Of a stretch of 64,000 nucleotides of DNA, positions 1 through 64,000 are shown piece after piece; position 1 is the stretch's first letter; each line of letters begins with the position of its first letter. The notes under the pieces are model-generated. The model was not told the DNA's origin and searched no databases. It worked only from the letters and a program-made list of their open reading frames with translations. Origin of the DNA: Balanoglossus misakiensis (lineage: Eukaryota > Animalia > Hemichordata). Location: NCBI GenBank assembly GCA_040954595.2, contig CM082578.2, positions 7,549,519-7,613,518 on the forward strand. The letters are read 5' to 3'. The position numbers and the translations under genes are program-made.

Positions 1-361
1 CCACGATATAAGGTGTGTTTTTTGTGGTTTACGATCGAGGTGGCGGGCTTCTTCAAGACCTATCGATGGCGGGAAATATCACATGTCTGCAGGTTACAAG
101 TAACGTAGATGTTGCACTAGAACGTATGGCTTATTAGAAACGTACCGTGACTGAGACTCACGAATAGGCACGTAACATATACCGCGAATAACATGACGCT
201 GCAATGTAGAAGGCCATAGCCAAACATTGCACTGGGACTAAAAATTGATTACAAATTTAAGACAACTTTCACTTTTCGTATAATGAGACCATTCTTTGCA
301 ATAGTTGTTCGATCACCCCCCCCCTTCCCTACCAAAAGACTTCCACAATGATATGTTCTAA

Positions 362-518
362 ACAAATAACTTCTATCGAAAGGGAAGACCGGTAGCGTTA
401 AAGAGAACATCTTTGGGGTCCCAGAACTTCGGGAAGGGAGACAGCACCACCCGAAGTGGCAGCCGAGAGAGTCAATATTTGAGGAAGACCGCGTTTAGCG
501 GGAGAGCTGTAGATCCAG
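362..518 (+). CDS. Putative penultimate coding exon of an unidentified gene (5' boundary uncertain, downstream of the in-frame TAA at 359-361)
   Basis: Open frame ...LRKTAFSGRAVDP followed by strong donor CAG|GTAAGT (GT 519-520), phase 1, which joins in frame to the exon at 801. No clear acceptor or ATG found. Confidence 0.4.
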
Positions 519-800
519 GTAAGTTTTTTCACAGACTGAAAGAATTTTTTGTCACCGTCTGCTCCTTTCTAGTAACACAAGTTACACAACAACGGGAACC
601 AGTGTTCAAAGTCTGAAATTATGAGAACAGGCTGGTTCGCTATACATTGTAATGGCAAGAATACACATTGCACAATATGGACAACTAACTGCATAGACAG
701 CATCAACTCTAAAACACACAAATGAACTTAGGTTTTATATATAGATGTTGCCTATGCTTAATGAGTTTTGTTGTTCTTGTTGTTGTTTACTTGTCAACAG

Positions 801-913
801 TCTCGGGAAAAGTGTATGAATACAACACAGAGACAGGCGTGCGTCGATGGGCGGATGGGACTGAACAAGTAGACGACGGCGATATTTCGTTACGTGCAAA
901 CGTGTTTCGGTAG
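801..913 (+). CDS. Putative terminal coding exon, WW-like motif
   Basis: Acceptor tttacttgtcaacAG (799-800). The splice gives AVDPVSGKVYEYNTETGVRRWADG..., resembling the WW consensus DPxxGxxYYYNxxTGxxxW. Stop TAG 911-913. Confidence 0.45.
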
Positions 914-1576
914 CAGTCCCGTTCACTAGTACATACCCGAGACGAAACAGATATTTCAGAAATCTGAAGTCCTTCCTGTATATTTTGGACACATGATAAA
1001 ATGTTTGTCAATGCAGACGACCCCACGGGATGTTTTATGAACTTAAAAATAGGCACACAGTTATGATATGAATAGACACTGTCTCAAGTTGTCGAATTTG
1101 TCTTTTTCCATAGGATTACGTTTGCTAGAGACCTATTGACGTTTCTGCACATAGCTCAGCCGCTAGAAACTACATGTATATGGTCACCAACGGTGCCTAC
1201 TTAATCAAGTCATCTTGTAAGGATTGTGTCTATATGACAACGACTTGTTTCATCGTCCCAAATCTAGAACAGCAACCACAATATTTTGATGACAGTTATA
1301 CAGAAGTTTTGACAAGCAAATAACTTTTGCGCATGCATTCATGTATAAAAGTACATATGTACATATTTTGAGTTTTAAAGATCACCATTGTTTGCAATAT
1401 TCATAATTATACTATACATGCAAACATGAATGTAAATATGTATATATCTGTAGCTATTTGTCATTTTTATGTGTATATAATACATATCAGGAATATATAT
1501 CTTATTGAGAACGTGTCACTTTTAATAGAGATTAATATAATTGATGTGTGGTTATTGAAAATAACTCGTAAAGTTA

Positions 1577-1582
1577 TTTATT
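1577..1582 (-). terminator. Candidate poly(A) signal AATAAA downstream of H1
   Basis: tttatt on + strand, about 105 nt 3' of the histone stem-loop; the AT-rich context makes a chance match possible. Confidence 0.4.
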
Positions 1583-1666
1583 AATGAATTAAAACTGTTA
1601 CATTTTAACCCCTTGTGTGTACTCTGATGTCATGCGTGTGTGTGTGTGGTACATGTGTATCTGGTA

Positions 1667-1675
1667 TTCTCTTTC
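1667..1675 (-). terminator. Histone downstream element (U7 snRNP site)
   Basis: GAAAGAGAA on - strand, 12 nt 3' of the stem-loop, with the canonical purine-rich AAAGAG core. Confidence 0.75.
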
Positions 1676-1687
1676 GGAGGATGTGGT

Positions 1688-1703
1688 GGCCCTGAAAAGG
1701 GCC
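1688..1703 (-). terminator. Histone 3' stem-loop
   Basis: - strand reads CCAAAAT-GGCCCTTTTCAGGGCC-ACCACA: 6-bp stem, 4-nt loop, canonical flanks, 24 nt after the H1 stop. Confidence 0.95.
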
Positions 1704-1727
1704 ATTTTGGTTTGGATTTAAGTATCT

Positions 1728-2342
1728 TTACAAACATAACTTCCTGGTGGCCTTCGATTTCTTGGGTCCCTTGTTGGTCGACTTCTTTGTTGAAGGTTTC
1801 TTCGCTGATGTCTTTTTCACCTTGCCTGTCGTTTTAGTTTTCCCCGTTTTCTTGGTAGATGTCTTGTTTGTCGTTTTCTTGGCATCTTTCCCTTTCTTCG
1901 CTGTCTTCTTCTCTTTTGGTTTAGTGGCTGACGGTTTGCTTTTCTTGGGTTTCTTGGCGTCCTTCGCTTTCTTGGGCGATTTCTTCTCCTTTGGCTTCTT
2001 GACCGTTTTCTTCTTCACCGGTGCCTTCTTCTTGGCGGGTTTCTTCTTGGGCTTCTCTGTCAGCTTGCCAACTCGCAGACGACCGGTTGCTCCCGTGGCC
2101 GTCGAGCCTTTGGGACGAACCAGTACGCCTGAGTCTAGGCCAGCTTTCAGAGCGCGGCGGAGGTTGGCGGTCAGATGAGACGGACTGACGGTCGGGTAGT
2201 GAGACAGGATGAACGCCTTGATGGCCTGAACAGAGCTTCCCTTGGTGTCTTTTATGGTCTTGATGGCTTCGACCACCATCTCCAAAGTCTTGGGATGAGT
2301 TGGAGCTGCTTTTGGCTTCTTGACTGGAGCGGATTCTGCCAT
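1728..2342 (-). CDS. H1: Linker histone H1, 204 aa, intronless
   Basis: Winged-helix globular domain PTHPKTLEMVVEAIK...GSSVQAIKAFI...LRRALK...GATG, then a Lys/Ala/Pro/Thr-rich tail; histone stem-loop in the 3' UTR. Confidence 0.95.
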   Translation of the reverse strand: MAESAPVKKPKAAPTHPKTLEMVVEAIKTIKDTKGSSVQAIKAFILSHYPTVSPSHLTANLRRALKAGLDSGVLVRPKGSTATGATGRLRVGKLTEKPKKKPAKKKAPVKKKTVKKPKEKKSPKKAKDAKKPKKSKPSATKPKEKKTAKKGKDAKKTTNKTSTKKTGKTKTTGKVKKTSAKKPSTKKSTNKGPKKSKATRKLCL

Positions 2343-3895
2343 TGCGAAGACGAGTTGGTCACTAGTAATGCACAGTGAAGTGTGGTGTGCAATCCAATTC
2401 AGCGCTGTAATTATCCCCTTCTTGCGAACGTAGGAGAAAACAGTTGTGTGAATTAGGGACGCTGTGACACTTTTTTCTCACATTCGACAGAAGTTGTCAT
2501 TATTCTGAAAGAACGGACTATTCTCCATTGTGAACACATCGCAAAAGTGTGAATCACCGACGCGTTCCAGCGTCAAAATATTTCCTCAGCGGACTTGTGT
2601 GACCTATTTTGGGGGAAAAACCGTTATTGGAATTGAAAACTGAAGTAGAAAGAATGCCCATTGATTCTGGGATCGGATTAATGGTCTTCGACGAAGTTGC
2701 ACACACAGTCATTCCTGCGCGGAGTGACTCTGTTGCACATTACCGAAAGTGTCGTCGAGGGCGGTATCCCGGTGCCAGTGTGAGTCGAGGTACATACTTA
2801 TTCCTGCATGCAAATGCTACATGCTACCGTTAACATTTTATGTCGACGTTTGAGAGAAATTCAACAAGAAAATCGGGGAGACGCGTAAATAGGTACTAGT
2901 ATATCATTAATTGTCTGTTAAAGCACCATAGGTTCTACTATGGATAACCCGTTATCAGCCAAAGTTGTGTTCGGGTCTGACAAAACTTTCAAAATCCAGT
3001 CGGTTGACGTCTAGCCACAAAAAAAAAAGAATGACACACATGACTGCGTTTTCACAACTAGATATAATGTTGGCGCTCTTTCTGTCAGTGACCTACTGGC
3101 ATACCCTTCATCTTTCCTGGGAGAATAGGAACACCGCCATTCCAAAAAGACACAGAATGTGTTTCAACCTGTACATCTATTGAGCCTGGTCGTTATCCGT
3201 TTTATTTATCACCGATGCACTTGCATAGTCTTATAAACTCTTTTTTTGCGCATCCAGCCATTTCATTTTATATTTTCTCCGTGATTTGTGTCTTCTATTT
3301 GTCCATGTGTCTGTGAATAATTTTATGTCCACCGGCAAACATGCTAACGAGATTCACTGTAAAAGTGCAAATGCCAATAAGCGTGAAGGTCACGGCGGGA
3401 GGTGGGGATTAACAGCACCGCCCCACTCTCGATTTTACACAGCGGACAAGGGATTCAACGTTATCAACCAAGGGTCTCACAGCCGGCCCTGCAGATGGCG
3501 CACACCGTCCATATTTAAATTGGTCGTACATTTACAAGGAGACCGTTCGTTAGAAAATGCAATATCCAATTCGCTCTTGTAACGACGGTGTGTTTGTGAC
3601 GACCTGCATTCACAATGAAGTCGTTCAGCCGGGCGTTGATTCTGTAATATTGACAGTGTTTGCAGTGAGATATACCCTACAGACTTACGTCACGACCTTC
3701 GTCGGCTGATTTCGACGGGGTCACATATTTCACACTTACCTGTCGCTCTCTATTCACAGGCCAACACCCAGATTTGTCAAGTGCAATGCGCTGAAATACC
3801 TCCAAAACGAAGTGACAAAAGTAAAGCTCTTTGGGGGGAATAATTTCCCGCTACACACGTAAGTGCCATGAAACTGCTCCGCCAGAGAACAAAAA

Positions 3896-4107
3896 TACAG
3901 ACAACCCTGTCTATAGTGGCCAGTCAAGCGACTTTACTAAACTGGCCTCTATAGACAGATGGTCTTTCAAGTATAGACAGGTCAATTAATGTACATGTAA
4001 ATGGTACAGAGACCGTAACAAAGTGGCAACTATAACCATCTTGAAGATTCAACTACACAGAGGTGGCCACTAACATAGTTTTAACCACAGTCCCTGGTTT
4101 AACTGTA
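3896..4107. mobile_element. Degenerate MITE, Tc1/mariner-like termini (TA-CAG...CTG-TA)
   Basis: Left end TACAGACAACCCTGTCTATAGTGGCC, right end GTGGCCACTA...GGTTTAACTGTA; internal TATAGACAG repeats. Confidence 0.55.
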
Positions 4108-5749
4108 TATACAAGAAAACTTTGATGAAGCCAATCGCCACAAGAAACACAAGATGATATACTAGTACTGTACAACGAGACTGGCGTCTTGCAGACTTGT
4201 ATGAGGAACGTTGTCCAGAAACATTATCTTTAGTGTCAGGTTATCGTGTGCCGACAAATCATTGAGTAATTCGAACAAGAGTGTTTGGTCATACATTAGA
4301 TCATAATCTGAAAATTATTTATGCGATCGATCGCCTGTATCTACAAAGTGACGTTTTGTGAAAGTGCTTGTCAAATTGGTATGTCATGTCAGTCGACACA
4401 TAAATAAATCGACCCCAACAAGAGCGAAAAAGTCATAACTTAAGGATTATCAGCGCCTCGGGGACATTTGTTAATGCCAGTCCCAACCGTTCAGTTATTT
4501 GCTATGTTAGAGAAACACAGAGTGTTCACCATCTTGTTCACCATTTTGGTGACCCCAATAGTTGAATTCTCAATTTTGAAAGAATAATGCAAAGTAACCT
4601 GGGTATAACATGATGGCAGACAACAGGAGAAATAGTGACCCTAATACACTGTATTTATTCTATTGAATGTACAACAGAGGTCAAGGCTGCTTCGACAAAA
4701 GGTGTTAACTGTTGGCATAAAGGCAGTAGCAAGCACACTGCCCGATATATAACGCCTTTTGTTATTATGTAAAAGAGAGACTGTATTGCAGCAAAAGTCG
4801 CAATGGTTTCATGGGACGTGCCTCTGCGCTCGACCGCTAGTATCACACCTTCCAATTTACAAACCATCGCACATGATTTCACGCAGATTCACATGCCGGT
4901 ACTGTCGGTACAAATCCTTTACAAACGAAATGTGCTACCTAATATACATGTAGTACAGGTATCATGTATGTACAAACGATGGCAGAACAATTTGTTTACC
5001 TCCACCTTTAGTGTCATTTACAATAAACATCAGATTATAACTGTATGATAAGGCAGTGACAAACGTTGATTCCAATTTGTAAAAACTTGAGCGCGGAACT
5101 GGGTTACGAGTTGACTCAAGAAGAATATGGTCATTCATCTCAGTCCCGTCGCAGTACACGTCTCAATAAAATATAATGTTAATGAGTGTTCTGTTAAAAT
5201 GCTGTCAACACGGAGCTTGCAGTCGGCCCGAAAATAATATAATTTTCCGTCAAGAACAAATCGAGATCCACCTGGCAATGTTGTTGATTAGAAGAAAATC
5301 AGTATCCGAAACGGCCACCATGTGTTCACTCTAAGGCAACACGCAGACTATCTTGAAAGTAATTACAAACGATCTATTTCTTTTTAATTTTGAGTTAATG
5401 TCCGTCCATAATAAATAAATACCTCATGAAAACGACCGTTTCTTGTGTTTGCTAGTGTTAAGACAGTTTTAGTAGACTTTCTGTGCAGACTACATCGCGT
5501 CAGCAACAAACACGTACATGTATAGTGGAAATTATATAATGATTATCGTGGAATTACTAAAAAGCGAAAAACTTATAAGTACCTCTCCAGCGAAAAAATA
5601 CCGATGTACCGATCGTGGATATATCGCTGTGATAAATCTTTCCGAGTGAACCACTTGTCGGGTGTTTCATTATAGCAGACAACAATCTCCCATGGGGTGG
5701 GGGTGGGGGTTTGAACACGATTCAATTATCCACTCTCGTCGCGTCATTT

Positions 5750-7597
5750 CTAGTCGTCTGGGAAGCCGGTCTGTGCGTGTGTGTTCACCATCCGCGGCTT
5801 TTCTGGATAATAATGCGCTTCTTCCATTTCCTTCTCGTCGGGCTGATATCCCTTGTTCAGTTGTGCTTTCAGGCCACCCGGGGATTGGTATATGAACCCC
5901 TTTTCCTTGAAGACGAGCCGCTTGAAAAACCAGTAGATTACGACGATGAGGATGCCCTCGCCAAGCGCCACCAGACTGTGCACCAACGGCACGATCATCA
6001 TCTCGCCCACGGCCATGCCGGAACTGCGCCCCGTCAGGATGAGCAGATTGATGAGGCTGAGAGCCAGGGCGCCGTTCTGGATGCCGGTCTCGAAGGCGAT
6101 GGTGCGGCACTGGAACTTGTTGCGTCGGAAGAGCCAGGCGATGAAGTAGCCCAGCGCGAAGGCGCACACGGGGTAGATGGCGGCGACAGCGTACGGGTGC
6201 CACGTTGTGTCGAAGACGGGTCTGAAGGCGATGATAGAAATGACGGCGAAAATAAGGATGCCGATGAGCACGATAACGTTCAATACCTAGAAGGCAAAAT
6301 TTTGACCCCGATTAACAAAAGCATCCCCGTGGCGTCGTCATCGTCGTTGATGATTATGCAGTTGTTGTTATTTATTTGTTTGATTTTTGTTGTTGTTGTT
6401 GTTGCTGCTGCTGCTGCTGCATTTATTCTGAAATCCCACCCCAATTTAACGTTTGACAGAAAGAGACAGACAAATATGTCAAAATTGAGCGACTTTGTCC
6501 CCAAGTGATTACACACGGGGAATTTTAATGAACTTATAGTCCGGCAACCTTGCCATGTTTAGTCAAGAGTTTTCTAACCAAATTGTAATAGTTTAAATTC
6601 CTATTCCAGTTCTCCCCCTATGTATATATTTGCAAAGATCCTTACCGCAGCGACTTTGTATGACGCCTTTGGAGCTTTCCATCGGATCACCATTCCGATC
6701 CAGACTGGGACGAAGAGAAGCACCAGCATGATGATTATGTCTCGTGTTTGCGGCAACACCACATCCGAGATGGCGATCCAACTTTGGGAGTAGAGGTAAA
6801 TACACCACGGCATCATACCTATACCCAGGATGTTAGACGCTGTCGTCATGCACACGCTGTGGATAAAAAAAATAGGGGGAGGACATTGAAAAATAATGCC
6901 TTCTTCCATCTTATAAAATGTAGGGGAGTTTGAAAGCCGTGTTGATGAAGTCCATTAAGTCGACACAACCTAAAATGGCACTGGCATATTTTACTGACTT
7001 TCAGTCTGGGAGCCATTCCTCACACGTGAAAATGACCATATAAGAACCGTTTTTGTTCAAACATGCGCATTTTCAATTTGCTCTGCGCTGTGATTCGAAA
7101 TGGCCACAACTCAAGTCATTTCCTTATAATAAGATTTTATTTTCTCTACGCACTATCTGCGAACAATTCTTTCCAAGAAATCCTCCACCCACCCTCAGAA
7201 AGTAAATGCCTCGCCCTTACCTTAGCGTGGTGTCGCCCTCCGTCCAATACGTGAATATATTCGACGCCAAGCCGCCCGGACAGCACGCCACGATGATGGT
7301 GCCCAGCGCCATGTTCGGCGTCAGTCTGAAGATGTGCGCCAGGGCGTATCCCAGAGTGGGCATGATGCCGAACTGGCAGAGCGCGCCCACGGTGATGGCC
7401 ACCGGTCTCCTGGCGATCTGCTTGATCTCGCCCATGGTCATGGTGCACCCCATCGCTATCATGCATATGAACAGCGTCAGGTTGATGAGGATTTGATTTC
7501 CGAGGACGAGATTCAGCGGCGGGTTGAACCCACCCGTCGGTGGACCGGTTGCGTTGGCGCTGGTCATGTTGTACGCGGCTTCTGTCGTTTCATCCAT
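5750..7597 (-). CDS. SLC10A2-like: SLC10 sodium/bile acid cotransporter (ASBT-like), paralogue A, 374 aa; coding exons 7597-7221, 6856-6646, 6286-5750
   Basis: Motifs MGCT, CQFGIMP, CCPGGLASN, EGDTTLSVCMTT, RTIAFETGIQN. GT-AG introns in phases 2 and 0; 377+211+537=1125 nt. N-terminal sequons NMT, NAT. An acceptor tttctgcAG 2 nt before the ATG implies an upstream UTR exon. Confidence 0.92.
6388..6420. repeat. Compound (TTG)n(CTG)n microsatellite
   Basis: Directly visible in intron 2 of SLC10 paralogue A. Confidence 0.85.
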
Positions 7598-8630
7598 GGC
7601 TGCAGAAACTGAGGGGCAAAAAAGCGAGTCTTTTACTACTCTGGGTGAAAGGTCAAAATACCTTCCACGTATTCAACCATCGAGCAAATTACTTGGCGTT
7701 TGATGTCAAAAGCATCCAAATATCTGCCTTGCTCTGCTCTGCGCTACCAACCACCATTACCCTGCACTGCAAAACCTTCTCTCGCACCCCTCGCCACTTG
7801 TTAGCAGTAACATGTACAGTTGTAGGGGTTTCTAAAGAGTACACCTGGGGTTAATCAGAAAGGCCAGTGTCTTCCCCTGAATGACTGGTTGAACATAGCA
7901 TCACTATATATATTAGGGTCACATTCCAAGAAAACCCAAATTCCACCTAGGCATAGACACACATTTGTGTCTGGATATTTTGGGGTCTGTTATAACCTAT
8001 ATATTGTTTGGTGAGTACACTTTCGAAATAAAGGTTAATACAATGGATATACATGTGTATAAAAGCACAGCACAGGTGTGTGCGTCATATGACCTTATTG
8101 CCGTCGGGCTCTGCACCACATTTTATCCTTTGTAGAGAAAGGAAATTGCGAATTTCAAAGCAAAATCCAGTTATTAAAGCACACCGAGTGCTTGACTGAG
8201 TTTCCCGACCAAGTATTGTATAATCATTTGAGCGAAGCTACTTTTTCCACCAAACCCATTTTGTCACGAACTCCAACGATGTAACACAACCGGGCGTTTG
8301 CACTCCTATACCTGCCAATGTCCCGCCATGCATGTCTCACCAACAAAATGGTGGAGACACGGGGCCGTAGGGTGTGTAGGGTGACCCAGAGACACAATAC
8401 AGGTAGAGCGGAGGCGTGGGACGAGCCGTGAAAGAGACGACGATTAAAAAGGGCCAAGTCAAAACTGGTGAGAGAGCTGAGAGGGTGCGAGATTGGACAA
8501 GCCAACTATATGTACAATGTAATAAACGTCTACAGTCTGGGAATGATATAAAGCAATATTCACGGAAACAGCGCAGCAGAAATTCGCACTATTGCAGAAA
8601 ACCGAAAACGTGGAGCAGACTACATCGGGA

Positions 8631-8720
8631 ACTTACCGCCGTTTTTGTTAGTCTCCTGGCGATGTGTGTGTTTGTGTCCGACTCGGGCAAGACGGCCTGG
8701 TGTAACGGCTACGTCAATGT
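8631..8720 (-). other. Candidate non-coding first exon and donor of SLC10 paralogue A (5' end unknown)
   Basis: GCG|GTAAGT donor on - strand (acttac 8631-8636), upstream of the acceptor at 7600-7601. Confidence 0.35.
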
Positions 8721-8972
8721 TCTCAGGATTCTAAATGAACGCTGAGCTGCATTCGTGGGTGTGAACGGCATGCCAAGAAAGTGCGTGTGCAGCACGTCCG
8801 TTCTGCAACTTTAATTTGTTTTCCTATGCTGCCCGGTTGAGTGAGACCGTACAAAGGGGCCGACGGGCTTCGTATTAAAATGAGCTGTTCACTTTCCCTG
8901 ACCTTAGCAGACCTGCAAGACCTAAACCCACCTATTGGAAACGTATTTTTTATCCCTGAGCGACCTGATTTC

Positions 8973-8976
<4 letters not shown>

Positions 8977-9048
<72 letters not shown>
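8977..9048. repeat. (TC)36 microsatellite
   Basis: Perfect dinucleotide run. Confidence 0.95.
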
Positions 9049-9050
<2 letters not shown>

Positions 9051-10378
9051 CATCTGTCAGTATTTATTTTACAAAACTTATCCGTTAACTTTAGTCTGCA
9101 TGTGCAATTAGTTTAATCATAGCCTACAGTATCTAGAGAGGTGAGCGAGAGATCAAGTGACGTGGTTATTCATCCTGGAGACTTGAGCTATTTGTGTCGG
9201 TGTAATCTTGTGTGGGAATTGGGGCTTAGGGACATGCTTCTGTCTCAGTAAAAAAACTGGTAAATAAAAATTTAGTCGCGACGCATTGGCGCGCAATCAA
9301 CAGGTGTACGTGAGATGTATTCTGTAAAATGTCAACCTAACAACAGGCTGGCTACCATGATGTCACGTTTTCTCACACAGTTCACTTGGAAGAAAATCGA
9401 GGCAGCCCATTATCGTTTTAAGAACGCGAAAATTAAGGGTTCATTTTTGAAAGAAGGAACCATATGAAACAGCACACACAGAAAAAACAAACATTACTTA
9501 CATAAGTCAATTATACACACGGAACCGACATGGTAATTGATTGATTGGTTGATTGATCGATTTACACAGGATAAGATCTACTTTCAAAACTTTCAAACTG
9601 TAAAAAGCTGCGCTTTGATTTATTGCCAATCTGTGGCATGTTCTTCGATGAGGTTTTCGTTGAGATTAAAGTTTGAATTTCACTGTTGACAGCAAGCAGG
9701 GCTCAACAAGCCGCAGCCTCCCCACTTGGCACGAGACCGATATATATTTCGTCGCATTTGCGCGTTGTCAAGGAACTATAGGAGAGGGGGGGGGTGTACG
9801 GGAATGAGTAGAAATGCAGGATCGGGGGAAGTAAAAAGAGGAGGCAGGGGATTTTGGTGGGAACTGGGGCTCGGGAACGAGGATGGAACAAAAGTAGTGC
9901 AAGTGTCGCAGTATCAAGTGTTCGGAGATCACATGATCAGAGGTCACGCCGTCCGTTCTATGGATCGACAACTCGCCACACAAACAAAAGTCTCAACAAG
10001 ACGACTTACCAATAGACATGCCGGTTGTGGTCAACTGACAAGACCTTACATAAGTCCCGTTTCCATGTCAACTGATAACTAAAGCGTGCTCCAAAATGTC
10101 CGTAAAAGTAGTAATTATCAAAACAATTCTGAAGGTCACATTGAGAGATTTTTTAAATTGTTCATGAATGTGCTTGGCGTTTATACAAATTACAAACTTC
10201 CCTTGCCCTGGGCTAAAGCCTCGTTTTCTAAGGTTAAATAACTCAAAGTAAAATGTAATTTTAGGGCATTGTGATAGATAAAGCGGTCTCTACTTTTAAG
10301 CTCGTGGTGCATTAACATAGAGTGTGTATACATGTATATAGCTTTGTGTGTATTGTATAGCACATACATGTAGCTTAG

Positions 10379-10400
10379 TATAGACAGTGCACTGTCTATA
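10379..10400. repeat. Perfect 22-bp palindrome TATAGACAGTGCACTGTCTATA
   Basis: Self-complementary; flanked by GCTTAG direct repeats (10373-10378, 10402-10407). Confidence 0.85.
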
Positions 10401-11729
10401 GGCTTAGCTAGATTGCTTCTGGCAAGTCACTTATATCACGCAAAATAGCGAGCTGGACATTTTCTGCGGCAGTTAACGGTTAATGTCGGCAGCTCTTTAA
10501 TAATCTGATATGTTTTGATGAACATTTTGGACGATTCTGTTTTCAATGTATGGGACGACGAACAGTTGATCCCTGGACGCAGTAAAGTTCGAACTGTTTC
10601 ACTTGAAGTGGAAGAGTATTCGCCGGTTAATGCGATCGTTGCGTTTGTCGGTGCTTGGTTGGCAAGCGTTTTACTGGAGCAACTCGCCTGCCAATGAAAA
10701 CCTTCCACTTTCTACCGACACGGTTTCCCCCGCCAGACCATGCAGTACAGACAGGGTCAGTCGATCAGCCTGGGGTAAAACTGTTTGTGTATCGTGATAC
10801 TTGTATGGTGACCTGGTGAACAATGCAGTCGTGTCGGACGGGGGATTTCTTTTCAAAACTGTTGAAAGTCACTCAGGCGCATCACACTGTGAACTTTTAC
10901 CCAGTGCTCTGTGCACGCCGATCTGTTAATCACTCTTCCTTTCTCACCTGACGATTTCAGGTCAAGGCGCTAGTCGGTCTGTGCTCTATAATTTTTGGCG
11001 CCCTCCTCATCTATTTTGGGCGACGTGGACAGTCACGTTCAATGTGACGGAGCGAGATAAAGGCAATAACATTTCAAAATATAAGTATAAAATTCATGGG
11101 TGGTGATTCGCATTCTATTGTAGGGTGTCGCATGCTGTGTTTGTTGTCATGTCGTCGCTATTGGTGGAGTTGGAAAAGTATACAAGCAGCCACGACACAT
11201 TTGCTGATCGATTTCCGCCTCTTTTAGACTGCTGTCAGAAATTAAATCTCCGTAAATACTATAGACTACAAAATTTCAAAGTATGGCTTTGTGAGCGTAA
11301 TGGCGGCGTTTCCTTGTATGGCGTGTTTGCTGATGTTGTGAAACGTCAAAGTTCGATTCTAATTTCAACGTCAACTTTGATATGAAAAAGAAAACGCTTA
11401 GTATCCCAAGTTAGTTTCTCCAAAATACAACGTTAGTCATACATTTGTGGTAGCCATGCCTGAAGGTTCGCGTCATGCCCTTTAGAGCAGCATAGGGAAA
11501 AGCAGGTATGCTTAACCTAAAGCCAGAAGCTATTATCTTTGTTTTGTTGCGTCGGTGTGGGAACGTCGGGGCAGTCAGTGTGTCAAAGCAGCCGAGGGTG
11601 CACTATGAGGGTCACGTGATTTGTCTGCAGTCCAGCAATCGCCGTGGCCAGTCTATGCCCCACTGGCGAACGGGTCCCCCAAAGGCACACCAAACATTAC
11701 CAAGACCTTTAAAGTCCGCGAGGGCCCAG

Positions 11730-11813
11730 ACAGCACGTTCAGCGGGCCTCCTACGTCAAAACTGCGCAGTTTACCCCGTGAAGTCCACAGAGTGCACGAC
11801 GTCGAAGGTAAGT
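11730..11813 (+). other. Candidate first exon and donor of SLC10 paralogue B (5' end unknown)
   Basis: AAG|GTAAGT donor at 11808 in a CpG-richer patch; the acceptor ctttacAG at 12933-12934 lies 15 nt before the ATG. Confidence 0.4.
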
Positions 11814-12949
11814 GTTAGTAACCATTTTCGGGCGATTTAGAAACTTTTAAGAGACCATTGATCTTTCGCAAAGGAAATGTATACGCTGGGGAGGGATTGA
11901 TCCTCTTAGTATTCAGCTATTTCTTATACTTAGCTGAGTTTAACTTCTTGGGAAATTAAATTAACAGCAGACTTTTCTATGGATTGAAAAACTTTCTTTG
12001 TTGTGTACACTCGAGTGAGGGCAGCACTTGGCGACATACTTCGGAGTCTTACAATGACAAACGTCTCCCTTGCAATGTAAACACCCTTCATTGTTCGATG
12101 ATCATCACAGTGTCACCGACTTTCGAAATCAGCAATATTTTACCGGTAAAGTGGAGCCGCATAGTTTATTCGACCCAAGTCCCGCATACTGGGTTCGCGA
12201 GGCACGGCACTGGTAAATGTTTCCATGGGAACGTGTATGTTTTGTTGTCACGTCTGCGTACGTTCCGCATGAATGACAAGTCGTGTAAGCGAAATTGTGT
12301 TCGAGCGCGGTCCCGGTATCACGTTGTCGAATAAAAAAGGCAGTGAAAGGGGCGCTATTAACCACACCTTGAGAAAAGCAATCACATGAGCTTCGTTTCT
12401 AAAGTTGTAATCAGAATCTAACGGGAGATGGGAATACCTCATAACACATGGTGGAGAATCCGGGTAGACGAGAAAAATCCAACGGAGACAGAAACGGCGA
12501 CGTCCAGCGGAGGGACAGCACCATGGCTGGCGACGTGTTAAAAGACACGAATCAATCAAGTATCGGAGATATGACAGTTTACACTCAGAGGTCGAGATAA
12601 TAGTAAAGTGGGACAGAATGCACACCGATGGTGGAAGAACTATCCAGACTTTGCTGGTTTAAGCAATGGTCAGTCGAGAAACAGCTCAAAGCAGTCGGGC
12701 TATATTTGACTGGTGAAGCGGAACGATGGTACTTTATACATGCAGACGTTAATCAGTAATCAGTCAGTCCGAATTTATGGGTGGCATGGCAGTCAAAATC
12801 TAAACTAATTTAAAATAATTGTAATATCAGAAAAGTGCAGTTATTGCATGTTGGAGGTGACCCCACCCCATAAGAGATAGAGATGGGAGCGAAGTTTTTT
12901 TTTAAGTTATTCACCGACTGCCTTGTCTTTACAGAGCTTGCTAGAAAAG

Positions 12950-13375
12950 ATGGCGGACGCCGGAAACGACACCAACTCGACGGCAGCCCCGGAGATGGCA
13001 CCTTCCAAATTACTCATCGCTAATCAAGTTATCATCATCATCACTTTGGTCGTTATGATGTTTGGGATGGGAGCAACCATTACGCTCAGAGAGGTGTGGG
13101 AGAACTGCAAGAAGCCGATCGGCCCAGTCATTGGTATATGTTGCCAATTTCTGATCTCGCCCTTTCTCGGTTGGTCGCTGGCGATGGCGGTCGACCTCCC
13201 CCCAGCCGCGGCAATCGGTGCTCTGGCCATCGCTACGTGCCCGGGTGGCACGTTCTCCAACGTGCTGACCTATCTCACCGACGGAGATACCTGTCTCAGG
13301 TAAAAATCGACTGTTGTCTATTATCATGACTCGTCGCTCAATAATTGCCGGTGTATTACAATGATGATGGTGTTG

Positions 13376-13407
<32 letters not shown>

Positions 13408-13418
13408 GGTGGTGATGG

Positions 13419-13464
<46 letters not shown>

Positions 13465-13465
13465 A

Positions 13466-13562
<97 letters not shown>

Positions 13563-15018
13563 CGACGACCACGTACATGGTAGAAGTGAGTAGCAGTGGT
13601 TATGAACCATGCATGTTGGCATCATATTCATTACATGCAAATCCTCTTTCCGTTTTCTCCCACAGCATTGTGATGACCACTTTCTCCACGTTCTTCGCCA
13701 TCGGCTTCATGCCCCTGTGGCTGTTTGTCTACAGCCGCAGTTGGATCGACGCTGCGGCAGCCTTGCCCTACAGGGACATAATCATCGCCCTGGTTCTGAT
13801 TCTCATTCCCGGAGGTCTGGGAATGCTGGTCAAGTGGAAGTTGCCCAAATACTCCGACAAGACAGCTTTGGTATGTTCCGGGGAGAGCGATGGGGTGAGA
13901 GAGAGAGAAGGGGGGTTGAGAGAGAGGGGTGAGAGAGAGAGACAGAGAGAGAGAAAGAGAGAGAGACAGACAGACAGAGCGAGAGAGACAGAGAGAGAGA
14001 GAAATGTGTGACCAAAACATGAACAAGTATTGTCCGTCAATACACACATTACAACGTTATTTGTGGCGTGGTGCCGTTGAAATTGTCCAGCAAGGCGACT
14101 ATCAGATAAATTTTGATCTTGTGAGGATGTAAAGAAAAGAAAAAAGGTTTCGATCACTGAAAAAGAGCTTAACCGTATCCAATGATTTATCTGTTAATTT
14201 GTTCCGCGAATGTTAATATTGTTAATGGATAATATATAACGTGTTTGTCTTCATACTGTCTATAACAAAATTGGCCTTTTAGATCAATATCTTTGCACGT
14301 GCCATGTCCAATCGAGATTCGGTCGCTTCGATAGGGCTGTGTAACCCGGTGTGTAACCTGCTGATGACGTGGTGGCCTGAACTAACCCAACCTAACACTT
14401 TCGGGTTTGTTTGATTTACAGGCTTGCTCCATTTTCACTTTGATCGGAATCACTGTCACCCTCGTCCTCATCGGTTTCATGAATCCGCTGATGTTTAGCT
14501 CGTCGTGGAGACCATACATCGTCGGCTTCTTCATTCCCTTCCTGGCCTTCGGCTTGGGCTACCTCATACCCTGGGCGCTGAGGCAGAGCCACAAGAAGTG
14601 TCGCACGATCTCCTTCGAGACGGGCATCCAGAACACGGCGCTGGCCCTTGTCGTCCTCAACCTGGCCGAAATACGCAACCAACAGGGCGGCCTGGCCTCG
14701 TCGTTGACGAGACTCGTGCCGGCCTTACAGGGGCTGTTCAGCTTCCTGATTGGCATGACGGTCATCTGCGTTTACCTGGCGTACAAGAAATTCTACAAGA
14801 AGGGCCAAGTCGGCCCCGAAGAAGACGCAGAGGCCGTGAAGGAAGGAGAGTCCCACGCGGCGTCCGGCGGCGACGGCGGAGTCGTGAACGAAGGATACGA
14901 CGCGGAGGATGGCGAAACCACAGGCGTCGATGCCCCGGAAAAGACGAAGGGAGACGGCGACGTTGAAAATCACGAGGGCGCAGCCAGCAGCGAAAACGCA
15001 AAGGAAACCAATCAATAA
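12950..15018 (+). CDS. SLC10A2-like: SLC10 sodium/bile acid cotransporter (ASBT-like), paralogue B, 383 aa; coding exons 12950-13299, 13666-13870, 14422-15018
   Basis: Motifs MFGMGAT, CQFLISP, TCPGGTFSN, DGDTCLSIVMTT, RTISFETGIQN. GT-AG introns in phases 2 and 0; 350+205+597=1152 nt. Sequons NDT, NST; acidic C-terminal tail. Confidence 0.92.
13362..13569. repeat. Compound triplet microsatellite (GTT)n(GGT)n(GAT)n(GAC)n
   Basis: Directly visible in the first coding-region intron of paralogue B; source of the spurious poly-D/M/I/S ORFs. Confidence 0.95.
13897..14002. repeat. Imperfect (GA)n/(GACA)n microsatellite
   Basis: Directly visible in the second coding-region intron of paralogue B. Confidence 0.9.
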
Positions 15019-17400
15019 ACAAAACAAGAGTCTATGATGACATAGAAGTAAATGTTCAGATCCGTCCATTTCAAGCACAAACGTGTAAAGCACGTTTGGC
15101 CAATCCTGCCTTGACCCCAGAGAAAAGTCTGATTTGTATACACAGTTCTGGTCTATAATCATCATTGAGATTATTGGAAATTACTACAAGATATGAAACG
15201 TTTCTTACTCTTTTTGCAGTGTTTTTTTAACTGAGATGTTCGTCGAATAACAATACTTACTTTAACCACATAATTCACACTGTGTTCTCGTTTAACTTAT
15301 GAGTTTACGAAAACGTTTGAAAACACAAGAAAACCTGAGTTTTTCTTTGTACAAACCTGCTGTTGTAAACACACACTACGCATCAGAACGCATTATAAAA
15401 GTGTGGTTTTGGAAACAAGCCTTTGTTTGCACATTTACGGTCGTGCCGTGTATAAAATGACAGCCGAGTTCATGGCGAAAGTAACGTGACCTTCTCAGCA
15501 AACAGGTGGTTGGCCTTTGCCCTCTCTCGGCAATTTCCTTTTCTCAAGAAGAAGTAACGGGGCAATGGATTAGAACGCTAAAGGGTGTTGTCTGCCCAAA
15601 GGGCCAAAAATATCGACGCCCCCGGCCCGTCCACAAGTTCGTGATGAATACCCTGTCAAGGCTCTTGTCGCGTCGGCCTGTCAACGGCTTGTTTGCAACC
15701 ACGTCGGCTTTTACTGTCACTTTGTGTACATGCCAACCTTCCATTTCTACGTTATCGACTTTCCGAAATACTTTTGTAGCTACAATCAACTGACCCCAAC
15801 ATTTCTAGCGTATACATCCGCATGTCTATGCATATGGGTTATTACTTTCGCGTGTTTTCAAAACTACGTCATCCGACCCGGGTGATCTACAGGCATTTGG
15901 ATACAGAAATATTCAATAGCTTTTGTAGGGATGACATGACACGTACAATGTCTGCCCGGATTTTCAAAAGACGTTTACCTGGTATTTGTTTTGCGAGGAA
16001 AACCACAACACTGTTTTCAGGTGAAGGACGAGACCTTGGGGCGGTTAAACCTTATTGGAATGGCGCTGTTGTTTACCCAAAGACAACATATTTTGCTCTG
16101 TCTGGGGGTTCATCATTGCCTCTCGGACGTGCAAATAAGTTCGTTACAACCGCTCGGGAATTGCTTTCTTTGATTAATTTTATCCTATTGTAAAAAAAAA
16201 AAAACTAAGACCAACAATCTCACACAGTTGCGACCCTTGGTCACTTTTTGGCGGCACACCCATTTCCACAAATACCGACAAAAAGCTTTCATTGCTCATG
16301 CCCCCCCCCCCCGTTTCATGTCCCAAAGTGTATTGAAGTCAAAAGGCGCACCTCACTAGGTCACGTTTTGATAGCTTGCATAATTGTGAAGTCCTACGTT
16401 GTCAGGGAAGAAAGGGTTTGCTAGGGGGCTACATACGAGGAACGTGGCCTCTAAACTGCGAGCAACTCTACTTGAATTCACCGCCTATTAAAACCAAGAC
16501 AAAGGAGCCGGAAAAAACATTCTGTTTAGCAATAGCTATAAATGGCTTGTGTGTGTATTGTATTCGTTACACAGCATGGCAACTAACCCGTATCATTTCG
16601 TGTGTCAACGAATGCCCCCCAACTGGGGACTTTGTCAGTGCTGGAAACTAACCAGCGCGCGAGAGTAAACGCATGACAGAGCATTGACAATAAAACCAAA
16701 ATTCACTGTTTAAAGTGTTGCTTGGAGATAATGAGTTGTACTGGCTTAAGTTACATAAACAACTGGCGCAACAAATGAGTACAGAAATATGATGTGTCCA
16801 TTATTCACCTTGGGTTGATACCTTGCCGGAGCGGCCAGTACGGCAGATAGTGACCACAGTATATCACTGATTATACCCGACCTCTATTGGGCGCGCCCCC
16901 CCCCCCCCCTCTCCCCCGACTTTCGCTGGTGATGGAGGTACGATGGATGATTCCAGAGTATAATTCCTGTGTGGATTCACCGTGAAAGTACATACGATAT
17001 CACAATCGACGATAGCAACACCTGGACAGTCTAGTTTTACAATCACTGTGAATTGTAGGGGGCGCACTTCTAGCTAGGGTCATGTCGTTGAGTTGCGTTG
17101 TACGCATACAACACCAGGATGTACCATTATTATATTTGGTATAGGGAGGTGTCAAGAGTTGAAATGCTATCTCCAGACTCTTTGATATTGGTTCACGGGT
17201 GAAAGTCGAAACGGCACCCTTTTACACATTAGAAGTACGCCTTAAAGCTTATTGGCCAGAGGTTGCCTATAAGGGTTTACTACTACCGTCAAGTGGCACA
17301 TTTTTACACTTGAACCACAAAAATACTCCCGCTAGTGATCATGCCACCAAAATTCACGTGATAAGTTTTCGTATTGAAGTGGCCACAAGTTTGCAATATA

Positions 17401-17551
17401 CATGGTATTCAGCCTTTGCGTGGCTCTGTCTGTCTTAACCCTTTTGACCAGTTCAACTCCATATACGCACTCGCTATCGCTCGTGCGTATATGTCGTGAA
17501 CTGGTCAAAATCTCGTGATATACCATGGCTGGGGGTGTTTTATTGCTTAAT
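17401..17551. mobile_element. Short nested-hairpin interspersed element, unclassified (Crypton-like by resemblance only)
   Basis: Inverted pairs 17401-17408/17520-17527, 17442-17455/17497-17510 (14 bp perfect) and 17460-17470/17483-17493 (11 bp perfect). Confidence 0.5.
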
Positions 17552-17860
17552 TCTTTCAGCGTGCAATTATAATTAAGATCATAGTGTGTTGGCTTCTGCT
17601 AGATTCACATGATAGGTTAAAGAAAGCCACGTATATATAACCACAATAGAAATTTCAGAAGTACCTCCCATGTCAGGTATACGTGTTCGATTTGGATACT
17701 CTTTCTAACTCGTGTGGATGCATTAAAATACATGTATATTTAGTGTGAACCTTGGCAGATGTCTGGCAATTAAAATTCTTCAGTTCAATTGGTGCGGAAG
17801 AATGCCTGGGCCTACAGTAACATGCAGAAGTATACAAGTTGAGGCGAGCTGTGTGCCAAT

Positions 17861-18265
17861 TCATTGGCCTATCAGGTCTTCCTTTGCTTTAATCAGATTA
17901 GCTCTTAGGTAGTAGTCAGCTCTGACAAGTTTGATGTTATTGACTGCCAACTTCTTTTCAATCCCACCGGCTAGCTTTGTCACAGGAAGTACTACAAAAA
18001 TACCACCGGAAGCCCTCGTCCTCTTCATGTAATCTTTCAGCTGTTGAAACTCTGTGTCGCCTATTTTGGACGTAGTGTAGTGTTTCACTTCGATGACGAT
18101 GCGGCGTCCTCCGCAAATGATCATGGTGTCGGGTCTTTTGGTGCCCACAATTACCTGACACACCGTCCGACAGCCAGGGAAAGCCTTGCCTGTTTGTTCG
18201 CAGACATGCTTTTGGAATTCCCAGGGGTCCATATCCTCTAATTCTTGACAAGTCTTTGCCGACAT
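17861..18265 (-). CDS. Restriction endonuclease-fold PD-(D/E)xK protein, Mrr_cat/NucS-like, 134 aa
   Basis: Starts at ATG 18265 (context AAAATG): MDPWEFQKHV helix, R-P45-D46, IVI-E59-V-K61-HY, Q75-L-x-x-Y79, ASGGIFVV strand, NNIKLV. Uninterrupted frame; acceptor-like ttgtttgaattccAG 3 nt before the ATG. Confidence 0.8.
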   Translation of the reverse strand: MSAKTCQELEDMDPWEFQKHVCEQTGKAFPGCRTVCQVIVGTKRPDTMIICGGRRIVIEVKHYTTSKIGDTEFQQLKDYMKRTRASGGIFVVLPVTKLAGGIEKKLAVNNIKLVRADYYLRANLIKAKEDLIGQ

Positions 18266-19234
18266 TTTCTGGAATTCAAACAATATTTAACTTACAGTAC
18301 AGTACCTGGTTATCACATTCCATAGCCTTACATGTAGAATTTTTGAGAGAAACGGTGTTACTATAGTGTCATTTTATTGAAATGTTCACATAAAGGTGCC
18401 TAAAGAGGAATAGTAATAAATGATATAAAGAGAACACTATGTCACCGCGCTTGATTTTTTTTTTATTGAGCTCTTCAGATATTTTCACCATAAGAATACT
18501 AAGTATAGCATTAGGAGCGCCAGAAAATGCTGAATCAACACAAGTTTCCACAATTTTGAGACCCCTAACTAAAAAAGTAGGATAGAAACACGTACCCCTT
18601 TTCCTCTTTTTTATACTTAAAATTTATTGATCAAAAGAGCGTACTATAGACCCTGTTCGTGATTCGATTTTCAAATTACGAACTTCAATATCAACATATG
18701 ATTCCAATCTCTCGATTTACTCGACATTTTTGAAAGTGACTGCTTTATATGGTTTGTTACTTGATTTTATGGCACTGCCGTCCACATCGAATTTGTTGGT
18801 CTCGAAATAGATGAGAATTTCACTTGGCCGCAGGTAGCCACGGTTTATATTCTTTTCATTTGAAAATTTTGTCTGGATATTTTCATTTAGAAAAACCTGA
18901 CTTTTTCTACAGTCAAACATTCAATGGAAATAAAACGGTCATTTTAAAACTAAACGTGACACCACTGAACAACCAGCTGCCACTGCATGAGCATACGAAG
19001 CTCTTCCTCATTGTTTTTAGTGTGTATTTGTTGCTATATTTGATCGTTTTATAATTTTAATGGTATTTTCCTGTTTGTTTGTTTATAGAAGAAACTGGAA
19101 ATGCACTTGTTAAAGATACCACTCTTGGCATATAGAGAGTTATCGAAAGACATGTATTTAATAACGATAAAAACATTATTCATGCAAAACGACATTTTCC
19201 CCTCGACTCATTAGCATGATAAAAAAAGTGCACG

Positions 19235-19393
19235 CACTTCCACGTCACAACGAACAGAAAATGACGTAGTAAAATTTGCATATGGAGGCGTAACTGCGAT
19301 CAAACTGAGCATTTGCCGGCTTTACAGTTTCACTTCCTCATTGTTCCTGTTGACGTATATTAACTGTCAATCATTTTACAGGGGCATTTTCCC
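19235..19393 (-). promoter_or_regulatory. Cluster of ETS-IRF, kappaB-like, octamer and CRE half-site motifs upstream of the nuclease ORF
   Basis: GAGGAAGTGAAACT (19326-19339, - strand), GGGGCATTTTCCC (19381-19393), ATTTGCAT (19274-19281), several TGACG half-sites. Motif match only. Confidence 0.35.
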
Positions 19394-19425
19394 ACAGTGC
19401 CCGTGTGAGGGCGAAACAAGGTATA

Positions 19426-19577
19426 ACAGTCCCTCGGGCCACGCCCTCCGGCCTTACGGCCATCGCACCACGAAACGCCGAATCGGGGCTTAGGCCCTCA
19501 AAAGATACGGGCCATACGGCCCTCGCACGAAACGCCGGATCGATACACATTAGGCGCGAGGGACTGTCGACAGTCTA
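19426..19577. mobile_element. Truncated hairpin/TIR element ending ...GACAGTCTA
   Basis: ACAGTCCCTCG (19426-19436) / CGAGGGACTGT (19557-19567) inverted pair; internal direct repeats TACGGCC and CACGAAACGCCG. Confidence 0.5.
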
Positions 19578-19846
19578 ATGCCAACATGAATTTAAGGTAT
19601 TTGGCCCAATTTGGGGCCCTTTTTGGTATTAATAAGCACGTTATCATATTTTGTATTTTTGCTTTGTTTCACACCCGGCATGTCCAGTAGAAGTAAAAGA
19701 GACACATTACTTACTTTTGTTTCTTTACTTGGTCCACATTTCCCACGACTCGCGCACTCTGACATTCCGTCTATCGGTGGAGTTTAACTGAAGTGAAATT
19801 ATTTCAACTGTCAATACACATGTGCATATGCCTATATGCAAGTATT

Positions 19847-19911
19847 TAGTCTCGGTTACCCAGACTCTCTTACTCTCGTCTTCGGAGGGCGCTGCGCGAG
19901 AAAGAGAGTCT
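19847..19911. mobile_element. Truncated hairpin/TIR element starting TAGTCTCG
   Basis: AGACTCTCT (19862-19870) / AGAGAGTCT (19903-19911) inverted pair; the right terminus is missing. Confidence 0.4.
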
Positions 19912-21188
19912 CCATTCCAGAAACTTCATGAATGTTCTAACAGGGTCTAATCAATTCCAACTTGACATTCGAATGACCTAGAATATTCTCAAAGTTTCTA
20001 AGTAACATTCCAATGTACAACAACATGTAAACTACATCACAAGTTACTACAAACTGTAAATATAAATATAAATATAATAACGAAATAACAATGTCTTGTG
20101 ACAAGGTCAGTCCACGCTACCACCGGCCAGTCTCGTCTCCTTCTGATCTGTTAAAAAAATTTATAAACACATTTTCTTTTCTGTTTTGGTTCTGAGACCT
20201 AACGCTTTTTCAGAGGAATGTTCCCCCTCTAAGAGGATTTTTTAAGCTCTGTTTTTTAGGGTGAGGTCTTAAGGCAGTCTTTATCATGGTCCATGTATCC
20301 GAACAGTTGTACTATTGTTGTAAAAAATGTGGGTGGTAGCGTAGCCACACACTGTAAAAAATTGTGGTTCATTGTTAAATAGCTCAGGAGAAGAGACAAC
20401 ACAGACTGGTTCCCTGTCTCCTTTCTAACGCATAATTGAAATTGCTCCTGTATACTTTTCGAATAACAAGAAAAAGTCACATGTATTTAAATTATATTAA
20501 TACTGTCAAAAATACTGAATAGATAAGCAGTAGATTAAGAAAATAGTTGCAAAGATTGTCTCAGTACATTGTTTTTGAGAAATATGTGTCTATAAAAGGG
20601 GTTGCCTGTCTGGTGCCTTCTACAGTGCTTTGTACTATACTAGTTATTCAGGGGCTGACATACTATTGACTTGTTTGTTGTTTTTTTTTGCATGAACCAC
20701 CCACTGATAATCTGATGGCTAAAAAGTGTTTCAATTTGCCATGGTAACAGTGGTTGGAGACAGGCCATATTTGTTAATTCAGAATGTGACTGCCAATCTC
20801 AGACTGCTGTTGGAACACTGTCCACCTTAATTATCTCTCTGTCCAATGGGCCGCGACCATATATCCATCCATTACAAATCTGGTGACCACAACTGCAGCA
20901 TTTGAACAATAGATCCTGTTAGTAGTATGTGTATGCAACCCAGAAAGAGTGGTTTATCACAGTGTATTTCAACAGTTTCCATGCCTAAGTGGGTTTTTTA
21001 GGAGTGATGTTTTCAAACTGCTCTTCTGGGAGCACATGTATTCTGGTACAGCAAACATATCATGTCTCCAAAGTTCACAATGGATGTAGTGGTAGCACAC
21101 ATTATTGCCTACAAATATCAACTCCTTAAAAAACAGTCCAATCTTCTGAACAAACCGCACAGACCACAATTAAACTTTCATAAAAACT

Positions 21189-21194
21189 TTTATT
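21189..21194 (-). terminator. Candidate distal poly(A) signal of PKA-RII (3' UTR about 3.6 kb)
   Basis: AATAAA on - strand followed by G/T-rich sequence; another candidate at 24039-24044. Confidence 0.4.
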
Positions 21195-22894
21195 CAATTA
21201 AAACTGAGGCATTGTTGAAATTGGTCTCTTTGTCAATTAAATATCCTCTAATATTTAACAATGAATGGTGTTCCAAACAGCCAAAGACAGATGTCAACTT
21301 ATCCATCAAAGTTCAAAACTTTTGAAAAATCAAAAAACATCTCAGAAACAGATATTTTTACATAAGAAATAATAACAACTGTAGCAATAGCTGTGAGAAC
21401 ATCTTTTTTTGTCTTATTATTTTTAACTGGAAGATTCTCTTCCAAGATACTATTAAATACCACATTTGGAGGTCTCATTAACATGGGTTATCTATCTCAG
21501 AACGCAACAGGCACAGGGCAGGTCGGACATAAGTTCTGTTGAGGGCAGTTAGGCAGATTTTATACCTCCACCGCTAAAGACAGGTTCTGAAGTGAACCAA
21601 GAAAGATTCGCCAGAAGAGGGCGCTCTCCACGCCTCCCCTCAGAGGACAGGCATATGGGTCAGCCTTTGATATGAACTTGTCGCCCACTCGGAATCAGAA
21701 TCACTTTTGTCGGTTACAAACTTCTGAGCTAGGTAAACCATGTAAAGAGCGTCATCTCTAAACACGGCATGTCTTAGTAAATTTGCCTCGAAAGCAAGGC
21801 GTTACTTCCAGACAACACTGGAAAATTTCAGAGAGAGAGAGAGAGAAACACTCCCACTTGAATACTACAACTGTGGAGATCGCGAGAACAACATGTGAGA
21901 CTGTATTTACAAATAACTAGAACACCAACTTTGGAGAACCTGAACATTTTTTTTTTGGAACTTCAGAAATGTGTACTTAACAGTAAAAGTCTGCTGGAAA
22001 CGTGACCAGACAACCTCAAGAGAATGGTTTGACTGTAACCATTACACAAATATTCACATTTTTAGTGAGAAACTAAAACAGCATTTTCTTGGCTAACATT
22101 TTTTGCAGCATACAAATACAGGTGATTGAACAATTAACCTTCGCTCTTTGACCCTTGTGACCTGGGGTGACATTCAGTTGAATTTCGCTCTGTTTTGCCC
22201 GTCATCCCCCCATTTTTAACACACTGAAATATTCCAATTGTTGTCTCTTCCAGGATAGCCTATACCACTAGAAACTAGGGGAGCACATGTATTCTTCAGG
22301 ACTGCAGGGATTTACAAAAATTTAAAACCGCTTACAGAAATGTGGTAGAACCCCAGATACAATTGGACTATGACACATGTACATGAACCCCAAATGTGGG
22401 TAACACTGATTGATTGATCTGATTGACTGATTAAAAAAGGACTTCTTTGTCAAAATACAAAGTTCACAATGGAAATAAGCACCCGTTATTTTTTTTTTTT
22501 CAAAAGAAGTACAGAGAAACAAAAAACAACAACAAATAAATAAATTCAGAAATAGAAATGCAGCAAATAGTAGTCCAAGGTAAAATGCTTTGGAGGGACG
22601 TCCAGAAGCTGTGCTAGTAGTGCCAACCCCTACTACAGAATGGGAAGAGCCAGTCTGCTGTGGGACTGTTCCACCACGCTCTGCCAAGAGGGGTTGACAA
22701 GTCAGCACTGCGTTACTGCCATGTATAATAAAGTTACACAAACGCGGTGATAGAAGTCGTGTGGTTTGGAAAACTGACAACTTGGACTGACTGGCGAGTG
22801 CAAAGTTTTGAACAGACAGTGGTTGTTCCACCCTACGACCACTGCTCATATGATTATTAAAATAAAGCAACGAGAGGAGCTGGATTAAACTTGA

Positions 22895-22997
22895 CCCTTT
22901 CACCCCCCCCCCCCCCCCCCCCCCCAATTTCTCTGTCTACGAGTCCAATCCTTAGAAGAAAACAACAGGACCGGACCAACACAGGGCAGTGAAAGGG
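22895..22997. mobile_element. piggyBac-like mini-MITE, degenerate copy
   Basis: TTGA-CCCTTTCAC...GTGAAAGGG-TTAA; same termini as 25033-25118. Confidence 0.55.
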
Positions 22998-24793
22998 TTA
23001 AGTTACAGCTAATGTAATGGTGTTGTTTTTTTGCAAATGTGTAAAGACTATATAACATTGAAAAATTCACTCTGTGTTGGAAGTTGCTGCCCCTCTACTG
23101 ACCTTAAATGTCAAAGTTCAAAGGTCAACACTTCACAACCCACAACGAATTTTCCAATGCCAACGTGAACGACAAGCCTCCAACTCAGACACTGACTTTG
23201 TATGGGAGAAAGCTGTGACTCAAAAACAAAAGAAATGACCAAATATTTACAAATAGTAAAACCATGCTTGTTGGCATTGCACTTCATATTGTGAATAGAT
23301 ATTCTGGAGAGAGAAAAAAACAAGAAAATTAACCAAAAAACAAAACAAAACAAAAACCCCTGAACTACTGTACCTTTTACAGGACTGTACATTTTATAAA
23401 ATATAAAATATTTGGCAATATGAAACGCCGTAACTTGTACACTGTGAAAATCTCTACACTGAGTCTAAGATGAATTGGAATTACGGGAGCTGCAAGGTTG
23501 CCATCTGCTTGTTTGTTGTCGTTTTTTTTCTAAGAAATTATCTTTCAGCATTCGTGGAAACATCTTGTGATGTTCTCTCTGTTTAAAACACATTGTGTTG
23601 ACACAAATCAATCGATTGACCACGCTACTGTATGTTAAATTTTACTGCCCTACATACAATAGTTATGCGTTTGTATCATTTGGGGAATGAGAGTACAGGG
23701 GTATAAATGGGGTGGACATCAGAACCTGAACTTTAACCTTTTGCACCCTGACCCACCTATGACATCACCCAAAAGTATTCTTCCAATCCGGGCTTGAATG
23801 GATTAATACTGGTTGAAGTCAGCCAACAGAATGGCCCATGTCGCGTAAAAACGTAAAATTATATATATCTATCAGCAGATGGCAACTTTGCCCCTCCACC
23901 CATTAACCCTATCACACCCACAACTCTGGTCTAGTCCGATGCCATGTTTTCCAATGGTGTGACAGGACCAACATAAAACGTGACAGGGCTATGGACACAC
24001 TTTTTTCAAAATACCATCACGTATACAAAGCTGAAAAGTTTATTGACTTGTTGAGTTTGGCTGTGCACTTGGAATTGGAAGCATATTGTGATCAAAACTG
24101 ACATTTTTGATCTCTATATTTTCTCACCCACCAGAAGAGAGAATTCTTACCCCTACAAACGAGAAAGTCGATGTAAGAAAAAAATCAGAATAAGGTTTCA
24201 GTGGCTTGGCGGGCGACATGCTGTTACAGCAACTGCATTTTGATGATTAAATTTCAATTACAAAATAAATCGAATAAGTTTTGATGGAGATTGTAAAACG
24301 ATAATTCCCCAAGACACCTGAACTTCTTGACAACTGCTGTGTTGCTGTCGGTAATAAATAAAAAATTTATTTTTTTAAACACTAAACATCTACCTGTTTC
24401 AAGTGTTGACATTTCACATATCAAACGATTGATTGTATTTTTGCAGTGTACTACACAATACCTAACTTACAAGTCAAACTTTATTTCTCCTTTAATTTTT
24501 TTAAACTTGAAAAATGCACAAATAGTCAACTTCATGCATTGGCAATTGACCTGTGGGTATTTTATTACAATACTACATGCATTCAGATGGACAAGTTAAT
24601 TAAAAACCGGTGGTTTTTCTTTTATGCAAAGTGGAAATTATTTACAGTGTTGTCATTTTGAGGTCTGTTGCTTATCATGTTTACAGCAGCACAGCAGCCG
24701 AGTTTATTTCAGATTGGCAGTTTTTGGTTGTCGTTTTTTTTCTCTTTTTCAGAATGCTTCCTCCATCCCCCCTCGGTCGGTGTTCGGTCGGTT

Positions 24794-24927
24794 TTATGAT
24801 CGGGCGTCGGAGAGATCTATGCTCTTGCCAAACAGCTTGACCAGCTGGTCTTCGTAGTTGCTGATGTTCCTCTTCATGACCTCCATGCAGGGGCCCAGAA
24901 GCCTCTCAAAGGCCGCAACGTCAATGA
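24794..24927 (-). CDS. PRKAR2: PKA-RII exon 13 (terminal)
   Basis: (F)[33 protein letters not shown]...*; 134 nt. Confidence 0.95.
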
Positions 24928-27900
24928 CTGAAAAAGACACAAAACATGTCGTCAGTGAGTGCCTTCTGTGTTTTGCGGTACTTGTCATCTCTCTGGATGA
25001 CGTACACAGCACTAAGTAAGGCACAGTATTAACCCTTTCACCACCATGGTTCAGTCCAGACCCGCTGTTTTCTATGGTAAGGTTGAACCTCTAAAGAGGG
25101 AACTTGGGGATGAAAGGGTTAAAAGAAGTTGTTTCATCATGGACAACGCAAGCAGTAGACTGTGCTACATGCATGCCCCCCCCCCCACCCCTTTCCTACA
25201 ATTACAGCAGCATTTGCAATTATTTGAAGGCTGTTATTCCACTACGCCGTGAGACGAGACACTAACCCCCCTCTCCCTAAAAACGTGGTAATCTACTTAC
25301 ATGCACATACTGTCTTTGGAGCGGCTGCATAGGCTGATGCTGCTCTGGGTTTATGTGTAACCAGTGCTAACTCTGCAAACAGGGAAGGAGGTAATATTAG
25401 TAAGACTCAGTCCATCATAGATCTCTCCCTCCTCTCTCAAATTTGAAGTTTACATCAGAGATCTTGTTTACTGACAAATCAATCATGTCCCTCTTGTCAT
25501 GACAGAGAATTTCCAAGCTGCTCACAGACAACACAATGCAAAACTATTTGTTGTTGTAAACAACAAAACATCACTGACAAAGGAAACAGGTGTTGTTGTT
25601 GTTTGTTTTAGAGAAATGCCATTATTGGACTACTTACCACCAAAATACTGTCCCTTTTCACATCGTGCGATTTCCACTTCCTTCGTGGGGTCCTCCTGTA
25701 AAACATTTTGTAGCAGACTAAGTTTAAGACATTGGAACTGATAATACCAAAATTCTACTGACAATTTATAAAACATTCCCTTTTGGTGAACAGTTCGGGG
25801 GAAAACCGTATTAATTCAAGTATTCCGTCTGCATTTATCTTTGATTAGGATTTACATTGAAAACAGAAACTGTTGGCATGAGGACCTTAGAATTGCATCG
25901 GAAAAAGAAACAGGTACACATCAAAGCACTGCAAAGATATAATCTCTTGATTTGACAAGTTTTTTCGCTCAAAATGAAAATAGAAAATTTACGAAGTTTA
26001 CAGAATATCACATCTTAAAACAAGATTTTTACCATCAAAGACAAGAATAAGCATATCACACCATATCACTAACGATGAAGATACACACATCATCCTTGAT
26101 GCAAAACTTTCAATTCAAAACCAGAATTTTGAAGAAATTCTCTCTCTCACACATACATACACATGTTATTGTTACATGAACCATTTATGGTTTACAGTAT
26201 GCGTAAGTAGTGGTCGTGTTCAGAAGACATTAAGATAATTATATGTAAATTATATTAAACCAGTGTTATAGTAAGTGTTATGTGATTCAGACTTTGCAGT
26301 AGACTTGGCTCAAGATGTTCAATGACACCAGTCGTTTGAAACAGCTTGTGAGTCTCTCTATATGACGAGTGCAAGTACTTCAAAGGAATCAATGAGTAGG
26401 AGTCTGCACAGTTTGTGCATATCCTACTCCAGTCCCCAGCTAGTATTACCGTACGAATTTCAGGATAACTCCCCTGTATCACATTCACCCCCCCCCCCTC
26501 CAGCTACTTGAGCAGTTTCACAACAACAATCACAAATACGTGACATATGACTTAATCATTCACAGTCTTGAACCAAGTCTAGAGCCACTGGAGACCAGAA
26601 AGACAATTGCAAGGTTAGAGATTATTGTTATGTATATCTGGCTGGATGATTCTAGAATTAAGTAAATATTGGAGAAGGTGTGGCTAACCAGAGGAAGAGG
26701 AAAAAAGAATCTGGTGAATAAGGTTACGGATAAGAGGGTATCATGGGTTTGGAGTGAGTGGAGGTCAGTGAACAAGACGGGGGGTAAAGTTAGCACAGAG
26801 GTCAAAGTTCAGCCTTTAAGGTATTAACAGTTTGCACGGTTTCTCGGTGGTGCTGGAGTTAGGGTCAGTCCTGTTGCATGCATTCAGGGCGATCCAGAGC
26901 TGTGGATGATTTTGCGGCAGGCATTTACTGGTGGGTGAATAATAAGCACTTAAAGCACTGCAGAGAAATCGCATTCTCACAGACAGCCCCCTCCTCCCCC
27001 CTCTCACAACATGCCAACTGCCATGCCCACTTTTGAATACTTACGGCGTACTTTAACATGCAACATCGTACGTGGCACAGGTACAGGGAGTGGATCCGAC
27101 AAGAAATGGGTATTTTGTATAGTGCGTGAGGATCGGAGATACGGTAGGTGGATGGGTGGGTGGGTTAGCAAAACAGGTTTTGTTTGGTTGTACATTTGTT
27201 TTTGTTTTTTCATTGCAGGATGAATAGGCATTCACACAATACACAAGTCGAGCATGCATCAGGGATGGAAAATAAAAAAAAAAAGAAACAGAAAAAACTT
27301 CTTGGTTACTTGTACAAAGGTATAAAGCCGGCAGCATTTTAATGGGGGAAATTCACCCTGCCATACAAGCCTTTTCGTGATTTGACATAAAACAGAGATA
27401 CAATATAGCGGTACATTATACACAGATTTTTAGTTTTATGACAGATTTCAGTAACTCACCAGTACATGTACATCCGAAAATGTTAATGAATCATCATTTT
27501 GGAAAAAATGTACTGGCGGACTGCTTTGTTTGCTTGGATCAGTTTTTTTCTATACCGGTATTTTAATTCATTACGTTTACCAGAATGTGAGCCACTACAT
27601 GCCTGCAATATAATTTATTAAAATACTTTTTTGCAAGAATCAGTTTATTTTAAGTATGTGGATTCCACAATGTCATGTTATCTGCCAGGCAGGACAGCTG
27701 CCTCTGACAGGATAAGCTAGGCTAAAGGCTTGTACGGCAGGGAGGACAACATTCAGGATCATCGGTTGATTACAAATAAAGTGGAGGAAAAGTGGTTGTA
27801 TGTGCACAGGTGGGTGGATGTGCGTGTGTGTCTGTGTGTACGTATGTATGTGTGTGTGTGTGCGTGCATGACTTGTGTACATGTATAAGTGCGACTGTGT

Positions 27901-30900
27901 GTGCATGTGTACAGTACATTTGTGTATGTACCAGTATATACCCGGTACGTGTGAGTATGCATGTGTGTGTGGGAATGTATGCGTGTACGGTATTGGCTCT
28001 GTCTGTGCCACAGTATACATGTAGGTAACCTTGCTTGCATTCTTTAAAACAACCTGAAGCCATTTTCCCATAAATGATTTTGCTGAACTGATTTTGATAG
28101 TCACCATGAACTTTCTGCAATCCTGTTTTATAACTGCTATCACTCTTTTCATTTTTTTTTACAATATAAGTATCATTGAGTTTTTTTTTTATACCTGTGG
28201 CATTGTCAATGGAAATTTTTAATGCCCACTCCATTTTATGGATCTAAATCAAATTTCCAACATAATGCAGCGACAATAACTCTTTTGCTACTAAAACTTT
28301 TATGGAGAGGCGGCATAAAGAAAAAAAAACATACTGACATTGGCAAGGTAAGAGTCGTGATAAACCGATTTGAATGAAACATTTTCATCTAAAGCCAGCC
28401 TTCAAAGAAATCAAGTCTGTTTTGTTCTCGCTGTATTAAATCCAGTGTGTGGGTGTAGGTAGTCGTGTGTGCAAACTTGCAAGGGTTGGGTTGAAATCAG
28501 CAACATGTAACAAGGTCAGCACAATTAACCCCAAACTCCAGGGTACTGAGACATTTAAATTTCTGCTCCGAATCATGTAATCCCTATTAGAAGCTGCAGC
28601 CGTAATCAACAGTGACAACCTAGCTCTGTGACCTGTGTTATAATGCAGTTCGTTTCTGCATCTTCTGAATTATCAAACAATTGTTTCACACATTGTATGT
28701 GATATCCTGCTGTTTTTTTGGGCAATGATGACAAAGTATGAGATTCCGTCTGCCATTATTATGATTACTTTTACGAAAAAGACTCACCTGATTTTTCATG
28801 GCAATTCTGATAACACCTTCCTCAACAAAGTAACAGCCATCACCCTCGTCACCCTAAAAGAAAAATCACGCAGAAAAATACCATGTTTGATCAGTTTCCA
28901 AAACAAATGTTCCCAAGGATCCTTAATTATTTTACAGCTAAGGTTATAGACAAGTACACTACATGTATACATGTACTGGTATACCAATCAGTTGTCCAAA
29001 ATCAATGACATTTTTTTTTGTAGCTTTCGCAAAAAAAACTGCACTCTTAGAAAGTTGACCTCGCAAATGCAAAACTGTGACCCACTGTCACTGACCGCAT
29101 TCTGGATTGAATAAAAATCCTTCAGAAAATGACCATAATTGATAATTGAGAATACCAGCAAAATTTGCAGAAAAAATCACAAGGTCCAGGGACAGCTGAC
29201 CAGGGGGTGGGGGTGGGGGGGGGGGGTGGCTACTAGAGGGAAGAATATTCTTACCTGTCTAATAATCTGGTCCCCGGCTTTATATACCCGACTGATAAGA
29301 GCGTCTGCAAGGTTCATGCGTTCATATTGCTGAAAGCAATCACATCATACAGTTAATTTACAACCAAAAAAAAAAAGGTCATCAAGATGCACGACGCCCA
29401 GACGGCCACTCCATCAAAATATTATAATCTTTAATTAAGGCACTTCTCTGTTAGCCTGTCTGTGTGTAATGATTGATGGAGTTGCCACAGGGCACAGGCA
29501 GATTCCATATCTGATACTATCTGCTACGGTGGATTTCAGAACACTCTTCCTGATACCTTCCACCTTGGCGTGACCCACTTCATTGGCAGTGAGCACAATT
29601 CACATTGATATGGGAATCAACTTTTTTTTTTCACGACAAGAGAAGTTAAAGGTATACAGTGACGTCACCTCCAATTTACGTACGCCCTTATATGCCTGAA
29701 ATGGAATATTTGAGCGTTCTAAAGAACATATGTTGGCGCTCTTTTTTTTTGCGTGTGCCGCCCACTGAAAATCTGTGATTGGTTAGGTCTCAAATTGCCA
29801 TGGTAACTATACCTAATTTTCCATAGGTGACCGTATACCTTTAATTTGACATCGCGCAAGAACGGATGTTTTAGGGGGAGGGGAAGGGGGAGCAGTAAGG
29901 AGGGGTGTGTGGTTTGGTGTAGGCTAGCAAGCTGCAGTGGAAGGCTAAAGCTGATTTACAACGCGTACACAAAGGGAGAAATTACAGTTACTAATGGATT
30001 TTGCGCAAGAGAGCAAATTCGACGTGACGCGAATTCCCAGCAGACGCCATTCATTCCTTCTTAAGAAGACACTAAAGGTGTTCATCTGGGAGCCTTACTA
30101 CGGAATGCCCAGGCTGACACCAAATGGAAGGCCCACAGTTTAATTACATCTCATATTTCATAGCAGGGGTAATGCTTGGCTACAAGCAGAAGGTGACTAT
30201 GGGAGACCCCTGTCAACTGCAGAGATAGAAATATGCAGATTCTCTAGCTCTCATCATCAGCAACCATTTATCATTCGAAGCTGATTCTTGCGTAATCTGA
30301 ACGACGATGGGCTGTTTTTTAAATGAACATGTGTATGTGAACCACAGCTGCTGCCTGATTGAAGTGGATGTAAATCCCAGTCAAGAAATAATTATACCAG
30401 TTATTTTTTTTTTTTTTTTTAGATTTGTCCATTCTCGCAAGCCAGAGCCGACCGTGTTTCCGCTCCGCGGAGCTACGCAAAAAACGGGCTCTGGCAGATT
30501 ACAGTAGGGAACCCCGGAATTTAGGACGTAGACTAATGAATTATTCATGAGAAACGACATTGGAATTAGCCAATCAGTAGTCTGGATATCGCGAGCTCTT
30601 CGGCTGCTGTCAGCTTTAAATCCGCCATTTTGCACTGTCATTTAAATAAGTTATGCAGTTTTATGAGACGGGCTCTCTGATTGGTTCCTTTGTCTGGCTG
30701 CTGGAACTGACGCTGGGATCCGCGAAAACCTTCCAAATCCACCACGGCCTGTTGGCGGTAGCGCGTAGCAGTTGCCGTAAACAGGTCGTGGTTTTACGAC
30801 GATGGATTTGTCAGAACCTGGCATGAATCGGTGGCATACAAGGCAATGTGCTGCAATGTACCGGTACTATAAAATATAAATTTCACGACTGGAGTCAATA

Positions 30901-33900
30901 GTGATTCAACGATGGCATTATTTTCTGATATTGAAAAGAGAAATTCGGAGCACACGTGAGGCGGAAAAATTAAATCACCAGTGACTTGTACGCTCTCAGC
31001 CTAATAACCTGACTGCCTTGTATTAACTCAAAACTCATCCTTTATATCTATCTATGGCATTTGATGGTCTGCACTAGCTGTCTGTCCATCAAAATGAGTT
31101 CATGGGTATAATGATTTGGGGTTATGTCATCTTATTAGGTGAACAGGTTTCTCCATGGAACACCATCATATAATTGGTGTCATTTCTTCACACTCCCCTC
31201 AGCAGTGTGCTTTGTGCACGAAACCGCTGTTCTCAGCTAAACGGCAGTACTATAAACGTAAATTTGGGTCACCGAGATTAGCATGCTCTAACTCACCAAC
31301 ACTTCCAGGACTTTCCGGTCATTTTCCGGGAATTCATTAAACAAAAACTGCTATCAACCAGGAGCAGCTGGGCAGTATTTGTGTCAGAATTGTTTTCATT
31401 TCATTTTATTTTCACAGTAACCAACATCTAGTGATGGTATTGGTGGCAACATTAATTTCCTGGGCAGTCCAGGAATAAATTACATGTTCTTAGGATTTTC
31501 CCAGATAACATACACCCTAAGAACTCAAGCTCTGGTGACATTAGCATATTGCCTGGATAGGATACCAGCCTTCTTCCACAAAAAAATGACGCAGACCGAC
31601 TCTTGCGTAGCAGATGTCAAAAGGTCATGCGAAGGTGACAGATAGAAATAGTATTTTTTTTTTTAAAGCCAGGGACACATCCTATGATGTGTGCAATTGA
31701 GAACACAGTCCTACTTCACAGAGTGGTTTCAGGAAGCTGCACCCACACCCAATCACAAGTACTGGCATACTTCACAATTTTGATCGTGTTTTGAATTCAC
31801 TTACTGTCAATGAAGACAACATCGGCACTCCATCTATCAGCTTCTCGTACACCTTTCTTTTCCTGGCAGCATTCTTCAGAACTATCCTCCTAAATGACGA
31901 TCGGTCCTGTGAAATTAAAAAATAAAAATTCCAGTCAAAAATGATGAATTTTTAAACTCCTGTAGTCATAACAATTAAAACCAAAGTGAGTCATTCATAA
32001 CAAGTCTGGCCCTTAACATAATAAATATCTGCTATATCATGGATTGTGAAATATCTGTGGTAAAAACATTGATTTCACTAATACCAAAAGATATGGTTTT
32101 AAAATTAAAAAGTGACCCCAAAAAATATTATACAAAACAAAGGTCCAGATTGTTTTTCATAACCTTTCATGACAGCAATACATCACTCCCCAGGGAAATT
32201 GTTTGCACATAAGCGTATGATTCTATCTTGATCACAGCATGGCTGTGGCCAGGCCTCACTGGAAAGTCAATTCACAATTTTAACGCAATAATGGGATCTT
32301 TCAAAGCCCAGCTGTGTATTGCAAATCAGGCTTGATATTCTGAAAGTGTTGGCTTGAATTACCAGGTAATTTGCCAAACATAAATAAATAGATTTCATTT
32401 AATTTGAAAATATTCATAATGAAGTCAGTGCACTGCCCCCAAATATTATCATTTCCATTTGGGCTGAGCGGCGAAACTGGGACTATTTCACCTGCATTGA
32501 TAAGACCCGTGTGTCTTCCAATTGAGCAGGGGCGAATATTTCACCTGAGAAATCATTCCGAGCCAGGGATGAGATCAGTTAGAGAGACAAAAAAAAAAAA
32601 AAAAAAAGATGACACCATAATGATTACACGCCAGCCAGAGACATGATAGGAATGACTGATGAAAGGAATTTGCTCACCAGCGCCCAAATGACTCCATGGG
32701 AGGCAGAAACGATAGTAGCGGCCCTGGGCGTGTTGTACATAAGCGCTAATTCCCCAAAGCTTCCTTGATTATCATACGCACCGACCTTCTTGTTGTTAAC
32801 GTGAATGTCGTAAACACCCCTGAAACGAGAGAGAGAGAGAGATAAGTTTGTTTCTTTTTTTTTTGCTTTAATATCAACAGAGAATTTTTAAAAATCGTGC
32901 TGGAAGGTTTTAGTTTATTGCTTCGGTGTCTCTCGGTCCAGAACCTAGCCACACAGGAACAGCAATGTTGCTAGGCAATTTGTGCATTAAATATTGGGAG
33001 CGTGGAAAATTGATTTATGTCGTCGTCTGTTCTGCTGCCAAGAGAACTTCAATGGGGATTTAAACGCCACTCTCAATTGATGCAGAACTGAACAAAGAGT
33101 ACATGAACGACACTAGTTAATGGCATGGCAGCGGTGTACAGACACAGTCAACATCATAAAATATGCACAATGGCAAGTTTGTTCTTATTAACCACAAAAA
33201 TGTTCAAAAGACAATCTATTTATTGCATTTATCCAATTTAACTTTTCAGATATTTCCATAATGCAGGTAGTACCTACAGCAACACAAATTAATCTTCCTT
33301 TGGAAAGAAATACTGTACCAAAAAATAGTTATAGGTCAAAAAGGAAACTGGCGTTTGACAAAATTGAAACTGAACTGAAATAATTATGCATAATGGCGAG
33401 AAACAAACAGTGCCAAAAATGTCATATGCTCCCATCATCGCATAGTTTGCATGTAATGTGAAATTCTCTTTCTACATTATAATATAGCATCATACGTACA
33501 ATTGTATTGCACTGGGCAGAACAAAGCCCTCAGGAGAATTTAAAATGACAAATGTCAATACACTTTGCAGAGTTACATTTCACTAATGCCAGGAAACCAT
33601 TGATTTTGCTTCCTTTGGTTATGGTTACCAACGGCCACAAATTTACAAACTTGCTTAGAATTTTGGTTTACCTGCATTGATCCTAAAACATTGATTTTCG
33701 ATTGCTGAATAGTATTACAAACTGTGTATAAACACAGTGGGAAAATTAAATTCACAAAGTCCAAACGTACTTTTCACAATGCATGCCAATACAGTACCAG
33801 TAAGAACTTAACAATACTTGTGAAATGCTTTATGGTTATTAAAAGGTTTATAAATTAATCCCCTCCAATTTACATATATGCCCTTATATGGTTAAAAGGG

Positions 33901-36900
33901 TACTATATGTCTTCATATGACCCTGAAGTGTGTGCACTTTTTTCACACAGTCAACCTTTGAAAATATGTGATTGGCTACGTCACCACTTTCCATGGTAAC
34001 AGTGGCTAAATTTGCATAGGCAACCATACCTTAATTCAAATTCTTTTTTTAAGAACTACAGTGGTGCCCAAGAATCACATCTCATTCCCCAGAACGGAAA
34101 TATCGCATAGATAAAACAACTGTTGTAAAAACTGACTTACTGATCAACTACGTAGAAGTTATCGCCGTCGTCTCCTTGTTCGATGATGTGTTCACCTGGT
34201 TCTGTCTGCAAACAAACAAACATTAAAAACACAAATTAGGGTGGGTGTCACCAACACAACCAGAAGAAACATACAACTTTAATGCCTGTAGAAACTAAAA
34301 AGCCGAATTGAGCAATTTCGGTCTGCATTACAATAAGCTGGTGTCGATGCTTGCAATGGACAGCATCTGCACATCCCTGCATGCAGTCATCACAAAGACC
34401 AGTCACTAGTAATCCATTAATACTGTAAGCTGGCACATGGCACAGGCCTGCAATTGTTGTTATGATACATTCAATGTACATTCAATTTCAAATGCACATG
34501 AAAGAATTAGGGCACAAGTAACTTTCATTGACACATTCTGTGGTAAAGATTAAAAAGTACCAGTACCCAGGGAAAACTGCCAATAACCAAACATCAAAGC
34601 CATCTATAAGGGTGACGGTGCTCCATTTACTGTATCGATTTTCTATTTCCATTTTTGGCAGTTATTGGGGATAACAGATCTATTTCTGCCGGAATATCAA
34701 TTCAAGACAGATCAAAATCATTGAATCCATAATTACCAGTACATGTACTTTGAAGTTATGGTGTGTGTTGTGTGGCGTGTTTTTTGTGTCCGTGGCCTTG
34801 AAGAGTGATACCACAGCAAGGTATAAATATCATACAAGAACTAAAGTGGCATGCTGCACTTATTTTTGGTCAAAATCAACAAAAACACACCAGGCATGGC
34901 AACCCCTTTTCTCCAGACATCCATCACAATTTACTCACGTCAATTGCGGGACGGGTTTATATCAGTATGATTTATAGTGAGAGGTTTGAATTTTCTCCTG
35001 GATGTGGAATATGGTCTCAAGGAGTTGACTAAGCCAAGCAAAGCCTGTCTCAGCTGGGCAATCATGATAGCCAGCGAGAGGTTGGCGGTGGGGGGAGAGG
35101 TTTTTATCAGTGTACCAGTACAGAAGGGAACTATATACCAGTGCAGCTAACTGCTAGGATTGGTGAAAGAGTCTGGGCCACGCAATAAGATACCAAAGGT
35201 GGGCAGTGCGACATAACATATAACATCTCTTCGGTAATTAAGATCTCGCTTCCGTACCTCACCTCACGCAGCTGTTTACACTCTGGGAGGAAAAGGTCAT
35301 TATGAGGAAGTCGACAGTACTATTCATCATGTCAAGTACAGACATATGATGAGTAGCGACATTAGACCAGGAAGCCACACGTCCGTCCCGCTGATTTGCG
35401 TATCAATGGTGACTGCCCAATTGTTTGCAGCACACACAGACGCATTGTATCCTGAGGCAAAGCGCAGGAAGTGCTTGGAAAGGGGAAACCAAATCGCGTC
35501 TTTGAAAACGGAGGGTGAAAACCGTGACGCGAGCTATTGAGTCTTTGTTCCTGGTGTGAAGTAGTTATGGCCAAGATCAACAGATTTGATCAGGAAAATG
35601 TACGTACATTTGCCACATGCATGCGCGCATACTATGCTGATATGATGCTCACTATGTTAGGTACAGCTGAAAATACAATGGTTAGACGGATAGACTAACG
35701 ATCTCTGCCTATATGATTGGCAGTCAACTGAAACATAAGCCGTCTCAAGCCTGAAGGCTTTCACCGTGCAAATGTAGTCTAACAGTACAAGGACCACTGT
35801 CAGCTGATTTTGTACATGATTGCACATCACCCAGTATCCCTATTTTTTATCCAGATGCCATGATTCCTAACTACGGTACACAAGACTCTCCAGCAACACA
35901 TGAGCAAACAGACCCTACAGTCATTAACTGAGAAGCTGTCACACACAGTGCCGTTTGACGCAAATGGCAAAATGTAACATATTCACTTTTGACAGGAGGG
36001 GGGTGCATGAATGCATCTGAGAGAATAGCTGAATGAAGGAGTGGAGACAGTTAATCTCTATATATCACTCACTGACAAGACATGTGCATTAGAGCCGTTT
36101 CATATTCATACACACATGATATTGATAAATTACTTTCTCAATTCATATTCTTCACTTTATTAACAAGATATGATGCTCTCATTACACTTTGTGTAATCAG
36201 CTTCTAAATCGAATAATTTCCATCAGCAAGATCAGTCTCGTCAATACATCTCACGCACCATAGTATTTTGACACTGTGACATCCATTACATGCATTAAGC
36301 ATTCAGAGGTTGAGTTATCTCATTATACTGCAGTGAGTGCAATGGTTCTTCTCCTTCTCTGTTGTATAGTCATATACCTTTTAAAATGTTGGTATTCAGA
36401 ATTATCAAACTGTCGCTGATTGAGGCAATAGGGGTGAAAGGGTTAAACTTGAACCTCTTTCTCCCTTCAGCCAGAGCAAATGCAAGCACTGCATGATGTG
36501 CATTACTTGACCAAGAATGGATTTTTCGCACGAGATGGATCTGACCAGCTTCACTGAGGGTACATGTATAATGTACAGGGGAAACCAGCCAACTGGCAAG
36601 AAGCCAATGAAATGACAGCTAACAAGATTACTGTAACGATTGAAAAACTCTGGTAACCTGTCCTTGGCTTGTAACCCAGCATTTCACAATACAGGTCTGT
36701 GCTTTGTAACTGAGGGTGAGACACTTCAAGTGAGATTCGCTTTTTTTTTTCTCAAGTCACTGATAAACAGCGAGGTGAGTGAATGATGTGAGTTCGTGTG
36801 GCTTTCACACATGTACCGGTACTATGTAGCGTTTGCCGTAACCTGAATGATGCGGGCCATCAATCGTTGGGGTTGAGAGGTTACTAGAGAATTGTTCCCA

Positions 36901-39900
36901 TGCAACCAGCAGGCAACGCGGAGACCGCAGTGCCATGGCCCTCACTTCAAAAGTGAAGTTGCTGCCGGTTGTAAGAATATTTTGGGATTCATATATGGAA
37001 TTCCTACATTTGGTGTGTGTAGGTCTGTCTTCTATTTGGCAAGACTCTGACAGTGTCTTGCCAGTCTGCGGACAATACACAGGCAAGACCAAGAAACGCA
37101 CCAGTCACTCGCTAGATATCTCACATCAGTCATGCTATCACTCATGATGTCAGTCGACATCACAGTAGAAAGACGTCATCAATCGTTACTGTTTGACAAC
37201 AGTCAATTTGAGGTTTTTCAGAAATTTCTTTATGCCTGCCCTGAAGCCCCGCATGCATGTTTCTTGCATCACAATAGAATTTTTGCGTTAGTGATGTGTT
37301 ATTTTGGCTAAGAGGGAGGAATAAAGATGTAAACACAAGAAATTCCAATATACTGCACACGTTCTTGGGAAACACAAATAATACCCAACACATACATATA
37401 CATACACAAACAACAGGTTTATTAAACAGGCAATCAGTGTAATAAAATACTAAATCAGACACAGGACACACAAATATGCAGGGTGGTGATGTAGTATGAC
37501 AAATTTGCGGTTTAATTTCTGGTGTTTGTAATCTCAATTCTAGAAATCTGCATGACTGGACAATGTAGGTCATCATCTATTTGATGCAAAAACTAACAAC
37601 TTACCTTCTTTTCAAACATTGCATCTAGGACTTCTTGCATTTGCTCCTGAAAATTGAAAATAGTTGAAGCATATAATTAAATGGTAATAGTAATACCACA
37701 TTACAACTGGACTGGATGAAAGTCAATTACAGGTTTCAATGTTTAAATCCTAACCTCCTTGCTTGTGTGAAAATAAATGAAGATAATGTTTCATATTTTT
37801 TCGAAAAGCTCTTCCTCCTAATAATTCTGAAATTGCGTTTAATTACATTTAAAGTCCATTTTCATGCAGATAATATAATCACAACAGCAAAAGTGATTTA
37901 ATCAGCATGCAGAAGAACCACTACAAAAACCCTGCCATAACATGATTAACATGGCCATCTGAAACGCAATCTGTTTGTTGCTATGGCAACATCCTAAAAC
38001 TAAAGCCCAGGTCGACATCAATAACACAATATTAAAAAAAACATGCACGTATTGTGAGCCATATTTGGATACAATGATTGCATAAATGCAAATTCTGTAG
38101 AAAGCTTTTTAGTTTTCAGCACGGCTTGGTTCAAAACTCCCAGCCTGACAGGAAAGCAGCTTTATTAGACAGGCAATGATTACTTGTCTGGCAGATAAAC
38201 TACAGCAAAAAAAACAGTTTGGAAAATTCAGGTGTTAAATCCGTTTGTATACAGTGACGCCGATAAGGGCCAGTAGCTGGTAAAAACACCTGCCTATGCA
38301 CTCTTTATCTCTGGTTCTGCAATGCATTTTATCAGTTTCATTTCGCTTTTCAGCAATTCCCCACAAATCCACATCGTACGCATTTCCGCTGGCTAGTTCG
38401 GGAATTGCTGGAGATGCTACATGTACAGTATGTGTCTCATCAACATGGCCATACCGGTCCCATCTTGGAGAATACCGCGATCACAAAGTTGGACAGTGGT
38501 TACTAAGCAACCTGTACGCACTACTTGCTGTTCACCACAACAGTAATTCCGCAAACACTTCAGAATCTTATTAAACGCCGCATTTCTAAGATTCCCGTGA
38601 ACTTTAAATTAAAGGGCGGTTTTGTGTACCGGTATGACGTAGGAATGTGGATCGACCCATCCTATCTGCTTTTTACCATCAAAGGCCCTGTATCTGCTGT
38701 TGAGTTCAATGATAAGATTTCTACAAGTGCATTATCTGCAGATGTTAAATTCCTACATTTATTTTTAAGTGCTTCATGTCAACTCTGACGTCGAGAAGTG
38801 ACGCAGAAATTCTATGTGTTCGGTCACGATCCATATATTCATCTATTCTATAAATGTTTATGTGACACAATTCATGTCGGGATTGTAGTATTTTCAGAAT
38901 AGAGTAGAGAAAATGCACCATTCAACCAGACAAAATTTCATTGATCAAACTGGATGTACCTACAATCAATAAACTAAGCTGAAAGTATTGTGGTGGTATT
39001 TCTTTGGACTGTGGATTGTTAGAATCTTCTCCAAAAATGTTTTACAAATATAAATGAAAAGTGACAGCATATTTTTTTCTCAAAAATAATGTCCTTTGTT
39101 TCCAATGGCAAAAGTGATTGAAAATAATGAAGTTTTTTTTTTTTAAAACCATTAGGCTATTGAATTTTATTTGACTGAGCCATGCAAAAATACATAAAAA
39201 TGTCATTCAGTTTGATTCTATGGGAAGATCAAAGTCAACAGATGTATAGAATGGTACATGTTATTAATTTGCACGACTTTTGTGAAGCTCTTGTGCTGGG
39301 CATCAACAGACAACATTGTTCCTGACACTATAGTACTGATCATGATCTACATCAAAGCATAACTTGAATTAAGTTATATCATTCCATGCTTGGCAGTAAT
39401 GTAATGTAATGTCACACACTGGGAATGATAAATGCATTCGAGGACTCCAAAGATATGCAGGCTATGCATGATGAATGTCTAGCATTACTGCCATAGCATT
39501 TTATGTTGTATCGGATTGTTACAACAGTCTTTCTCACATAAGTGAAATGTCTGTAGATCTGGTGTTGGAAACAGTTGCAGTTTCTGAGTCTACCCCAATA
39601 AACCAGGCGGACCCTTTTTACAAAATGACAGGGTTAGAGTCTTTTTAGATTGGGATTGGGTATAAACTGAATGAAACAGCAAAAAATCTATGAGCAAACT
39701 AAAACTGCATAGTCATGCCTTCCGAGATCTGTACCGATATAAGCAAGTACCTGTTTTACATTTGGTGGTGGAAAGTACAGCACCATGAAAAGTTATGATA
39801 TTCAAGGGGGGGGGGGGGGGGGGGGGGTGTATGTGTACATGTATGTCATCGTCTTATCCATCATGTCTCTAAGCAGTGATCACTGCTTAGAGACATAATG

Positions 39901-42900
39901 GATAATGACGGTGGAAAGACATATACATGTAGTATACCGTACACATCACAATTTCAGGGGAAAAGATCGTTTTGCCCTCCCAAGTATACACTCACAAGTG
40001 ACCCATACAAGTCTTCCGTAGCCCTAACAAGCGAAACCAAACAGCACAGCACTAATAATGTCTGCAACACACAGAAGCCAGTACATCACCTACTTCAGCC
40101 ATCTTGTGCTGGGTGCCGTGGGAGCTTAGAAATAAATTGAACATCTCGGCTTACAGGAAATGTAATTTCAAAGGTGAGCACGGGGTTAAACGCAATCATA
40201 ATTTGCAGTGAATGAGCCCCGACTTGGCAATGTTCATTTCGCACTGATGGGCAAGTGAGGTAGGCAGTAAAAAACAGAAGAAGAACGAATTCTTCAATTT
40301 TGTTTTCCCTTTTACGAGATTACAGATATTATTCCAATCATATTATGATATCCTGCCAAAGCCTACGTGACACTACAAGCGTAAATGGTCATTCCTGTTA
40401 TCTCCTACGCAGGAATCGCAAATTGACAATGAGGGTACCGTGAAAATATTGAGCATTCAGTAGCTCTATGCATCTGGCATTTGTGTGGGGATGTCAAATT
40501 AGCTGCTTTGATCAGCAAGGATCGAAATTGAGACCCCTGGCAGTAAAAAGATGCCCTGCTGAGCTGGGCCACTTTCTTTATGATCTCCATCACGATCTTA
40601 TCATCTTTTTTTTTCTCTTTTCTGATCCAAACAAAAGCAGACACTTCCAACAATGGGAAGTCGTCACCGCCAGTGGACACATTCCGCAGACCTGCAGTGC
40701 AGAAACACGCCTGGACAATGGAAAGTATCCTGACTACCATTGCCAAGGCGCGCCGTACACACCGGGCGAGGAATCGCTGTTAGTGTTTGGTTGCCGTGGA
40801 TACAGTTTCCCGACTATTACCGGTGGAGAGTGGCCATGGAGTGATGCATTCTGGTGGAAATGAAACAAACATATTCGGAGGCCACAAATGAATTGTTTCA
40901 CCAAACAATTTGGTTTGCACGTTTGCAGTGCTTCCATGCTGTGCAAACTTTTCGAAGAAATTGGCTTTGCTGTATTTTCCTGGTAGTGTCATTCTCAGCT
41001 GACTGGGAAATGGTTACCCATGGCATGCTCCACAATCTATACATTTTATCCAGGACTTAACCACAAAAAAGACATCCTTATTTCAAGAACTATGGGGGGA
41101 AATTAATCCACATAAAATTTTGACAGGGGACAAATAATGATTTCTCTTCAATATGAACACATTTATCCCAGGGTGAAAAACAAAACTGGCCACTTGCATG
41201 TTGTATTTCTACATTTAGCAATTTCATGGAGGTCATTTGTTTTTTGAACATCATATGGTTTAATAGGCCAAAATTAAAGTCTAGCATTGAAACAACCATG
41301 ACACTGCTCCCTTTTATAGACAACATCAACAATCCTTTGTTAAAAGTTAACAAGAATTCTTATTCAGGTCAAGACATCATTTCATTTCAGATTTGGTAAA
41401 TTGAAAAGTTCACCGATGTTATCACTCCATTACCTTGTGAAGCTGTAAAAGTACTGCAAAAACAATTTAGATGGAAGCAAATCCTGGGAGAGGACCTGCC
41501 AACTAAAGATAGAATCAACATACTCGGTCGGGTTGATGACCGTAAAGCCAGTGTAACCTCTGCAATATACGCTCACCTGGAGCTTCATGGAGGTTTTAAA
41601 CAGAACAGACAACCTATTTATAATTAATCAACCCTCAAAATACCAATAAAGATCAGCATCATCTGGATAATTTTCTTTTCGTGGGTACAGGAGGTTCAAT
41701 TACTGCCCCGCGGCAGTTTTTTGGCTGGATTTAAATCTTCTCTTCGTGATTGCTACCGGGCAGGGAAGAAAATGCCAAAGTTTAACTACCTAAATGTACA
41801 AACTGTCTTACCGGGTCCAGGGCCCTGAATATAAGAATATTTTTGACTGCTGCTTGAAGACGTTTCCGCTGGTCATCTGACTTGGGGAACACAACCTGCA
41901 AGGAATGAAGGAAAACACGTCAATATTTGCAGTTTACTGAATTGTGGTAGCCTGTCATAAGAAAATAATTTTAAAGGCCCAACATCAAAGAAAGACCTCA
42001 ATAGACAAAAAAGAACACATTTCTTCTTAGGGATTTGTTGGCAAAGAAACAGAGGCGGCGAGCAAAATTATTGTTTTTTTTAACTGACCACTAGAATTCA
42101 GCAAGCCATTACCTACATAGAAATCGTTGCATCTTTTCAATGGGGCCAGTGACCGAATTATGTGCAATACACCCACTAATGCATGATCAAACAGTGACCT
42201 TTGGAGAGATCCTGAACAGTTTGTTCAGCAAATCTTCAATACAGCTGCGGCAAGATCGTGATGCAAGTTTAATACAAGTTTACAACGGAGAAGGAACAGC
42301 ATTTGACAGGGGCTGAAATGTACTTAGTAAAATGAAACCAACAAACGAATCACTGCAAAATGAATAATTTAGCCCCTTTCATCCCCTATGGCTTCGGTCC
42401 CTCTATAGAGATCCAACTTTACCATAGAAACAGTGGGTTCAGACCAAACCATCGGTGGTAAAAGGGTTAGAACAGGGTGGAAGAGAGAGAGTGTGAGAGA
42501 GAACAATGTGAGATCATAAATTGAAAACAGAAACATTGCCTAAAACAGTTGGGAATTGGCTTTCTGCTTTAAAAGGAACACGATGTATACTCGAGCATCA
42601 AAGAAACAATTACATTTGACATTTTCAGTTTAAAACCGTCTGATTACTGGTATCTGGGTATCATCTTTTATCAGCCAGATTACCATCACTATCGAACATT
42701 TCAGCTTCAGAGTGTAATGCACTGAGATGGCGTATCTTTCGCTGGTAATCCCTTAGCTTGGGCATGACATTTAGGAAACCTACACTACAGACTGATATTA
42801 AAAGCCAGCTTCTGTGGGCTAAGCTGACCGGCTGAATTAAAAGGGATTGAGCTGCATTTTTGAGCTTAATAAGATCTTCAACTTCCACTCTATACATGCA

Positions 42901-45900
42901 TATTGTTCAAACCCAGATGTTTTCCCTGTATATTTCTCCAAACCTAATTTCCATCTACTCAAAACTGGTACAAAACCCAGTTTTCAGTAGTGTGGGTGGA
43001 CCCATGTAATTATTACACAGAAACTGGGGTAACAGATGTCCCACAGATCGTACTTCAATTCAACTCAACAACAACAAAACTATCATGGACCATGTTAATG
43101 AATAGCAAAATACAGAAAATTGCTGACTACACACTTTTCTGTTGGATATCCATATTATAAATCTTGATCAGTAATTTAATTAAGCTGTCAAAATGTGTGA
43201 GAAATTTGACTTTTAATGTGTGTTTTTTTAATTCCCCTGCTGGTAAATTAACAGCTAATTGTTGCGAGTCTACATGTATGAGTCATATTGGCCTAGTTTT
43301 CCCTTCATCCACCAATCAGGTACGTGCATTTGGCAAACAACACAGGTATAACTGTATATGCTTCATTGATTCATCAGCGTGGCATTCCAGCCCTGTTTTC
43401 CAGGTTAGGTCAAATCTGATGGTCTTTGCATGTAGCAAGGGGAATGTAAATCAATTAGTATACAAATTAACTTTCTTGGAAATGACATTTTTCCAGGGCT
43501 GATTAAAAATTCCAGGGCTTTCCACAAAAAATTCGAGAGCAATAAACTCTGATGTATGGAAAAGGATGTTTATAAAGTAGGTTGGCATACAGTATATCGG
43601 GAGTGAATTTAATTTTAACCGGAATACAAACATCTGCCCAGTGATGGCTATTCGCAGCACATCGCAGGCACCTCAATGCGTTTTACCCATGTACACGTAG
43701 AAATGAATTATAAATCATGCCAGTTCCCCCACTTCCGTCCCTTGGGCCCGGAACGCAAGCATTTATTAACTACATAGCTATCTCATTAGCAGTTACACGC
43801 TTTCAACAGTAGTATCAAAAATAATTACATGATAAAATTATGAATTTATGAGGTCGTTTCAATCATCACGTTTCATAATTTATTTGCCGATGACTGTGGA
43901 AAAACTCATTAATTTCATAATGGTGCAAAGCCATGAACTTAAGTCTGCCAATACACCAAACAGGCATAAAATATTGACTTTTCTATGATAAATTTTCTAG
44001 AACCTACAGAGACTGGTTTGTCCATACTAAACTGCACGTACCTATTTAAACCCCCAGCCATGGTATTTATCATTTTTTGTTCAGCCACAGTATTCATTTG
44101 TCATTATGCATGAACCAAACATATTGTAGAATGTTGCCAGTCTATTAACTTTTGTGAAATAGTTTTATAGTACAATATGTTTTATATTTTATATTTCCAA
44201 CTAATGGGGGCTTATGAAGATTTGCACACTAATATACGCGTAAATGATGATGATACTTGAAATGTAATCCCTGTTTATCTATATATTAAATTGGCTCACA
44301 TGAAACATTACGATCAGTCGAAGAATATTCTCCCCTCCAAGCTGTTCCTCTCAGTGTAAATGATATATTGATAGTGATCAGCATCAGGATCAGGTGGAAG
44401 ATTAAATTAGATAGATATAAATTGATGATTATATGACCAAATTGATACAGCGAAGACCTACAATACTGGAAAAATCACACAATTTGCTCACAATCTCTAC
44501 ACCGACACTAAAAATCGTGCATCTTCAAAAGTTGCGTGTCTACGCTTGAGTCAGGATGTTGACAAAAGAAACACCAAGAAGGGCCGGTTTTCTTGATCTC
44601 TTTCACCAAGAATGAGAGCAATCTGCTCATGAAGACATGCCTGCAACCATCAGTTAGATCCACTAATTCAACATGTGCACGTTATTTCAAACCTGAGTGG
44701 CCCCCTTTCCATCGCTTATATACTAATAGTGCAATTGAACCGCCGGCGGGGTATAGCTTTCACTCTTCAATGATAAAGTTCTTGACTTGGGGGAGATTTT
44801 ATCTTCTTCTAGCTTTTTTTCTTTCCATTCAGCCAATCTAGATAACGCTCATTTCATTCTGTTTCAGATCTACCTTAAACATTTCGGCAGAAACTATCGT
44901 GATCATTGTGAGCTGCTGTGTTTGACTAGTTTCAGTGTAGGACCATCAACAAAATGCCTCGCAGGTATTTGGCAAAGAGAAGATGCTAAATACACCGGTA
45001 CTACGGTCAGGAGAGTTGTAGCGAGCCTGCAGTTAATACAACTAAGATGGTTTTTATTCCAGTTCCTTAGTTCTAATGCCAGAATTTCGCAGTGGATGAA
45101 TCAAGCAAACCAATTCTGCAGCGTCTCAATTTTAATTCCCTACACCTACCCAAACTCCCTGTGCGAACATTCCCTGCTTGGACACACCACCATATTCAAA
45201 TCAAGGCTCGACTTGAAGAATTTTAATAAACTGGCCACGACAATCCTATTATTTAAAATTATAGTGTACAGCCAGTCAATTTATAGGTTTAACTATCGTC
45301 ATGCCTACAGAATAAAAAAATCTGTAAAATCGCCTTTGGCAGAATAAAAAAAGTCACTCCACACTACTTAAAACGGGACACTGAGACCACAAGGTTCTCA
45401 TTTCATGGCAAGCTCGTAAAAACATTTGTTCAGTGGAAGGTCTACTCTTCCTTTTTTCATAAACAGTACACAAACAATCAGTCGGGACACAAAAGGTGAA
45501 CAATTGACCTCCCCGGGTAAAGGGGTTTAAACTCCAGCCACCATTGTGTCACAATAATTGTTGATTCTTCTTTTCAATTGGAGGGGAGACTGACGCACTC
45601 TCCCGCTAATGACCCAACACTCACGCCTGAAGTGTTTCATACCACTACACATGTTTCCCAGACGACATTTGAAGAAATATCACGAACTGAAGGCGAAACA
45701 ATCTCAATAAAATGAAATACAGCCTTGGCAGTAAATCTCCTGTGTCAGGGGTGCATTTATAATGTACGGCTGCATTACATTTTTTATACCTTTGACAAAT
45801 GACGTACATCATGCATGAGACTTGCCTATTGCTTTTCATTAGCTCATACTAAAAGGCTTGGCACTCGTCCCGGCGAGCCCGTTTAAACTTGGTCTGAGGT

Positions 45901-48900
45901 GGAATTCCCTTCTTCCCATCACAATGTGACCTACGTCATCCTTTTATTATCCCAATCGAATTCTGTATCCCTAAACAGAGGGCTCGGTCACACCCCACAG
46001 AACTTCGGCGGTATTGTTGGGGTCAACGGTGTGTGAGCTAATAACTGTTGCCGAATGATTGATTTGGCAGTTGGGGTATTGCAAATAATCAACCACAGAT
46101 GCCAGTGATGCTTCTCAGATGCCAGTGATGCTATTGTTGCGGTCGCGACTTCTGATGCAGAAGCGTTGGGCCACAGAATATGCTACATAACAATCTTCAG
46201 GCAATACATAATCAAGTCATTAAACATAGAATCAGTCCACTGTTCACTTCACTGACAATTCTCGCGGGATATATGATGGGGACACGAGTCTTTGATTTCT
46301 GATAGAACTTAGACGGGATTTACCAGATTTAAATGCACTGCTGCTTTTTTTTAAGGTCACAGATCAATATGAAAACTGTGAGCTCACCCTGAAATCAATC
46401 TTCACTATATCACATGACGCATAACAACGCTTTCCTGCATCACAATGAAATAAGATTTCTCTGATGATAATCAATGTGGGGGGAAAAATCCAAAGGTTTG
46501 TTATGTTTAAAGACTTTATGCATCACATAATCTAAAGTTGTTTTTTGATTTTTATTCTAATACAAGCTGAGATTGATTGAGGGGTGAGCAATGAACTGGA
46601 GTTATACATGCGTATATTACCATAATCCTGATGAATCCATTTACCCCTATTTTTCTACTGTTAGTTTGATCCTCACCACGTACAACACTATGGCTGTACC
46701 ACAACCCTGTGACAGTCTGTGAGGGATTGTATGCTGAGATATACACTAACTATTGTAATAATGGGAATTGTCAAAAACTGCGGTTTTCTTTTCTTTCCTA
46801 CATTACAGAGAGTTTCAGCTGAACGAACTCCACATGACATTCATCAGGACATTCTCCTATTTCTACATGTAGTCGTTCAATTATCATAATTGAGTTAATT
46901 TATTTGCTTTTATGTGTTCAGTAAACGGCAATTTCTTTAAAAGTTGTCTGTCAGAATATGCGAACAAATTTTTTTAAATAATACAACAATCCTGGCTGTA
47001 ACAGGCAAGCACCACATTCACAGTCAGGCCAACAGCTTTCCTAATTGCCAAGTCTATACAGAAGGTAATCATTTTTTTTAAATTAATGACAGTAATCAAA
47101 TTGGAACACATCTACTGACGGTAATTGATTGCTGATAGGCCAGCTGTTTCAAACAATTTTTCAATGTGTCTCGGCTTTTCAATTATGTCATTATACACTC
47201 AATCATAAGGCAAGACAGGCTCAAAATGATTCCCTATGCATCCCTGAAGATACTGCTATTTAGTATTATGTGAAATCTGCAGAAAGTGGCAGTGAAAACC
47301 ATGCTTTCCTGTGAGACTACAACAGTAAGCAGCTTTGAATAATCCCCACAGCCATAGTTGGAAGTGGGCCAAGTACAATGATATAGTCTTCCTTCATATC
47401 CCCCCCCCCCCCTCTCTGCATAAAGATACGCCTTGCTTTTTCCAGGAATTATAGTCAATTTAGTATAAAATTTATCGACATCAAAAAGCATTATATTGGC
47501 TACTTACAAGAATAGGTTAATTTGTAATTTTTCCTAGTCCTAAATCAATAAAGCCTACAGCAATTTTTTTAATAAGTCCTTCCACATATCAATATTCATT
47601 TTACTAAAAATATCTGATCATATTACATATCATGAGCAAATTGTCGTATTGCAGTCGTAACAATGCTGCGTTGATTCATTCTCAGACATATAGGTTTTGT
47701 GTTCTCACTAGAAAATTGACATGACAGGCAAATTAAAAGGGATGGTCAATTTACACAGTTATTAAAAACCAAAATTAAAAGGCCATTATTGTTAATAATT
47801 ATTGAATGACAGTTCAATTCAACAGATTATTATTATTCTCCCCTCCATGACTTTGCTAAGTAGGCTATTTTCATGACCCCTGTGTGACCTTTACATCCTG
47901 GCATTTTGTTGGAACGATTAACTATACTAGTGAATTTGTGCACTGTATCTCATTCTAGGGTTCATTTTTCCCCTTGGAAATCTGACACATGCACTCTACC
48001 TTTCCAGCAAATTACAGGTATATTTCCATGTGATTTGCATATGAAGTGACTATTAATCTCTGATACCAGTACTGATATTAACGATGCAGTCTCCTTATTC
48101 TATTCGACTCTAAATTTCACTCAAGCAATTATGGATGCGTGTGTACAACACAAGCTTGTTCGTTGAAACCCAAGAATTTAATCCTCAGCTTCCCTTTTGC
48201 CTGAACAGGCTATTTCAATTACTGGTGAAAACTGACAAAATCACTCCAATAACCACGTCAAATCAGAATGCTGATGGCACCGCGATGGATAGCCTCTATT
48301 GAACCCGCGGCTGCGGTTCCATTTAAGACACGAAACACTTCTCAACAGGGTACCCTAGAACTTCCTGCCAAATTTCACATCATGGCAATGCGTAAGTGCA
48401 ATTTATTCCCTCGGCTGAACCTGAAAAGCCTTTTCAGGTGAGAGCAGCTGGGAATTCCATGATGCATGCAAATGTTAGTTATTTCATGATGGTATTATTT
48501 CCACATGTCCCTGTACAAGACATGAAAATTTTGTATGCGTTTATCGTGTGCAGGTAAAAACAGACAAAAAGCATGACAATTTGACAGAAAGTTGCCTGCT
48601 TTACCAAATTTTGCTCCTGATGATCTAAACATCCACAACACAATCTGAGATAAACTTGTTCTTAATATATACAGTATAAAAATCAATTTTTTTAAAAAGC
48701 TGTTTTGAACTGGCTGGAGATCATAAAACAAAACAGGCAGACCAGACGCGTCAGACAACCTTATCCTCCATATTTACGTACGTGTAATCACACAGATTGA
48801 AACCTGAAACATCGCCTTCTCCGATGCCCTTATCTATGACGTCAACAAACCACCGATGACGTCATGCGTGACATGAGCTGGAGTGCTGTAAAATATTACT

Positions 48901-51900
48901 GCTGCGACCAGCCACACGAAAAAAAAAAAAAAAAAATTACTTTCGCAGCAACCATACTTGAGAAAATGAATCCTACTTGGATGGTACACAAATCTGAATG
49001 AATGACGTGGTTGTCTGTCGGATGCCACGTTGAGTGTTTTCTCGTCTACTCGACTTGCCACCGTGGCAGACAGGTGGAAAAGTCTCATTGGACATCTTTT
49101 ATTTTTTTCAGTGATCGAGTGGATAACAGAAATGTTAGTTTCCTGCTTAAGGTTGGGTGACATCACAGAGAAAACCTGCAACATCTGGCGCAGCATGCGT
49201 TCTGAAGGCCACGTCTTACAGATATTGCACCATATGCAACAGTATACCATTCTCTAAAACATGTGATGGTGTACATAATCTATGAAAATTAGACCGCACT
49301 ACAAGTGGGATGCACAGTTTCCATCTAATTTTTTATTTCGCTTTTTACAACAGATAATCATAACATATTATTGTTCATTTGTTTTTCCCCCATTATTTGA
49401 ACCTTCTATAATTAGGGAAATGCATATGGTTAGACAATAAAAATACACCTGTAATTGGTTTCCCTAGGTGTCGTGGGAATGTGCCAATATGGTTTCTTCA
49501 GACTTAAAGTTTTAAACATTGATAGAAATTGCTTGGTTGCTCCCCCCCCCCCCAAGTTGTAAATGTTCCCCATGAGGCAAAGCACAGCAATATAATATCA
49601 GAGAACTATTCGATATGGCCGCAGACTGATACCTCTCCGATTACCTGATGTTCTGGGTTTATGAATAAATCATTCAGCAGTGTCGTGTTCCGTTCGTGAT
49701 GCAAGCTGCAACGGACAACACCGTCAACTGCCATAATATTGAAATGCAAGATTTAAATGAACATACTACTTTATGTGAATTCATGAAAAATTCAGGATGT
49801 ACCGTAAGAGTTACATGTAATGTGCCGGGTAGGTTATACTGCATATTTGTTCTATGACTATGTAAACAATTGTGGTGTACATTATGCTACGAGGGTCTTC
49901 CTATCAAGTATTTTCACCAAAATTTCAATTAATTAACAGTAAACGCATCTGGCTTTTTTCACACCATACAGTCACCTGTTTGCCAGTTTTAGAAATTCTC
50001 AGTTCCGGAAATGAGAAAGGCGCACACCCATCACAGCAGTTTGTGCCGGTAAATTTCTGGAGGTCTTCCATTTAATAATAGTGACGTTTACATTGCACCG
50101 CAGATTGCCTCATCTTTTCAGCTGCAGAGTTTAAATTATGGAGACGGTGCAAGCTACAGGCTAGTAATTATTGAAGAGTAGACAAGATTTGCTGTCTGAG
50201 CAAGTTTGGCCAAATGAATAATAATGGGGCCTCACGGATTGGGTTTCTGGGGGAGAAACTCCCAAAGATAGATGGGAAATTCATCATTTCTGGAGCCCAT
50301 AGGTGGGAAATTTATCACTGCAGGAGCCTTAACACATAATTGATGCTTTTAGTGCTGGCAATAAAGTCTGATAGATTGCATGAGACAACACTCATCATAT
50401 AGACTATATTCATTCAAATTAAATGTGGCATGACTCAAAAAGCTTTGTATTTTAACTTTCATAATTGTCACAGATATTCATGTCAGATGTGGTTGGTGAC
50501 TGGCGGAAGGGTTGAAAGATTGTCAGTTGATACACTTTTCATATCTAAACACATACAAGTTGTATGTTCACATCAAAGCGTGGCTTATACACCGTGGTAC
50601 ATTACTTTTTACTGCTTTTGCCATAAAAAATCAGCTTAACAATCACAGGCCTAGCCTCCTATAATAGAGTCACTTTATAGTCTGTGTCAACGGTGTACAA
50701 AGAACGACAACAAACCAACCCAATAAGCCATTGTCAGTCCTTCTTTATATCCTGAGCAAGGATCCTACTACATTGTACGATACAAATTTGTTTCAATAAT
50801 ATCATTTGAAGAAAGAAATTTGTGGCACTCACAGTCTAAACCTACCATCACCACACAACCCCCCACCCCCAGTACATATCATACAGCCGGACCTTGGCAG
50901 ACTGAAGCCAAGATACAATGTAGTCTGGTGCCTGCACCGGGCAGCGCAGAATATCCCAATGTGGATTCAAACATGTCATTCCATCGCAACTTGAGGTGAA
51001 CAGGTTAAGGTCGACATCACTGTCTGATTTCCTATTATCACTCATGCCTATATAAATAATGCTACGTAAAACCTAGACAGGTACTCAGCATAAAGAGAAA
51101 AAATTTCATCTGTTTCCTTTTCTGCAATTCCTTTTGTGAAATGCACGCCGCTGACTGAAGAACATACAAAAACCTTGAAATTTAAGTAAGTGGTTTTCTT
51201 CGGTAATCACAGTGAAGGGTGAGAATTGTATGATCCCAATCTGAAACTGTCAATTTCTAAACAAAATATGTGGGTGTGTGTTTGAATAAAAACTGAGTTC
51301 ATCTTTAAATGTCACTCCATACAAATCGCACAGAGGATGAATGGGAAATGGAACCATTTCACAAATGTATATATTGCTTCACTGATCTGCCACTCGTATT
51401 TTCCCAATCAATACTGGCTTTTGTTGAAATTTCTACAGTATGGCAACATCTGTGATGCATTGCTGCATTTAAGTTTGCATTGATGAGAATATTTCTGTGT
51501 ATATTTCTTACTTCAAATCCATATTAATTCAATATCCTGATTTGGTCAATACTGCTGTTGAAAAAAACTTCCCACAAAAAAAAAGATTACCCATTCGTTT
51601 TGGCAACAGAGAATCTTCAAATTAATATATTTTCATTGATTATCTATTATTATTCTGGAGAATTATTAATCCACAGTGACAGAGAGATAGATGTGGCACA
51701 GATTGTGGACTTAACATTTTTTTTTAAATGAATCAAATCAACCATAAAAATTGATATCTGAATTTTTCTTTTTATAACCACCATGATTTATATGTCACCA
51801 TTTTTTCAATTAGATTCAGATTATTGGCGAACAAGACCTCTCCTTATCCCGTGGTGAAATACACAGCACAATGCTGGCATCCTATTGACAACTGTTGACT

Positions 51901-54900
51901 GAAATGCAGAAGAGGCCAAACTGCTTTGTGATTACTGGGAATTTGAGGATGACCTATTTACACTAACAGCTAAAGTCATTTTCCTATTAGAATGTAGCAG
52001 TCAACAAATTTTTATTTTGTGTCCTATTATCATGATTATGAACATCATCATCATCATCATCATCTTTGTTGTCGATGTTGCTGATACTACTGCTGCAACA
52101 AAATGAAACCTAGCCTAGTCCTAGCCGTATTTTGTCCGTTTTGTTTCCAAAACTACAGCAGACAAAATACGGCTAGGACTAGGCTAAATGAAACCATACT
52201 TATCCAAACATTATGTCACATATCATTAATACAATCAGGGTATGAAAGAAGGTGTAAAAAATATATTTCTTTTACCTTTTCATCTGATTCATCATCATCA
52301 GCTTCTGGGTCGTACCTTTCTGCACATACTGTGAAGAGACATGACAGCAAAAGCATTAGAAATCTAGTTTATTGACCAAATCAGGCCATGTACAAGTACA
52401 CTGGTACTTAAATGTACTTCCTTGTGACCTTAGGTAAATGTGCCAACACAATTTGATTTTGGTATATGTTCTCCATTTTTTGACCCAAACGAAACTATTT
52501 CGTCTAATTTATTACTATACAATGAGATTAAACTTTACAACATATAATATAGTCAACTTTTATGAGTACTGGTGGTAGTAATATGATTGTAGGTGGCAAT
52601 AAAATGGCTTCAAAGTCTATTTCAACCTCAATAATATTTCTGTTTCTCACCTACCCCCTTCCCACCCCCTTTTTTCTTGGGACTGGGACACTCACTCTCT
52701 TACCAACACACATCCTGCTAACACCATAGGCACTGCGTGTTATGATCTTACGTAACTGTTTCAACATGTTAAGCAGAGTTGACACATGTGTTTGTTAACA
52801 CTGCCTACTTTTCTTCACTGTCAATGAGATTAAACCCCACTCCAAATGTTATCAAAGGTATCTATAGACTGACAGATTATTGATAAGATACAGAGTAGGT
52901 CTTCTTTAAATTGCCAAAACTTGTGTGACTTCTTCAGAATTGACTGCTCGTTTTGGTACATTAATCCCATTAATTCTGGCATAATTATCATATGCTGTCA
53001 ATTTCAGTTACAGCCAGGAAATTGAACTAAACAAACAATAAACGCACCACATTTCTAAAATGGGGTGCGTCATCAGCGAAGGCTGCGGTAGAGCTCTATT
53101 AAAAAGATTAACGATTGGGGGGAATGAATGGATTCCACAACCAAACAGTGACAAGATTTTTTAACACAGCTCCCAAGACAAGGAAGTTGGTGATGATCAA
53201 TATGTATTACACAAAAACGGGATAATCCAAGATCAATATTGTGATTCAGCCTGTGCTTGTCGATGGCATTCTGCTGATGGAAAATGCCAGCCTGTCCCTT
53301 ATGCATGAGCTAACTCAACCTATAAACGTAATTGGGGCAAATGGGGTTGACGAGCAGCCAGATTGTTTCAGCACAATGGCCGAGTCTTACAGTTACTTGA
53401 ATTTGAAACAGGCATGAAAGACACCCCCACTAGCAACCGTACATGTACACAAGCCTTACACCGCTGAAACCCCATAACGTCTTGACTGATTTGCCTATGT
53501 CATCTGACAAATTTGTACTTCCCATTCGAGTGCCCCTCTGCTATTGTCATCCTTGTTCAAAGCATTCTGATTCTTAACTAGTCGGTCAAACAAAACAATG
53601 ACTGCGTTTAGCCGTGCTTCCGTACTACATTAAAACACGTCTTAAAGAAACCCAGCCTCTTCAGTGTGTGTGTGTGTGTGTGTGTGTGCATGCATTAGAA
53701 ACTCAACACCCACCCCAGCATAAATCTCGCCACATACTTTCTCTGTCAATGTATAATTCCTAACCAGAGAGAAACGAGAAACGTGGCAGACAGATTTCAG
53801 ATCTTACCTGATTTTCTCCTGTTGAATCTGTTCTTGGGAAGTTCTGCGGGGGACAAATAAGAGTGATTGTGAGAGAGTGAAGACACGTGAAACCCCATCC
53901 TGTCGGGAAAAATGGCCGGCTTCAGTCAAGTGTGTAGGCCGCCCAGCCTTGAAAGAATTGTATTGTGATATGTAAAACAGCTCACTGTGGCTGCATGTTT
54001 GAAAACCCATCCGGCCACACAATGAAATGTTACTCCAGTCGGCGGAGCGACAAAGACCCCCAAGTGTATGCTGGCTAACATAACCTGGAGTAACCTCTCG
54101 CCAGTGGTGTTGCTTGCAAAGGTTATGCAAACTCTGCTGAGCCCCGCCAGTAATATATTTATCCCTTACCGATATCTCCAAAATCACAGCTCATGTTCTA
54201 CAGCTAGCGTACGACAGACAGTCGGAAAGAAATATACCCACTTCCCCCCCAGGCCATGCATCCAAATGGCAAAGTACTTCAAAGTGACTGACCCAGATTT
54301 CCATGCTGTCCAAATATACTGTGGACTGATAAGGTTGTCTATGGTGACATATTATACTCTGACACTTCACACTGACAACTGTCAGAATTGACAGAGGGAT
54401 ACCAGATTTATTTATTACTGTACAAAACACATTCATATACCGGTGGCAACTGCTGTAGAAACTGTTAGGATAAAGAGAAATTAAACTTCTGGGCCATTAT
54501 GCCCTACCTCTCAGCATCACACAAATGTACTCTGGAGTTTCTCTGAATAACAAAATGTAGAATTCTATTTTATTGGGGAAGCACTCTCATCACATCTGTA
54601 TATTATTAACAGGGGCCCTTATGACTAGGCCAAAATTATTTTTGTATGCATTGGCAATGTTTTCTACAATTACTGCACTATATTATATTATAATTCATCG
54701 ATGGACGTGTGCATTCATTTATCAAGCAACTTGTTGCACCACAATCACACCACAAATGCACTGACACAATATCTGCTTTGCTATGGGATCCTTGTGCTAT
54801 GTCTTTTTTTATTACCAACAAATTATTTTTCAACTCAGTCATAATATCATACATTGCCACTGATTCAACCCTATGGTCTGTGTGAAGCAGAATTCTAATC

Positions 54901-57388
54901 CCTATAAGTGACAATACACACAATTTTCATATTATTTTTCAAATCCCATGAGGCCACTTTCAAATTATTCAAGATAAATTAATCCCAAATTAACACACAC
55001 TGGTGGTTAAAATAATTGAATATGAATTGATTTCATAGTGGTATCTAGCAACATTAATAATTATAATGTAATACTACAATACATTGTTATTTGAATCAAT
55101 AATTTTACAAATATCTGTGGATAATATAAATAATACAGTTAAATGAAAAAATAGTGCATTTCAAATATGACTCAGGGTGTGAGCCTTCGGGTGCAATAAG
55201 CGTGAACGCATCTTTGGAGGGTTGAATGAAATTTGACACGTCGGTGTGAGTGTGTAAATATGTGAGAAAACATACTTCAAAGCCCTGTTCCTCTGGGGCC
55301 TGGGTGTAGTAAGTGAAGGTGTGAAACTATTTAAAACTGGAGAATTTTAATGATTAAGTGACTTGTTGCGTCATCACACCTGAACAGGTTAAAACGCCCA
55401 CTAAATGACTACACAATGTGTGCCTCCGCTGTACGAGACAGACAGGATTTGATCAGCAGAGCATTCATACATCACATTACGCGCAAACCATTAGCCCACA
55501 AATGGTTTCGCAGGTTGGTAATGACGAAAATTTACTGTTAGGCTACCTTACGGCATTAGGTTTAAAATAACAAGATACTACATCATCTAGTCTAAAGATG
55601 TCAAAGAAAAAAAAAATGAAAAGAGCACCTGATACTAACTTAAAAATTTGCTACATATACTAATTGGGAAGTAAATTATGAGGTTTAACGTTGAAAGACG
55701 TGGCACTGTCAATAGTTTGGTGACCCCATATTTTTAATTAATGTACATGCGCAGATTTCAATAGCCAATCCATAAATTGTACAAATTACGAAATTTAGTT
55801 GTCCAGAGTGAAGATTTAAAATAATTTAATACAGATTTGATGGCCTACTCTACAAGAGATTAATAACGAAAAATGATACTAACAAACTCAGTAACATCCT
55901 TTACAACAGCATTATGTATCATGCAATGGGCTGAAAGTGAACTTTTAGGTCCCATTTACCTGTTCGTGCAGTACCAAGATTATATTTCACAGATGTAGGT
56001 CATGTGTGTACAGGGGGAAAGTACACCTAAGTATGCCCCGACTTCCAGTATAACGGACTGGGCCCAGGCATAAGTGAAAACACTTTCTGAAGTGGTGCTT
56101 TTGTTAAAAGAGTACCAAGGTAGATGCTGTCAGAATTTCTCAGTCATTTTACCTGGGTTCCCCATTGGTATATCAATGTAGGCATATTATGGGTAACAGA
56201 AGTGTAACCAGGTAACATTGAATAAACGCTGAACGCTAAGTATTGCATGGTGCAAGAAGGAACTCAGAATATCAGATACAGTTTGCGCTGTGATGTAACT
56301 GACCATTCCTTCTCAATATGCCAGCTAAGTCTATGTACATGCTTTCTTTTATACCAAGCTAAGAAAATACAAACACTACACAACACACACATCCACAGTT
56401 ACAACACAGACTTAACTGTAACATGTTTGTGTTGTAAATTACTTGTGTTTAGCATTTACAATGACATCCACCCCCCTCATCTATATTATACTGAGCATCT
56501 TATTTTACAGCTATTTAAAATATACTATTTAGTATTCTAAACTACTTAAAAATATAATGGCATATTGTCAATGAATTTAATGTGTGGAAAAGTAACTATT
56601 CAATTCAACAATGCCTAGGGTTTTAAAAGAGGGGCTTCATCACAACAACAGTTGGCAGGTCGTTGTCACATCAATATAGGTAAGCTTGTTTCGAAAGTAG
56701 GTGTGCACATTTAACTTAAAATATCACTATATTATATTGGTCATGTATTTCAGCAAAATATTCTTGTGAAACGGAATACCAGTGCAAGGGACCTTTAAAT
56801 GACCCTCATGTCAAGCTTAAAATGTATACTGAATAAAAATGAGCGATACAGCTGATCACTGTTTCACGATCCCCTCAGCAACATCGATCGCCTCTTCGGC
56901 GCTGTTGCTGCCGAGCGTCAAACAGGATTCAGGAAATAGTTCCAGGGGCACATTCAGTGAAGAGTGAATTAATTTGTCAAAAATAACGGAGTGATTAAAT
57001 CAACGTTTGATTGTTGTTGACCAACAAAGGTAAAGGTGAGCCGCCTCGCACATATATTAGGTTTATGTTTCATTGACAGAATTTATCACGGAGTGTTCAT
57101 TTCAGATACGTGATGGCATCTCCATATTCACAATATTATATACGGACTGATCGACTCACCTGGCGGTACAAACTCATCATCCGAATCCGTCTGCATGGGC
57201 TCGTCCGTTTCGGACGGCTCAGAAAACTTCACACCTCGTCTTCCCGCCGTCTTGCTTGCGTTGCTATCATTCAGCTTGGTAAAATACTGAGCGGCGAAGG
57301 CGACCAGATCGGCGGGCTTCTCCCGGAGAACCGTGACGGTGAACTCCTGGAGCAAATCCGTCAGGCCGGGCGGAATTTCAAAATTCAT
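24794..57388 (-). CDS. PRKAR2: cAMP-dependent protein kinase type II regulatory subunit, 385 aa, 13 coding exons
   Basis: D/D domain [25 protein letters not shown], substrate-type inhibitor site RRKSV, cAMP cassettes [18 protein letters not shown] and [19 protein letters not shown]. All 12 introns are GT-AG with consistent phases; exon sum 1158 nt. Confidence 0.96.
25033..25118. mobile_element. piggyBac-like mini-MITE with TTAA target duplication
   Basis: TTAA-CCCTTTCA...TGAAAGGG-TTAA, 86 bp; reverse-oriented relative at 42374-42466. Confidence 0.7.
25301..25372 (-). CDS. PRKAR2: PKA-RII exon 12
   Basis: (E)[23 protein letters not shown]; 72 nt. Confidence 0.95.
25638..25695 (-). CDS. PRKAR2: PKA-RII exon 11
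   Basis: [19 protein letters not shown]; 58 nt. Confidence 0.93.
27810..27990. repeat. Degenerate (TG)n/(TGTA)n low-complexity tract
   Basis: Directly visible; source of the spurious His/Thr-rich ORFs. Confidence 0.8.
28788..28853 (-). CDS. PRKAR2: PKA-RII exon 10
   Basis: [22 protein letters not shown]; 66 nt. Confidence 0.93.
29255..29329 (-). CDS. PRKAR2: PKA-RII exon 9
   Basis: [25 protein letters not shown]; 75 nt. Confidence 0.95.
29650..29840. mobile_element. Kolobok-like MITE with TTAA target duplication
   Basis: TTAA-AGGTATACAGT...ACCGTATACCT-TTAA; internal sequence shared with 33843-34030. Confidence 0.65.
31805..31906 (-). CDS. PRKAR2: PKA-RII exon 8
   Basis: [34 protein letters not shown]; 102 nt. 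Confidence 0.95.
32678..32819 (-). CDS. PRKAR2: PKA-RII exon 7
   Basis: [47 protein letters not shown]; 142 nt. Confidence 0.96.
33843..34030. mobile_element. Degenerate second copy of the Kolobok-like MITE
   Basis: Shares CCTCCAATTTAC..GCCCTTATATG, TGTGATTGG and CCATGGTAAC blocks with 29650-29840 and ends ATACC-TTAA. Confidence 0.55.
34141..34205 (-). CDS. PRKAR2: PKA-RII exon 6
   Basis: [21 protein letters not shown]; 65 nt. Confidence 0.95.
37605..37646 (-). CDS. PRKAR2: PKA-RII exon 5
   Basis: [14 protein letters not shown]; 42 nt. Confidence 0.95.
41812..41895 (-). CDS. PRKAR2: PKA-RII exon 4
   Basis: [28 protein letters not shown]; 84 nt. Confidence 0.95.
42374..42466. mobile_element. 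piggyBac-like mini-MITE, reverse copy
   Basis: CCCTTTCATCCCC...ACCATAGAAA...AAAGGG-TTAG; reverse-complement similarity to 25033-25118. Confidence 0.6.
52111..52186. mobile_element. 76-bp MITE with 26-bp perfect TIRs (TAG...CTA) and 9-bp target duplication
   Basis: TAGCCTAGTCCTAGCCGTATTTTGTC / GACAAAATACGGCTAGGACTAGGCTA; AATGAAACC at 52102-52110 and 52187-52195. Confidence 0.9.
52276..52328 (-). CDS. PRKAR2: PKA-RII exon 3
   Basis: (V)[17 protein letters not shown]; 53 nt. Confidence 0.95.
53808..53843 (-). CDS. PRKAR2: PKA-RII exon 2 (inhibitor/autophosphorylation site)
   Basis: (E)[11 protein letters not shown]; 36 nt, phase 1-1. Confidence 0.93.
57160..57388 (-). CDS. PRKAR2: PKA-RII exon 1 coding part (dimerisation/docking domain)
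   Basis: ATG at 57388; donor CAG|GTGAGT; 229 nt. Confidence 0.96.
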
Positions 57389-57399
57389 CACGCATCCAA

Positions 57400-57960
57400 C
57401 AAGAACACTCTACGAGATAAATGGAAATAAAATGATGACAAAATTAAAATCGTGGCTTCACACACGGCGTCAACCCAGCTGGCCGGTGGCAAATGTCTGA
57501 AGACGCGATCTTAGTGTGAGTAAATTTTGTGAAGCCCCTTATCTATCGTCAGGGAGAAGAGTTCAACAGTATTATTATTCTGTCAACGTGCTGTGTGACG
57601 TCATAGTATAATGTCTACAAGCCGTTTTACATATCGAAACATTACACGACCTTTGCGCGCGACCCTGTTTCGGGCCTAAAATTCGATTAAACCCTCGAAA
57701 AATTCGACCGACGTTTGTTTCTTCTATGGACAAGTTCATTAAATGGGAAAAGGGGTCACACGGCTTCATAGGTGCCAATATCTGTATTTATTTAGCTTCG
57801 TTAAATAATCCACTCGCGTAAAAGTACAGACGAATAACTGAACGTGATCAGGTGGTTGCGCAGACTGAAGGAGCGTCGCGGCCACAGTGCGCAGCCTTCC
57901 CTAACAACCACTCGACCAATCGCGGGAAACGGAGTAAACAATGCATTCAGGTATCCGAAA
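57400..57960. promoter_or_regulatory. CpG-rich promoter region of PKA-RII, possibly bidirectional
   Basis: Full CRE TGACGTCA 57596-57603; CCAAT next to an E2F-like TCGCGGGAAA near 57917-57929; + strand donor-like CAG|GTAT at 57951. Confidence 0.55.
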
Positions 57961-60900
57961 AGAACACACCTTAGTGTTTATAAGTCGCAAGGTCGGGTCA
58001 CCAGTCGATGGGTGGTGATAATGGAAGGGTGATTCCCACGACCGTTGCAGAACTTAGTACAAAATTTAGGAAAGTATACGTGTATTAATCGTTTCCTCTT
58101 CCCAGTTTCAGTACCCCAAGGGGAGAAAATTTGCCTCCAAGCACATGAGACGAAACATTCCATGATGATTGGTTCGATGATTCGGACCAACTGCTTGAAC
58201 TGTGACTCCGATAAAAATAGCGTTCATTGATAATATCCCTTTGTGGTAGACCTAAAACATGCATACACATGATACACTATTTCATTAAGAGTCTCCTATT
58301 ATGTATTTTTTATGTCTGTACGTTGCAAGTGAAAGATATCATGGTTTTATAGGGTTTCGTGTAGTTGGCAAAAAGTGGGGACAGCATGATGATGATGATG
58401 CAGAAGTGATGATAAATAAAGTACTACTTGTAGATGTGATTTTTTGTCATTCTTTAGAAAATGTAAAAATAAAAACATGTATTTTGTTTGCAATTTTGCG
58501 CATGGGATGGCCGGGCCGGATTGTATGCGTTCTCTTCGCACACTAAACTATTTTCCGGTTCAATGTATTGCTTCTTTCCGGTCATTTTTGTAAGGGAAAC
58601 CCCGAAAAATGAGGTACGTTTGTCACTAGAGGGCGCTCTAACAACTGTTACCTTGAACTGGCGTAGTACACGTGAGAGGCATGACTGAGAATGTACAGTC
58701 AGTGGCGCTCGCATCACATGTATGCTGGAATCATGCATGTTTCAAATACACCCTTTAAAATAGTTAGGTCTTACTGCGGTTATAATCATATACAATCTTT
58801 CATTTTGCACCTGGATTTCGACATGTAATATTATCTAGCCATATTTGATAGTAGTGAAAAACCTAGATCAGTGAAAACCATATGGATCAGAAATAATGTG
58901 CTTGTATATAGTTTATTGATTTTTCAGGTAAATTCCCTTATTCTCTGCAAGCCAGAAATTCTGTTTGCAGTGTGATCTGAAAGAGATTAAGTGTGTGATT
59001 GCCTTGTAATACTCCCAAACTTACTCCATGGAGCAGATTTGATACAACAGTAAGATTGTATACTTGTGTTTCTACACATCAGTATATCACAGGTGCAGTT
59101 TTTTTTTCTGTATACAGAGAAAAACCCTCTCCATAACCTCATCTTTGAGAATTAACCCATGCATTTCATTACTGAATACACAGGTGACAGATATTATTTT
59201 TAATACAGACTTGTCTGTTGACATGATGAATATGCCAAGCAGGTTTTATTATATATGCATTTCACTTTGAATTGAGTGGAAAATGAAGAATCATGCATAA
59301 AATCAAACATAAAATGTAATAAAGAAATTGTGGGTGTAATTTATGATTTGTAAATGCTATACACAAGGAAACTTGTCAACATCATACCATTGGATATTAA
59401 TAATTCCATGTGATATTATCAACCTTTCATGATTTTTCCATAAATCAGCACAAGCAACCTAGCAAAAAAATTCTCTGTGATATTTAATAAAAGAAATCAA
59501 AAAATGGCAAATGCGTTCTGAAAAACACAATTTCTAGTTTTGTCTATTGAACTAAACTCGATATTCCGATCCATAGACACCTATTTCTGAGAAAATTTAT
59601 TAGATAACATGGCCAAGCAATTTCTGAGAAAGTCATCGAAATAGCTTTTTACACTCAAGAACACAAACTGATATAAATCAATGCGGACGAAATTTACTGT
59701 TATCATATGAATATCAAATGTATTCCTTCATTTAAATTTAAGCTGCATGATTAGGCACCAGATGAACCTGATATGTTACAAATACCCTGTGATATACCAG
59801 CAAAGACTAGAAAATCTTTGCAACAATTACCGTCAAGAACCTGACTGCCGCTAGTGCCAGTCAAAATGTGTGAAAACGGGTTTAGTACATTGATGAAGAT
59901 GGTTTTGTAACACTTTTGTAATGTGCAGAATAAACGTGATGTAATTCTCAAACGAAACTCGACACATACGATTGCTCCAATGCAAATCGTTGCCTTGAAG
60001 AAGTGCCTTGGAAAGAATGTTTTACAAATTCTGCTCCGTTATATATCAATGCAGAGATGCACGGTGACAACATGAATAGAGTATCGAATTGCCAACTGCG
60101 ATATTTAGCTGCAGCAATGAATAAAACATCAGCTTCTCACAGCAAGGATTTGGATCTGTATATTTCCCAAATGGTTTGATGTCTGTAATATCATGCATGA
60201 ATATGACAGGGATAAAACATTAGCCAATTTTCTCGATCTTCTGGTGTTTTCTCAGCTCGATTGCCATTTTGCAGACAGTGCTTACAGCTGCATGGCGAGT
60301 GTTTGTGATGTGTCGATCACCTGGTGAATTCCCGTGGAGATAATGACACTGTAAAGCGAGGGCTCTTGAGTATGACTTGAATTTACTGCAGTGCCAGCAG
60401 GCTGGACAGAGAGTGATAATATGGGATGCCAGTTGATAGTCTGCATGATGCAGTGAATTGAAATTCCAAATTCGAGCTTTATTCTGGCTTGAACAGCATG
60501 CATCTGTAAGGTCCATGCAGTGTGCCTGCATGCATGTCTCTGCCACCCGATGGATTGAACTCGAATTCTTATTCAAACATCGTTTCTTTAAGGGAATTAC
60601 CAAGATAACCAGTCAAAATAAAAGATGCACAGACTTGCAGAAGATGTGGAAATTGATATCGGACTATCACCATTGATTTTGAAAGCACCAGTGATACATG
60701 AGTTCGAACTATATACACACGCACTGCACGTTCTTCAGATGCCTGATTTCCGAGAAATGCCTCTGCATCAACATTCCCTCTGGAAATTTAATAGAGTGTA
60801 CAAAGAAACCCTTCGTGTAACTGCAGCTATGAACTTTTAAGTGCATGACAGTTTAAATACATGCAGAGCTCCAACACGACTGCAGAATAATTCCTGAAGC

Positions 60901-63900
60901 CATGCATTCACATGTAGCCTTGAAGTGCTTCCCTTTTCACTCAAAGAAAACTGCATGGTTGATTGTCTTGGCAGCAAGAACATCTTAAAAGAAAACTTTT
61001 TTTATCAGGTTTTTGTCCTTGTGGTATGCGTGCAGTCAAACAGTCAATGTTATGCACGACTATTCAAGTTAAATGTTGCTTTCAATTTAGGCCTATTTTC
61101 GTGGAATCATTTCATAACTCAATGTCAAGTTGTAGAATAAATAACAGTCACATTTCCATGTATGCAGGGAAAACAAAGAACGAACAAATGCGACACTTAA
61201 TTTCTGTAGAACAAGTAAACAGATGTGTTGTTTCACATGATAGAGGATGTACCTGTAATTTCATAACATTTATCCTACAATTTCAGGTTTTATTCCAAAA
61301 CATATGTTGAAATTCTCAGTATTTGGTACATCCTGCTGTTTTTCAGAACTGAATTTTTTAGGTTTTAGCTGCTGTCTACAGAAGTATTGATACCTGTTAT
61401 ACCTGTTTTAACAGAATGTTCCCATTTATTTTTTTTTTATAACCAACCAACCTACACCTATCTCTTCAAAGGCCTACATGCTCAACAAGATTTAGGAATC
61501 CTGTATCCGACGATTTTATATTACCAAAGTTCCTAATGAGTGCAGGAGTTCCCCTGAGTATATCTGATTCTTCAGATCATGTCCATACGGTCACCATACC
61601 AGGATTGAATTACCCTTATTAGTTCCTGAAGTCATGTGATCCAATATACCAGTACAAAATCAATGCTACGATCGACAGAACTTGCAAACTCTTTTGTTTT
61701 TCAAAAGGCTCTTGGGGATATTCAAATGTTGGTAGATGGAAAATTAGTCTGGAACTTGTTTTTCCTGTTCAGATCAACCCCCTCCCTTGATATCAAATGT
61801 CCTACCCAAAAGGAAATCAAATGTTCTAGCATCAGCTGAGTCCACAGAAAAGGTTTCTGCGTTCTACTTCTTTGACTTATGAAGTACCCATGTTTGTTTT
61901 AGTACCACGATTTTCCTCCAGTGTTGAAATTTCTGATGGGAAATTGATATTTACGGATTTTTGACGAAAGTTATTGCTGTTTATATTAATTGAAAATGTT
62001 GACTCGTCCTCAGACCAAACTTTTTTTTATCTCATCGCATGTTTTTGGTAAAGTTGTTGAGTCAGATAAGATTTCAATTTGGAAAATAAAAATAACACTC
62101 ATTAAAACATGAACATCTGCGGTCAAACTAACTCTTGACATTTGAACATTATAGAACTAAATCCTGCTGATGTAAGATCCATCTACTGCGGGCAAAACGC
62201 CCTTAGATTTGTTCACTCTGAATTAATTATTCATGAGATAGCCACTATGTGATCATCAAGTGTATGTGAGAAATAGTGACCTGCACGAAATGAAATGTGG
62301 CTGCGCATAATTTATCGTAATTGATGACATTTAAAGTTCCACAGTTATAAGAAGTGAAGTATTTTTAAAATGTTTCTGATGTGTAATTGAAGCCTTTTTT
62401 ACGAAAAACATGCGATTAATGTTCTCTTAGGCAGATGCATGCCGAGCATCAAATTGGTGATGCAGCTGGTTGCAGCCATCAACTCTCAGACTTGAAGGGT
62501 GATCAACAGCATCGTGCATGCACATGCATACAAACTTTGCTGTTTGAGGGCATAGTCTGACTACAAATTAAGGGTCGGTAGCAAATGATTTTTTTTATTT
62601 CCATAGTTTGGGGTTATAGACAGACCAGATGGCATAAGCAATATTGATTATTGGATAGACCTGAATTTTCGTTTTTTTCAAAATTGAAAAAATCCCACTG
62701 TTTATAAATACCAAAAATAAATGTCATTTTCCATAGAACGTTAACCATTGTAACATCTGTATTACAGTGAGATTTTTTTTTCTTTTTAATAAACCCTTAA
62801 TTGCCTTAATGCATATATTTGCATACTACAAAATACAATGTCATCACTCTCTCATCCACAAACATTTACAATTTTTGTTCAAGTACAGTGAGAGTTAGGT
62901 CCTCTGCAATTGTCCACCACTAGATATCATATATATGTCCTTTGGAAGCAAAATAAAGAGTTCAAAGTCTGACATATTTATAATCACTTTTTCCTAACCA
63001 AAGTAAATGTGTAGGCCTTAGGCTATTATACACTCATTTAAAGTCTCATTGACATTCTTTTTAATTATACTGACTAACTGCTAACTCAGGGCCTGAATAT
63101 ATTAATTTGGAAATATTGCTACATGTATATGAATGGGCCAGACTGGAGGCTATAGATGGACACATAAATACTTCATGAAGTGGAAAGGATGATGTATGCT
63201 CTCATCTTTGCATTTAGATATATTATCATGAGGTAAATTAAATTGCTGCAGAATTAACCTACATATATATTGAAAGACTAAAAGAAAAACGTAAATATTC
63301 TACTCCAGTCCCACATTGCATTGCAATTCCTATCTCATATAGTACAGGGGTCAAAAGTGCAGATCCCAAAGTGCAGTACTCATGCTTCTAAATTTCGTTA
63401 GAATTGTACAATACAGCGTACAGTCCAGCAGTTTTCTCACTAAATTACAATCCAGACGAGTTGATTCCACCCCTTAGGTTTGACATTACTGGAGTAATAT
63501 TCCTTGTATTGTCCTTTTTTCAGCCTAAATGATGATTAATCATTACGGAAACATTAAAAAATAAGTTTGTTATTCTTTGACAACATTTCCGTTGCTCACG
63601 CTACAGTGTGAAGTTTTATTAACATTGCAAGTTTTCCACGTAAGAATTCAGTGCTTAAAGAAATGTTTAATTTTGTCTTGACTATCGCAAATACTGATTG
63701 ATGTGTTCATCAGACTGTGACTAATACTGAGAATGACAGCAGGTAATTGAATTTTTATTAAGCTTTAAGTGAACTTTTAGTATTAAACCCTGTGAAACAA
63801 GTGGTGTCTTCATTTCGAAGGTTTGACGCGGAAAAATAAATGTTCGCTGTACATTTTTGAGTGCCACTTTTTTCGAAATTGGCGTGCTTGTAATAATGTT

Positions 63901-64000
63901 TTCATCAATTAAAATAAAAATGAAACAAAATCCAAGTGGTGTGTGACTGAGTTATGAACACAAACAGTATTATTGTCTTTGATACACTTGTTCAAAAATA

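Follow-up and report, generated by a model that had tools for sequence, protein, structure and literature searches.

A stand-alone Mrr_cat-profile reading frame with relatives in acorn worms and a predicted PD-(D/E)xK nuclease fold

Described restriction-fold nucleases and the reading frame

Nucleases of the restriction type are characteristic of prokaryotes; where animal proteins adopt the restriction fold, most are ancient housekeeping enzymes or components of transposons. PMC3424549 defines the PD-(D/E)xK superfamily by its order of helices and strands. Mrr and MspJI combine a PD-QxK site with a winged-helix or SRA recognition domain (PMC12707154), and NucS, according to PMC5290159 and PMC11109965, requires an N-terminal domain besides its C-terminal RecB-like one. 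On the eukaryotic side, the PMC5290159 supplement gives NucS-CT-like regions in Amphimedon, Trichoplax, Ricinus and a glomeromycete, mostly within DUF1016, and the Cyanophora MutS1 carries an Mrr_cat-like tail that is probably inactive (PMC12292046). A bare Mrr_cat-type domain with conserved catalytic residues, standing alone in three invertebrate genomes, including those of two deuterostomes, would add a case of bacterial defence chemistry being reused, and raises the question of how cells restrain a nuclease without a recognition domain. A literature search, with most subscription papers outside it, returned no description of the family reported here, and the available parts of PMC8195603 and PMC3417536 hold nothing on it. 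The sequence family is already in RefSeq, unnamed and with an automatic Pfam tag, and is not new to databases; as a stand-alone restriction-fold family in animals it is real, and apparently undescribed as a conserved nuclease family.

The window, by which we mean the whole 64-kb stretch of DNA analysed, is animal DNA rich in introns and depleted of CpG in a mosaic pattern, and the reading frame under study lies between two gene ends as follows.

14386–15018, plus strand: last exon of an SLC10 gene, convergent with the open reading frame (ORF); the first exon of this gene matches SBF.
17861–18265, minus strand: ORF for a predicted single-domain PD-(D/E)xK nuclease, with D46, E59, K61, Q75 and Y79, and with Q18.
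24794–24927, minus strand: last coding exon of a PKA-RII gene, complete, with its stop at 24796–24794; the gene runs from about 57.4 kb.

The ORF reads from ATG to TGA (18265 to 17861) over 134 aa with zero internal stops, has a predicted product of about 15 kDa and is present in the window in one copy; the preliminary description, which saw in it an intact frame amid ordinary animal genes, thus holds, with SLC10/SBF and PKA-RII on its flanks. Every residue of the motifs named there was found in the translation, namely P45-D46, E59-x-K61 (E59-V60-K61), Q75-L-x-x-Y79 (Q75-L76-K77-D78-Y79), DPWEFQ in the N-terminal helix (D13-P-W-E-F-Q18) and GIFVV (G88-I-F-V-V92). The GC3 of the ORF is 0.52 versus 0.63–0.82 for neighbouring genes, which is consistent with low expression or weak selection. 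An exact-sequence look-up in a protein collection found neither the ORF product, nor the shorter form starting from M12, nor the histone H1 encoded in the same window.

Relatives, profile matches and predicted fold

An exhaustive phmmer search of 1,835,955,588 representative proteins at E ≤ 0.001, in line with the search for animal relatives that had been proposed, returned exactly two related proteins, both from acorn worms (enteropneusts) and from different families: XP_070533042.1 of Ptychodera flava (160 aa, 45% identity, E 4e-19) and XP_077997015.1 of Glandiceps talaboti (139 aa, 37% identity, E 9e-14), the identities extending across almost the full length. Both are RefSeq-type models annotated as 'uncharacterized protein' with an automatic PF04471 tag, and each forms a single-member cluster and lies on a contig of 41 Mb or 21 Mb. 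An alignment-based protein search over 1,143 candidates gave only the same two proteins again, and a word-index protein search with the single sequence (2 near-length candidates and 71 longer ones) gave no relative. Nothing was found among the phmmer representatives in echinoderms, amphioxus, Saccoglossus or other animals, and these missing matches may reflect loss, divergence or absent annotation. The figure of 370 million years given in PMC4729200 refers to Saccoglossus versus Ptychodera and not to the Ptychodera–Glandiceps split.

The three proteins share 33–44% pairwise identity, and both homologues are single-domain proteins of 139–160 aa whose C-termini fall within about one residue of the ORF end, which bears out the stand-alone architecture claimed earlier. 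All five of D46, E59, K61, Q75 and Y79 are unchanged across the three aligned sequences, compared with 26 invariant columns in 132 overall (P about 2e-4, or about 3e-4 when restricted to polar positions); these five polar residues had been named before the homologues were found. P45 and L76 vary. Because the homologues are single-domain, end at the same point and keep all five residues, it is unlikely that the ORF stems from contamination, arose by chance or is a piece of some larger protein. At the level of sequence, the comparison points to an old, lineage-restricted animal family, and, with gene models in two acorn-worm families on the large contigs mentioned, the ORF is very probably a real gene retained in an animal genome, as had been proposed. 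Four cysteines of the ORF product (C22, C32, C36 and C51) align with cysteines of the Glandiceps protein and suggested a candidate metal or disulfide site, but the Ptychodera protein has zero cysteines.

Pfam Mrr_cat (PF04471) matches the ORF product with 24.5 bits against a gathering cut-off of 21 (E 3e-5), and all three proteins score above this cut-off (24.5, 24.6 and 25.9 bits). Four further families of the PD-(D/E)xK clan match the ORF product at E 0.007–0.05, and Hjc at E 0.16. As background, 55 other ORFs of the window were scanned, making 56 with the nuclease ORF; these comprise 41 of the 58 ORFs of at least 100 aa plus 15 shorter ones near the nuclease ORF, the 17 omitted being other frames over or beside the H1 and SLC10 exons, or microsatellite frames. 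Real families were recovered for 4 of the 55 (histone H1 and three SBF exons), weak matches for 5 and nothing for 46, with the best spurious match at E 0.012; the Mrr_cat match of the ORF exceeds chance. The profile search that had been suggested came out in part: Mrr_cat was found above its cut-off, and a NucS family was missing from the Pfam and NCBIfam scans. Scans with NCBIfam, PADLOC and PHROGs gave weak matches or none, the PADLOC CARF_PDDEXK profile matching the Ptychodera protein weakly at E 0.001; sequence searches of the PDB gave nothing significant (best E 0.11), and an Rfam scan of the window gave zero matches.

AlphaFold2 modeling with the three-sequence alignment gave a model with pLDDT 85.2 and pTM 0.81; the single-sequence model (pLDDT 38) was unusable. 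The predicted elements are helix 14–28, strands 33–36, 47–51 and 54–61, helix 70–82 and strand 87–92, which is the helix–strand order that defines the PD-(D/E)xK superfamily. In this model D46 precedes strand 47–51, at the start of strand 2, and E59 and K61 lie at the end of strand 54–61, which is strand 3, so that both an Asp at the start of strand 2 and a Glu-x-Lys on strand 3 are present, invariantly in the three proteins. Submission to Foldseek, one of the checks proposed beforehand, recovered the restriction fold with seven PDB matches at E ≤ 0.001, all of them AF1548, EndoMS/NucS or MspJI chains. A VIA structure search against 48,161 chains was headed by VC1899 (Z 12.2, rmsd 3.1, 128 residues aligned), followed by Can2 (Z 11.4 and 11.1), AF1548 (10.7), LlaBIII, Cdn1 and FokI (all 10.2), the BspD6I small subunit (9.9, 129 residues aligned), AspBHI (9.8), MspJI (9.4) and NucS (8.6–9.1); a further comparison gave similar values. 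Of the fold first claimed, Mrr/NucS-like and of the restriction-endonuclease type, the general part is upheld by the Mrr_cat match, the confident model and Z scores of up to 12.2, and the specific part, Mrr type IV or NucS, is not. As judged from the model, assignment to the PD-(D/E)xK superfamily is secure and assignment to a subfamily is not.

The Ptychodera protein has its own Atlas model (pTM 0.75), whose partners include clusters of Mrr_cat, TackOD1 and Card1. The top Atlas cluster is the same for both queries (131 aa, 63 members, scores 0.95 and 0.92, TM 0.72 by target) and carries PF13366 on 54% of its members, with taxa unrecorded. The listed Atlas neighbours with recorded taxa are bacterial, archaeal or viral, which by itself is no sign of transfer.

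Eukaryotic proteins also occur among the fold matches (FASTKD4, Z 8.7, and RPB5), and Table 1 of PMC3424549 includes eukaryotes in the Mrr_cat/DUF2034 group with transfer left unresolved. Both would fit vertical descent of the ORF as a very diverged member of a eukaryotic PD-(D/E)xK family (DUF2034/RRG7, RAP or the RPB5 N-terminal domain). Prokaryotic nucleases, however, rank above these matches (Z 10–12), homologues were found only in acorn worms, and the Pfam families DUF2034, RAP and RPB5 are unmatched by all three proteins; PF10356 (DUF2034/RRG7) is absent at E ≤ 10 for the ORF and at E ≤ 1 for the homologues, in searches whose HMMER filters discard weak matches. We regard vertical descent as very improbable.

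The acidic residue on the first core helix, which a subset of superfamily families has, is replaced in the ORF by Q18. The preliminary description had pointed to EFQ at a site where Glu is usual; Q18 is indeed read there, and the helix carries F-E-K in both homologues versus F-Q-K in the ORF, so that Gln18 is most likely derived in the ORF's species. E23, on the same helix, is invariant in the three proteins. Gln18 may weaken the enzyme of this species, and a further reading would be that the family is a nuclease family of which this copy is weakened or inactive, being left with nucleic-acid binding only or beginning to decay. The exchange of Glu for Gln and a GC3 below that of the neighbours speak for such a copy, but the 134 codons are intact, D46, E59, K61, Q75 and Y79 are retained, the model is confident, and the helix acid, although it often joins the active site, does so only in a subset of families (PMC3424549). 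A weakened copy is for us a decidedly unlikely reading.

Gene structure and genomic surroundings

The following minus-strand signals and strandless regions surround the ORF.

17539–17544, minus strand: candidate polyadenylation signal AATAAA, about 320 nt beyond the stop.
18266–18290, minus strand: candidate 3' splice site, a sequence signal with its AG at 18270–18269, followed by one Lys codon.
18269–19714, minus strand: candidate phase-0 intron of 1,446 nt, with a GTAAGT donor at 19714–19709.
19715–19765, minus strand: candidate first coding exon of 17 codons, opening with an ATG at 19765 and sharing the reading frame of the ORF.
19231–19380, no strand: words resembling CRE, octamer and Ets sites, clustered together with a single Ets-IRF composite; a candidate promoter or first-intron enhancer.
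18600–19950, no strand: CpG-undepleted zone with an observed/expected ratio of 1.13, versus 0.43 for the PKA-RII 3' region and 0.69 for the ORF.

The acceptor-like AG, the GTAAGT donor and the AATAAA noted at the outset are all present, as sequence signals, where they had been placed. In a tblastn comparison, similarity to the Ptychodera homologue sets in exactly at 18268, directly after the acceptor AG. Under a generic donor matrix, the donor comes first among the 189 GT sites of the interval 18330–21200 and is on a par with two donors of PKA-RII, and the 17-codon exon is in frame with the ORF, which luck alone would give one time in three. At its N-terminus the Ptychodera homologue carries a basic extension of 23 aa that ends at the equivalent point and shows no significant alignment with the candidate first exon, whereas the first residue of the Glandiceps protein corresponds to the ATG at 18265. 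This ATG has an A at –3, and may not be the true start; two candidate forms, one of 152 aa from two exons and one of 134 aa, are plausible. From 15000 to the ORF stop, the minus strand has no AATAAA other than the one at 17544–17539.

The same signals bear on whether the ORF is no more than the terminal exon of some longer gene, such as an alternative end of PKA-RII, or else an assembly artefact. PKA-RII, an identity assigned by its motifs, lies on the same strand, and a phase-0 acceptor stands immediately before the ORF's ATG. PKA-RII has, however, its own complete last exon and stop, so that the nuclease ORF is not needed for its completion; both homologues, moreover, have annotations as short, self-contained proteins, placed on contigs of chromosome scale, and the protein search returned no longer forms, which is weak evidence. 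We consider this reading extremely improbable.

The region 19231–19380 holds three CRE words, an octamer, two Ets words and an Ets-IRF composite (1 of 4 in the window), and is the densest 150-bp stretch of the window when a panel of 10 motifs is applied, with 7 matches against 5 for the next, the panel having been chosen after some motifs had been seen by eye, and some matches overlapping. It may be a promoter or enhancer of the nuclease gene, which would hint at immune control. CpG ratios are 1.19 at the PKA-RII 5' end and 0.43–0.53 in its body, and a separate transcription unit at the undepleted zone gains weak support from these values, since the intergenic DNA downstream of the ORF is also at 0.9. 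Gene-body methylation was considered for a CpG dip at 17540–18600 (27 observed where the flank rate predicts about 38; P 0.035, with limits set post hoc) and dropped, the signal being too weak.

Several other features of the window were recorded. CpG depletion on the PKA-RII strand runs about 4.5 kb past the stop (20200–24790, minus strand), which suggests a long PKA-RII 3' UTR that would end near an AATAAA at 21189 or beyond. A near-perfect 70-bp palindrome at 17440–17512, about 30 nt beyond the AATAAA (DNA hairpin of –25 kcal/mol, z –11), is probably a small hairpin repeat element; a weaker hairpin (z –3) a little way upstream of the candidate first exon, at 19845–19915, resembles a truncated palindromic repeat, and a GC-rich patch with short inverted ends at 19390–19580, inside the candidate intron, has by eye the look of a non-autonomous repeat fragment. 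An intronless linker histone H1 gene of 204 aa lies at 1728–2342 (minus strand, Pfam E 2e-22). Two compact SLC10/SBF genes stand head to head at 5750–7672 (minus strand) and 12881–15018 (plus strand), both with GC3 of 0.69–0.82 and undepleted CpG, the introns of the latter containing a GA repeat as well as a long trinucleotide repeat of the ATG type. The longest ORF of the window is 290 aa.

Origin, proposed role and comparison with known systems

Predicted viral structures match the model strongly, led by phage restriction endonucleases and with giant-virus proteins included (best E 6e-8), and algal giant viruses carry stand-alone PD-(D/E)xK genes of about 126 codons (GxxExxY, Table 1 of PMC12085832). 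Both would suit a cargo of viruses or mobile elements, inserted independently in each genome rather than domesticated once. Viral, genome and metagenome locus searches, IMG/VR, phage and plasmid records included, nevertheless gave no relative. Near the ORF, clear element ends or convincing terminal repeats were not found, transposase, reverse transcriptase and viral families are absent among the 56 scanned ORFs, there is no second copy in the window, and the ORF is flanked by splice-like and poly(A)-like signals. Cargo is thus quite improbable in our estimate.

One domesticated gene whose family was acquired is what we prefer. Derivation from a prokaryote or virus is likely; this transfer we infer because the animal range is narrow, the structural neighbours are prokaryotic and viral, and no eukaryotic family is matched. 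No prokaryotic or viral sequence aligning across the whole domain was found in the protein and locus searches. An archaeal 417-aa Mrr_cat protein, picked out by a pattern, was rejected as donor, only 38–39 residues being matched (probability 74%), and a phage tblastn match (E 0.5), on the strand opposite to the annotated gene, was set aside as chance. The archaeal protein (1258–2511, plus strand, of its own locus) has an E-x-K-type Mrr_cat domain after about 200 aa of repeated, unassigned basic sequence, and the gene convergent with it presumably encodes an S-adenosylhomocysteine hydrolase. Deuterostome genes that marine microbes also have are documented in PMC4729200, with transfer or repeated loss as explanations.

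Our leading reading, put forward tentatively, is that the ORF encodes a single-domain, metal-dependent PD-(D/E)xK nuclease, taken long ago from a prokaryote or virus, that would cut foreign or aberrant DNA with low specificity. Following family chemistry, D46 and E59 would bind Mg2+ or Mn2+ and K61 would stabilise the transition state, with the DNA backbone held by the basic surface expected from the pI of 9.0–9.8 of all three proteins (the ORF product and those of Ptychodera and Glandiceps). Lacking a winged-helix, SRA or CARF domain, such an enzyme would show hardly any sequence preference in nicking or cutting unless it is held in check by a partner, on which the catalytic-only R.BspD6I small subunit likewise depends, by localisation to a compartment or by inducible expression. 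With a product of this size and two natural homologues that differ from it at one active-site position (E versus Q), the family is a cheap test system.

Judged by analogy, defence against viral or transposon DNA would be the most likely role, since the structural neighbours are mostly defence nucleases and evolution has been fast and patchy with the active site held. Invertebrate immune effectors are typically expanded families, and the single-member clusters of the homologues, unlike such expansions, are a point against defence. A fuller scheme, an arm of restriction-like innate immunity in which acorn worms and this animal's lineage would have kept a bacterial-type nuclease for hundreds of millions of years as an inducible antiviral or anti-transposon cutter, switched through the upstream Ets-IRF and CRE sites and aimed by a partner or by DNA methylation, we regard as unlikely.

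The single copy in the window and the single-member clusters would equally suit a domesticated nuclease with a housekeeping or developmental job, be it in repair, in the processing of RNA or of particular DNA structures, or in the programmed degradation of DNA. The fold matches include EndoMS/NucS and Hjc, enzymes of repair or junction resolution, and the Ptychodera extension is K/R-rich and, judged by eye, resembles a nuclear signal. Set against this are the restriction to acorn worms among the representatives, the patchy and fast evolution that 33–44% identity reflects, and the missing N-terminal domain of NucS; a housekeeping job is in our view somewhat unlikely.

The low-specificity nuclease that we favour can be set beside the described systems as follows. 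Mrr, MspJI and AspBHI, and EcoKMrr too, resemble the ORF product in their Mrr_cat score and their fold (Z 9.4–9.8; LlaBIII Z 10.2). They differ in that all three proteins of the ORF family have E-x-K where Mrr and MspJI have Q-x-K, and in that the ORF domain fills residues 1–134, with winged-helix and SRA domains absent; modification dependence has no basis in the ORF because no such domain is present. Can2, Card1, Cdn1 and VC1899 give the top structural scores (Z 10–12 over 126–128 residues, at 10–14% identity), but the ORF product has no CARF sensor, and the alignment covers the nuclease half, from about chain residue 158–170 onward. Other restriction-fold enzymes score close to these, so the models do not show a special kinship to Can2/Card1.

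A Q-x-x-x-Y helix is typical of RecB/NucS and is common to the ORF and NucS/EndoMS, which takes Foldseek ranks 2–5; the alignment spans chain residues of about 126–238, and the N-terminal DNA-binding and dimerisation domain of NucS is missing in the ORF. The NucS-CT-like eukaryotic proteins differ from the ORF family. GxxExxY proteins (PDDEXK_3, PF13366) are like the ORF in size, in their stand-alone form and through the top Atlas cluster, but the first helix of the ORF lacks the motif, PF13366 scores 15.8 bits versus a cut-off of 22, and NCBIfam gives no match of this kind. The R.BspD6I small subunit, finally, is a functional analogy: it too is a nuclease domain without a recognition domain, and its partner is a cognate large subunit whose gene lies beside its own. 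No partner gene for the nuclease ORF is evident in the 64-kb window. Rather than a member of Mrr, MspJI, NucS, Can2/Card1 or GxxExxY, the ORF product is, by its sequence, an Mrr_cat-profile protein.
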